Shown: piece by piece, positions 1 to 64,000 of the stretch | Layout of the letters: each line of letters opens with the position of its first letter | Numbering within the stretch: the stretch's first letter is position 1 | Source of the DNA: Octopus sinensis | Taxonomy: Eukaryota | NCBI RefSeq assembly: GCF_006345805.1 | Contig: NC_043003.1 | Location: 86,490,001-86,554,000 of the forward strand | Reading direction: 5' to 3' | DNA length: 64,000 bases | Notes under the pieces: generated by a model | What the model saw: the letters and a program-made list of their open reading frames with translations, nothing else | Databases searched by the model: none | What the model was told of the DNA's origin: nothing | Made by a program: the position numbers and the translations under genes

Positions 1-2382
1 TCTAAAGCACGAGATATATATATTGCACACATACATACAGGCCTATATGCATGCATCTATATGTAAATAGATATAGATAGATAGCAAAATAAATAATCTT
101 ATGGATAAACGAACTTGCTTATAGATTTATTCACAATATAAATAATAAATTTATTATTAATACTCCTAATTATATACTTTCTATAGAAAGTTTCGCGGGT
201 TTTATCAGCCATCATGTAACATTACTGGCGATGTTAACCTTACGAGATTTAATAGTGATAAAAAAAAACCTTACAATAAGCTTGTGTCTCTATTCTGTCC
301 TCTATATCTATGTTTTGAACTAAAGTTTTGGCTTAACTGTTAATGATATTCGCAGATGTGACAGTAGATTTGAGTTCTTACAGACACCACCACATCTCAA
401 TGAGACGGTCATCTACTTAACATTGCCATCCGGTCTCGGTGATTAAGAAACCGGTCAAAAGAGTAAGTGGACGTATTTAAAGTGTGACCTCTATTAAGGA
501 AACCTTTGGTAGAATCGCCTTTGTTGCAGCAACGCCATATCAACAAGAAGATTCGAAAATAAAATCCTTAACGCCCAACCAGAACTTACATGATATGAAA
601 GGGCACGTCAGGAGCAGTGGGTAAAAACAACGCATCCAGCATGAAGCAATTGTAGGAGGTCTCCTTGAAAAACAAATGCATAACCACACAATATCATTCA
701 GGAGCCACAAGAGGCGGAACACAGCTACCCACGCGCATATGGTGGTTAAAGTAGGCGACTAACAACTAAGAAATCAAGTGGAGGTTATTCAAGAAATACA
801 AGTCTTACTCCAACTTGCAGCAAAAGATGCAAACTGTGTTTAGTAGAAAAAAGACAAATGGCATTGAATTACGTTCTTACTTGCACGTATGATCTCAAAT
901 GTTGCTTCAAGCCACTAATGGGGGAGGACGCCTACATCGCTTCATCTTATCAATTCTCGCGACCGACCTACTATAGACTCCTTCATAACTTCTTTCCTTT
1001 ACTACCCCAGTCCTTCACGTATCTCTTCTTCACTGCCACGCCTTTTTCACTTCCTCATTATTTTCTCTTTTTTATTGTTTGTCGCTTCTCTCTCTGTCTT
1101 CTACTTTTCACATTTTTTGTCCTACCACTAACCCCGCACTTATCACTTTCATTTATCTATCCATCCATACATACAAACATACATACATATGTTTGTCTGT
1201 GTGTGCGCACAAAGAAATCGTCAGACGCTCGCTCAACAAAGTAGATTTCAGTGTTTGATCCAGCTCTTTACGTTGTGTGTTCAAATCCAGGTGAGGTCAA
1301 ATTTGCGCTTTATTTCACAGGGATCGATAAAATACATCTATCAAATACCTAGATCGTTGTTACCGAGTAATCCACTCACACCCTCTAAACACTGTCTTCT
1401 GTCTATTTGCTTATGTTAAAATCAATTACATACATATATATGTGTGTGTGAGAGTTTTTTTTTATTTTTGTTTCTGTGTATGTGTATGTGTGAGTAGAAT
1501 TGTGTGAATCTTTGCGATATGATTAAGCGTAAAGCTTAGCTTATTATATTTCTGCTTCGTGCACATACATATGTCTGTAAATGTGAAAGTGGGCGAATAT
1601 TTCTATACATGCCATATAAAGACAAAGTTGTACAAAGGGAATCGTAGAAGCATGGTGATATGTGAGCATTTGTGCGTACACATAAGTGTATACGTGTGTG
1701 TATGTGTGCGCGTGCGATTGTGCGTGTGTAAGTGTGCGCGTGTGCATGTGTGTGTATGTGTGTGCGCGTGTGTAGAACTATAAGAAACAGTCTACGCATA
1801 CATTCATATATGCATACTCACAACCACTTATTATGAGTGCGTGGGAGTCTATAGCTTTGTCTGCATATGCGCGTGTACTTATTGTTATTGGCTGATCTCT
1901 ACTTGTCCAGCAGTAAGATGTATACAGCTTAACGAAATAAGGATGAGCTACTTCAGCTTCTGTCAATGTATAAAAGAATTACTTGAGCTAGATATTGAGA
2001 TACTCCCCCAAAGATCATCTAATATTAATCCTTATGGTACCTCGGGTTCTAACTGCACGATATGGTTAGAGTTATAGACATTAAACTTATAGGAAACTGG
2101 CGAACATTGTTAGTTCATTATTTTTATCCATCTTATGAATTATTCCATGTTCAGATTAATGTATTTATGTATGTATTATATGGTGAGTGTCTGTGAGTCT
2201 GTATGTGTAAGATATACATACAGACACAAGCACATACAAGCAACACACACACATAGATACACATATATACACACACCAATATATGGATGTGTACACAAAC
2301 ACACGCACACATAAACACATACATATTTACATGTGTATCTACAAACACATAGCTCGTACAAACAAATACGGACATTGTGTGG

Positions 2383-2413
<31 letters not shown>

Positions 2414-2803
2414 AAATATATAAGTATGTATATAATATGTTGGTTTGCCGCTTCCGCTGGTTTTTAGCTGGACATATACTCCGTGATTATTTCAGCCTGA
2501 CAATTTCAATAATACTTCAGCATCGTATATCTGATCTAGGACACACATTTTGACACAGAACAAATAAGCATAAAAACACAGACGTACATATCCACACGCA
2601 ATCACACACACACACACACACATGGACAAGAACATTTGACTGGCTTCTGCTCCTCTTCTATCTTCCATATTTCATCCACAAATTATCCGTTAGTCTCTGC
2701 CTATAGCAAAAAGAGCTTGCCAAAGATGAAGAGCATTGGAATTTAAGTAAAAAGCTAAGTTTGTCAAATGAATATATTACACAGAAGCCTATATATCTGA
2801 TTC

Positions 2804-2870
<67 letters not shown>

Positions 2871-2895
2871 CATGTATATATATATATATATACAT

Positions 2896-2954
<59 letters not shown>

Positions 2955-2955
2955 A

Positions 2956-3166
2956 AGTTAAACATGAAAACACAAAGAGAAAACACAACAACGCGAGAAC
3001 GTGGAACAAATATAGTATTATTGGACGCTCAGGAAGAAAGGGAAGAAGCGGGGTTTTACGTTTCTAGCGGAGCTCTTCGTTAGAAACATAGGAAAAGGAA
3101 AGATCCAGAGAAGGGAAGACGAAGGAAAAAAAATCGCCAACGGTACACACGCGGTCACAACCCCTC

Positions 3167-3168
<2 letters not shown>
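2956..3168 (-). mobile_element. Short non-coding PLE-derived element (family A) with decayed hammerhead
   Basis: Reverse-complement copy at 12486-12689. The minus strand of 3053-3087 reads GTTT-CTAACGA-A-GAGC-tcc-GCTA-GAAA-CG-TA-AAAC, a hammerhead layout with a mutated core. Embedded in (TA)n. Confidence 0.6.
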
Positions 3169-3221
<53 letters not shown>

Positions 3222-3222
<1 letters not shown>

Positions 3223-3418
3223 GAGGGTTGCTGAAAAGTTCCTGGCTTTAACGATATCAGGAAAGGCTTGGCAAGAGGCCCAAAGATCCAAGTTCTTTTA
3301 CAGACTGGAAAAACTGAAGGACCACTGAAAAAAGTGTGAGAACCTGAAAGGGGAATAAGTTGAATAAGTTGAACTGTATTTTCTTTTACCCAATCCTGGA
3401 GCTTTTCAATACCCCTCG
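3222..3418. mobile_element. Mariner-type MITE
   Basis: TA-flanked imperfect TIRs CGAGGGTTGCTGAAAAGTTCCTGG / CTGGAGCTTTTCAATACCCCTCG; related copy at 39541-39753. Confidence 0.7.
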
Positions 3419-3429
3419 TATATGTTATA

Positions 3430-3460
<31 letters not shown>

Positions 3461-3511
3461 TGTATGTATGTATGTATGTATGTATGTATGTATGTATGTA
3501 CAACATATTTA

Positions 3512-4391
3512 CGTGGTCTGATCAATAAGTATCCCGACTATTGATATAGTAACGAAGCATAAGCATGCAAATTAAAGCTACTTGGCACAGATTGACATTA
3601 AACTCTGGTTTGCATGTGCATTAAGTTTTAATGTTTTAGCTCACTTCCGCTGTTTACAGCAGCGCATAGAAGGAAGGTGTGTAGCGCGTGATCGTCACAT
3701 TGAACATGACAGAGACAGTTGAGCAGAGAATATGCATCAAATTTTGCCAAACGTTTAAAGAAACCTGGTCACAAGCCTACGCAAAGTTTGCAAAAGGTTT
3801 CCTCGTTCTTGACACAATCAAGATCTTGCACAACGGAAACGCGAGTATCTTTTTGGTCAGCTGAAAGCAGTTTTGACACAAACTTCGCAGACACGCGTCC
3901 CATATCCAAACCTTCAGTGATAATAGATTGAACTGAACTGTAACTAATCTTCACATCCTCTGATAACTCACGGATGGTGATTCGACGATTTTCTCTCACA
4001 GCTGCATGCACATCTACGATATGTTTTTCTCAGTTCTGCTGGTTGCGGGTCTCCCAGAATGTTCGTCAATATCGACATTTCTTCGGTTATCTTGGAAACA
4101 GCTTTACCACTCGTGTGCGGCTCATACACTCCTTCCCCTACACTTTCTGCAACTTTGCGTGGGCCTCTGACTAGGTATCGCCATGACAACTTTCTCTGTC
4201 ATGGTCAATGCGACGATCACACGCTACATACCTTCCTGCGAAACGCTGTTGCAAACAACAGAAGTGAGTTAGAACGTTGAAACTTAGTGCGCACGTTCAG
4301 CCAGAGTTCAAGTTTAATCTCTGCCAAACGGCGTTGCTTTGGATGCTTTGTTACTATAGTATCAGTCCGGATACTTATTGATCAGACCTCG
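3512..4391. mobile_element. Rearranged mariner element built from two opposed left ends
   Basis: TA-flanked TIRs CGTGGTCTGATCAATAAGTATCC / GGATACTTATTGATCAGACCTCG. ORF 3769-4011(-) has a mariner N-terminal HTH (VRENRRITIRELSE...ISYSSVQSII...LDMGRVSAKFV). The + strand at ~3706-3750 encodes MTETVEQRICIKFCQ. Confidence 0.85.
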
Positions 4392-4440
4392 TATATGTGT
4401 CGTGTCTGTGTGTGTGTGCGCGTATGTGTGTATATATATA

Positions 4441-4479
<39 letters not shown>

Positions 4480-4535
4480 ATTTTATGTATACATATTTAT
4501 ATTGTATACTTATATGTATATGTGTGTGCGTGTAT

Positions 4536-4576
<41 letters not shown>

Positions 4577-4595
4577 TACATTTCTACATACATAC

Positions 4596-4647
<52 letters not shown>

Positions 4648-4719
4648 TGACAGACGGACAGACAGGCGGGAAGGCAGACAGTGCGAGAGTGGAGAGAAAG
4701 AAAGTGAGAGAAGACTCAG

Positions 4720-5320
4720 TTTCTTAAGAAATACAAGAGAATATCGATAGAAAGGTTTTTGATTCTAATTCATTTTAGAAAACTACTTTGTATTTAGTAA
4801 AACAACCTATCGACAAAAGCCACAAGCTCCCATATTGGGACAAAAGTTGTCCCAACATATTCGAACCTAGTTACGGTATGCCATGAACTGAAAAATCTAT
4901 TAAGAATCCTCAAAAATTCTTGGAGTTAAATCCAACTGCTTTCCGAAATGTAATTGGAAGAGGTTTCTAGACGATCGTTTCATTTTATGTAGGAAAATAC
5001 TGACAGACTAACAATTCCAAAATCTTATAAACAACATTAGTTCAATTCACCAAGGAGTTTGTTAAGATAGACTCCCGATCTTCGATGTTCTAGCAACAAA
5101 CAGAAATACAATACTTACAAACGGATATATTCTAATTCCACCGACTCCTGATAATATCATCATTTTACATCATACGCCCGAATCATTCCAATTAACATTC
5201 CATTCAGCGAATTGGCAAAATTGTATCAAAGACAACGAAATTTTTTTTTAAATTATCTAAAGAAATATCCCATGAAATTAACGATTTTGGAATAAAGGAC
5301 GAAAAACAAATTATAAATAT
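4720..5320 (+). pseudogene. Decayed Penelope-like reverse transcriptase fragment
   Basis: Frameshifted translation gives ENYFVF..TYRQ, GTKVVPTYSNL, NWKRFLDDRFIL (catalytic DD motif) and PINIPFS, matching PLE RT motifs. Confidence 0.75.
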
Positions 5321-5379
5321 GAAATATCAGTTTCTTAGCTCCATATGGCTTCAAGTTTCCTAGGACAGACACTTCACAT

Positions 5380-5417
<38 letters not shown>

Positions 5418-5454
5418 TATATATTATATATATATACATTATTTCTATTTTAGG

Positions 5455-6165
5455 CTCAAGGCCCTGAAAAGTTTAATGGTGACAACAAGTCGATTATATC
5501 GATCACCTCCCCCTCAGTGTTTCACTAGTATTTAATATATCGACTCCTAAAGTATAAAAGGTACAGTCGACATCAGCGGAAATTGAACTCAGAACATTAA
5601 AGGCGGATGAAATGCCTATTTCTTTACTACCTACAAGGGGCTAAACACAGAGAAGACAAACAAGGACAGACTAACGGATTAAGTCGATTATATCGACCCC
5701 AGTGCGTAACTGGTACTTATTTAATCGACCTCTAAAGGATGAAAGGCAAAGTCGACCTCGGCGGAATTTGAACACAGAACGTAGCGGCAGACGAAATTTC
5801 TTTACTACCCACATGGGGCTAAACACAGAAGGGGACAAACAAGGACAGACAATATATCGACTCCTAAAATATAAAAGGTAAAGTCGACATCAGCGGAAAT
5901 TGAACTCAGAACATTAAAGGCGGATGAAATGCCTATTTCTTTACTACCCACAAGGGGCTAAACACAGAGAGAACAAACAAGGACAGACTAACGGATTAAG
6001 TCGATTACATCGACCCCAGTGCGTAACTGGTACTTAATTTATCGACCCCGAAAGGATGAAAGGCAAAGTCGACCTCGGCGGAATTTGAACTCAGAACGTA
6101 ACGGCAGACGAAATACCGCAAAGCACTTCGCCCAGCGTGCTAAAGATTCTCCAAGCGACCGCCTT
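5455..6165 (-). mobile_element. tRNA-derived SINE (Meta/MESC-like central domain), multimeric
   Basis: Head GGCGG..CT.G.AGAA..TTAGCACGC, B-box GAGTTCAAATTCC, domain GTCGACTTTGCCTTTCATCCTTTCGGGGTCGATAAA; about 4 body units, including a local duplication (5535-5680 ~ 5851-6000). Confidence 0.8.
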
Positions 6166-6166
6166 A

Positions 6167-6204
<38 letters not shown>

Positions 6205-6300
6205 TTAGAGACAAAACCACTATTATGCAAATCAAACAAAGAAAGACTTAATCCAATACATAAAAATTTTTTTTATATAAATTAAATAAAATTAAATTCG

Positions 6301-6346
6301 CCACTACAATTGTTTCGTGTCTCTTCTAAGGACATTCATCAGGTGG
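6301..6346 (-). ncRNA. Minimal type I hammerhead ribozyme (mirror copy)
   Basis: Exact reverse complement of 6394-6439. Confidence 0.75.
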
Positions 6347-6393
6347 TTTTCAGATCTTCTATTCAATTTAAAATTGAATAGAAGATCTGAAAA

Positions 6394-6439
6394 CCACCTG
6401 ATGAATGTCCTTAGAAGAGACACGAAACAATTGTAGTGG
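6394..6439 (+). ncRNA. Minimal type I hammerhead ribozyme
   Basis: CCAC-CTGATGA-aTGTC-cttagaaga-GACAc-GAAA-CAATTG-TA-GTGG: stem I CCAC/GTGG, palindromic stem III CAATTG, GUA cleavage triplet. Confidence 0.75.
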
Positions 6440-6620
6440 CGAATTTAATTTTATTTAATTTATATAAAAAATTTTTATGTATTGGATTAAGTCTTTCTTT
6501 GTTTGATTTGCATAATAGTGGTTTTGTCTCTAATTAATATATAATATTTTACTATAAAATTGGATTCAATCCTAAATCTGATTTTTCCCTGTAAATTTGG
6601 ATTTATTCCCTAATATTATC

Positions 6621-6661
<41 letters not shown>

Positions 6662-6664
6662 TAT

Positions 6665-6856
6665 TTGTTTTTGTCCTTTGATTGCGGTCATTCTGGAGTA
6701 CTGCCTTTAGTCGAGTAAATCAACCATAGGAATTATCTTTTGTAAGCCTAGTACTTATTCTATCGATCTCTTTTACCGAACCACTAAGTTCCGGGAATGT
6801 AATACACAAACATAGGTTGTTAAGCGATGATGGGGGTGACAAACAGACACAAACTT

Positions 6857-6900
<44 letters not shown>

Positions 6901-7058
6901 CTTTCAGTTTCCGCCTGCCAAATCCACTCAGAATGCTTTGGTCGGCCCAAGACTATAGTAGAATTAACTTGCTCATGGTACCACGCCCATGGTGCCACGT
7001 ACTGAACCCGGAACCATGTGACTGGTAACCAAGCTACTTACCAAACAGCCACTCCTGC
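6665..7058 (-). mobile_element. tRNA-derived CORE-like SINE (diverged)
   Basis: Same family as 9773-10183, with an internal (TA)n tract. Confidence 0.75.
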
Positions 7059-7284
7059 ACAGAGAAGTGACTTTCTGAAGTGAGACAAATTGATTGCTTA
7101 CGTGTAAACGAGTGTCAGTCGTTATGTATTTGTATATATTTGAATATATGTGCATATATCGTTATTTATAGGTTATCTTGTGGATCCGTTTTATGTACGT
7201 AAACTTTCACTTTACAGAATCTGTGCCGTATCGGGACCTCGTGTTTGAATAATTTAATCTGTATATGTCAATGCTTATATCTAA

Positions 7285-8092
7285 CTAGCAGCATAGCCCG
7301 GCGTTGCCCGGGTATGTAAGAGCCCCTAGTAGGCAACGAATAATCCCAATATAGTCCTTTCCCCCTAGGGAACGAAGGCGCATGTGTAGGTTGCAATGTC
7401 TTCTCTTCACTCCCAAATAACTATCAAACAGCTATCGATAATTCAACCCAACCAATTCCTACCAGGAAGAAATTACATTCGAGACTTTACCCCCAACACC
7501 ACCACTTCTGCTAATAGCTGCTTCAGCCGCAAGTTATTCCAATACTTTTTTTGTTTAGACTTTCTTTATAACTACCACCCCAAACGTTTTACCTTAAATT
7601 TCTGATGTACCCTAAGGGTCCTCGGACGCTACTTGCAAACTGTTGGTTTATTATAAACCGCTTTTGTCGTGTGCATCAAAAAACCTTTTCCATTCGTTTG
7701 TTCAGTTTGGTCACTTTTGACTTTTTCGTTGTTGTCACTCACATTGCTGCCCGCTTTTTTACCGTTTTTGTACATTTTTATACATTTTGGGATACTTACC
7801 CCACGTGTTCCGAGAGTTAAAAAGGTCGAGTTGCGTCCCCTAGACAGTCTGTAGAAAATGTGTTGCATATAAAAAGCTTAGATTCTCGACCCATGTCGAA
7901 TTTATCGATCTTTATTCAGAACTGGTGGATCTTTTCAAAATTTTCGCTGCGTTAGTTTTGAATTATGACATTGGGCTATGTGTGTGTCAAGTTTCATCAG
8001 AATCGGTTGAAAGCTGTGGTCAGGGTGAGGGTACAACCTGACAGACACACAGACACACCGACAGATAAACTGCACGTTTATATATAGAGAGA
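7285..8092 (-). mobile_element. Non-autonomous Helitron
   Basis: The minus strand begins A|TCTCTCTATATATAAA and ends with hairpin CCCGGGCAACGCCGGG followed by CTAG|T. It is inserted between A and T with no TSD. Confidence 0.75.
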
Positions 8093-8631
8093 TTCAGAAT
8101 ACACACACACGCGCGCGCGCGCGCGTGCACATACACACACAGGTATACGTACGTACAATCTGAATTCCTTTCTTAAGAGCTTCACGCCGCAGTGATCGTC
8201 AGTTCTTCAAAAGACATGCATACGTATTCTTACACCCACACACGATGCCATACACACTCACATAAACACATACACGCACACATACACACACGTACACGTA
8301 TATCTCGACGCAAATACCAGGTGTTTTACTTCGCAAATATTAATTCATGTGTTTCCGACCGACTCTATCAATTTTTGCCGGAAACATTCACACACACACA
8401 CTCACGCGCGGATATCCTTTGCCACTCCTTCGAGTTTTACTACAGGTGACAATAGTAAAGCAGTAACATGAAGATTTTAGTTTAATCTGTCTATCGCATT
8501 ATTTATTTATACCTCTTATATATCTTATGGATCTTTATTCATCGTGCCACTCACAGGAGATAAGCAACAGCGATACAAAACTAAAGAGACGGAAAACCAC
8601 ACTGAATACTGTTATCCTCATACACACACAC

Positions 8632-9009
8632 TCTTTTACTCTTTTACTGTTTTACTTGTTTCAGTTATTTGACTGCGGCCATGCTGGAGCACCGCCTTTA
8701 GTCGAACTTATTCTTTGTAAGCCCAGTACTTATTTTATCAGTCTCTTTTGCCGAACTGCTAAGTGACGGAGACGTAAACACACCAGCATCGGTTGTCAAG
8801 CAATGCGAGGGGGACAAACACACACACACACACACATATATATATACGACAGGCTTCTTTCAGTTTCCGTCTACCAAATCCACTCACAAGGCATTGGTCG
8901 GCCCGGGGCTATAGCAGAAGACACTTGCCCAAGATGCCACGCAGTGGGACTGAACCCGGAACCATGTGGTTGGTTAGCAAGCTACTTACCACACAGCCAC
9001 TCCTGCGCC
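8632..9009 (-). mobile_element. tRNA-derived CORE-like SINE
   Basis: Head GGCGCAGGAGTGGCTGTGTGGTAAG..GGTTCAGTCCC, CORE-like TTGGGCAAGTGTCTT, internal (TA/TG)n and (AGTAAAAG)n tail. Confidence 0.85.
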
Positions 9010-9393
9010 TATATATATATATTACTTATATCTTATCAAAAGTGAAAGAAGAGAAGGAGCGCACGAGATTGTTGGAGAGAGATGGATTCAGGCAAGAAGA
9101 AGAGAAAAACATTGGAGTGGATGGAGGAATAGATAATCAGTAACAATGTGCGGCTAAAGTAACACTAGCTTTACGCAGTCGATGCGACAGTTCAGCAGAC
9201 TTGTTAGACATACTTATGTACGTGTGTATGTATGTATGTGTGTGTATGTGTTTATGCGTGTGTGTGTGTGTGTGTGTTTATCTGTCTGTATGTGTGTGCG
9301 TGTGTGTTCAGGCGTGTTCGTATGTGTATGTGTGCAAGTTCATGTATATGCATATGAGTGTGTGTATGTGTGTGTGTGTGTATAGGTGTGGGT

Positions 9394-9525
9394 AGGCGCA
9401 GGAGTGGGTGTGTGGTACGTTGCTTGCTTACCAGAAACTTAGTTCCGGGTTCAGTCCCACTGCGTGGGATCTTCGGCAGATGTCTTCTACTATGAATGGA
9501 GACGAAAACTGAAAGAACCCCGTCG
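9394..9525 (+). mobile_element. CORE-like SINE, 5' part only
   Basis: Diverged head GGCGCAGGAGTGGGTGTGTGG...GGTTCAGTCCCACTGCGTGG. Confidence 0.7.
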
Positions 9526-9540
9526 TATGTATATATATGC

Positions 9541-9593
<53 letters not shown>

Positions 9594-9604
9594 TATATAT
9601 ATAG

Positions 9605-9651
<47 letters not shown>

Positions 9652-9664
9652 TGTATATATATAG

Positions 9665-10183
<519 letters not shown>

Positions 10184-10319
10184 TAATATACATATGTATA
10201 TATATATGTATATATATGAATGTATATATATATATATATATATATACATATCTGTATATATATATATATGTATATATATATATACATACACACACACACA
10301 TATATATATATGCACACAT

Positions 10320-10397
<78 letters not shown>

Positions 10398-10755
10398 TCA
10401 CTTGTTTCAGAAATTTCACTGCGGCTATGCTAGAGCGCCGCCTTTATTCGAACAAATCGACCCACAGGACATGTTCTTTGTAAGCCTCGTATTTATTCTA
10501 TCGGTTTCTTTCAGTTTTCGTTGGTCGGCCCGAGGCTATAGAAGAAGACTGAACCTAGAACCATGTTGTTGGTAAGTGACCTACTTATTATAAAAACCAC
10601 TCTTGCTAAATATATAAATGAGAATCAAATTAGGCAAATCAATTATTCTCATTTCTATATTCGTCTAACGCCTCAAGTTCGAATCTCTTGAGCTCTTCAA
10701 ATATAATTATATATATACACGAATACCCATATATACGTATACATATTGCATATGC

Positions 10756-11011
<256 letters not shown>

Positions 11012-12267
11012 ATTCAACCGTTACAACTCCGAACTTAATTCCACAGAACTTTCTAAAACTTATCGCAGAAAATTTTTGAATGAATATTTTCTGCGATAAG
11101 TTATCAAAGAAGAATATTGCATTCATTATTGTTTTTTATGTTCATGAAATTTAATTCTTCTTTTTTTTTCCATTATTCATAAAGAAGAAAACTCCATACA
11201 TTTTCGAGACTCTACTAACTTAATAATCGTAGCAAGAAGAAGACAGAGAGATTTGTGATATTATATTGATTTCAATTTTTGACTTAAGGCTAGTAATTTG
11301 CTATTTCAGGTCAGGGAATAAATTGATTATATCGATCCCAGTGTTTGACTGGTACTTCTTTTATCGACGCCTTGGCAGAATTTGAAATCAGAACCTAAAG
11401 CGCGACAAAATGCCGCTAAGCATTTTCCCGGCGTGCTAACGATTCTGCTCACTCGTCGCCATACCTGTGATATTACATTGATTGATATTACCCTTTATCA
11501 AAACGAAATTGAAATGTTTGACGGAAAAATATTTCCGTGCATTCTTTTAGCCAACGTTAATACAGATCGAAAGCCTGTTGTTTGATGACTTGCAACGCGC
11601 TGTCTCACTTTTCATATCATTATGGTAGAAGAAAGTCCAAAAATGAACTTCGCTGCAGCCGTCGGCGGGCGCGAGCTCATTAAAATTAAAATGGAAGAAA
11701 TACAAACCTATTTCGGATTGATCACTGACAAAGACGGTGAATCTAGGATAACACCACCAAACAAAATTAAAAATTAAAGAAAAGAAAAGACTATTGTCTA
11801 TAAAGTATACAATGTAGAGAAAAAAAGATTTGAACACCTGGAGGAAAGCACCATCGAAATGTGTCTTGGTGCGACTATGAAAGATATCTAACCAGAGGCA
11901 GTAAATTCGCCACAATAGAAGCAAGTTTGAAGTCAAAGGAGCGTGCAAGGGAGTACTCGACTCGAACCTTGCAAAGTGGAAATATTTAATTTTTATCTTT
12001 ATATCTGGGACGTAGGACGTCCGGATAAAAATTTAAAATGTCCCCCCAGAAGTAGAGGTAGGCTGGATTGTAGCCACACTTCTATACAAGAGGGAGGACA
12101 AGATACAATTGATCGAAATTGCAAGAGACGGGCCTACAATTCCAGTCTGTTATATATTTTGAGTATTGTTATCACTAGCGATATCAAGATATAACTTTGT
12201 ATTTTTTATTTTATGTGTAGATGTATATATATAGATGTACATGTAATATGTACACATATATACATGC

Positions 12268-12308
12268 ACTAGCACTATGACCCGGCAACGACGGGTCATA
12301 ATGCTAGT
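12268..12308. mobile_element. 41-bp palindrome resembling a Helitron 3' terminus
   Basis: ACTAGCACTATGACCCG-GCAACGA-CGGGTCATAATGCTAGT; shares CCCGG-CAACG and CTAG with the end of the 7285-8092 element. Confidence 0.5.
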
Positions 12309-12353
12309 ATATATATATATATATATGTATACATAAATATATGTATATATACA

Positions 12354-12412
<59 letters not shown>

Positions 12413-12435
12413 ACATAAATATATGTATATATACA

Positions 12436-12474
<39 letters not shown>

Positions 12475-12485
12475 CTTTTCAAAAT

Positions 12486-12689
12486 GTGACCTCGGGTGTA
12501 CCGTTGGCGATTTTTTCCCTCTGTCTTCCCTTCCCGGGATCTTTCTTTCTCCTATGTTTCCGACTAAGAGCTCCGCTCGAAACGTTAGACCCTCCTTCTT
12601 CCCTTCTTTCCTGAGCATCCAATAATACTATATTTGTTCCACGTCCTCGCGTTGTTGTGTTTTTTTGTGTTTTCTTGTTTGGATTAACT
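12486..12689 (+). mobile_element. Family A PLE-derived short element with decayed hammerhead
   Basis: Inverted copy of 2956-3168. 12556-12590 reads GTTT-CCGACTA-AGAGC-tcc-GCTC-GAAA-CG-TT-AGAC. Confidence 0.6.
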
Positions 12690-12709
12690 ATATATATATA
12701 TATATGTGT

Positions 12710-12753
<44 letters not shown>

Positions 12754-13399
12754 GCGTATATACAGGCACGCAGAGGTACACAGAATTGCAAATATATGTG
12801 TGATTATGTCTATGTTCGTGTGTGTGTGTTTGTGCACCATAATTGTGGATATATATTTGATATTTCCCAACTTTATCGCTAATGTTTCTAAACTTGACAC
12901 CCCCTTTTAAAGGTCTTCCACTGTTTATTATCCTAATGGAATGTTTGAAATACGTACATTTGTTGAAATTTTATATTTTTTGTTATAAGTGGCTCCGTAT
13001 ATCTTTTCGTTTTTAGTTTTGGTTGAATATGTGTTATACATAAATATATTGAGAGATTATGTTTCCATCTTTTTATAATTGTATTGTTTCTTACTCCATT
13101 TTCTTTCTGTTAATCCTTCAATGCTATTTTATGCAATTGAAGTTAAGAGCATGCGTGACCTTCTTCTAGCCCACTATATTAGCTACTTCCTGTCTCTGTC
13201 TGCCTGTCGCTCTTTCTGTCTATCTCTATCTCTCTGTGTATGTATGTATGTATTTATGAAAATATATACTTATATGTATATTTTGTCAGTTATATAATGG
13301 AAATCTCTGTAAGGGAGAATAGCTATTGACAGCTGTACGAATGTCATCATATATCATGTTTGTATTATTGAAATCTTTCTATTATTATTACTCCGTGTA

Positions 13400-14885
13400 G
13401 TGGGTGGTGAGCTAGTTGAAATGATTGAGATGGGTGGGCTGGCAGAATCGCAGAAGCATGGGATGAAATGCTTTCCAGCTATTACTTCGATATTTTACTC
13501 TCAAATCCCGCTGAGATTAAACTTTGACCGTCTATTTCAGGGTCGATAAAATAAAGACCTGTTGAGCATCGGAGTCGATGGTATCGAAATACAATCTCTC
13601 CTCGTGTATTGCTTAATTCAATTCCACCGTATGAAGTAGAAGCAACTGCAATTCAGATGGCTGCCACTCACGGGCATAAATCTTTACTGACGAGTGATAC
13701 AAAACTTCGTTGCCATCGAAACAATAAATAAGTGAATAAATAAAAATTATTTTATAGTCTAGTACCAAGATATGTTCATGGCATACACTCTAATGACATC
13801 GCGACGGCAGAAATAGAATAATGTTTAATAAATGTCTTGTAATATTGATTTCAAATAAGGCGGCGAGCTGGAGGAATCGTTAGCACACCGGGCGAAGTGC
13901 TTAACGGTGTTTCGTCTGCCGTTACGTTCTGAGTTCAAATTCCACTGATGTCGACTTTACCTTTCATCCTTTCGGGTCGATTAAATAAATACCAGTTATG
14001 CACTGGTCTCGATGTAATCGACTTAATCCCTTTGTCCTTGTCCTCTCTACGTTTAGCCTCTTGTGGGTAGTAAAGAGATAATATTGGCACAAGGCAAGCA
14101 CTTTCGCGGGAAAGGAATATATTGATTACATGAATCCTTGTCCTTAACTGACGCTTATTTTATCCATCCCAAAAGGATGAAAAGCAAAGTCGTCTTCGAT
14201 AAAATTTGAATTCAGAATTCCGCTGAGGTCGAATTTGCCTTTAATCAGTTCAGATTCGATAAAATATACACCAGTTGAGAATTGGGGTCTATGTAATCAA
14301 CTTACCTCTTTCACCGAATTTTCTGGCCTAATGCCACAATTTGAAAGAAATATCAAGATACATACCTTTATGTACTTCATTCAGTTCTCTGAGAGGGCCA
14401 TTTCCCCTCTCATTTTCATACTAAGTTTATCAAATAGGTAACATTAAAATAATGAAGGCCGATTAAATTGACTCTACATTCTTGCAAAATGTTGAAGTTT
14501 TAAGCTAAAAGAAAAAGCAAAATGTTCATCATTAGTACCGTAGAAAGTTGGCAGGCCGGACAAAATACGTAGTGTCAATTCTTTCTTCCGGTTTTACGCT
14601 CTAAGTCCAAATAGTATGGATTTTTATTATCGCTTCTACCGCAAATCTGGTATTGTATATCTATTCGTATTAAGGCTTCCTTTAAGGCGACGAGCTGGCA
14701 GCAGCGTTACCTTACCGGGAAAACACTTACTGGCATTCCTTCCAACTTTATGCTGTGAGTTCAATTGCCGCCGGGTTCGACTTTATCCTTCTATCCTTTT
14801 GAAGTCGATAAAATAAGTACCAGTTACGCACTTGGATCAATGTAATTGACTTACCTCTTTCTCCGAAATTGCTGGCCTTTGAAAT
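13400..14885. mobile_element. Cluster of Meta-like SINE copies (best preserved 13857-14080 +; also ~13430-13590 +, 14085-14215 -, 14215-14345 +, 14684-14880 +)
   Basis: Repeated GGCGGCGAGCTGG head and GTCGATAAAATAAGTACCAGTT domain. Confidence 0.7.
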
Positions 14886-15715
14886 CCATATTAAGGCTTC
14901 CTTTTAACTTTGCTCCGAATATTTAATAGTAACCAGTATAAGAAGAGTTTGTTCCCAGTAAATAAACGACATCAAACAACTTGTTTCAGAGGAATTATCA
15001 ATAGCAAAACCGTTCTCAATCGATATTTCTTTTAATTCGAAATTGTTGGTAAAGAACATTTAAGTATATGGCTTGCTTTATTTCTGCGTTTCATGTTCAC
15101 TACTCATATTAATGTTAATTAATTTTCTTTGTTTCTTTTGTACTTTTATGACGTATGTTTGGTAATCCTTGATCTCCTTTTTTGATTCCACACACACACA
15201 CACATACACACACATTCTCTCTCTATTTCCCTCTCTCCATCTCTCCCTCTCTTTTTTCCGCCTGTTTGTTTTTCTGTGAGTGCGTGTATGCAAGAATAAG
15301 TGTGTATGTGTCGTGCAAATTGAACTTCTTATCTATATGACCATGACGAAGTATATACCTCACAGCTATGAAACAAGCGATGATAGTCTGATTGTCTATC
15401 TGCTTTTACTCAACTCAATGTCGACTAAAAAACATTAATATACTCGTATTTAGCTATGTTTGATTTTGCAAACAAAGAAGCTTAAAGCATTTGAAGAGAT
15501 GTGTTTTTATCTTTGGGTAATTTTCCTGGGTAAAATACTGCTGCCATTAAAAGAAAGGTTTAACCTTCTTAGATACGAATTATACTGTTAAGTCATTCAT
15601 CTTTCCCTTAACGTCTTCATCTTCATCGGAACCGTCGTCATCAACACAACCACCACAGTTCCCATCTGCATCGTCATCAACGATCGCTGTCACAAACACG
15701 ACTACTAATGTAACC

Positions 15716-15945
15716 TATTTCTTTACTACCCACAAGGGGCTAAACACAGAGGGGACAAACAATGACAGACAAACGGATTAAGTCAATTACATCGACCCCA
15801 GTGCGTAACTAGTAGTTAATTTATCAACCCCGAAAGGATGAAAGGCAAAGTCGACCTGGGCGGAATTTGAACTCAGAACGTAACGGCAGGCGAAATACGG
15901 CTACGCATTTCGCCCGGCGTGCTAACGTTTCTGCCAGCTCGCCGC
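15716..15945 (-). mobile_element. Full-length Meta-like SINE with target-site duplication
   Basis: 12-bp TSD ACTAATGTAACC at 15704-15715 and 15947-15958. Confidence 0.9.
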
Positions 15946-17512
15946 AACTAATGTAACCACCATTATCGCACACAATACTCATAAATCATTACAATCATTA
16001 CAATTATCCTTACATAAATCATTACAATTATCCTCCTCACTACAATTATTATGATTATCATCACTCCTCTACGACCAGCGCCGTTGCCACCCGCTCATTG
16101 GCGATACAAAACTATCACTAGTATTACCGTCAACATTAGTATATTCGCCCACTAAAATAGCGTTTACATTTTTACATTCTGCTTAGCTTCTACGACCTCG
16201 AGTTACCTTCTACACTACTATACTCAGGGTAACTTTTAACCCCTTTATATCCTTTCACAAAACTATAGAAACTATAATGGTTTCTATTGCATTACTGGTG
16301 TAGAGATATAAAATTAGGCGTAGTGTTTAGCTGCATATTTAAGGTTCGTGTTTAGATGTAGCAGGTAAATCGAATGTAGAAGTTTTGACTAGTCTAAAGG
16401 TTAAGTCGAGTATAGAGATTTACTAGGTAGCTGAGTATAAAGGTGCAGAAGTTAGTCTGGTTATTGAGGTGTAGAAGGTAATCTTGCATACAGCCATGCA
16501 GAGGGAACTCGAGTATTGAACTGTACAATGTAAGCCAAGTGCAGAGATGTAAAAGGTCTATCGAGAGTAAAGATTTTGCAGGTACGTCGTATGTAAATGC
16601 GGAAAATAAACCATTCGCCCCTGGAAGGGTTCCTTATATATAAGCAAGGGAAATAACCCATTCATTTTCCTAAATTACTTTGTAAAATGAAATTGAGTAT
16701 GCCTATTTCTTTGTATTTGAACTGTTAGAGTTATTTTCGCAATTTATTCAGTACAACCCTTAAACAAGTAAATAGTATTTTCCTAAACAATAGATCCACT
16801 AATTTCGGTTAGTGAATATACCAACACTAGCGTCACTGAGTGTAATATTCTGTGGGAACGCACAAAAGCCCTTTTCAGAGTTATTTACTTTGAATTGTTA
16901 TTATCTCATATCTGATTAGCCTGCTAATCGATTTTAGTTTATATACCTTATTAGTACTTACTCCTATGCTTTATATACTCTGGAAACGCATTAAATCTCT
17001 TTTCGGTGCTAATTTATTTGAATTCTTACTATCGGGTAACTAATTTTATGCTATTACATAACTGACTTCTCAGTTTGGGTATTCATAACTTATTGGGAAT
17101 TCCTAAAAACAAGATCCTGTGTAAGACAGTTCGGTATTCTCTGAAAATGTATAAAAACCGTTTTAAGGGCTACATACTTTGTATTGTTGTTATAGGATTA
17201 ACGAAACAATTATGAGAACGGAACCAAGAGATAAGCCCCACTTTCCCGGGATTTACTGGGTACGTCAGCTAGTACATACATTCATACATGCATACATGGA
17301 CACACACACACACACACACACATACACACACACACATATATATATTCTTCGTGGAAAATAGCGATTTTGACGTCTATATCTAGCATGTTGACCTTCCACT
17401 TTTAGTGGTGAATCCTTTAAATTTTGTATGTAAAAATATTTTAATCTTCAGATTTTTTTAATATGCTGGGCCACTGGTTTTAATTGATTAATATCAATTT
17501 CAACCCTTATTC

Positions 17513-17579
<67 letters not shown>

Positions 17580-17829
17580 TAATTAATCAATATAGGGTGG
17601 CAAAAAAAAATTTTGTAGAATTTTTTTGCCACCAGCGGCCTAGTGCGAAAAAATTAAATATCTGACCTAAGATTTTCAAATCATCGCACTCGCGCCAAAT
17701 TTATCGGCAGCAAATGGAATCGGCGGCTTATAAATTTGGCGCGAGTGCGATGATTTGAAAATTTTAGGTCAGATATTGCCGAGGCAGGGATTGAAGTTCC
17801 TCGTGAAAATATCTGTTCCGATCTGGCTG

Positions 17830-17934
17830 TTTCTTACTGACGAATCTATCGGCCTATGGAAGATTGGCTTGATTTAATTTAATCAGGTTAGTTTACCATT
17901 AAACAATAGATGAAACGGTGCATCGTATAAGAAA
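17830..17934 (+). ncRNA. Type I hammerhead ribozyme with extended stem II (copy 1)
   Basis: TTTCTTA-CTGACGA-ATCTAT..56 nt..ATAGAT-GAAA-CGGTGCATCG-TA-TAAGAAA; predicted cleavage after GUA at 17927. Confidence 0.88.
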
Positions 17935-18319
17935 TTACAGGGTAAATGTTTTTTTAATTTTCTCCTGGTTTGCGGAATTAATGTTATTTTGCGGTTGAAG
18001 CTTTGGCTGTTATTTCTAGTGTGTGAATGGCCTATTATGGCCGTTCCTTGATTGTGATGTTGAACTTATAAATGGTCTATGACTATTTAATTTTTTCCCA
18101 CTAGGCCGCTGGTGGCAAAAAAATTCTACAAAATTTTTCTTGCCACCCTATATTGATTAATTATGAATTTTCTGGTTAATTCCGTAATGGAATCGGCGGC
18201 TTATATTTATTTGCTGCCGATAAATTTGGCGCGAGTGCGATGATTTGAAAATTTTAGGTCAGATATTGCCGAGGCAGGGATTGAAGTGCCTCGTGAAAAT
18301 ATCTGTTCCGATCTGGCTG

Positions 18320-18424
18320 TTTCTTACTGACGAATCTATCGGCCTATGGAAGATTGGCTTGATTTAATTTAATCAGGTTAGTTTACCATTAAACAATAGA
18401 TGAAACGGTGCATCGTATAAGAAA
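18320..18424 (+). ncRNA. Type I hammerhead ribozyme (copy 2)
   Basis: Identical to copy 1; cleavage after 18417. Confidence 0.88.
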
Positions 18425-18810
18425 TTACAGGGTAAATGTTTTTTTAATTTTCTCCTGGTTTGCGGAATTAATGTTATTTTGCGGTTGAAGCTTTGGCTGT
18501 TATTTCTAGTGGGTGAATGGCCTATTATGGCCGTTCCTTGATTGTGATGTTGAACTTATAAATGGTCTATGACTATTTAATTTTTTCCCACTAGGCCGCT
18601 GGTGGCAAAAAAATTCTACAAAATTTTTTTTTGCCACCCTATATTGATTAATTATGAATTTTCTGGTTAATTCCGTAATGGAATCGGCGGCTTATATTTA
18701 TTTGCTGCCGATAAATTTGGCGCGAGTGCGATGATTTGAAAATTTTAGGTCAGATATTGCCGAGGCAGGGATTGAAGTGCCTCGTGAAAATATCTGTTCC
18801 GATCTGGCTG

Positions 18811-18915
18811 TTTCTTACTGACGAATCTATCGGCCTATGGAAGATTGGCTTGATTTAATTTAATCAGGTTAGTTTACCATTAAACAATAGATGAAACGGT
18901 GCATCGTATAAGAAA
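18811..18915 (+). ncRNA. Type I hammerhead ribozyme (copy 3)
   Basis: Identical to copy 1; cleavage after 18908. Confidence 0.88.
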
Positions 18916-19300
18916 TTACAGGGTAAATGTTTTTTTAATTTTCTCCTGGTTTGCGGAATTAATGTTATTTTGCGGTTGAAGCTTTGGCTGTTATTTCTAG
19001 TGGGTGAATGGCCTATTATGGCCGTTCCTTGATTGTGATGTTGAACTTATAAATGGTCTATGACTATTTAATTTTTTCCCACTAGGCCGCTGGTGGCAAA
19101 AAAATTCTACAAAATTTTTTTTGCCACCCTATATTGATTAATTATGAATTTTCTGGTTAATTCCGTAATGGAATCGGCGGCTTATATTTATTTGCTGCCG
19201 ATAAATTTGTCGCGAGTGCGATGATTTGAAAATTTTAGGTCAGATATTGCCGAGGCAGGGATTGAAGTTCCTCGTGAAAACATCTGTTCCGATCTGGCTG

Positions 19301-19405
19301 TTTCTTACTGACGAATCTATCGGCCTATGGAAGATTGGCTTGATTTAATTTAATCAGGTTAGTTTACCATTAAACAATAGATGAAACGGTGCATCGTATA
19401 AGAAA
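19301..19405 (+). ncRNA. Type I hammerhead ribozyme (copy 4)
   Basis: Identical to copy 1; cleavage after 19398. Confidence 0.88.
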
Positions 19406-19550
19406 TTACAGGGTAAATGTTTTTTTAATTTTCTCCTGGTTTGCGGAATTAATGTTATTTTGCGGTTGAAGCTTTGGCTGTTATTTCTAGTGGGTGAATG
19501 GCCTATTATGGCCGTTCCTTGATTGTGATGATATATATATATATATATAT

Positions 19551-20494
19551 ATTAAAATGAGGAGAGTGAAGAATTTGAACATTCAAACGTTTTGTTTATT
19601 TCCAGTTAGAATACAATTCTGACATGTGTTTCGATCGCACCAGTCGCATATTGTTGCATATTCATATACAGCGGCTTATGCATTATTGGTGCGATCTCTT
19701 CAGGGCAAATAAATTTGACATCGTTTGAAGTGGAATTTTCCTCCTTAGTTAGTTTGAATTAGATTTGGTAGCAGTACTAAACTCTGAACATTCCTGAAGG
19801 AGATGTTTTTCTCGACTGTTCGGGTGAAATTCAAAAGCATCAGCAGCAGTGATTGTTGAGGTCAACAACTGTTCCTGGTTAAGCTGGGGGTGATTAGTTA
19901 TAGAATACTTATTTTTGAATGATTCTACATACTTTATAGAAACAAGGCATATTGATAGCATTCACAGTTGATTGCATTATTTGAATTTTGTGAAGGTTAT
20001 TTATAGTAGTAGTTGATAATTGCTAATAAGATAAAACAAGGTGGTTATTTAAAAATAAAAAAACGAATAGTCTGTTGCATTTTCAATTCTTCTAACTTGT
20101 TACTTTTTATTTATAGGTTTTAAAGTGTTTTTAGGTTAAATTATATATAATGTAATATAAATCTATAAATTGAATTTAATTTTTATATTCTTAATATGCG
20201 TCTTAATAATATAGTTATTATAGTCAGGTTTAGAGAAAAGGTTTATGGATATTATATAGATTAATGCATCCTATTATTCAAATTTCTTAAAAAGAAAACG
20301 TTTGTGTAAGGAATTAAAACTTATTTCTAGTCTAGTGTTAACTAATTTATGTTAACCAATAATGCGTAAATCACTGCATATGAATATGCAACAATATGTG
20401 ATTGGTGCGATCGAAACACGTGCCGAACTTTTATTCTCTGTGGAAATAAACAAAAAGTTTCAATGTTCAAATTCTTCATTCACATCATTTTAAT
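19551..20494 (-). mobile_element. PLE 3' remnant with inverted pLTR copy
   Basis: 19551-19690 and 20355-20494 are ~140-bp diverged inverted repeats. ORF 19749-19961(-) contains NHPQLN, like the P-x-L-N end of PLE GIY-YIG domains. Hammerhead core on the minus strand. Confidence 0.65.
19614..19708 (-). ncRNA. Hammerhead-like motif with long stem II (stem I eroded)
   Basis: CTGAAGA-GATCGCACCA...TGGTGCGATC-GAAA-CACATG-TC (CACGTG in the inverted copy). Confidence 0.55.
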
Positions 20495-20671
20495 ATTGTT
20501 CTTTACACTCTAAGTAGCCAAGAAAACAATTGGTACATTAGATGAGAGCTGAAGGTAGATTACCAAAAACGTACCATTGGAAGGAACCAGCGTTAGTATT
20601 TTACTCTGAGAAGTTCGATATGTGCATGGATATCATATCCCTCCTCTTACTATATATACATGCATACATGC

Positions 20672-20789
<118 letters not shown>

Positions 20790-20797
20790 CCCCCCCC

Positions 20798-20832
<35 letters not shown>

Positions 20833-20835
<3 letters not shown>

Positions 20836-21417
20836 TAGAACCACGCAATTCAAGTGTATCAGTGTACGAGTAATTTTCTGTACGAGCCGAGAGTGGTGCG
20901 AATTTTTGCCTTCAAGTACGATTGGAAATCTGCAGTACGAGCGAGTTTCATACAAGTGACCTCTAGTCGGCGCTGACCTCGCACACGCTCTCCCAACAAG
21001 TTCAGCCTCCGCTCGCTCAGTTCATGTGTTTATCTCGTTGTGGCAACATCTCTGTTGTGTTTTTCCAAGCATTTTGTTTTTAATATTGTGCGTTTTTTTT
21101 TTGCTATTATTTTATAATGATTAGTTGTGTTAGCCATAGACGCTAAGAAAGTTAGTGCAAAGGACAATGCTGAGAAGAAAAAGTTGTTTACGATAGAATT
21201 GAAAAAGGAAATCAATGAAAAATATGAGGAGTTCGCGTAGTGGATATACCTCGACAACCGAAGCACGTTGACGATCTGTACTATCCTGAAAAAAAAGGAC
21301 GAAATCAAGTCCGTTGCAACAGCAAAGGATGTCTCCAGGCTCTCCATGCAACGTGCATCTGTCCACGTGAGGAATAAAATTGCTTCTCCGGTGGATTAAC
21401 GAAAAGCAACTCGGCAT
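20833..21417 (+). mobile_element. Tigger/pogo DNA transposon 5' fragment
   Basis: Terminus CAGTAGAACC.CG; decayed CENP-B-type HTH AKKVSAKDNAEKKKLFTIELKKEINEKYE...STLTICTILKKKDEIK. Confidence 0.75.
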
Positions 21418-21419
21418 TT

Positions 21420-23190
21420 ACTTTCTCACTTTTTATTCCAAAATCAAGTTGTAGTTTGACACTTCGAGATCGAGCAAATCCATTGTCCTGATTCTCTCCA
21501 AAGTAATAACCTTATGGTTATGTAATTATCAATATTATTTCAGCTTATTTTGCTGGGTATTATGGAAAGTGTCAAAGTGAGACTTGTTTACTGATCATGC
21601 TTCAAGTACCCTACGGAGAACTCTTGCAGTTCCATGATGATTTTAGTAGGTATTCTATCTTTATATCCGTTCTAATATTTTTGAGCCACAATGGTAGTTC
21701 GGTGCAGAGCGCTAATCTCTATCGGTATCACGTCCACTCACTCCATTGCCTACAAACTTCGTATTTCCTACTTCAGTTCATCCTAGTTTTTCACATTTCC
21801 TCTCCTTTCACTTCGATTCTGTTGTCAGCAGGATATGCTATGTCTTATCAGGCATGTTTTTTCTCATCACAATATCAGGTTTCCGACGTCTAATCTGAAT
21901 CATTGCATCCTACAGAATTTTGCAATTCTCTTTCTCAGTGGTTCTTTCTGATCAGTGTCACTCTTGGGATGGAATGCAACATCAATGTCAATTGTTTCCA
22001 TATCTTCTTTCTTTTGCCATTTTTTAAATTCCACCTCCATACCAAACTGATGCTATCACCCATGTATTTACTGCTTGGATTCTATTCCTTTCAGCCAATT
22101 TTGAGCGCACCACCAATCTTAGTCTTCAGAAATATTCTTTACTCAGCGCTTCTTTCATTTCCATCACTATGATTTCATTGAACTCAGAGTATTCCGTATC
22201 TGGTAATTCTATCCCCACCAGGGACAGTATCTTGCCTCTTTCCAGGCTCATTATACCACACGTGTTCGAATTCTATCTTACCATCAGCTTCTTATACCCA
22301 GCTACTTGCTGAGTATAAAAATCAGTTTGCTTCAGACCGCTGAGCCATTCAGCTCCAGAATTGTGTTGCATTGGCTTACACTATATCTCACCCCAAAACT
22401 GTAGATTTTCATCTGAATCAGGAAATAACATTTCGCATGATAAATCATCATTAATATCTCGATAAAATCTTTTTTGGTCGATTGTAAACAATGATTTTCC
22501 TGATATTGTTTAATTCGTTGCTGAAACTTAGTCTTGCTTCCTTGACAAGTATGTGTTGCTCTTCAGTACATACTGCTCTGCAATAACAACATTTAGTCTA
22601 TTCGTATCAACGCCATACTTCTTCAGTTTTTCAAACTTACTATCGTTCTTCAATTCGTCTTTGTTTCAATGTGTTTCAATAAATTCACTTTACTTGTTTC
22701 TTGATTTAGTTTCCCTTGGTCAGCCTTCTTGAAGCCATACAGGAATTTTGTCTCTTCTGCATTTGATAGATACCAAACCCTGCTTACTATCGTCTGGTCT
22801 TCATCGTTTAAATGATCTCTGATCTCGATTCTTTCATTACTCATACCAGTATATTCTTGCGAGTCAATTCCTTCCATTATGCCACTTTTGTTTAGCACAA
22901 CATTACCTGGTATGCTTATTTTGATAGATGCTAACTCCAATTCTGATAACCACCCGTCTTTCCGTATTGCTCTTGCTTGATCATATAATCTCAGTTTGGT
23001 CATTTCAGACATTTCCATCCCCTTCCATTCTCTGTGCATTCTTTGTCTGTATCCTCTGACTAATGCGACATTTGCATCTACTGTAACGCTCCGATAGTAA
23101 CACTCTACAACCATCATGATTATTTGTTTACTCCACATTTGTATCGTAACATAGTTAGCAGTTGCTGGATTACGACTGGGCCTACCCAGT
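21420..23190 (-). mobile_element. R4/Dong-clade (RLE) LINE, decayed N-terminal and RT region
   Basis: ORF 22650-23471(-) contains WSKQIIMMVVECYYRS...GYRQRMHREW...RLYDQARAIRKDGWLSELEL, typical of the R4/Dong N-terminus; adjacent to (AAT)n. Confidence 0.7.
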
Positions 23191-23289
23191 TGTAAGATGT
23201 GTACTTTTAATAGTAGTGGTGGCAATGAAAATCTTAGTAAGAGTAATGATAATGATGGTGGTAATAGTGGCAAGTGGTAATAAAAGAAG

Positions 23290-23294
<5 letters not shown>

Positions 23295-23355
<61 letters not shown>

Positions 23356-23384
23356 AGAAGAAGAAGAAGAAGAAGAAGAAGAAG

Positions 23385-23413
<29 letters not shown>
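23295..23413. repeat. (AAT)n-(GAA)n compound microsatellite
   Basis: Read directly. Confidence 0.95.
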
Positions 23414-23415
<2 letters not shown>

Positions 23416-23869
23416 GCGAATGCTAGGGTGGTGAAAGGATTTGAGAACGCTTCATTTATAACATACCCCAAAGGTCTGCGCCAAACACATCCTCAGACAG
23501 CCAAGACCAACCTCTGAACTGCGCAGGGCGAAGCCGTTTGCTACTGTTTCCAGTTTGCGACCAATAAGATACGTTTTGGCCAAGTCTAGTGTAGATATAA
23601 ACCCACTACATCATAACACCTTTCGTAGTCTTTCTGTTCAATCATTTCACAGGCAAATACAGGGGTCATACTCTTCGCTTCTGCACAACTGAGCTGATAA
23701 TATTTGACTTTCGGTTTCACACCTCTAGTAACTTTTTTGACTAAATCTGTTACTTCTCTTTTGGGAGGGATTTTCGTTTTTTTTTTTCAAGTAGATTTGG
23801 TCAATACAACGTAAATATTTTTGTACTTAATCGGTATTTTCCTTGTAATTTTCTCTTTCTTCTTTTAAA

Positions 23870-25483
23870 TTTTGTTCCAGTTGTTAGACTGCGGTCATGC
23901 TGGAGCACCGCCTTCAATTTTTAGCTGAATGAATCAACCTCCAGTACTTCTTTTTAACGCCTGCTACTTATTCTATCGATCGTTTTGCTGAACCGCTATG
24001 TTACGAGGACGTAAACACACCAACACCGGTTGTTAAGCGGTGGGGTGGACCAAATACATACAAAAAACACACACCCGTAGATATATATATACATACTATA
24101 CACACATACACATAGATGTATACACACACACACATACACAAACGTGACAGAAGTAAATAGACACCCCATAAAACATCGTTTTATGTTTATTCTAACTTTA
24201 ACTGTTTATATCTTATTAGTAATTGACATTTTTCTGCTTCAGGTTCTTTATGTGACTGTTTAATCATGCCACATACATAAGACACCTCTGAATTGTCTGA
24301 ATTTCAAAGGGGCCATATTGTGGATCAACCTGAAGGTGGACAGAGCATAAAATTGCAGAAAAACGTGGGATACCGCTCCTACAGTTACTAGAGTGATTGT
24401 GCAATTCACCAGAGAGAGTAAGGAGTTTACATTATATCTCCCAGGTTGACCAGGGCTCTCTGACAGGACCCTTCTCGCTGCAACGCCTCTGGCATAGCAG
24501 AACACGTTGATGTCAGTCCCAGAACAGCTAGTTGTCAGGTATCCCCACAAACTTGGTTACTATGGAAGAACAACAAAAAGGAAGCCACTTCTTTGACCTG
24601 CCAATATCAAGCACAGAAAAGATTGGGCCAGTGAGATGAGAGAGAGGTCACTAGCATTTTGTAACTGTCATATTCTCCAATGAGATTTGCTGTATTTTCT
24701 GACAGTGGTTGTATGTAGGTCTGGAGATTCTGTGATCAAAAGTTTGACGTGCAAAGATTGCAACGAACAATGAAACATGGCAGTTATTCTGTGATGGTTT
24801 GGGGATCAATTTGGAGCAATGGTCAATCAATCATAACTGGTGGAGTGTAAGGGAAACTTGAACTCTGATAAATATATGACCATATTGCAGAAAGGACTCC
24901 TTCCAATCTTCTCCAGGGGTGAAATGATTAAAGAAAACGGCTAAAATGACCCAAGATTTGTTGGATGAGAATGGCATTAAAACGTTTCCATGGCCAAAAC
25001 AGTCACCAGATATAAACCATATTGAACACCTCTGAGGCATAATGGACAGGATATTTCATAAAAAGAACAAGAAGGCATCTTCAAAGCAAACTCTTTTGAG
25101 ATTACTGCATGAAACTTGGCAATAAATTCCTCAAGAGAATATTTGTCACCTAATCATTAACATGCCTAATAGGGTCCTTGCGTTGAAAAATGCAAGGGAC
25201 ATGTAAACTAAATATCAAATATTCACAACATAACAATTAATAATTTGACTCTATAATTTTAGATTTAAATAAAATTAACGATTATAAGTGTGTCTATTTA
25301 CTTCTGTCATTCTATATATACGACAGGCTTCTTTCAGTTTCCGTCTACCAAATCCACTCACAAGGCTTTGGTTGATCCGAGGCTATAGTACAAGGCACTT
25401 GCCAAGGGTGCTACGTAGTGGTATTGAAACCGGAACTATGTGGTTGGGAAGGAAGCTTCTTACCCCAGAGCCACGTCTGCACC
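23870..25483 (-). mobile_element. CORE-like SINE split by a Tc1 insertion
   Basis: 3' half at 23870-24060 and 5' half at 25320-25483; the break lies in the SINE's internal microsatellite. Confidence 0.75.
24140..25313 (+). mobile_element. Tc1-like DNA transposon, decayed
   Basis: TIRs TGACAGAAGTAAATAGACAC / GTGTCTATTTACTTCTGTCA; remnants SVMVWGSI, GNLNSDKY and FPWPKQSPDINHIEHL (WPxxSPDLNPIE motif). Confidence 0.85.
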
Positions 25484-25737
25484 AATATACTTTTCTTTTT
25501 GTTTTGTCTGAATCATTTTTTAATATTCTTGTTCTTAATACTTTCACTGATTAGATTATTGATTTCTGCAACGTACTGCAAGCAAATTTTAACTTTACTT
25601 CCCAAACATCTATCTATGATGTATGTTCTCTGGCAACACACATTATTCGGTCTCTAGACATCCATTATGTGTACAAGTGAATGCAACACTTTATGCTCTT
25701 TCCACGAGTATTCCTAATAGGATATTATTCCTTAGAC

Positions 25738-25785
25738 CAGCTGAAGATGGCAGCCCAGCTATTGAAGGCCGAAATCAAGTTGCTG
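25738..25785 (+). ncRNA. Degenerate PLE-type hammerhead motif
   Basis: CAG-CTGAAGA-T-GGC...GCC-GAAA-TCAAG-TT-GCTG; stem III is imperfect. Confidence 0.4.
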
Positions 25786-26704
25786 CGATGCAACTTGCTC
25801 TTTAATAACATTTTAAATGTTGAGAAATACGTTTCTATAAGACAGTCTGTCTAAAATATATAATTCTTGTATACTCAAATATTTATAACCACTTTTTTGC
25901 AAATTACCACAGCTTTTCCATGGCTCTTATTGCACGCTTCTCTCATACCAACTTTCAAGCTAACTATAGCGCATTCTGAGATGTCACACTTTATTAATAT
26001 GAACAGTTCCAAGAATTTTATTATCAGTATGTAACTTTGTCTTCTAATGTTCTTTGACGAAGCATTTTCTGCAGTATCAAACATTTCCGTACATTTCATT
26101 AACCATGAATGTGCTTCCGTATCAAAAGGCACGTTTAGAAATATTTCATGACATACACTGATTGGTGTTTCGTTTCTTACAGCTTTACCAACCGCTAGGT
26201 AAACCCTTTTATTTTTTTCATAAGAACATTTCCGGCTTCCATTTTGTTCCTTATACAATAAATTACTCAGCAAGAGGTGCTGATACAATTTCACAGTAAA
26301 TATTCCAAAACAATTTAAATACGTTGTTAGATGATTATTCCTACCTATGTTTCTTTGGGTTTATCTTTCGTATAAAGAGTTGTTCTCCTTCCAACTATCT
26401 CTTCGGTTACTCTTCCATTCGAAAGGCACTCATCAAAACGTTGTCTCATGTAAAATGGAGAAGATTTTAAATGAGAAATCCCAGATCAAATCAAGTGCAG
26501 CTGCTTTCCAACTAAACATTTTTTCGCTTAACAATATCTCTCGTCAATTTTACTTTACTTCCTTTGGAAATATTATTTCCAGTTTCTTCTTTACTTCTTT
26601 GAATCATATTCTTCAATATTTAAGAGATGAGGAATTATGTACATCATTTATATTATTTACATTATTATATTTGACGGATATTTGTCCTCATCTTGTTTCT
26701 GATT

Positions 26705-26749
26705 AACACAACGTTTCGGCTGATATACCCCCAGCCTTCATCAGGTGTC
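26705..26749 (-). ncRNA. Minimal type I hammerhead ribozyme
   Basis: GACAC-CTGATGA-A-GGCTG-ggggtatat-CAGCC-GAAA-CG-TT-GTGTT; palindromic AACGTT allows a dimeric stem III. Confidence 0.7.
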
Positions 26750-26797
26750 TTGGGGAAATTTTGAACCTGGGTTCTGATTCCAAAGGTACTTTTGTTG

Positions 26798-26864
<67 letters not shown>

Positions 26865-26941
26865 GGTATCGAACTCGGAATCTTGAGGTTAGTAGCCCGC
26901 TACTAACCCCAAGATTCTGAGTTCGATTCCTGGCAGTGACC

Positions 26942-26999
<58 letters not shown>

Positions 27000-27001
<2 letters not shown>

Positions 27002-28106
27002 GTGATACAAATAGCGGCAAAACACGAGCAAAACAAAAAACTGTTCTCAGTATTTAAGGAAGCTGACAAATACAAACAAGAAATCATACTACCTAACAAA
27101 TATGAAGAAGAAGAAGAAGAAGAAGAAGAAGAAGAAGAAGAAGAAGAGAAGAAGAAGAAGAAGAAGAAGAAGAAGAAGAAGAAGAAGAAGAAGAAGAAGA
27201 AGAAGAAACAACAAAAGCTATAAAACAAATAAAATCCAAACTAAAACTAGAACAGCAACGGACCATAATAAAACGATGGCAAGAAAAGCCCCTTCATGGC
27301 AAATACTGGACTAAAATAAATGCAAGACGAATAGACAAAGAAAAAACCCAGCAACGGTTGAGAAGCTCAGGACTCAAATCAGAGACAGAGGGATTTTTAA
27401 TTGCAGCACAAGACCAAAGCCTCCCCACCAGAAATTACCAAAAACATATAATGAAAAGTAACTGCAGAATATGTGGAGATGGACAAGAAACAATAAATCA
27501 TATTATCTCTGGCTGCCCAGTCCTAGTTAAGAAGGAATATATTCACAGACACGACAGAGTTGGGACCTACATACGCTGGAAGCTATGCCAACATTATGGA
27601 ATAACAACAGAAAAAAGATGATATAGGCACACACCAGAAAAGGTCACAGAAAACGAGAAAGCAACCATACTCTGGGATATGCCAATACACACAGATATAG
27701 GCCACATATAGTTCATGAAGATCATGAAGAAAAAATACTTTCTAATTGATGTATGAATACCAGCAGATGACAACGTTCTCTAAAAGAAATGGAGAAACTT
27801 TCAAAATACAAGGACCTAGAAATAGAGATAACTCGAATGTGGAATCTAAAACCAGAAACAATTCCTATCATAGTAGGTGCATTAGGTATGATAAAAAATA
27901 TTCAGACAAATACATAGCAAAAACACCGGGACTTACATATATATATAACATACAAAACATTGCACTACTTGGCACTGCACACATCCTACGCAGAACACTT
28001 TCAATACAATAACCATCAGAGCATCACAACAAACCACAGCACATACCCAAGGCACACAGAGCTGCGCTCGGTAGTGAAGTGAAAGCTCTCTATGAAAATA
28101 AAATTA

Positions 28107-28110
<4 letters not shown>
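27000..28110 (+). mobile_element. R4/Dong-clade LINE 3' fragment (zinc knuckle + RLE endonuclease)
   Basis: LKSETEGFLIAAQDQSL, CRICG..ETINHIISGC (CCHC), RHDRV, ILWD, KYKDL, ALLGTAHILR; ends in (AAT)n. Confidence 0.85.
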
Positions 28111-28189
<79 letters not shown>

Positions 28190-28291
28190 TAATAATAACA
28201 ATAATAATAATAATAATAACAACAACAACAACAACAACAACGACATCAAATATAACTTTGGAATGAGAACCAACGTTAAAAATTTCCCCAA

Positions 28292-28337
28292 GACACCTGA
28301 TGAAGGCTAGAGGGTATATCAGCCGAAACTTTGTGTT
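28292..28337 (+). ncRNA. Minimal hammerhead (slightly decayed copy)
   Basis: GACAC-CTGATGA-A-GGCTA...CAGCC-GAAA-CT-TT-GTGTT. Confidence 0.55.
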
Positions 28338-28449
28338 AACAGCAAACAAGATGAAGACAAATATCCATCAAATATAAATAGTGTAAATAATGTGCATACT
28401 TTGAACCATTTCAAAAAATCTCTCAAGATATCATAAAATGTAATTCACA

Positions 28450-29130
28450 AAATCTCTCTATATATCAATCGCCTAAAACTTAGTCCTTCCTTCTTGATCC
28501 GCCTGAACAGTGCTACCATCTTCCTGGACCATGTTTTTAAAGAATTGTTATAGATAAGATGAAAGTATTCAAGCTCTTTTAAATGGCTGTCCCTTTGCCA
28601 TACAATACTTAATCCGATTTGCCTCAGTAGTAATACGTTACTTAATATCATCCTTTACAATCGTGAATCCTTGAATATTTAATCTGTACTTTCTTTTCTT
28701 TACTTTCCATGTCTTTAGTTTTTCAGTTGCCATTGATGTCAACGATTTATTTTTCTCAACTCTTACTGTAATGTATTGACATCACAATCTAACCTTATAT
28801 CCACAATTTTTAGCAGCTTTCGTCTTGTTTTTACAACATTCTTTACTCTTTGCATTCCTCCGACAAGATACGCAGCTGTACATATCAGTCTTTGGTGTCT
28901 TATGTAAAAGATAAAGTGCCATATTGACCTCAACTGTTTCACTTTCCAATATTTCTCTGCCAACGGAGAGAAGATAGGAAAGGTCTAAGGTTTCTTAATG
29001 CTTATACAAATTCCCTGAGCTTTTCCACAATTATTGTCATCTCTTCACCACCCATGATTTTTTTATAGACATCACAATCCCTTTCCTCTCTATCGTTAAA
29101 TTCGTCAGTCTCTGTCACTCTGTTCTCCAT
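28450..29130 (-). mobile_element. Highly decayed RLE-type LINE RT remnant
   Basis: KTRRKLLKIV...DCDVNTL resembles the KTRKLL..HPKSDVDRLY segment of R4/Dong RTs; weak match. Confidence 0.35.
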
Positions 29131-30227
29131 TTAATTAATTATTACTCTCATTAATATTATATTAGTATCATCGTCGCGGTCATCATCATCATTTGATAAT
29201 GATGATGATGATGATGATGCCATTTAAAAGCGGTCGTAAGTTGGGTTTAAAAAAAATCTTTTTATTCTATGTTGTTGCTGGTCAGTTCCGTTTTCTTCTT
29301 TCTCTTTTTTTTTTTTGCCTTTGGCAGAGATGTATTAATTTTTGCTGCAACACGTCATTTCTTTTAAACATCGCATTGAAATTTTCAAGAACAGACTGAA
29401 ATGAAGAAATCAGTGCCTAGAACAGCAATCCTGATGCTATCTTCCCAGTCAAACAATCAGTATACCGAGGAATCATCATCACCAATACAACTGTTACGGG
29501 TGGCAGCGATATCAAAATCAGCATCAACAGCATCAACAGCAACAACAATAGCAAAGAAAATAAAAGAATGTACGCTGACAGTGATGCCATCACTATCGCC
29601 ATCACCCTACTTAAATTATTATGGGTACAACAGTAGCGATGGTAACAACAACAACACAGGAAGCGATAAGGAGAAAATAATTTTAAAATCCAACTGCCAC
29701 AGCAAAATATCTACCAATACTACCAACACTATCACCACCAGTCATCAATACTAGACAGAAAACTGGATTAAACAATGGAAGAAAATGTGGTTCGTTTGCA
29801 ATCGCCACCACGTTATCCTGCATCACACTTGAAAGCGCAGAGCAGACACATGACCTCTATCACTGTTGCATTGACCTCATCAAAATATTTCTTTCAGTGA
29901 ATCGGGTTGCATTATGAGTAATTCCCGAGAAAGTTGATTGTCCAGGCCCATTTCCAATCAGTGGTTATGCACAGTAAAGTGATATAAATGCTCCTACTCT
30001 ATTTGCCATATATTTCACAATGGCGACAACAGCTACAGCTGTAGCAGAAATAGAATAACTGCGAAATGTGGCAACAACAGCACTAGTTATAAAATATATG
30101 TTCAATGTTAACGAGAAAGGAGTAGTTTTGAGGTTCATAGATACCTCTGCGAAGTGGGTGGAGAAACAGAAGCAGCACAGTTCAATTTCCCTCACTCTAT
30201 CAATCATTGCTTAGTCGTAAGTGAACA

Positions 30228-30738
<511 letters not shown>

Positions 30739-31194
30739 GGAATAAATATAAGCGCTTTCCTCCGCCTTTCCTAGTTATCAGTTAACGTCGTGTTTTCTAC
30801 CATCTTCCCCCTTGTCCATTTCTTCGTGTTGCTCAATTACTCGCCTCGTGGTTTTCCTATACTTATTTTAGTCGGAAACTGTCCACGCATAACAATAGAC
30901 GCAAACAGTTTTTGCAACTCATATAAAATGGCTAGAAATAATAAAAACAACGACGGTAAGAAAAATGATCCTCTCTCGTTTAGGCACAAGGCCTGAAATT
31001 TCGGAGGAAGTGGGAGAGTTGATACCGTCGATAATTGATACTCTGAAAGGATGAAAAGTAGACCTCGTCTGTATTTGAGCTCAGAACATAAAGACGGACG
31101 TAATGCCGCAAAGCTTTTGGTCCAGTTTGCTTACGTTTCTTCTATCTGAATCGTTTTAATAATAATAATAATAATAATAATCATAATAATAATC

Positions 31195-31247
<53 letters not shown>

Positions 31248-31248
<1 letters not shown>

Positions 31249-32123
31249 CGGAGCTCAGGGATAAAGGCAGAGGGTGAAGGCTTTATATTGGCTGCTCAAG
31301 ATCAGAGCTTATTGACCCGGAACTATCAAACCAATGTGAGGAAAAATGGTGTAGAACCAAAGTGCCAATACTGAAACGAAGGGATTGAAACAGTAGGCCA
31401 CCTAATCTCTGGGTGTAAGGTTTTAATCCCTGTAAAGTACAAGACATAACAGAGTTGGCTAATATCTACATTGGATAATGAATCGGCATTATAAAATCAA
31501 AGCTGCTAACAAATGGTATAATCACCACCCTGAGGCTGTAACTGAGGGAGAAAATGTAACGATTCTTTGTGACTTTCTAGTATGTAGAGACGGAACCTTC
31601 AAGGCAGATACACCAGATATTGTTGTGAAAGACCAAAGCAATAAAGTCTGTTTATTGATTGACATGAGCATACCCTGTGACCATAATATCTCGGGGAAAG
31701 AATTTGATAAGCTCAGAAAATATACAGATTTGCTGATCGAAATCGACGGTTACATCTCAAGACGGTTACAATACCAGTGATTGTAGGAGCACTTGGAATG
31801 ACCAAAACAGGAACTGAAAATTATCTAAGAAAGATCCCTGCTACCGACCATGCAGGAAGTGCAAAAGATTGTCTTAACTGGTACATCACACGTACTGAGA
31901 AGAGTATTGTCGCTGTGAATTTTCTTTCCTTTTTTCCACCTTATTTTCTTTGGTTACTTTGCTATTTTTTATTTTTCTCTCTGTCTTCCTTCCGCTTTTT
32001 CTCTAAAATCTGGTGTGTTTATTTTAATAGCCTACCAATGTATACATTGTGTTTCTCTGCCCTAGGGGTCAGGAAGACACTCAGCAAGAAATAGAAACAG
32101 AATTGAAAAAAGATGATAGTGAA

Positions 32124-32125
<2 letters not shown>
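31248..32125 (+). mobile_element. Second R4/Dong-clade LINE 3' fragment
   Basis: EGEGFILAAQDQSL, ETVGHLISGC, WYNHHPEAVTEGENVTILCDF, PDIVVKD..CLLIDMSIP, IVGALG; (AAT)n on both sides. Confidence 0.85.
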
Positions 32126-32201
<76 letters not shown>

Positions 32202-32204
32202 TAA

Positions 32205-32752
32205 ATACCCTGATGCAGTACTAGACAGTGGCTCTCATGGCTTCTGATCTTAACTGATTGGAAGTGTTATAATGTACATTGCTTTGTTTTGGTATAAAAG
32301 ATGGGCTACAGCAAATATTCCGCTCAATACCACAGATTTGCTTGTCAGTTGTTTGACCTTAACCAGTTGAGTATGTCCCTCAGTGGCTGACGATATGTGC
32401 ATCTCTGACCACAAGCAGAAGTAGTGGGGGAGCATCATAGCCGTGTGTTGAAAGGAATTCCGAGAGGTTTGGATAATTCCCCTTTGGAAATATGGGTGGT
32501 TCGTTCAACATCCTTAAACAATCCTTATTCAGGAGCGGGATAGGTTACTCGACCAGAAGAAAATTCTAACTGGGCCCCACCTGCAAGGTCATGCGCTGTT
32601 TATCTTGATATGAGATCACCATTTCACGCACATATAGTCGTGATGCATGTGCCTGATGTATTCTTATCAGACGGGTAGTCATGATGGATATACTGAGCTT
32701 CGTATATTTTACCCCAGTGTCATTTTGATGGCATGCACTGCTCTCTCACTCA
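32205..32752. repeat. Unclassified interspersed repeat inserted in (AAT)n
   Basis: Flanked by (AAT)n; a diverged partial copy at ~57225-57360 (TGTGCATCTCTG..CA..AGCAG.AGTAGTGGG..GCATCATAGCC). Confidence 0.55.
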
Positions 32753-34281
32753 ATAATAATAATAATCGTATAGGCACAAGGCCTGAAATTTGGGATAAGG
32801 GCCGATTCGATTACATCGACCCCATTGCTTGAAAGGTACTAATTTTCTCGAACCACAATAATAATTACAAATAGAAAGCAAGTTCCCAAGAGGTCATTTG
32901 CCATATGAGAAATAGCAACCAAATCTACCTCGCATTATATCCTTTCATTTAAAAATATAGAGAGACACATGTTGAATAATATAATTCTAAATACACTATA
33001 TCTAAGGAAAAATACAAAGTAATCACAAATAAATAATAGATTTGTTCAGAGTTGTAACGTTACATGCATACATAAACCCCAGTCTTAAGTCCCATAGAGT
33101 GTTATAAAGCTAGAAAAGAAGAGCCTGATGTAAATTCATATTTGGCTATGATTAACCTTCATGGGTAAAAAGTTGGAAGTGTACCCATATGAAAGCATAA
33201 TTTGACTGGAACGTAAATAGTATTCTTAGAGTTGATATTTTCTATTTGTGTCAAATATATTCGCCATAAATGACAGAATTTAAAGTGTTCCAAGCTAATG
33301 GTAAAGGACAGAACGCGTAAATGCAAAAGCTGTAAAGATTTCAGAATGTAAGGCTTTGGTAAAAAGTACTATCCAGAATAATAAAAGAAATCGAGAAAAG
33401 AAACGGCAACAATAATGCCAAACAAGCTCAAACATAACAGCGGCACAATTGCATCGGAAACTAAATAAATAAATATTACAGTAAAAGTAGTTGCAAGTTA
33501 TAACTTGTTGACCTATTCCTTTTGCATTTCCGATATTAACTTGTGGAAAGCAGAGGAAGTGATATGAAATCAAATTTATGTGAATTTTTAAATCTTTTGT
33601 TAAGTACGTGTAACAAAAAATATCTATTTCTTTGGGAAGGAGGATATCAATTACTCTGATAATAACAGTGGGAATAGTTTATTAATTAATGTTCCCTTCC
33701 ACAGCACCCTAGATTCTTAAAGAGAATACATATAACTGTTTTTTTGTAGATTCAACAACAACTTCATTTCCCGCTTTTTAACAAAGTTTTTAGTCTGTAG
33801 ACGCCCAAACGGTTTCTTTCACAACACTCTATGCATGGAATGTGAATCTTCTTCCTCTACTACTTCGTTTCAATAGCCATGAGCTTTTTCTCACTTCAGC
33901 ATCTAACTGCCATAATTAACACCTATACAATGCAGTTGAAATTACTATTGTTCTTAATAAAGAAATTGTTATCGAACAATTTCTTTATTTCTTTACTAAT
34001 GCAATTTCACTTCCTCAAAATCTAATTTTTGCTAACGCTACTGATGCTGCTACAACCCAGCATTTCAGTTCTTTTTTTGGCCTCATTTTTCTCATCATTG
34101 TTCGCACAAAATATCATTCAACAACATACTTGTGTGGCTTCCCTGCTATTTCAATCGGATTGACTACATTCTTTTTGTTTGTATAGTTATCGTAATTTTG
34201 CCGTTGTTTATTTCTTTGAGCATTTAATGTGATCAGAAATCGTGGTGCCTTTTCTAAAATGATTGGTGAATTAGTTATATA

Positions 34282-35704
34282 GATTTCAAATGTGCCAACT
34301 AGAAATATATTGGAATGAGTACAACAAATGTGTATTTAAAACTTGTAAGCTTTACTCGTAAGGGAAATGTTTGACACCACTCGAAAATAACTTAAATTTG
34401 AAGATTTAAGATTGAAAGCACGACGCAATGCTGTGGCATCCAGTCTATGAGGCCGATCTGAAATTTCGGGCGCTACATATATATTCCACCCCAGTGTCTT
34501 CTTCCAGAAGTACACGGATGATATACCTTTCATTGTCTTCTTGTGAGGCAAATGAGTTTTTAAAGGTGAAATATTAGCAATAATCGACGACCACATAGAG
34601 TCCAATTCTGCTACCCCAGCAACACTGGACCCAACATTCTACTGAATTATTTTGATAAAAAAGTATATTCTGCTTGGTTGACTTCCTTCCAGGGACTCAG
34701 AAATTTGTTTTTGCCTGGTGGTCATCTAGCGTGTCGGCAGGTTGGTTCCCTTAAGAATTCAGTTTGTTTTTTCTGAGGGTCCGGTTCTGACCATAGGAAA
34801 AATTTCATTTGTTTTGTCTCAGGTGACGTTAGCAACTGGTTTTTGTGAAGATGTATGGTGTTATTGTATAGTAATTTGAAGTTGGTATTTCGAATCTGTG
34901 GGGAGCTTGTTACTTAAAGTTTTCGAATTACATCAGTTGTTTACTTTTTTACTCTTTTACTTGTTTCAGTCATTTGACAGCGGCCATGCTGGAGCACCGC
35001 CTTTTAGTCGAGCAAATCCACCCCGAGACTTATTCTTTGTAAGCCCAGTACTTATTCTATCGGTCTCTTTTGCCGAACCGCTAAGTGACGGTTGTCAAGC
35101 ATCGGTTGTCAAGCAATGCTAGGGGGACAAACACACACACACACACACACACATATACATATATACATATATACGACAGGCTTCTTTCAGTTTCCGTCTA
35201 CCAAATCCACTCACAAGGCATTGGTCGGCCCGGAGCTATAGTAGAAGACACTTGCCCAAGATGCCACGCAGTGGGACTGAACCCGGAACCATGTGGTTGG
35301 TTAGCAAGCTACTTACCACACAGCCACACCTGCGCCTGGATTTCAAATGTGCCAACTAGAAATATATTGGAATGAGTACAACAAATGTGTATTTAAAACT
35401 TGTAAGCTTTACTCGTAAGGGAAATGTTTGACACCACTCGAAAATAACTTAAATTTGAAGATTTAAGATTGAAAGCACGACGCAATGCTGTGGCATCCAG
35501 TCTATGAGGCCGATCTGAAATTTCGGGCGCTACATATATATTCCACCCCAGTGTCTTCTTCCAGAAGTACACGGATGATATACCTTTCATTGTCTTCTTG
35601 TGAGGCAAATGAGTTTTTAAAGGTGAAATATTAGCAATAATCGACGACCACATAGAGTCCAATTCTGCTACCCCAGCAACACTGGACCCAACATTCTACT
35701 GAAT
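34282..35704 (+). repeat. Direct duplication (34282-34646 = 35339-35704) flanking a copied 690-bp segment
   Basis: Identical 89-aa ORFs at 34336-34605 and 35393-35662; the intervening 34647-35340 matches 37370-38063. Confidence 0.9.
34940..35337 (-). mobile_element. CORE-like SINE (duplicated with its flank)
   Basis: Near-identical to 37662-38059, including the private GGTTGTCAAGCATCGGTTGTCAAGC duplication. Confidence 0.85.
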
Positions 35705-36571
35705 TCCGCTCAAAAATCCCAGTGAAAGGTGACATCATTACCCAGTTCTATAAGAAAACATATTGCGCGATCTATTTGGCAACTTCAGATCGGCCTTCTA
35801 TATCAGTGTTAAAGCTGAGTACATAACAAACGAATTCAATCGTATCAAGTAGAGTTGCAACGAGACTCACCAAGGTATCCATACCACGCAGTTTCAAAAG
35901 ATACTGGAATTCAACAGATACCGATCATTCGTTAACAATCGCCTTCGGAAGCTCAAGCCTCATCCAAACTGAAAATAAATTTTTACCTGTTTACTGAAGT
36001 AATCAAACTTCAGCCACAGTACAATTACTACTATCTGCAAGACCATTCACAAGAAAGGGCGAGATATACAGTTCGACGTCTGAGGATGACCCATATGAAA
36101 CAAAAATATCATAGAAGGAATGGTTGACTGACGCCTGACGTTGCATAACAGTTATTAACGTAAATCATATATATTTTAATAAATGAAATTTGGTGCAGAA
36201 TTTAAAAAATTATTTTCAAAACTTCCTTTCAGTAAATTTCTTCATGCGGATGCGATGAAATGTTGACGTTTGAAATTTAGAAAAATAAATAAAATCTACC
36301 AGCAACATTTTGAGCTGATGGTTCGCATCTTAGTAAATAGATTTTGATTTTCCTCTTTACGAGCAACGGATTAGTGCTATATAATAATGCAGTTAATCGT
36401 TGAAAATAATGTTAGTTGTCTTCCTGTAGAGGAAGATCTTTGTCAGTCTGTCTTACACCAGATGCAGCACTGCATGGATACAAAGTATTCGAGAATTTTT
36501 CCTAATATCGGATGGTATGTGGAATCCTAATCAAAAGATATCGCCATACAATCAGTCTGAGACATGTAATA

Positions 36572-36627
<56 letters not shown>

Positions 36628-37059
36628 ATATATAACGAACAAATATATTCCCATGCATGAAAATATAGGAGAATTTGTTTTGCGTTTTGAAAATGCACCT
36701 GAATCTGGAAAACGTGTAGTCGTTTGTGAATAGATTTATTCAAATATGAAACTAGTTTCGACAATGTTTTGCTTATTTATGGTACTAATATAAATATATA
36801 TAACATAGGGGTTTGGAGAGTTTAAAATTACAAGGTAAAACTTGGACAAAAATATTTCAGCCATCAAATGTTCAAATGTTCACAGAAATTCACTGAATTT
36901 CACAGTTTAAATTGTAATATCAATGTAAATGTTCGGCGAATATAACAAATGTACATTATTGAAAGTTCAGTCATATTGAGTTTTTATAAAATAAGTGGAG
37001 AAGAAAGAGAAAAGATGGAAATCAATAAATAAAGGAAAAGGTTTTTATATTTTTTACAA

Positions 37060-37852
37060 CTTCTATCGAGGTGCGTGCAGTTCTTATTTTCTATTTCAGT
37101 CTTAGCGCACTGGTCTCGTCACCATTCACGGCTTGTTGGAATTGGCAGTACTTTGGGTTCAACCTTTTAGTATATATATGCTTTTACGGGAAAATGATGT
37201 AATTTTTTATTGGTTATAATTTTGATGACGTCTTATTCTTTTCTCGTGGATGTTTTGGTCAAAAATTTCTGATTTGACAAAGTTCAGTGTTTGAATTGGT
37301 TGGCTTCCAGGTGACAACCACGGTCTTGGAACAAGTTCTGATTGGTTGTAAGGTTTCGTGACGTCACTTTATTTTGATAAAAAAGTATATTCTGCTTGGT
37401 TGACTTCCTTCCAGGGACTCAGAAATTTGTTTTTGCCTGGTAGTCATCTAGCGTGTCGGCAGGTTGGTTCCCTTAAGAATTCAGTTTGTTTTTTCTGAGG
37501 GTCCGGTTCTGACCATAGGAAAAATTTCATTTGTTTTGTCTCAGGTGACGTTAGCAACTGGTTTTTGTGAAGATGTATGGTGTTATTGTATAGTAATTTG
37601 AAGTTGGTATTTCGAATCTGTGGGGAGCTTGTTACTTAAAGTTTTCGAATTACATCAGTTGTTTACTTTTTTACTCTTTTACTTGTTTCAGTCATTTGAC
37701 TGCGGCCATGCTGGAACACCGCCTTTTAGTCGAGCAAATCCACCCCGAGACTTATTCTTTGTAAGCCCAGTACTTATTCTATCGGTCTCTTTTGCCGAAC
37801 CGCTAAGTGATGGTTGTCAAGCATCGGTTGTCAAGCAATGCTAGGGGGACAA

Positions 37853-37889
<37 letters not shown>

Positions 37890-39045
37890 CATATATACGA
37901 CAGGCTTCTTTCAGTTTCCCTCTACCAAATCCACTCACAAGGCATTGGTCGGCCCGGAGCTATAGTAGAAGACACTTGCCCAAGATGCCACGCAGTGGGA
38001 CTGAACCCGGAACCATGTGGTTGGTTAGCAAGCTACTTACCACACAGCCACACCTGCGCCTGGATGTTTTTCGTGGAAAAATTGGGTTTTCTCTTTCTTT
38101 TGTATTATTATAAGATATTTAGTTGAGGCTTATATTTTTAATGAGCATGCTTTCCTTATTCAATCGGAATTGGATTGAAGTATTTCCGATGCATTGATAG
38201 AGACAGAAATTTGGCATTTCGGATTTCTGTATGCGGGGCATTGAAGTGTTTGCTTACAGGAATTTTCCTAGTCGTAGGATCCCGAATCTGCTGCCGGCGT
38301 ACTATCAGTCTGTCTCTCATGGTCACGCTAACTTGACCTATGCCTATTACACACACAAAAGTGTCCATTACACACACAAAATTGCCCATTACACACACAA
38401 CATTTGAGGACAAATTAAGTTCTTCAATGTACAGGTGAAGTGATTTTTTATCGAAAGTATTTGACCTACCTTGAATTTCTATGCTGAACCTTACAAAATG
38501 TTGATGCAAGTCCCGCAGTTAGGGTGGTTGCATTTTTTGACTATTGGGGATGTATTTGCCGTGGGTAATTTAGTGATGGTAAGTATACTTTTTAGGGATT
38601 TGGGTTGTCTTTTACTTTTAATAATTCAATGTGCTTCAAGTGATTTTTTTCACTGGCAGGTCGTTCAGAAAGAGGGATGTATTCTGATGGAGAATACTGT
38701 ATGCTTCCATATTCTTTGGATTGTGTGTTGATACGTAAGACAAAGTTTTGAGTGTGTCATGGTTTTTTTGTTTGTTTTTTTGTAATTCTTGGAAGTCTAT
38801 CGTTTTTGCACGTTTTATTCCGTTTTTGATTAAACTAACGGGGTATTTTCTTTCTAGAGATATATTTTTAAGTTCCTTGATTCGTTTATCTCGAGTTTCG
38901 GGATTTGATGCAATCGTGAAAATTCTTCTTGCCAAGTTGAACGTTATATTGATTTTAGTATGCTTTGGGTTGCAGAAAGACAATAGTAGATATTGTTTTG
39001 TGTCCGCTGGTTTAAAAGTAGAGGTCGGTTTCAATGTTAGTATCT
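37060..39045 (-). mobile_element. Penelope-like element 3' part: RT thumb, linker, GIY-YIG endonuclease and pLTR-like tail, interrupted by a SINE
   Basis: FKPADTKQYLLLSFCNPKHTKINITFNLARRIFTI..ERKYP (RT C-terminus), KKCNHPNCGTC (Cys linker), IGQVSVTMRDRL..QQIR..PVSKHF (GIY-YIG); the pLTR boundary is approximate. Confidence 0.8.
37662..38059 (-). mobile_element. CORE-like SINE inserted in PLE tail
   Basis: Full head, CORE-like segment and tail. Confidence 0.85.
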
Positions 39046-39540
39046 TTATTAAAAGTTCAGAAAGAATAGCTGTTTGTGACAGTATTTCATTGTAAATTGG
39101 ATTCTGTGGTTAATGTTGTTTAATTAAGTTTTTAAATTCTAAGAGTTGCTCAAGGTTATTGAAGTCAATAACAATTTCAAGAACAGCAATAGAAAATATT
39201 TCTATAAAGTTCACAAATTTTAACATGTAAAACCTGATATTAAACGGAGCCCTCAGAGAAAAAGTATTGGCACGTGTTTTAGCTGTAAATAAAAATGAAG
39301 TTTGTGAGTAAAGTGTCAGAAGGCAAAAGATAGACATGATTTTGATTTTTGTTTTGTGTATGTGTGTGTGTGTGGGTGTAAGTGTTTGTATGAGAGCGAG
39401 TGCACCAATATATATTAAATTTCACTATAATTCTAAATTCATCACGAATTTGGCTCTTGTGTAAAATGTCTGAGTACTTATCCATTGCTTTGAATTGCTT
39501 ATGATATGTTCTCACTCCTCTGATATAACAAAAATATATA

Positions 39541-39753
39541 CGAGATGGTGCTGAAATGTTCCTGGCCTTAAAATTCTCGCGAAAGGCTTAGCTGAAGGCC
39601 CAACTTTCCCTGATCTTTTACAGTCCTTAGAAAAACTAAATGAACGCTGCAATAAGTGAATGAATCTGAGAGGGTTGTGTTGAATAAATTTATAATTAAC
39701 TGATCTCCTGTATTTTCATTTACACAGAGCCAGGAACTTTCCAAGATCCCCTC
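39541..39753. mobile_element. Mariner-type MITE
   Basis: Homologous to 3222-3418; TA flanks. Confidence 0.65.
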
Positions 39754-39781
39754 ATACACACACACTCGCACACATATATAT

Positions 39782-40007
39782 TCTTTCATTCTTTTACTTG
39801 TTTCAGTCATTTGACTGCGGCCATATTGGAGCACCGCCTTTAGTCGAACAAATTGACCTCAGGACTTATTCTTTGTAAGTCTAGTACTTATTCTATCGGT
39901 ATCTTTTGCCAAAACGCTAATTAACGGGGACGTAAACACACCAACATCGATTGTCAAGCGATAGTGGGGAGACAAACACAAACGTACACACACACACACA
40001 CACACAT

Positions 40008-40087
<80 letters not shown>

Positions 40088-40241
40088 CGGTCTTCTTACA
40101 GTTTCCGTCTAAGAAATCCATTCACAAGGCTTTGGTCGGCCCGAGGCTATAGTAGAAGACACTCACCCAAGGTGCCACGCAGTAGGGCTGAACCCGGAAC
40201 CATGTGGTTGGTAAACAAGCTACTTACCACCCAGCCACGCC
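39782..40241 (-). mobile_element. CORE-like SINE
   Basis: Family motifs and internal (CA)n(TA)n. Confidence 0.85.
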
Positions 40242-40498
40242 TATAAATATATATAATTGTTAATATTTTGAAACACCGACTCTTAGGCAATTAATTTCTT
40301 TTATATGATGTCTATTATTTCGTCAATAAAACTAAGAACATTTCTGTTACGACTACATTAAGGTATTACATTTCTGTTCTAGTTCAAACGCACTTTGTTA
40401 GACACAAATTGTGTTAGCGCTTACAGATTCTATAACTGACAACTTCATTATGTTCCACACTCATTATATTCCATATCGTATTATATTCTACATTTTAA

Positions 40499-40705
40499 AA
40501 GCGGCGATCTAATAGAACTGTTATTGCGGGGAAAATGCCTAGAGACATTTCGTCCGTCTTTATGTTCTGAGTTCAAATTCTGCCGAGGTCGGCATTGCTT
40601 TTCATCTTCCGGAGTTGGTAAAATAAGTGCCAGCGGAACAGTGAGGTCAATGTAAGTGATTTATTGCACCCCTAAAACTGCTGGCCTCGTGCCAAATACG
40701 AAACC
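40499..40705 (+). mobile_element. Meta-like SINE, diverged
   Basis: GAGTTCAAATTCTGCCGAGGTC...GCTGGCCTCGTGCCAAA. Confidence 0.65.
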
Positions 40706-41249
40706 ATTATACTCTTCGATTTTGTATGATGTTTGTGTCAAACGGAGTTTTCATTGTATTTTTTCTTTTTACGTTAATGTAATACCCATGTTACGTTTGT
40801 TTAAAATTTATAAAGCAACTTAGTTAAATGGTTACAGATTATTTAAACAAACTAAAAGTCTAATCAATAGATTTATTCATTACTGATATCAATATGACAT
40901 TTCATACATCTTCTGACGTTCATAAAAAAACATTTTTTCCTCCAAAAGATTAGCTAAAAGTATTGGGTTTTAAGTGATTGTGCTAATATTTCTGTTTTTC
41001 TGAGTATTAAATTTCTAGTCCAATATAATGCTGCACATGACACGAAACAAATATTTTTATGCCTCAACCAGATGTTCACGTTTGCTCCGAAGCAGCTATC
41101 TATTGTAATCCTCCAATATCTTTATAACAAGTTTTGATTTAACCTTTCGCAGGAATATAATCCTTTAAGCTAGTATTTACTAGTGGCCAGGTGGTTCGGT
41201 TGTTGCACTCACAATCGTAATACCATTGTATTCTTGAGTAAAAACATAG

Positions 41250-41550
41250 ATGCAGGTGTGAGTGTGTGGTAAGAAGCCTGCTTCCCAACAACATGGTTTC
41301 GGGGTCAGTCCTACGGCGTAGCACCTTGGTCAAATGCCTTCTTCTATAGTCTCGGGCTCATGAAATCTTTGTGAGTGAATTTGGTAGACGGAAACTGAAA
41401 GAAGCCCGTTGTGTATATATACATATACATGTGTGTGTGTGTGTTTCCCTGTTACCACTTGAAAATCGGTGTTAGTTTTCAGAGACCGATAGAATAAATA
41501 CCAGACTTAGAAAAAAAAGTAGTGGTATCGATTTATTCCACTAAAAAGTT
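41250..41550 (+). mobile_element. CORE-like SINE, diverged
   Basis: GTGTGTGGTAAGAAGC...CACCTTGG..AATTTGGTAGACGGAAACTGAAAGAAGCCC. Confidence 0.7.
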
Positions 41551-41956
41551 CTTCAAGATAATAGACAAAAACACTTCACTTGACATTGCTCCAGTCCACT
41601 CAGCAGCAAAAATATTAGCGCTAATCAGCAGAGCGGTATCATTCGAAGAAGCGCAGTGTAAATTGTGATGTATAACAACAACTGTTAACCTGGTCAATTG
41701 GGGGTACAAGCATTACAAGGCTATCCTTGAAATTGAGATTCGGTCATCTCGTATATATGCTCTCACTAACCCCAGAAAGGGTTTATTCGTAACAAAGTGC
41801 TAAGTATTAGATATAGCACCAGTTTGAAATACACTAGCACATAATTAATTCCGGACCAAATCCAATATCTAGTATCATGTATCCAGTTTTCTTAGAACAT
41901 GAAACAAGTATATAACCTAATTATTTTTCATAGAAAACAGCGAGTAATTATTTGTT

Positions 41957-42049
<93 letters not shown>

Positions 42050-42150
42050 GGATATGACAACTGAAACAATGTAAATATATTTTGAGTTCCATTAATGATG
42101 TGAATATGTTAAAACAGTGGTGGTAGCCTTTATATTTGAAGTCTATGCGG

Positions 42151-42233
42151 TCATCTGACGAGAACGGCTTCTTTTAAGTGGTGTAATGTTTTCATTAATC
42201 TATTAAAGGAGTCGCTTGAAACGGCCGTCATGA
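42151..42233 (+). ncRNA. Type I hammerhead ribozyme with long stem II, in a ~470-bp element (42047-42520) between (TA)n tracts
   Basis: TCAT-CTGACGA-GAACGGCTTCTTT...AAAGGAGTCGCTT-GAAA-CGGCCG-TC-ATGA; palindromic stem III, GUC triplet. Confidence 0.8.
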
Positions 42234-42561
42234 ATTGACACCATCTCTACACCTTCATTACTCATACTTTATTCACCTACATTGGAATCTGCACTTCAGA
42301 AATGCTTTAGAAAATACATTTATATAAAGTACATGACTGAACTACCAAGATAGCATATCTTCACTCAGCTAAGGTGCGTTGTCCGCACACACGGCAGGAA
42401 TATCAGGTGCACACAATCCTGCACAGCGTTTTGATATTCAATTAATATTGTCTGGGTGTACGGATTATTCCGACCTAACAAGGTACCTTAATTTAAGTAC
42501 CTAATTCAACTGAATCTTAATTATATTATAAAATATTATATATATTTCTATATATTATATA

Positions 42562-42616
<55 letters not shown>

Positions 42617-42656
42617 TTATATATATATATATATACCAATATATATTTATATATTA

Positions 42657-42860
42657 AAGTAGCAAGCTGGCTTTGCAAGACGGGAAAAATGCCTGGTGGC
42701 ATTTCGTCTGTCTTAACAGTGTAAGATCAAATACCACCGGTGTCGTCGATTTCACCTTTCGTCTTTTCGGGATCGATAAAATACGTACCAGTCGAACACT
42801 GGCGTCGATGTAATCTACTTACCGTATCTTACAGAACTGCTGACCTTGTGCCAAAATTTG
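42657..42860 (+). mobile_element. Meta-like SINE, diverged
   Basis: CATTTCGTCTGTC..CCTTTCGTCTTTTCGGGATCGATAAAATACGTACCAG...CCTTGTGCCAAAATTTGAA. Confidence 0.65.
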
Positions 42861-43083
42861 AAGCAAATATATATTTATATACATATGTGTGTGTCTCTTT
42901 GTGCGGGTGACCGGGCGTGAGTGTGTGTGTGTGTTACAAGTTTTTTTAGCTGTTTGGATATGTTAAATATTAAAATATTACTCACATACACGTTATTGAT
43001 CAATCCGAGACTAAGGTAGATACCATGAAATTTTACTTACTTATTAGTTTTAATGCATATTAACATACGCTATACATATGCAC

Positions 43084-43151
<68 letters not shown>

Positions 43152-43262
43152 TTAACCGATTGATTACATTTACTCACCAAAATGTACTACGGTGACAAGC
43201 ACACCGGCATCTAACTGTTAAAAGAAGGTGATTAGATAGATAGATAGATAGATAGATAGATA

Positions 43263-43659
43263 TTTTTACTTGTTTCAGTCATTTGACTTCGGCCAATCTG
43301 GCGCACCGCTTTGAAGGATTTTAGTCGAACAAATCGACTCCAGAACTAACGTTTTTAATTCTAGTGCTTATTCCATCGAAATGATTTGCCGAACCACTAG
43401 GTAACGGAGACGTAAACACACCAGCACCGGTCGTCAAGCATTTGAGATGGACAGACACAGAGACAAAGACAAACACAGATACATACATATATATACATTC
43501 AGGGTTCTTTCAGTTTCCGCCTACCAAATCCACTCACAAGTCTTTGGTCAACCCGAGGCTGTAGTAGAAGGTACTTGCCCAAAGTACCGTGCAGTAGGCC
43601 TGAACCCGCAACAATGTCGTTGGGAAACAAGCTTCTTACCACACAGCCACGCCTGCACC
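43263..43659 (-). mobile_element. CORE-like SINE, diverged
   Basis: Family motifs. Confidence 0.75.
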
Positions 43660-44289
43660 TATATATAAGTTAATTTTGAAGCAAAGTTGGAATAATTTGG
43701 TAGTGCCGATTATTAGAAAGCAGGATTAACTGGGCCACCTCTTTCTATATCAGCTGAGTCTGTAACATGAGTACTGAAGCGGGGGAGGGTTTTTTCCTAT
43801 TGAAATACTATTGCTAGAATAGTTAGAATATAGCATTTTGAAGTACAGGAAAATATATAGGAAAGATGTACAAAAAATATACAACGAATCATTGATTAAA
43901 ATATAAAATTTTATATAAACATTTTAAATATAATAATTGAAAAAAAATATTGCTAAAGATTTTAAGATGTTGACTTAAAGATTAGAAGATAAAATATTAT
44001 ATGAAATATAAAAAATAAGTTCTTTTCAAACGGAAAATATAAAGAAGAATGAGAAATACTGATATGCCCAAATTTTGCGAATTGAAAAATTGTTATGAAA
44101 TCAAGAAGAATCGCAGAAGCTACAAAAAAAAAAAAAAACAGATGTGTGGAGACAAAAAGATACGCAGATAAAATTTGAGAAACTAATAAAAGAATGTTTA
44201 GGGATGAACTAGTAGATGCATAATAACGTATAATATTCTACTGGGGTGCGATCCTGTGAATAGGTCTCGAATGTAATCTCGCTATAATG

Positions 44290-44532
44290 TTCCTTCTCGA
44301 ACCATACAGACTCACAGAGCCGGTTTTCCGGGATTTTCATGGCGTATATATGCACTACCTGGACGGACACCGGTCAGTCGCAGGATTACTCATTGTTGCC
44401 AGCTGAGTGGACTGGAGCAATGTGAAATGAAGTGCTTTACTGAAGAACACAACGCGTCTCCCGGTCCAGAAATCGAAACCACAATCGTACGATCATAAGT
44501 CCAACACCTTAGCCACTATGCTATGCGCCTCC
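44290..44532 (-). mobile_element. tRNA-derived SINE, third family (V-domain-like 3' part)
   Basis: Inverse of the 48289-48530 family; GCTATAAT direct repeats on both flanks. Confidence 0.75.
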
Positions 44533-45307
44533 TCTGCTATAATAATATTGGTGGTGACTAAAATCTTAGATTACGTGGGGAGATGTTGTAACTGAACGCC
44601 TCACTCTTGGTATTAAAATAAGTTCCTGGTTTTAGGGCACTCTTTAGTACGAGGTCTCTCTGTGAACTACAATTGTACATCTCTTGCTACCTTTGAATTA
44701 AAGTCTCCCTCTTACTATGATCCTTCAATTGAGTTTCTAGGTTACAACCTCCTCATAATACATAGAAATAGTGTTATTGTTTATTCTATAATGCGTGCTC
44801 AAGATTCTAAAACGTGAAAGGGTAATTACTAAGTCTTGATTTGAATTTTCTGTCATGCTAATATAGAGGTTATTGGTTTGTATTGCAGTGTGGGTTGGTT
44901 GTTCTTACCTCTACCATCACTTCATATTTAATAGCTGTTGTCTTTCAGAATGCATTGAGTTGATAAGAATTTTTGACTCTACAGTGCCAACCCACTGTAC
45001 TGGGCGGTGTAAGGTTACGTGAAAATATTACACGTATTAAGATTAAGTTCACTTAACCCTTTCAGATTTAGGCCCCTGTCTCGAACTTTACTCTCAACAT
45101 GGGCTCTTCTGTAAAAGAAAAAAACAAATAATAAATAGTTGCATATACAGCTCAAGAATAACGATTGCAGGATTGCAGAGAAAGTAAAAGACAGAATCAT
45201 CTGTATCTTTCTTTTACGTGTGTTGTTTATTACCGCTTTACCAGAAATCCAGCAGAGATGACGTGTAAACTATTCCAGCTATAGCGGGAATACGGCGTAA
45301 TTAGGTT

Positions 45308-45368
<61 letters not shown>

Positions 45369-46159
45369 GCGTGTGTGATATTTCTTTATTATTGCTCATT
45401 CAAAAATATACTAGTTTCTGGGCATAAGTGCAAGGCTGACCGTTTCAAGACAAAACATATTTTTGCTCCTATCAGATCTGTGAGACTGGTTCATGCCCCT
45501 GGTGGTCTAGAATTTTTCTAAAATTATGGCTATCCGAAAATTATCTCCCATACCTTTTCTTTCTTTCTTTCTTTCTTTTTCTTTTGTTTGCAATCCTGTT
45601 TATTTATTTTTTTTCATTTAGGGAGTAATTTCATTTGTGAGATTCTGTTTGCCTGCGGAATACATACACAGATGCGCGTGCACGCACAGAGTCAACGTAT
45701 TCACTTTCGTGAAATTTCCTGTCGTCGACGAACTCATCAGGTTCATGTTTATTTAACGTATTATTATTCCGTTTCCGTCCATGAATATAACACTCAGATT
45801 ATAGAACATAATCGCAAATATAACATCTACAATAGTCATAAGATTGATAAACCTCGACAAGAAATTGAAAACATAATTTATTCAAGATATAGCAATTATA
45901 GAATGTATTACATAATATCCCTGAGAAAACATATAGAGACATGTGCATACGCCTACACACGCTCACGTATTTTATTGATTTTGCAGCTTGTCTATTATAT
46001 CGCAGCTATGCCAGCGATACCACTTTCAAAGGTTTCGTCAAGTATATCTGCGCCACTGTTTATCTTACAGTTTGTTACAATATGCATCAGTAATCAACGA
46101 ACCGCTTCATTACAGTACATAAATATCATCTGTAGACAATTCCGAACATCGTGTGTTTG

Positions 46160-46213
<54 letters not shown>

Positions 46214-46249
46214 ATATATATGTATATACCATATGAGTGGATATCATAG

Positions 46250-46857
46250 TGTTTCTTATATCATTATTGCCCACAAGGGGCTAAACATAGAGGGGACAAA
46301 CAAGGACAGACAAACGGATTAAGTCGATTACATCGACCCCAGTGCGTAACTGATACTTAATCTATCGACCCCGAAAGGATGAAAGGAAAATTCGACCTCA
46401 GCGGAATTTGAACTCTGAACGTAACGGCAGACGAAATACCTATTTCTTTACTGCCCACAAGGGGCTACACACAGAGGGGACAAACAAGGACAGACAAACA
46501 GATTAAGTCGATTATATCGACACCAGTGCGTAACTGGTACTTATTTAATCGACCCCGAAAGGATGAGAGGCAAAGTCGACCTCGGCAGAATTTGAACTGA
46601 GGACATAACGGCAGACGAAATACCTATTTTTTTACTACCCACAAGGGCCTAAACTCAGAGACGACAAACAAGGACAGACAAATGGATTAAGTCGATTATA
46701 TTGACCCCAGTGCGTAACCGGTACTTATTTAATCGACCCCGAAAGGATGAAAGGCAAAGTCGACCTCGGTGGAATTTGAACTCACAACGTAACGGCAGAC
46801 GAAATACCACTAAGCATTTCGCCCGGCGTGCTGACGTTTCTGCCAGCTCGACGCCTT
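46250..46857 (-). mobile_element. Meta-like SINE: one head plus three tandem bodies
   Basis: Units of ~183 bp joined at GAAATA-CC-TATTT (46433-46445, 46617-46629). Confidence 0.85.
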
Positions 46858-47373
46858 GAAATTTTAGAATGTATTACATAATATTCCCGAGAAAACTGGC
46901 AGATAAATATCTACATACGTACATATAGAAACATGTGCATACACCTACGCACGCTCACGTATTTCATTGATGTTATAGCTTGTCTATTATTTCGCAGCTA
47001 TGCCAGCGATACCACTTTCAAAGGTTTAGTCAAGTATATCTGCGCCATTGTTTATCTTACAGTTTGTTACAATATGTATCAGTATTTAGTGAACCACTTC
47101 ATTACAGTACATAAATATCATCTGTAGACAATTCCGAATATCGTGTGTATGTTGTATAATTACTAAGTCTCTCTAAAGGAGATTACGGCAGCGTTACTGG
47201 AAATTAATAGTTATCGCCATACTTATATGGCAGTCTTATAAATATAAGACTAAAGCTGTCGCTGATTAGCTCCAAGAGGCCACCGCCTCAAGCTAGCTAT
47301 TTGACACACAACCTGCGTCCATTATAAACCTTCGAACAGGGGAGGTCAGCCGCTTCATCCTGCCAGTCAGACA

Positions 47374-47416
47374 GCTACATACATGTTTCAGGGTATTTGC
47401 CCTTTATCAATGCAGC
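47374..47416 (-). ncRNA. Hammerhead ribozyme, U3-A8 core variant
   Basis: GCTGCA-TTGATAA-AGGG-caaata-CCCT-GAAA-CATG-TA-TGTAGC. Confidence 0.7.
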
Positions 47417-48288
47417 GTAGTCAGACCCAGCAGGTGTCGCTACTGACTGTCTCTGTTCGAATAATCTATTTACCTAGTTTCAGTGGAATACATCCACTTG
47501 TTTTCAATAATAGAAATATTAAAATATGATTGGATATCGTATTGTTTCTTATACAATTATTGCCCACAATGGGTTAAACATAGAGGGGACAAAAAAGGAC
47601 AGACAAAGAGATTACATCAATCCCAGTGCGTAACTAGTGCTTAATCTATCGACCCCGAAAGGATGAAAGCCAAAGTCGACCTCGGCGGAATTTGAACTCA
47701 GAACGTAACGGCAGATGAAATACCTATTTCTTTACTATGGGTACCAAGGCCAAACTATAGAAACTCTTTTTTTTTTCCTGCAAAAGATGACATTTTTTCT
47801 CAATCGTACGTTTGAACTTGAACAGTTAAGAAATTTGCGTAGAATGTTCGACCTCTTAGACCATGAACGTAAAACTCTTTTAGGATGGGATGAAATGTGA
47901 AACCATTGGTTTAGCATTTGTCATTGGTTTACCAAGTTGTTCATTTACAGGGTCACATTATGTTCTCTTACTCCAGTTGCCGTTGCAAAAAAGTAGAGGA
48001 AGATATTTCAGAATAAATCAGTGTCGAGGAAGTGAATGTTTCTGTCAAAAAAGGCAGGCTTCAGCAAACGTATTTTTCGAAGTGAATGTTTGTTGAAACA
48101 ATTTTATCTTGTAAAGAACGTGCGTGCCTGGTTGTTTGTGTGTGTGTGTGTATGTGCATGTGTGGTCGTGCGTGTGTGTAGTGTGTATATGTACGTGCGT
48201 GTGTAGATGTTTCGTGATGTGTGTTGTCAAAACCCTAATTTGAAATCATCGCATGATGCGTCTGCTAGCTCCACTTACCCTATTATGT

Positions 48289-48530
48289 GGAGGCACGTGG
48301 CTTAGTGGTTAGGGTGTCAACATCATGATCGTAAGATTGTGGTTTCGATTCCTGGACCAGGCGACGCGTTGTGTTCTTGAGCAAAACACTTCATTTCACG
48401 TTGCTCCAGTTCATTCAACTGGCAAAAATGAGTAACGCTGCGATGGACTGGCGTCCTGTCCAGCTAGGGAACACATAGGCCATTGAAACCGGGAAACCGG
48501 GCCCATGAGCCTGGCTAGGCTTTAAAAGGG
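48289..48530 (+). mobile_element. tRNA-derived SINE (CORE-like TTGAGCAAAACACTT plus V-like CTGCGATGGACTGGCGTCCTGTCCAG)
   Basis: A-box TGGCTTAGTGG, B-box GGTTTCGATTCC. Confidence 0.8.
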
Positions 48531-48543
48531 GCGTATTTATTAT

Positions 48544-48838
48544 ATGGCCTAGTGGTTAGAGCAGCGGACTCGCGGTCGAGGGATCGCGGTTTCGAATCTC
48601 AGACCGGGCGGTGTGTGCGTTTATGAGTGAAACACCTAAGCTCCACGCGGCTCCGGCAGAAGGTAATGGCGAGCTTCTGCTGACTCTTTTACCACAACTT
48701 TCTCTCACTCTTTCCTCCTGCATCTCGCAGCCCACCTGCGACGGACCGGCGTCTCGTCCAGGTGGGGAACCTATACGCCAAGGAAACCGGTAAATCGGCC
48801 CTAATGAGCCAGGCGTGGCACGAGAAGGAACAAACATT
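48544..48838 (+). mobile_element. tRNA-derived SINE, related family with shared 3' part
   Basis: A-box TGGCCTAGTGG, B-box GGTTTCGAATCT, 3' CTGCGACGGACCGGCGTCTCGTCCAGG..GGAAACCGG..ATGAGCC. Confidence 0.8.
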
Positions 48839-48986
48839 TCAACTTACCCTATTCATCCTTCAGTGCGATTTATATGTCATATTTCCTGGTTATTTTATTG
48901 TTTTTACAAGTGATATGTTGGCAATATTCCTATTTTTGTGAAGTATATCATAACTTGTTGATGTTGTTGCAATATGTGGTAAATTG

Positions 48987-49620
48987 AAGGCGGCGACCTG
49001 GCAGAAACGTTAACACGCCGGGGAAAATGCTTGGCGGCGATATTTCATCTATCTTTACGTTCTGATTTCAAATTCCACCGTTGTCGACTTTGCCTTTCAT
49101 CCTTTCCAGATTGATAAATTAAGTGCCAGTTGTGTACTGGGGTCGATCTAATTGACTGGCTCCTTCTCCAAAAATTTCGGCCCTTGTCCTAGAGTAGAAA
49201 AGAATTTAATAAATTGAAGGCGGCGAGCTGGCAGAGACGTTAGCACGCCGGGCGAAATGCTTAGCGGTATTTCGTCTGCCATTACGTTCTGAGTTCAAAT
49301 TCCGCCGATGTCGACTTTGCCTTTCATCCTTTCGGGGTCGATAAATTAAGTACCGGTTACGCACTGGGGTCGATGTAATCGACTTAGTCGGTTTGTCTGT
49401 CATTATTTGTCCTCTCTGTGTTTAGCCCCTTGTGGGTAGTAAAGAAATAGGTATTTCATCTGCCTTTACGTTCTTCTGAGTTCAAATTCCACCGACGTCG
49501 ACTTTGCCTTTCATCCTTTGGGGGTCGATAAAATAGGTACCAGTTGCATACTGGGGGCGATGTGATCCACTGACCTCCCTCCCCCTAAATTTCGGGCCTT
49601 GCGCCTAGAGTAGAAAAGAA
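48987..49620 (+). mobile_element. Meta-like SINE cluster (monomer; then head+body+body)
   Basis: Heads at 48987 and 49217; junction GAAATAGGTATTTC at 49444-49457. Confidence 0.85.
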
Positions 49621-51485
49621 TATGTAATAAATTGTAATCAAATTCCAATAATTCTATTATGCTCTTTGAACTAATACTTTTTCTCATTTTATATATTTTA
49701 AATGTAGATCTACCTGTTCATTTCTACTTTGGATATTTTTCGTCTTCAACTGTTACAGCATCTGATTTTATCTACTGTTTTCATAAACTTTTATAAAATT
49801 CTTAAAAGTTTCACGTAAAGTAAATCTGATAAGATTTAATCTTTTCAGATAAAGTATATATACTTTAGCAGATCAATACTAATTCTGTATTCCATACAAA
49901 TATATTCATACACTATAACTAGAAGTTCTAGAAATAAAGATATATACGGATATATCAGACAGTTGATGAAAAAAGCTAAATGAGGTACTGTTAACATATT
50001 AGTACTTCCATATGTGCCGGATTCAAAGAATTAAATTACAGATATTTTTTTAGTGTGATTTCTACGTCGGAGATGTATAAAACTATTAAAGAATGTTTTC
50101 GCAATAAAGATGAGCAAAGATATTTGATATCAAAATTGTTATTTATCCCTCGAGTGTTTACTGATTTAGCAAAAGCTTTTATTCGTCATTTAGTCAAAAC
50201 GGAAAAGATATGCACCCATGACCATTTTCAAGAATTCTGAGACGGTGAGGGAAGTAGGATGTTAGCCTGAGATCAGTTACGTTGTCCCAATACTTGCGAC
50301 AGGAAGGACTCCCATAAAAGTGCCTAGGGCGTTAGATGGTGGTGTTAAACTGGACGTCTGATTAACATTAACACTCAATATTTGGTGTTAGTATTAAATT
50401 TAAGAATATCTAAATCTATTTTATTATCTATTTTATTTTTTGTTAATATCGGTGATACTTGAGATTAAAGAAATGAATCGTCAGCAAAAGATTAGATTGT
50501 TAGTGATATGAGAAAAAAGTTTCGAGGATATCATCAAATCTCAGGAGAAATATTAGCTGACCTACTATTGATTTTGTAGTCTTATTTTAGCTCTAGACCA
50601 ACACCTATGGAACAGTTGTGCCCATCCTGTTTTTGTTTAAGATGTAATCTATTCATGACCCTATTATCCAGGAAACATTTTCACTTCTCTGTTTCTATTT
50701 ATTTGAGCAATGCGTAAAGATGAGGTAGAACTGAGTGCTATTTCCTGGAGGTCGAGTAACCACAATCATTCATATTTTCTATGGTAATTTTAATTTTTAA
50801 CTGTTATTTTTTCCATCAGCTGAGATTGGTATGCAGTGTTTCAAGCAAAATTATAACAGACATGTAAAAATCAAAAATATTATTACAATATTTTTTGTTT
50901 AAAAACAGTGAACTAATCTCTTTTTCTCTATATGATTCACTGAACATTGTCTGCTTCTTTACAAATAAACAGTGAATAGACAAAAGTATGAATGGAATAT
51001 TTTCCACTATAAAATTTGAATATTTCAAGAATAACAGTTGTTGATTAATTTATTATTTGATCATATATTTCATTGTAAATTTATTTCGATTTCGTTTTAC
51101 TGGTTTCAGTCATTGAACTGCAGTGGTACTGATTGGTTCTTTCTAGCTTTAAGTGATTAGATTGATATAGTGGTATTTATTATGGTGATCTCTTAAGTAG
51201 ACAAAGGCAAGTCTATGCTGCTGAAAAGGGAGAGAAAACTGAAATAATCTCTCATTTAACGTAACAATGTTTTTCAGCCACCCTACGCTTCGTTGAGCTC
51301 CAGCATAGCTTCCATACACCTAATTTCACTTGGCTGACACGAAGTTATTGTCCAACATAGTTACCCAAAGTATCATGCAGTGAGATTGAACTAGGAAACA
51401 CTTGGGCGGGTAGTAAACTTTCAGAATATACAGCCATCAGTATATGCGCCCATTTGTCTACAATCATCTATATGAAAAAAAATAT

Positions 51486-51890
51486 GCGCAGGAGTGGCTG
51501 TGTGGTAAGTAGCTTGCTAACCAACCACATGGTTCCGGGTTCAGTCCCACTGCGTGGCACCTTGGGCAAGTGTCTTCTGCTATAGCCCCGGGCCGACCAA
51601 TGCCTTGTGAGTGGATTTGGTAGATGGAAACTGAAAGAAGCCTGTCGTATATATGTGTATATGTGTATGTGTGTGTGTTTGTGTGTCTGTTTGTCCCCCT
51701 AGCATTGCTTGACAACCGATGCTGGTGTGTTTACGTCCCCGTAACTTAGCGGTTCGGCAAAAGAGACCGATAGAATAAGTACTGGGCTTACAAAGAATAA
51801 GTCCCAGGGTCGATTTGCTCGAATAAAGGCGGTGCTCCAGCATGGCCGCAGTCAAATGACTGAAACAAATAAAAGAGTAAAAGAGAAAGA
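51486..51890 (+). mobile_element. CORE-like SINE, full length, young
   Basis: Close match to 9773-10183. Confidence 0.9.
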
Positions 51891-52751
51891 GTATGCAAAG
51901 TTTAGCGTTCGTCAAAATGGCTTTTTCTAAATTCCAGTTTTGTGATGAATGATCTGAATGATACGATGGCTACTACTGTTCTATGGTTTGTTATTCAAAT
52001 ATTTTTATTGAATGATTATGTGCTGTTGTTTAACCTTAAGATAACCCTAGCATCATCCAATGTTTCGTTTCCTTTTCAAAAAGTATCAAATAAAGATTTA
52101 ATGCCGGCAACTGAATCGACGTAGCAATTAGGTAAGAAAGATCCAATTTCTGTATTCAACGTTATATAACGTAATAATCATCAAGTGTTTCCAGACAAGA
52201 CCAGAGGTCATCAATGTCTACCTTTATTTTATAAATACATCTTCAACTAGATATTATTAACTTGTTAAAATGTTCTCTTAACGTAAGTTAACCAATACTA
52301 CTTCGCAATGAAATGAGGAGGTTTAAAATGTGTGTGTGTGCGCGTAAGTGAGTGTGAGGCTGAGTATTAAAACCTGTTCATGTTTTATGTATTTAATCTG
52401 TTAGGTATTTCAAATAAAGTAACTGAACTGGTTATTTAAGTATTATGTATCTTCCGTTCATACAGTCACTTCCAAAAGATGTACACTGTACAAAACGAAT
52501 GGAAGGGTGCCACTATCCGGTAATTCGACCTGCTTGGAGTATGCTTCAAATCAACTCACTATCTTGATGTAAAAATTGGCATTTATGATACATTAAAGAA
52601 TATATCCTACATTAAAAGGGCGTGATGGTTGTAACTGAAAAGCTTTTAATGAAAGGTTTGCACTGAGTTACTTCGAGCTAAACAAGTTTTCAGAGTAGGA
52701 GCCGAAAAGAGCTTCAACGCGGTTGATCATTATGTTAGAATAGAAGTCAAA

Positions 52752-53203
52752 TTAAAGAATTGAATGTATTGTGTAACCAGTCTAATGAAACCTATGATAG
52801 AAAGTTTTCAACCGTCACTAAGCCGTCATATCTAGTTCATCATGTCTATCTAACGCAGAAGGGTATATTTTGAAGAAGTACACACTCCTTATAATAAGAA
52901 TATATGAAGCACTCTTATAATAAGAATACATTAAACAATGTGTTCAGGAGTATATAAAAGACGGTATGGTCACGGATGGGGTGCATTTGATCAGAGTACC
53001 ACTCAATCAGGATCCCTCTCAGGCTAATAAAAGAAGTATTCATAAGACAGTAAATAAAATCCTCGTTGTCGTTCATCCTTTAAAGTATATCCTTCTGCGT
53101 TGGGTAAGAACATGACGAACTAGATATGACGCATAGTGAAGGTTGAAAGTTTTCTATCATAGGTTTCATTGAACTGGTTACACAAATACATTCAATTCTT
53201 TAA
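52752..53203. repeat. ~62-bp inverted repeat pair (MITE-like or local inversion)
   Basis: 52752-52813 is a near-perfect reverse complement of 53141-53203. Confidence 0.75.
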
Positions 53204-53454
53204 GACCGGATGGCATCTTAGGTAAATTACTACTGCATATTTCTAATTTCTTCGCCAAGAGATGTACAGTGGTGTACATTTATATAGTGATTCTCTCATC
53301 AGTATTTTGGCGAGTGTTGTGAAGTCAATGCTTAGATGAGGGTTAATAATAGCAAAACGTATCCAGAGTTGTCTCCCATATTCACTGAAGAAGTGAAAAG
53401 GATATTACTTCAATATCTAATATAATTTGTTTCTTTTCTTCCTGCCACATCAAT

Positions 53455-53805
53455 CGCAGGAATGGCTGTGTACTTACGAAGTTTGCTCGCTTTGCAGTCG
53501 CAAGGATTCCACTTCAGTTCCACAGTAACCTTTGGGTAATAAAATGTCTTTTACTATAGCCCTGGACCGATTAGTGCCTTGAGAGTGAATTTGGTAGACG
53601 GAAACTAGTATAGAGGTTTCGATCTTGCAGGCGCCTGTGAGTGCATGCGCATGTTTTGTGCGTTACTGAGTTTGTACCTGCAGTGCTACACAACCGATAT
53701 TCGTCTCTTTACGTACCCATAACTTAGCGGTTCAGCAAGAAAGCCCGATAAATTAAGTAGCAGACATCCGAAAATTAGTAATGGAGTCGATTTGATCGAC
53801 TAAAC
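53455..53805 (+). mobile_element. Old CORE-like SINE
   Basis: GCAGGAATGGCTGTGT...GAATTTGGTAGACGGAAACT...AACTTAGCGGTTCAGCAA. Confidence 0.6.
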
Positions 53806-54899
53806 ACCTGACGGAAGGATTACTTTATAACATTGTTCTGTTTCACAGGCTACATAGATAAATTAAGTGATATTTCACATATAATAATTACCATAATAGG
53901 AGAAAAGAAGCTTTATAAATATTTAAATTGAAGTCTTGTGACATAACGATACGAAGACTATTTCTCAGTATATCATTACATTTTCTCTTTGCAGCAGCTT
54001 TTGAATTAATAATTCTGTTGCAGTCAATAAATTGAATACAAGTAGCATTTAAAATCTAAATAGAAATTATTATATGGTGAATAATGCATAGTATTAGGCA
54101 ACAACCACCATAACTTCAGCAAATATAGGAAGTCTTAACACATTTCGTTCTTGTGGCCTCATCAGCAAATCAAAAATTTCATAGTACCTCGAGAAGCTGG
54201 CAAGAACTACACAGTATATGTATAAGATTGGAAATTGGCAAACCCAGAAAAATAGACATGTCAACATAATAAAAATCAGAGATGCCTTCCGTATGAAAAA
54301 GAACAGTTATTTTAGTATTGTGACATTTAATGATGGGATCATTAATATCTAACTAGACATAAGTATGTATCGAGGAAAAAACCATTGTTTCCCCGTACCT
54401 ACTGAATTAACTAAATTAATTATTTTGTTGTTTAATGAAGAAGAAAGGGTAATGCCCACACGGTCCCCGAAACTAGCGAGAGGAAGGGAGTAATATATCC
54501 TGAAACCAAAAACCTGAAAAGAATGCTTCCAACAGAATAGAGTCTTCGAAAGGCATCTAAGAACAAGGTGTTAGTGACCAAGGGGTAGACTCAGTTTACA
54601 GCCCATACCTACGTCATTGAGCTCGAAAGCAAAGAACTGAATCAAATACCACAAGGCACTAATGATTTCGCCAGTTCACCGTTCTAGGCTGATATTTTAT
54701 TTACCAGCCTCGGAAGGATGAAAGACTAAATTGAACTCTATGCAGACTGCATACCGCAAGACATTTCGCCAAATGCCGTTACGACTCAGCTAGAGGGTTG
54801 TTCGGTGAATGAATAACTCAGAGGCACATTCTGCATGAAAAGAGAGCAGTTAAGTTAATGCTAACTTATTTTAAATAATCACTATTAAATAGATAATGG

Positions 54900-55110
54900 G
54901 TTTCAAATTTTGGCACAAGGATAACAAGTTCAAGGGATGAGTAAAATCGATTACATCGACCCGAGTACTCAACTGGTACTCATTATATCGACCCCGAAAG
55001 TATGAAAGACAAGGTCGATCTCAGCAAAATTTGAACTCAGAAGGCAACGCTAGACAAAACGCTAAGCATTTTGTCGGGCATACTGACGATTATGCCAGTT
55101 CGCTGCCTTC
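54900..55110 (-). mobile_element. Meta-like SINE
   Basis: TTGGCACAAGG...CGATTACATCGACCC..AACTGGTACT..ATCGACCCCGAAAG. Confidence 0.7.
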
Positions 55111-55796
55111 ATTAAATGGCTAATTAGAAGCTATTATATATCGAGGGAAAATCATCTGATATGGCGAATTAGCAGAGCAGCAGTGCTATTAATTTAAAAC
55201 CATCCATTGACTGAAAAGCCAACAATTCTTATTCTGTCTGTGAAATTTTCCTTCACCTAAATGCCAATGAGTATTGACATTTATGTGAACATGTTGCAGA
55301 TGTAAATAGCAATAACGGATTAAATAGACATACTTTTTTAAATGTTAGTATCTGGCCGTATGTACGTGTCTTCATAAAAGCATTGATCAAATTAACAGCA
55401 CTAATTATACTAGCTCAAACTCCAGAATTCTAGAAAACAATTTCAGAATGGAAAGGGGAAAGTTGGCAGAATCGTTAGCATGCCGATTGAAATGCTCCTG
55501 AGCATTTTGCTCGGTGTTCATTACCACTCAAATGAACGATTGCAGATTTTGTCGCATCTGTTTGGTATTTTTCTGTCGACTAGTATGAAAAAAAATTATG
55601 TATAATCTGCTCAACAGCTTTCCTGAAATACAACGGTCGTTTCCTGGAATGGATTCGGCAAACTTACAGGAAAGCATTAGATAAATATATTCAGTCGCGC
55701 GCACACACACACACATACACACATACACACACACTCTCTCTCTCTCTCTCTCTCTTTCTTTCTCTCTCTCTTTCTTTCTTTCTCTCTCTCTTTCTT

Positions 55797-55835
<39 letters not shown>

Positions 55836-56117
55836 ACAGATCCATACATATCCTTAAGTTTATCACTTCTAACGCATGTCAAGGAAAGTGTCAAAAGTAT
55901 CACATGTATGTATGTATGTATGTATGTATGTATGTATGTATGTATGTATGTATGTATGTATGCATGCATGTATGTATGTATGTATGTATGTATGTATGTA
56001 TGTATGTATGTATTATGTATGTATATATGTATGTGTGTGTGTGTGTGTATGTATATATGTATGTATGTTGCCATTGCTACTGATGCTGATTTGTATATCA
56101 ATATTAAAATTTCGTAT

Positions 56118-56540
56118 GGCGGCGAGTTGGCAGAAACGTTAGCACGCCGGGCGAAATGCTTACCGGAATTTCGTCTGCCGTTATGTTCTGAGTTCAAATT
56201 CCGCCGAGGTCAACTTTGCCTTTCATTCTTTCAGGGTCGATTAAATAAGTACCAGTTACACACTGGGGTCGATGTAATTGACTTAATCCGTTTCTCTATC
56301 CTTGTTTGTCCCCTCTATGTTTAGCCACTGGTGGGCAATAAAGAAATAAGGAACGTTAGTACGCCGAGCAAAATGCTTAGCGTCAATTCGTTCATCTTTA
56401 CGATCTGAATTCAAATTCCACCGATGACGACATTGTCTTTCATCCTTTCGGAATCGATAAATTACGTACCTGTTGAGCACTGGAATCGATGTAATCGACT
56501 TATCCTTCCCTCGAAATTACTGGCATTGTGCCAAAATTTG
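56118..56540 (+). mobile_element. Meta-like SINE followed by an older headless copy
   Basis: Full copy at 56118-56349, then GAACGTTAGTACGCCG...TGTGCCAAAATTTG. Confidence 0.8.
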
Positions 56541-58109
56541 ATAACTTTAATTCCAGAATTTAATACATAATCAGTATACGCATAGACAGGAAATTAATGC
56601 TTATGCAAAATTCTCAGCAATAACGACGGTTGTGTTGCTATCAGAATGCCTTTTGTGCAGAAATATACGATATAGAGTGATATTTTATCTGTTTTAATCA
56701 GTAGTCCGGCACAATGTTCTCTTGGCACATTTCCTACTTGATATTTTTTTTAATCTGTTACTAGATTTAGACAATGAACTGGATGATTCTGGAGCACCGC
56801 TTTAAAAATGTTGAATTCGAATACATCGACTCGACTCTTTTGTATGGTATTTATTTCATTGACATGAAGGAAGTTTAGTATATTCATTCAATGCACCGAG
56901 TTTATATGTGTTTGATAATTACAATAATGCGGGAAAGCTCATTACGACTAGCATTGTAAAACCACATCCAATAGTCTGCTGCGTGAAGTGATACAATGAT
57001 ATAACACTGTGTAACAATTTTTTTTGCGTGGATGCGGTGCTTCAGTCAGTAAGATTTATTTCTAATTTGCTTCTATCTAGAAATAACAGAAAATGACTAA
57101 TATTTCAAACTTTATTTTGGTGACCTGGATATCAATGTTTTGAAACTGATCTATTTTCCATTACATTTCAGACAGATTCAGCGCCGAGTTACTGAAGCAG
57201 AAATATCGTTATAACTAATATTCTGCTCATTGCTACAAATTTGCCTTTTAGTTGCTTGATCTTAACCACTTTAGCATGTCCCTTAGTGACCGACAATATG
57301 TGCATCTCTGGTCATGAGCAGGAGTAGTGGGCGTGCATCATAGCCATGTGTTGAGAGAAACTTGTAGGGTTTCAATGAATGAAACAAAACCAAAGTTTGA
57401 AGGACATATTAGTCAGTTTTTATACTTTCTAGAAGTAAGGAAATAAGAAATAGCAGTTGCTATTCAAAGACAAAAACCGTGTTACACAGTGTTATTAATA
57501 GCAAAAGGTCCTACCTAGAGCTCCTCCGTTCCACAAACCTACTGGATTCGTGTATTAGATGAGCTTTCAAAGGGCTTTCGATATAATAACGATATTACTT
57601 CAGTCTACCCAACATAGTGAATTCTATATCACATAATGATTCAACTATGTAAAAAATGTTTTTGATATATTTTATAAATCTTCAGTAACTACGTATAATA
57701 TATAGAACAGTAGATCTTGAAGCACGTAAAGCTATAGATAATAGTGTGTAAGTACTGGGTTGTAAACGCCTTTTAGATGGGAAAATTTTGAAGCTTCCTG
57801 TGGGACTCGACACACATCTCCTGGACAGATAAAAGACGTTTTACCATAGGACCAAAGCAATCCTACGAATTTTTCCATCCATTTTAAAAGTATTATTCTT
57901 ACCACTTCACCTTTTTTTTTATCCAAAAGCGTTTTTCAAACAAATATTTATATGCTATTATTTATAATTTAATGTGCTTCGAGATCCACTGTTCCGAAAA
58001 CGAATTATTTAAGGCTTTCCCGAAAGCTTATAAATTTTTATGACGACTACAACATACAATTCTCGCTGGTAAGAATAAAGTTTCTAAAGTGGATAAATAA
58101 ATTCAGAGA

Positions 58110-58180
58110 ATAGCTTCTGTCCAATGGTATAACGCATGTCGTTTCTGTAGAAGATGCTGGTTTGAATCCTGCGAACAACT
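58110..58180 (+). other. Degenerate tRNA-like sequence between direct repeats
   Basis: A-box-like TGTCCAATGGTA and B-box GGTTTGAATCC; flanking repeats GAGATC.ACTGTTC.G.AAA.GAATTAT at 57981 and 58268. Not a functional cloverleaf. Confidence 0.4.
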
Positions 58181-58738
58181 TCGGCTGTTTTATCCAAGAG
58201 GGATTTTTCAATACAATATTTAAATACTATTATTCATAGCTTTATGCGATAGTATTTATGCGTTGTGAGATCTACTGTTCTGGAAAAGAATTATATATAT
58301 ATATATATATATGAAACTATATGTGTCTGTTTCTATGTGTGTAAAGCAAAATAAATACTAGGTTGTACCAAGCACCTGCACACTTATAGTCAACTAAATT
58401 TGCTCACAACAATTATTTCTTTATACATGTTATAGAAATCTAATTCTATCTTCTGTTACTGTTAAAAAAAAGACTCTGTTGAGATCGAAAGAAATTAAGT
58501 CAAATATTGATTCTTCCATCCCGTTAATGTAATTATAATACATGCTCGCCTAATGCAACCACAAAATTGTTCTGGAGATTTTCTTAATAAGCTGCAATAC
58601 TAAAACGTATTCGTTAAGCATTAAACATTTATAATGTATCGTTTTCTTGGAGTTCATTTTCTTCTTTTGACTTGTGTATTTTGATACATATGTATGTATG
58701 CATGCATACATATATCATACATATAAAGTTACATTATA

Positions 58739-58775
<37 letters not shown>

Positions 58776-58815
58776 TTGTGTGTGTGTGTGCATATGTATA
58801 TGTATATATATACAC

Positions 58816-58858
<43 letters not shown>

Positions 58859-58940
58859 ATGTATATATACATGCATCATACATATATATATATATATAAT
58901 TATATTAATCTATCTATCTATATATATACCATTCTTAAAT

Positions 58941-59026
<86 letters not shown>

Positions 59027-59873
59027 ATATATATATGTTTTAGTCTGTTATCGATTTAGTCAGAAATTAAGTGAGTACTCACAAAAGCATTTATATTCTG
59101 ATTTCCCTATTTCTTCTCGATGTTTTAATATTCATTTGGATTTCTATACTCCCCATTCTTATTTTTGAATTAACGTCACAAAACAACTATATAAAACCGG
59201 CTGTTCTCTTTCACTTACTTGAATCAATCCGTCGTTGAATTCATAACCAGAATCCGACTTCTTTCTTTTTTTTTCTTTTCTTTGTTCCTAATGAAATTTG
59301 ATATATCCTGTTCGAAGTCCATCAAATATTGCACTTATTATTTATTACAATAGCACTTGCTTCAAACTTTAGATTCTATGCAACTCCATTTGAAATATTC
59401 TTTTTAAATATAATTAAAAAAATTACCTTGTGAATAGGTTTTGTTTTGTTTCTTTAAGTATCACTACTTCCAAATCTTTCAAGTATTATTTTAAGATTAT
59501 TTATCTAATCGTTTCAATTTCTCTTTTTAGCTATATTCAAAAGATAATCTGTATTGAAACGTTTCTCGATATTTCTTTCAATTATTTATGTTTTCAAATG
59601 CTACTAAGAATATCGCGCTTTCTTTATGTTAATCTTGTGCTATGTTACTCTTTTGATGTGTTGCTTTTTCATTATGCTATTATGTTACTTTGCAACAGCA
59701 AAGTAATGACAGTGTTATGCATCAATATATGTATATTTACAGTAGAATCATAACTATAACAAGCTTTCATTTAAGGTGATATTTGAAGAGGAAATCATAT
59801 TGGCAAAAGCTCTCTCCGAGAACATTAAAGTTAGAGAGAGAATGTGTGTGTGAGAGAGAGGGGGAGAGAGAAT

Positions 59874-59932
<59 letters not shown>

Positions 59933-61994
59933 CGAGAGAGAGAGAGAGAGAGAGCATGATTGTCAGTCCTACCTCACTGCTGATACATCTAGGCTCACAA
60001 GAAGCAGTTAGAAGAAATCAATAGCAATTTGCCGCATGTAGGAATGTGCAGGGTTTCTACCGAATAAGGAAACTATGAAATAGAATCTTTCTTCAGCATT
60101 ACATTTGGTCGTTATACCATGACCATGCAACAAGAGTCTGCTGCAGAAAAACAAGCCAGGATTCCATTTTTGTACATAAGAAAATCCACCAGCCGAGAGG
60201 TAGGAGTCATTAACTGTAACTTACCTGTTAAATTGTGGTCGGTTAATTGAGATTGCCTTGAGGTCATGAGTGACCAAGTTTAAGGATAAAAGACATGGTC
60301 CTGAAACTTAAGGATAACAACATCTGGAGGGTAAGTAAGATGTCCAGATACTATGATGCTCGTCAGTAACCGTTCAACGAAAATACGGGGAGAGGACAGC
60401 TACTTCTTTGGAACATACACATATGATTCAAAACTGTCACGTATACATTTTTATGCATACTGATTTGCGATTGTGTAGTAAGCGGCTCAACCACTTGCAT
60501 TGATGATATATTCCCTCAACATGCTAGAATCATGTATACCAAGATGAAGACAGAAAGATCATTATACATAATCATTATACAAACGAAAATTGCGTATAGG
60601 TTCAATCATGCATTCATCTTTAATACTGAATAAAAATGATGGCAGTAGAGAAACAAGTCGGTTATGCATTCTCGTAACCACAGAAAGAACGAGATAAATC
60701 CATGAACCAGTACAAGATGCCATGACTTAAGTTAGAATTTATTGAAGGTTATATTGCTTCATTAACTTCATCAGCTACTCTGTTTGAAAATGGGAAAATG
60801 AACAGTTTTTCCAGGATAATTTACTGAATGAAAAACAAAATGTGAAGACTTACACCGCAGAGTATCAGAAAAGAGGCCTTCCGAATACGTATATTTTCAC
60901 GTGGCTAAAAACAAAAATTTGCTTCAATCAGATAGATACAACTCTATCAGCAGAGCTCCCGAAACCAATCAGTGAGTCCACGTTTTTTTCTACAACATAA
61001 TAACAAAGGTTTATGACAAATATAGAGCCTGAAACATAAACTCTTCTTACACGAAAAAAGAATAAATGCGAGAAAATGTAAAACAAGTAATGACAAAGCA
61101 TTAAGCTTTGTCAGAAGAAAGGAAAAGAGTCAAGGATGGATGATCCATATCCATGCTAAAAATAACAAGAAACAGTATGACAGTTAGATCGATAGGTTGT
61201 ACTGCAAGCTTAACACACACGCGCGCGCACTTATTTAATATACCTTTATTCATCTCACTTATCCGAGATCATAATACGTTTAATTATTTGCCTTACCGCA
61301 AATATGTTCTAATTGTGTAAATACCCTAGCTCGTTTTGCATATATAGACGTCTTATAATTTAGATATAGACAAGATAGAACACCTGCTGTGCTAATGATA
61401 CATACTGAGGCAGAAAAACGTGTCTTTAATGGCGCACCATATTCAATTATCGAGATTGTCCCTCCTTTTCATTCAAAATCGATCGAAATTACTGCAAGCT
61501 GTTTCTTTATTTTCCCTCGAAATGAAAATAATTTCACTAAACCCAGAAATTATCTAGAGTAGAATTTAGCAGACACTTGATGTCGTCTTTCTTGTCTGTA
61601 TTCATACCACTGGCTCTACTGCGTTATTTCCCTTGGCTAATGTGCGTGTGTATGTGTGTGTATATGTGTATATGTAAGTGTACGTGTGTGTATGTGCACG
61701 GCTATGTGTCTAAGAAGTACATCCTATAGCCACCTGGTCTCCAATTCGATTCCACCATGTTGTGCATGGGTCAAATGCTTTATATCATATTTCAGGTCGA
61801 CACATAGCTTACGAATAGAATTAGTAAAATCTTTCGAAGTTACTAGATCTAGCGTTTAGCTCTCCGTATAGCCGTTGCTTATGCAAGCTGATCATCAATC
61901 AGGTAACTAAGAGAGAAGAATTATGTTCTAACTTAATTTTAGCTAATTTCATTACACTAGGTACAATCGTTAATCTATTGCATTTGGTACGTGA

Positions 61995-62670
61995 TTACTT
62001 TCTGAGTTCAAATTTCACTTAGACTTTGCCTTTCATCCTCTCGGGGTCGAAGAAATCGACTATCATCTCCCTCCAAATTTTAGACCTTGTGCCTATAGCA
62101 GAAAGGATTGCTGTTCTTTTCCCATATTTTTATTGGTCAATGGGAAGATATCGTTGGTTGCATTGGTCGTGTCATAGCTTGAAATTTATTTTATCGTCAT
62201 GGTAATGATGAAAGAAAAAGTTGATACCCGTAAGATTTGAACTCAGGACATAAACTCAGCTCAATCAAACTTATTTCTAATATCAGTTTCTAATTTTGGT
62301 GCAAGGCCAGCAATTTGGGGGCTGTGTATCGATTCCGGTACTCAAATAGCACTTGTTTTATCGATACCGAAAGAATGAAAGGCAAAGTCGATCTCCACGG
62401 AATTTTAAGTCAGAACGTAAAGACAGAAGAAATTAGGCTAAACATTTTGCCCGATGTGCTAACGATTCTATCAGCTCTCTTCCCTGTACTGATTTCTAAT
62501 ATCGATTTCAAATTTTGGCACAAGGCCAGTAATTTCAGGGAGTGGTAAGTCGATTGCATTGATCCCAATACTTAACTGATACATATTTTATCGACACTGA
62601 ATGAATGAAAGACAAAATCGATCCAGGCGTCGCCCGGTGTGCTAATGATTCTGCCACCTCACCGCCTTAA
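61995..62670. mobile_element. Cluster of decayed Meta-like SINE fragments
   Basis: GACTTTGCCTTTCATCCTCTCGGGGTCGA (+) and inverse copies at 62290-62470 and 62505-62668. Confidence 0.65.
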
Positions 62671-63404
62671 TGCGTTCTAATATTGGTACATGAAAAGGTA
62701 AAGTCGATTAAATTAAATAAACGCCATTACTTGGCTCGTATTTTAGTTTAGCGATATTAAAAGCATGGAAAGAAACTTGATCTCTGGAGTATTTGAACCA
62801 AAAATTTACGTCCATTATAATCCACTGGGATAGATTTCTTGTTTCTGCTGTGCGAAGAACAGAATAGACATGTTGACATGATGCTGTGAATCTGGTTATT
62901 TTTAGATACCAACTTCATTTGAAAATCATTCGATATAGAAACCAAACAATTCAACGAAGCTGAATATCTATTCCTACTCAATAAACTGTTTAATTTGTTC
63001 TAATTAGATAAGAACAAATTAACCTTCAGTTGGTTGCATGTTGTCAGCTATTCGGCGAAACATTCGATAAGGCTACACGTCAAAAATGATTGATTCATTG
63101 ATAGTATCGTGTTGGAGACGATGTCTGTAACTGCACAGAAAATGAAGAAGTTTCTTGAAGGCTATCGAGTATTTCATTCAACAAAATATTGACACAAAGT
63201 ATTCTTTTACTTGTTTCAGTCATTCAGCGGTGACCATGCTGGAGCACATCCTTGAAGGATCTCAGTACATCAAATCAAAACCACTACTTACGTTGTTAAA
63301 GTCCGACAGTTATTCTTGTGCTCTTTTGCCGAACTGCTTTTCTTGCGCTCTTTTGCCACCACCACTTTTCAGGGGTTGGGCGGACAAACACAAAGACACG
63401 CAAA

Positions 63405-63722
<318 letters not shown>

Positions 63723-64000
63723 TTCCTCGTAACTGTTCGACGAGCAGGAACGTGAAACTGAGTAACATTGGTGTGATAATTTTGAAGTTTTAATAAAAAG
63801 TGTGTGTGTGTGTGTTTACAAACATTCACAAGACGAATTTTCCCATTGGTCGCACGGGGACTAAAGAAAAGACACTTTCTCAAGTTAGTACGCAGTGCAA
63901 CTGAACTTGAAAGACAGTAGTGGCTGGGACGTTAACATATTAATCACTCAATCATTCCTGTGACTAGAGGAATTATTCTATAAAAAAGTGAGTTGAAAAT

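Follow-up and report, generated by a model that had tools for sequence, protein, structure and literature searches.

A tandem repeat in the genome of Octopus sinensis, studied here in a window of 64,000 nucleotides (contig NC_043003.1, positions 86,490,001 to 86,554,000), is a young, apparently protein-free mobile element. We consider it probable that this is a non-coding hammerhead retroelement (a non-LTR retrozyme). Its plus-strand RNA is likely processed to single units and probably circular, and a Penelope-type enzyme, borrowed from other elements, likely copies it into (TA)n runs and would start twice on each RNA. The insertion pattern, the signature of a single template and the conserved helices were observed directly.

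The window contains 3.7 tandem units, each of 490-491 bp, on the plus strand at 17730-19530, between two TA runs. The unit is G+T rich on that strand (T186, A126, G107, C72). The insertion has a left arm of 86 nt ending at site B, whose 3′ end faces the left TA run, and a right arm of 1.8 kb ending at site A. Its parts, located from the sequence (the TA runs) and by end calling (the arms), are:

17516..17576, no strand: left (TA)n target run
17575..17660, minus strand: inverted short arm (monomer positions 157-242) that terminates at site B
17657..17729, no strand: junction, an inverted fragment of monomer 283-341 followed by 14 nt of plus strand
17730..19530, plus strand: long arm of 3.7 tandem units ending at site A (monomer position 132)
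19531..19552, no strand: right (TA)n target run

The 14 nt of plus strand in the junction omit the loop and 3′ arm of hairpin C, and template switches within 17657-17729 are likely. No Penelope protein match was found at the retrozyme locus. Elsewhere in the window, a decayed Penelope-like remnant lies on the minus strand at 38186-39016 (32% identity to a 781-aa protein, E 7e-32), and tandem arrays (317 and 184 bp) are present at 5534-6114 and 46257-46808. Both arrays are presumably derived from a SINE-like repeat.

Every unit carries one type I hammerhead on the plus strand, which was read directly from the sequence and from a constrained fold:

17830..17934, plus strand: type I hammerhead motif
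17830-17836 with 17928-17934, plus strand: stem I, 7 bp
17837-17843 and 17912-17915, plus strand: hammerhead core, intact
17844-17911, plus strand: stem II, about 68 nt
17861..17894, plus strand: helix of 14 bp within stem II, five of its pairs G-U; the sole clearly plus-specific fold
after 17927, 18417, 18908 and 19398, plus strand: four predicted cleavage sites, 490-491 nt apart

Stem III is short and palindromic, and the triplet is GUA. A search of Rfam with the retrozyme returned nothing at the gathering score and, by E-value, only sub-threshold hairpin matches; it gave no ribozyme for the minus strand, on which no hammerhead core was noted. The active fold, with its core intact and stem II opening with A-U, is predicted to lie 3.4 kcal/mol above an alternative fold (MFE). 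At 18301-18442 an alternative helix can form between the strand before stem I and the second core segment; predicted to be 3.4 kcal/mol more stable, it would inactivate the hammerhead. The hammerhead of a second family, described below, has a different blocking fold (5.6 kcal/mol in prediction). A contig end from another organism (run X17) hints at a related hammerhead whose stem II is closed by G-C and whose triplet is GUC. No hammerhead of this type was found in the octopus genome, where a pattern for a short-stem-II relative gave two matches versus two in the control.

Family 1, to which the window copy belongs, is dispersed and multicopy and lacks LTR architecture. The 2.7-Gb genome has 795 candidate regions for it, and the 40 of them that were scored gave at least 219 matches; full-length copies are 95-100% identical. 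Both of the sites at which its insertions end lie in a domain that is closed by a long-range helix (P1) and also contains P2, P3 and hairpins A and B:

17970..18187, plus strand: conserved domain closed by P1 (17970-17982 with 18175-18187)
18025..18059, plus strand: hairpin A (18025-18046) and site A (18058-18059), 12-13 nt downstream
18111..18168, plus strand: hairpin B (18111-18147) and site B (18159-18168), 12-21 nt downstream

Counted from the cleavage site, site A is position 131-132 and site B is position 233-242, both just 3′ of hairpins that had been named in an earlier note on this DNA. Site A is likely a start of reverse transcription, and site B likely a second one. Contigs from four organisms cover the unit, two of them with TA loose ends at site A; such contigs cannot show ends and are not taken as evidence of expression. 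Among the sequencing runs listed for the unit, none is recorded as RNA.

Ends of family 1 were called at 48 loci (39 fetched, the window locus, and eight picked by an unrelated pattern). The insertions are found in TA runs and mostly consist of two head-to-head arms with their 3′ ends outward. The scripted calls gave 30 loci with one arm ending at A and the other at B (A+B), none A+A, none B+B, 16 single-ended and two unclassified; read by eye, two further loci (L031 and L040) prove to be A+B, while L052 has two B ends and L045 a complex structure. Among the single-ended loci both sites occur as the end. The 3′ ends are fixed and the 5′ ends scattered, and the junction differs at each locus; because its coordinates vary, we regard the loci as separate insertion events.

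The second family, with a unit of 534 nt, was found beside a Penelope element (L094:6969-8060; L155-L192). It has at least 228 matches and 739 candidate regions, with arrays of up to about 17 units. End calling at 39 of its loci gave 21 A+B, none A+A or B+B, 12 single-ended and six unclassified. The alignment of the two families, over the first 340 nt of family 2, scored 170 versus 121.5 ± 8.2 for shuffles (0 of 100). Among the 25 pairs of P1-P3, 14 are the same, seven are changed on both sides and four are exchanges between Watson-Crick and G-U, with none A-C and none broken, the last being partly built in because the helix registers were set by hand from plus-strand folds. When hammerhead and hairpin bases are included (48 pairs), 24 are the same, 20 changed on both sides and four on one side. 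The helices were anchored by hand on letters conserved between the families, and three non-structural alignments (A1-A3) did not enter the counts. The P1-P3 covariation supports RNA structure and, weakly, the plus strand; the four G-U against zero A-C one-sided changes are a small count. Diverged relatives of family 2 (70-80% identity) occur at L266:1264-1401, L106:7811-8189 and L254:131-186, the first two of which are two-armed, and all three could extend the covariation set.

The two arms of an insertion bear the signature of a single template. In 33 of 34 family 1 loci, the two arms agree at every polymorphic site (the permuted mismatch rate is 0.25, with 0 of 1000 permutations as low), and 16 locus-private variants are present in both arms; in family 2, both arms are identical in 21 of 21 loci. 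Arms cross the cleavage site 156 times in family 1 and 150 times in family 2 and never stop there, the closest running on for 5 and 7 nt when read by eye. Starts of the 5′ ends at position 1 (three in family 1, and five in family 2, where they pull the uniformity test to p 0.04) are chaining artefacts. This read-through and the common haplotypes are also compatible with a serious rival, which has the same element and enzyme and takes an uncleaved linear multimer as the template, the hammerhead and the circle having no part in mobilisation. The prediction that disfavours the active hammerhead fold also speaks for a linear template, as does the dispensability of ribozyme cleavage in vitro according to the available text of PMC11167929; furthermore, the "private" variants may derive from an unsampled source array, since 48 loci were examined versus 795 candidate regions. 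We nevertheless rate it as rather unlikely. The longest arms reach 9 units in family 1, 13.7 in family 2 and about 17 at one cut-off locus, although copying only truncates, and a circle would give such length free; moreover, the hammerhead stems pair in both families even though their letters differ.

The geometry of the arms bears on how often synthesis starts. Among 32 loci of family 1 the longer arm is A in 16 and B in 16, and the arm 5′ starts are more than 60 nt apart on the unit in 27. As the arm lengths are independent and the starts usually distant, fold-back copying of one arm does not account for the other. At most junctions the arms overlap, or are separated, by a few bases, and two of the 32 junctions are near-perfect palindromes. 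It has been proposed for the Penelope "tail" that it arises by endonuclease-mediated resolution (PMC8557442, in the part available), and self-priming from junction palindromes is argued in what is available of PMC3846280; by analogy, priming might take place once, at site B, with the A end coming from such resolution or from fold-back of the first cDNA. The two palindromic junctions would suit this course of events, but we think it improbable given that the A arm is the longer in half of the loci (1.8 kb versus 86 nt in the window), that the arm starts are so often distant, and that either site is found in single-ended loci.

The earlier note had based its case for selection on the plus-strand RNA on folding, holding that the monomer is folded on one strand only, by hairpins that are G-U-rich throughout. 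All eight stems that it named are present in the 490-bp unit, among them the 14-bp helix of stem II, in which we count five G-U of 14 pairs where six had been claimed. Among the other named stems, the 17752/17762-type hairpin has three of nine, three stems have one each and two have none; hairpin B has none in 13 pairs. The circular MFE structure of the plus strand includes 19 G-U among 144 pairs (13%) versus 20% in 60 shuffles, and an enrichment throughout is not confirmed. Nor is the monomer folded on one strand only: both strands surpass their shuffles (plus -148.2, z -6.13; minus -107.6, z -6.88), the minus strand folding through palindromic stems common to both. Most of the named stems are Watson-Crick and can therefore form on either strand. 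The plus strand is the more stable because its G+T-rich composition alone gives greater stability; the gap of -40.6 kcal/mol falls within the range of shuffles folded on both strands (-37.3 ± 5.6), 38 of 150 of which are equally extreme.

Within the unit, stem II is plus-specific (z -5.2 on the plus and -1.9 on the minus strand; 0 of 300 shuffles match the gap, eight sub-domains having been tested). The specificity is weaker in the whole hammerhead (0.023) and hairpin C (0.05) and not seen in the other five sub-domains (0.10-0.95). The Vienna tool concurs, with z -4.0 (0 of 200) for the hammerhead on the plus strand and z -1.1 (21 of 200) on the minus strand, and the hairpin at 17752-17770 does not stand above shuffles (z -0.9). 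Family 2 likewise has a plus-specific stem II (2 of 300), and there, unlike in family 1, plus-specificity extends to the whole circle (1 of 80).

Imperfect pairs were said to be mostly G-T, and a strand-neutral count does find 16 G-T versus six A-C, several of the stems in that count being probably chance pairings; this exceeds 50:50 (p 0.03) but not the 69% given by composition (p 0.44). Variants in stems that are shared among copies have no strand bias (G-U versus A-C, 9 against 9), and for private variants it is 50 against 35 (p 0.06). A genuine G-U bias exists in stem II and among the wobble changes of P1 and P3; elsewhere it follows the G+U-rich composition. A-to-I editing was considered as a source of G-U and rejected, there being no A>G excess (private A>G 12 versus T>C 31).

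A satellite or palindrome-rich element at the DNA level, with folding and G-T excess as by-products of composition or of fixed RNA editing, would agree with strands that fold equally against shuffles and with a G-T excess accounted for by composition, but is very improbable in the face of a strand-specific hammerhead, a stem II that is plus-specific in two families, fixed 3′ and scattered 5′ ends, locus-distinct junctions and the lack of an A>G excess. Relative to shuffles, folding is equally good on both strands, yet covariation is present between the two families, and the conclusion of the earlier note, retrozyme-like selection on the plus-strand RNA, is supported mostly by evidence other than its own argument: the plus-only hammerhead core, stem II, the family covariation and the insertion ends, which show copying from plus-strand RNA. 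The claim of one-strand folding is overstated and of minor importance; what matters is the pair of end sites with their covarying domain.

The octopus genome holds autonomous elements with RT and GIY-YIG domains, many of them intact. A young family of these (L092-L110) has a 781-aa frame, TA-run ends and two sites about 30 nt apart, and a hammerhead scan of it found none. By its linker motif, we take this family to be Neptune-like. A second Penelope group, located via a long-stem-II hammerhead, has ORFs of about 900 aa with RWL, DKT and YRDD motifs, and by these motifs appears to fit the Hydra clade as the available text of PMC8557442 describes it; Pfam gave nothing significant for these ORFs. 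Its young family (L253:2473-6674 and L255-L272) carries the long-stem-II hammerhead in the terminal repeat, and its protein query gave 10,048 first-look candidates. These Hydra-like elements have TA targets, end sites about 155 nt apart and a hammerhead stem II of about 55 nt. Two-armed loci of the young family are A+B in 6 of 6 (20 fetched); in an older Hydra-like family, whose loci were picked for a B end, the inverted arm terminates at A in 17 of 18 cases and about 20 nt short in the remaining one, and in none at B. No significant sequence similarity between the retrozyme and Penelope terminal repeats was detected in the 120 loci sampled (0.76 Mb), a small set given how many families there are, and any Penelope partner of the retrozyme is for that reason a best guess.

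On the reading that we favour, a non-LTR retrozyme copied from a circular RNA, the plus-strand multimer is predicted to self-cleave to unit length and circularise. A dimeric RT-endonuclease would bind the P1-P3 domain and cleave a TA run on both strands; its two subunits would prime on one and the same RNA, one directly 3′ of hairpin A, the other directly 3′ of hairpin B. How far each subunit copies would be random, with a mean of about two laps, and the resulting cDNAs would be joined head to head over a few bases. According to the available text of PMC11167929, a Penelope protein with a predicted dimeric structure can extend both strands and begins at two internal sites. Against our reading, the same text reports start sites in vitro that do not differ between strands, and uncleaved RNA as the dominant template. 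We tentatively suggest, as something possible rather than probable, that P1-P3 is a conserved two-site loading platform for both subunits of a Penelope RT dimer on one circular RNA, each cut strand being given its own start, and that the same rule may be what gives Penelope elements in general their inverted repeats and their one-sided tail.

Self-cleavage and circularisation have been demonstrated for retrozymes of coral, mussel and axolotl (PMC7229834, available part). As far as the available texts describe metazoan non-LTR retrozymes, the octopus element resembles them in its tandem non-coding units with one type I hammerhead each, low GC, a highly self-paired predicted circle and co-occurring Penelope-like elements. 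It differs in its stem II of about 68 nt and its unit of 490 nt, which is above the range of 150-450 bp in PMC7229834 and within that of 51-972 bp in a 2026 preprint (bioRxiv 10.64898/2026.07.22.740005), as given in the accessible parts of both. Those parts describe no two-armed TA insertions, paired fixed ends or covarying end-site domain, and the words "octopus", "cephalopod" and "inverted" are absent from PMC7229834. Hammerhead viroids and viroid-like circles are similar in size, self-pairing and hammerhead; the octopus element differs from the viroids in being genome-integrated with retrotransposition scars and in that no minus-strand hammerhead core was noted.

With Penelope-like elements, as covered by the available text of PMC8557442, PMC3846280 and PMC11167929, the retrozyme shares a head-to-head inverted arm, (TA)n targets, a type I hammerhead and two 3′ end sites, the extension being confined to one side; its inverted, 5′-truncated arm and two alternative 3′ ends (the tail) are as in Penelope-mobilised elements. 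Unlike them, it apparently has no ORF, its arms run for several laps of a small unit, and its end sites are 107-130 nt apart versus 30-40. The one-of-each end rule is near strict in the retrozymes, whereas the Penelope literature, in what was available, is only qualitative ("often", "optionally"). Hydra-clade elements (PMC8557442 section 11, as available) have the long-stem-II hammerhead, TA targets and A+B ends in common with it; the Hydra-like elements of the octopus genome, assigned to that clade by motifs, differ in having no significant sequence similarity to it. The Penelope inverted arm with one-sided tail and the two start sites in vitro are already known from these texts, and the literature available, mostly without subscription papers, yielded no paper on retrozymes of cephalopods or on a strict rule that pairs one end of each kind.

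How retrozymes are mobilised, and how Penelope elements acquire inverted ends and a one-sided tail, are stated to be open in the accessible portions of PMC7229834, PMC8557442 and the 2026 preprint. The octopus families supply a small defined RNA, two mapped candidate starts, a mutable covarying domain and young intact elements of the partner type; with the RNA, the candidate starts and the partner-type elements in one genome, the question of mobilisation is directly testable biochemically.

Follow-up and report, generated by a model that had tools for sequence, protein, structure and literature searches.

The closest relatives of the structure described here are Penelope-like elements (PLEs) such as PAc of Anolis carolinensis (PMC11167929) and Pen2a_Av (PMC3846280), in which a single ORF of ~840 aa encodes a reverse transcriptase (RT) with a C-terminal GIY-YIG endonuclease, a pseudo-LTR (pLTR) overlaps the start of the ORF and a hammerhead motif lies at the start codon. 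Copies of these elements have two 3' ends ~30 nt apart and an inverted 5' copy flanked by a target duplication. The octopus family shares all of these features with PAc and Pen2a_Av, whereas its pLTR differs in having a tRNA-derived head with A and B boxes followed by an (AAT)n tract; the promoters of PAc and Pen2a_Av are given as TATA/Inr-like or are left unspecified, and no tRNA head appears, in the available portions of the two papers (PMC11167929, PMC3846280). The minimal hammerheads of PLEs (PMC4209133) are described as having a short helix I, a long helix II, an unpaired base preceding stem II and no stable helix III, their palindromic core being predicted to act as a dimer. The octopus motif has the same traits and no substantial difference from that description, as far as the excerpted text goes, its cleavage in octopus being a prediction.

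Partly similar elements are known from three other settings. The schistosome elements Sm-alpha and Sj-alpha (PMC6765202, PMC2770079) likewise join a tRNA-derived, Pol III-type head to a hammerhead and occur in thousands of copies, but they are described as non-coding, tandem SINE-like elements with canonical hammerheads, whereas in octopus the unit forms a coding element's terminal repeat. The TRIMp3 elements Cassandra, Helenus and Ajax (PMC10886601) also have a small-RNA-gene promoter inside a terminal repeat, for which an origin by SINE insertion has been proposed; they are non-autonomous LTR elements, whereas the octopus element is a PLE whose ancestral ORF is intact. Animal non-LTR retrozymes (bioRxiv 10.64898/2026.07.22.740005) are non-coding, hammerhead-bearing, pLTR-related derivatives, and short tandems are found in octopus as well; retrozymes form head-to-tail arrays, in contrast to the octopus copies, which are mostly single or head-to-head and are tRNA-headed. 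A tRNA-headed pLTR is not mentioned in the accessible parts of PMC8557442, PMC4209133 and PMC13282606, and no autonomous PLE with a tRNA head was found in a literature search that had most subscription papers and Repbase outside its range. We consider it moderately probable that the locus analyzed here is an inverted pair of truncated Penelope/Poseidon-type pLTRs, in which the tRNA-derived A/B-box head likely acts as the Pol III promoter of short RNAs as well as of ORF-bearing ones.

Structure of the inverted locus

The window is a stretch of 64,000 nt of Octopus sinensis (contig NC_043003.1, 86,490,001 to 86,554,000), and all coordinates refer to its first letter. Alignment to the family reference placed a left arm in inverted orientation at 26612-26899 (minus strand) and a right arm in direct orientation at 26899-26999 and 28110-28398 (plus strand). 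The whole structure is enclosed by a pair of sequences resembling target-site duplications, 14-15 nt long (26597-26611 and 28399-28412, plus strand), which differ by one substitution and one indel and whose score was matched in <1% of control pairs. The 60-bp central palindrome claimed in the preliminary description was confirmed at 26868-26927 as two 29-nt arms around CC, complementary at 27 of 29 positions, and represents the inversion junction within the head. Both arms also proved to have the identical outward order claimed for them, namely anticodon loop and B box, (AAT)n tract and a segment of ~150 nt that is ~90% alike between the two. On the minus strand, the left arm consists of the 3' half of the tRNA-like head (26864-26899; anticodon loop, B box at 26865, then an 11-nt deletion), an (AAT)n/(AAC)n tract (26792-26863) and a 3' segment that extends into a long "tail", as assigned from the end classes of the family. 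On the plus strand, the right arm consists of the 3' half of the head (26899-26942; B box at 26919-26930), a first part of the (AAT)n tract (26943-26999), a second (AAT)n/(AAC)n part (28110-28249) and a 3' segment (28250-28398) with a short 3' end lacking the tail, which contains the ORF start ATG at 28263 and a hammerhead at 28292-28337. The A-box half of the head is missing from the locus, as noted before. The long tail on the left and the short end on the right fit the two-3'-end pattern of the family, and the locus is a single head-to-head (inverted) insertion of two truncated pLTRs of an abundant coding PLE.

The proposed splitting of the right (AAT)n tract by a LINE fragment was confirmed at 27000-28109 (plus strand). 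The insert is the 5'-truncated and broken 3' end of a LINE of the restriction-endonuclease type; among its coding features are a CCHC zinc finger (zf-RVT, E 4e-5, under the Pfam cut-off) and a broken restriction-like endonuclease motif, it shows a weak R2 match (E 0.02), and it is putatively R4/Dong-like. This insertion would be a later event than the inverted PLE insertion. The 3' end of the same insert occupies the family's AAT tract in at least five further loci (L012, L067, L138, L159 and L165), and the tract acts as an insertion hot spot. A (GAA)35 expansion is located at 27104-27207 inside the LINE reading frame, with a short form at L199. The 3' end of a second repeat was observed to recur before the AAT tract of the PLE at L006, L011, L024, L093 and L169.

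A minimal hammerhead had been claimed for each arm, and the motif is present in both. The type I motif of the left arm (26705-26749, minus strand), whose sequence overlaps codons at the N-terminal end of the PLE ORF, is intact and has a complete core composed of stem I (GACAC/GTGTT), CUGAUGA, an extra A, stem II, GAAAC-GUU and the palindromic AACGTT, with a predicted cut between 26710 and 26709 on the minus strand. The motif of the right arm is mutated, with a G to T change in stem III (28330) and a mismatch in stem II. Rfam detected a hammerhead in neither arm, and no tRNA; ARAGORN called no tRNA, a relaxed run giving one spurious minus-strand match. The hammerhead and tRNA labels were therefore assigned by inspecting the motifs and by comparison with the tRNAs of the genome. 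In dimer folding, the active conformation was not the minimum-energy structure, a result that has no bearing either way. In 82 of 86 copies the 3' end falls at one of two sites located 50-95 nt downstream of the predicted cut, and only 2 of 86 end near it. The ribozyme was therefore ruled out as the 3' terminator, and the description of the element as ribozyme-terminated fails. The hammerhead would cleave only as a dimer or with protein assistance and would not be the maker of the 3' end; that of the anole element is reported to be dispensable for insertion (PMC11167929).

Other repeats were observed elsewhere in the window. At 6200-6540, a near-perfect palindrome of ~340 bp resembles the young inverted end of another PLE family; its arms hold a minimal hammerhead distinct from the one described above (CUGAUGA ... 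GAAAC, CAATTG palindrome). A 490-bp unit is present in 3.7 tandem copies, 99% identical, at 17730-19530, and a further common interspersed repeat occurs as partial copies in tandem at 5534-6114 and 46257-46808 (periods 317 and 184).

The repeated unit and its Penelope-like element

Copy numbers in the 2.72-Gb genome were taken as exact matches to 19-20-mers, which amounted to 74 for the ORF start, 1,053 for the post-stop spacer, 3,369 for the A box, 5,275 for the anticodon and 7,936 for the hammerhead; reversed control 19-mers of the head and the hammerhead had no exact match in the genome. Only 4 of the 22 head-anchored copies with a hammerhead core retained the exact 19-mer, suggesting that the true copy number of the family is probably a few tens of thousands. 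The copies differ by about 5-9% from their majority sequence, and the family looks dead in this genome. Among the first 30 head matches, 25 are followed in the same orientation by the post-AAT segment, which in 22 of them includes the hammerhead core, while the remaining five adjoin an inverted partner or upstream element sequence, and a free head without PLE sequence was seen in none. Head and hammerhead are one unit, linked in 30 of 30 heads; the independent occurrence that the preliminary description had named as refuting its reading was not found, and chance co-insertion into AAT tracts was ruled out by this linkage.

The autonomous PLE for which the preliminary description had proposed a search was found, and the hammerhead segment encodes the N-terminus of its RT and GIY-YIG ORF. 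Several heads are preceded by a common coding sequence, and at one locus (L109) an open RT+GIY-YIG frame of 551 aa lies immediately upstream of the stop region, head, AAT tract and hammerhead. This frame had no Pfam family match of its own; it has 1,659 homologs (E<=1e-20) with RVT_1, some also with GIY-YIG, and its family names were taken from homologs 42-68% identical to it. At L179 and L189 the upstream hammerhead segment continues directly into the ORF, and at these two loci and L338 the pLTR forms a partial tandem overlapping the ORF N-terminus. One homolog (P0004) starts with the same hammerhead-encoded peptide, and the majority sequence of the fetched copies has an open frame of 838 codons beginning just past the AAT tract. 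The head begins ~30 nt downstream of the stop codon of the RT+GIY-YIG ORF, and all 30 post-stop-anchored copies run on into head sequence, two of them with internal deletions. This ORF anatomy, together with the continuity from stop codon to head, identifies the head, AAT tract and hammerhead as the pLTR, the order in the family being stop codon, ~30 nt, head, (AAT)n, ATG, hammerhead and ORF.

By every feature tested, the family is a Penelope-like element. Those of EN+ PLEs were all found, namely an ORF with RT and C-terminal GIY-YIG, an overlapping pLTR, a hammerhead motif, the optional tail of 30-40 nt and an inverted copy with a duplication, and both a PLE as the mobilizer and the PLE-typical inversion, as proposed at the outset, were borne out. 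In contrast to a second family in the genome, no zinc-finger linker was seen by inspection between RT and EN in the frame, and the clade, placed in the same way, is putatively of the Penelope/Poseidon type. The second PLE family (L026, L244-L273), putatively Neptune-like, has a cysteine-rich linker between RT and endonuclease and ends at (TA)n, and the tRNA head was not seen in it. A PLE RT fragment beside L026 was rejected as the partner of the head, since it belongs to a different family.

The 3' ends of the copies fall at two sites ~30 nt apart (47 and 35 of 86), in agreement with the anole element, which has two internal starts of reverse transcription and a "tail" (PMC11167929). An inverted piece is present in 42 of 80 loci, and flanking duplications were found at 18 of 37 inverted complexes (two being simple-repeat artefacts) versus 3.5% of control pairs; among direct short copies, target duplications were found in 4 of 20, several of them misclassified. 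Most copies are single or inverted rather than arranged in head-to-tail arrays as retrozymes are, and mini-tandems were seen only among the ORF-start pieces, many of which are of this form. At L385-L394 (C24, C27), L353 and L363, the PLE is represented by mini-tandem derivatives with internal deletions and recurring junctions (+282 to -113, +284 to -12, +291 to -28 and +329 to -51), which suggests that the deleted forms were themselves amplified in a retrozyme-like manner or were locally duplicated.

The tRNA-like head and the origin of the RNA

Full copies carry both boxes of the head, a point raised for checking by the preliminary description, with the A box 44 nt before the B box. The two boxes are canonical and have tRNA spacing, whereas the cloverleaf stems are broken, and neither Rfam nor ARAGORN calls the head of the family a tRNA. 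Compared with only 27 genomic tRNA sequences (6 amino acids), the head came closest to Arg-TCT, with which it has 50 positions in common (z about 7); Ala and Cys tRNAs scored almost as high. A two-codon upstream ORF sits in the A box. As judged from its sequence, the head is likely a decayed tRNA and a likely Pol III promoter, possibly for the whole coding element.

The 5' ends of the copies were then mapped relative to the tRNA +1 position. Of 80 hammerhead-anchored loci, taken in genome order (C1), 11 continue into the ORF and 35 end within 40 nt around +1, the others ending inside the head (6), in the AAT tract (22) or later (6); the 22 apparent starts in the AAT tract are at least partly due to splitting by later insertions. 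Thirty-five of the 46 loci that reach the first 40 nt of the head stop there. Twenty of 30 A-box copies start <=9 nt from +1 and 10 extend upstream, compared with a loss of ~4% expected across that interval from the loss rate of 30 spacer-anchored copies, the ends of which are scattered along 1.5 kb. The step at the head is unmatched elsewhere in 2.5 kb, and the exact counts stand at 3,369 for the A box but at 1,053 for sequence ~35 nt upstream. In the ORF-start set (all 74 exact matches, 70 loci fetched), eight pieces extend back through the AAT tract into the head, and six of these begin at the head (L338, L346, L347, L389, L393 and L394), three of them reaching 500-800+ nt into the ORF. The other two continue into upstream endonuclease sequence; together with the 10 A-box copies that run upstream of the head, they indicate that longer templates exist. 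Contigs spanning the ORF end and the head occur in runs of three organisms, and contig depth, which is not equal to copy number, rises about 2.5-3.6-fold at the head in four of four runs; such contigs carry no information on starts or ends. RNase P cleavage is an unlikely source of the 5' ends, as the acceptor stem is broken and the ends lie anywhere from 0 to 7 nt upstream of +1.

The shortest signals at which mammalian Pol III terminates are TTTT and TVTTT (PMC8466645). The sense strand of the ORF contains no TTTT run, versus 2.9 in codon shuffles (P 0.03), and a single TTTT or TVTTT versus 5.6 (P 0.008), while the second PLE family has 7 TTTT in 1,765 nt; the deficit is modest, is one among several tests and has a single control family, from another clade. 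A headless Poseidon family was sought as a control, and all 30 loci recovered were of the same tRNA-headed family. Eighteen of 65 ORF-start pieces end at +232 to +246, beside the sole sense-strand TCTTT, most often a few nucleotides short of it; a protein footprint would also account for these ends.

From the sequence evidence, a captured Pol III promoter likely starts both the short and the ORF-bearing RNAs. The RNA would start at the head, the Pol III promoter marking its 5' end, and the PLE protein would start reverse transcription at one of two internal sites, about 130 and 155 nt inside the ORF, in keeping with measurements on the anole element. SINE-like copies of ~290 nt would result from priming at the 5' copy of the start site or from a short RNA template, and ORF-bearing copies from priming at the second copy of the start site; fold-back or strand switching would generate head-to-head pairs, and the palindrome at the 5' end may help the fold-back. 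A more specific version, which we put forward tentatively and regard as possible, is that the whole ~2.9-kb coding RNA is made by Pol III from the captured tRNA promoter, with the ORF purged of TTTT and a leaky TCTTT at ~+240 splitting the output into short SINE-like and full-length RNAs, so that a single unit would comprise both the coding element and its "SINE". An obstacle to the Pol III reading is that translation would have to start from a Pol III transcript without a cap.

Capped RNA is more easily translated, and this counts in favor of an alternative with the same PLE anatomy, in which Pol III makes only short pLTR RNAs and the ORF mRNA is a Pol II product, from its own promoter or by host read-through of tandem copies. 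Such a division would agree with the ~100-fold excess of short over ORF-start copies by exact counts, with the upstream extension past the head that two of the eight head-reaching ORF-start pieces and a third of the 30 A-box copies show, and with the pieces ending near TCTTT, as a short terminated RNA would. We consider it unlikely, however, because 6 of the 8 head-reaching ORF-start pieces begin at the head, including the three that run 500-800+ nt into the ORF, and the TTTT deficit spans the whole ORF.

The pile-up of 5' ends coincides with a GCCC-AC-GGGC palindrome, and rotifer Penelope pLTRs, which lack a tRNA head, are described as having discrete 5' ends at palindromes, with TATA/Inr-like motifs (PMC3846280). 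A stop or self-priming site could hence mimic the same picture, the tRNA-like segment being a passenger and the pile-up arising from an RT stop or self-priming at the palindrome, or from a chance Pol II start. Many short fold-back junctions (L062, L075 and L333) agree with this explanation. It nevertheless appears slightly less probable still than a Pol II mRNA, in that a hairpin of 5 bp is weak, the two boxes have been retained, as has the distance between them, while the tRNA stems are broken, the TTTT deficit is left over and a comparable step is found nowhere else in 2.5 kb. Fold-backs of 20-40 nt centered on the palindrome just upstream of the head were observed at L062, L075, L083 and L333, consistent with self-priming of cDNA ends.

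The heads of 107 short and 73 ORF-linked copies vary at the same sites and are equally divergent (5.3% vs 5.5%), and after correction for 257 tests no position differed significantly except possibly the 5'-most (fold-back) site, suggesting that the short copies are products of PLE masters and not of a separate lineage. A tRNA SINE lineage with its own masters, using the 3' end of the PLE, is very improbable and largely refuted: two thirds of the heads start at the first bases of the tRNA with no ORF upstream, and schistosome tRNA-headed hammerhead SINEs provide a precedent (PMC6765202, PMC2770079), but the head belongs to ORF-bearing copies in 30 of 30 cases and short and ORF-linked heads have their variable sites and divergence in common. 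The non-autonomous lineage distinct from its partner that defines a tRNA SINE was not found, and the earlier proposal of a separate SINE with a borrowed PLE tail was not borne out, as the unit is the autonomous PLE's own pLTR.

Significance for Penelope-like elements

If the head does serve as a Pol III promoter for both kinds of RNA, the family would represent a protein-coding animal retrotransposon that uses a SINE-type promoter, and it would raise the question of how an uncapped Pol III RNA is translated. It would also suggest how elements combining a tRNA head with a hammerhead, Sm-alpha among them, could evolve from the end of a PLE. Further, the 5' end of a PLE RNA would be precisely marked, which would make it possible to test how pLTRs form, how inversion comes about and what the hammerhead contributes. 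Thousands of copies that annotation would call SINEs are the ends of one PLE family.
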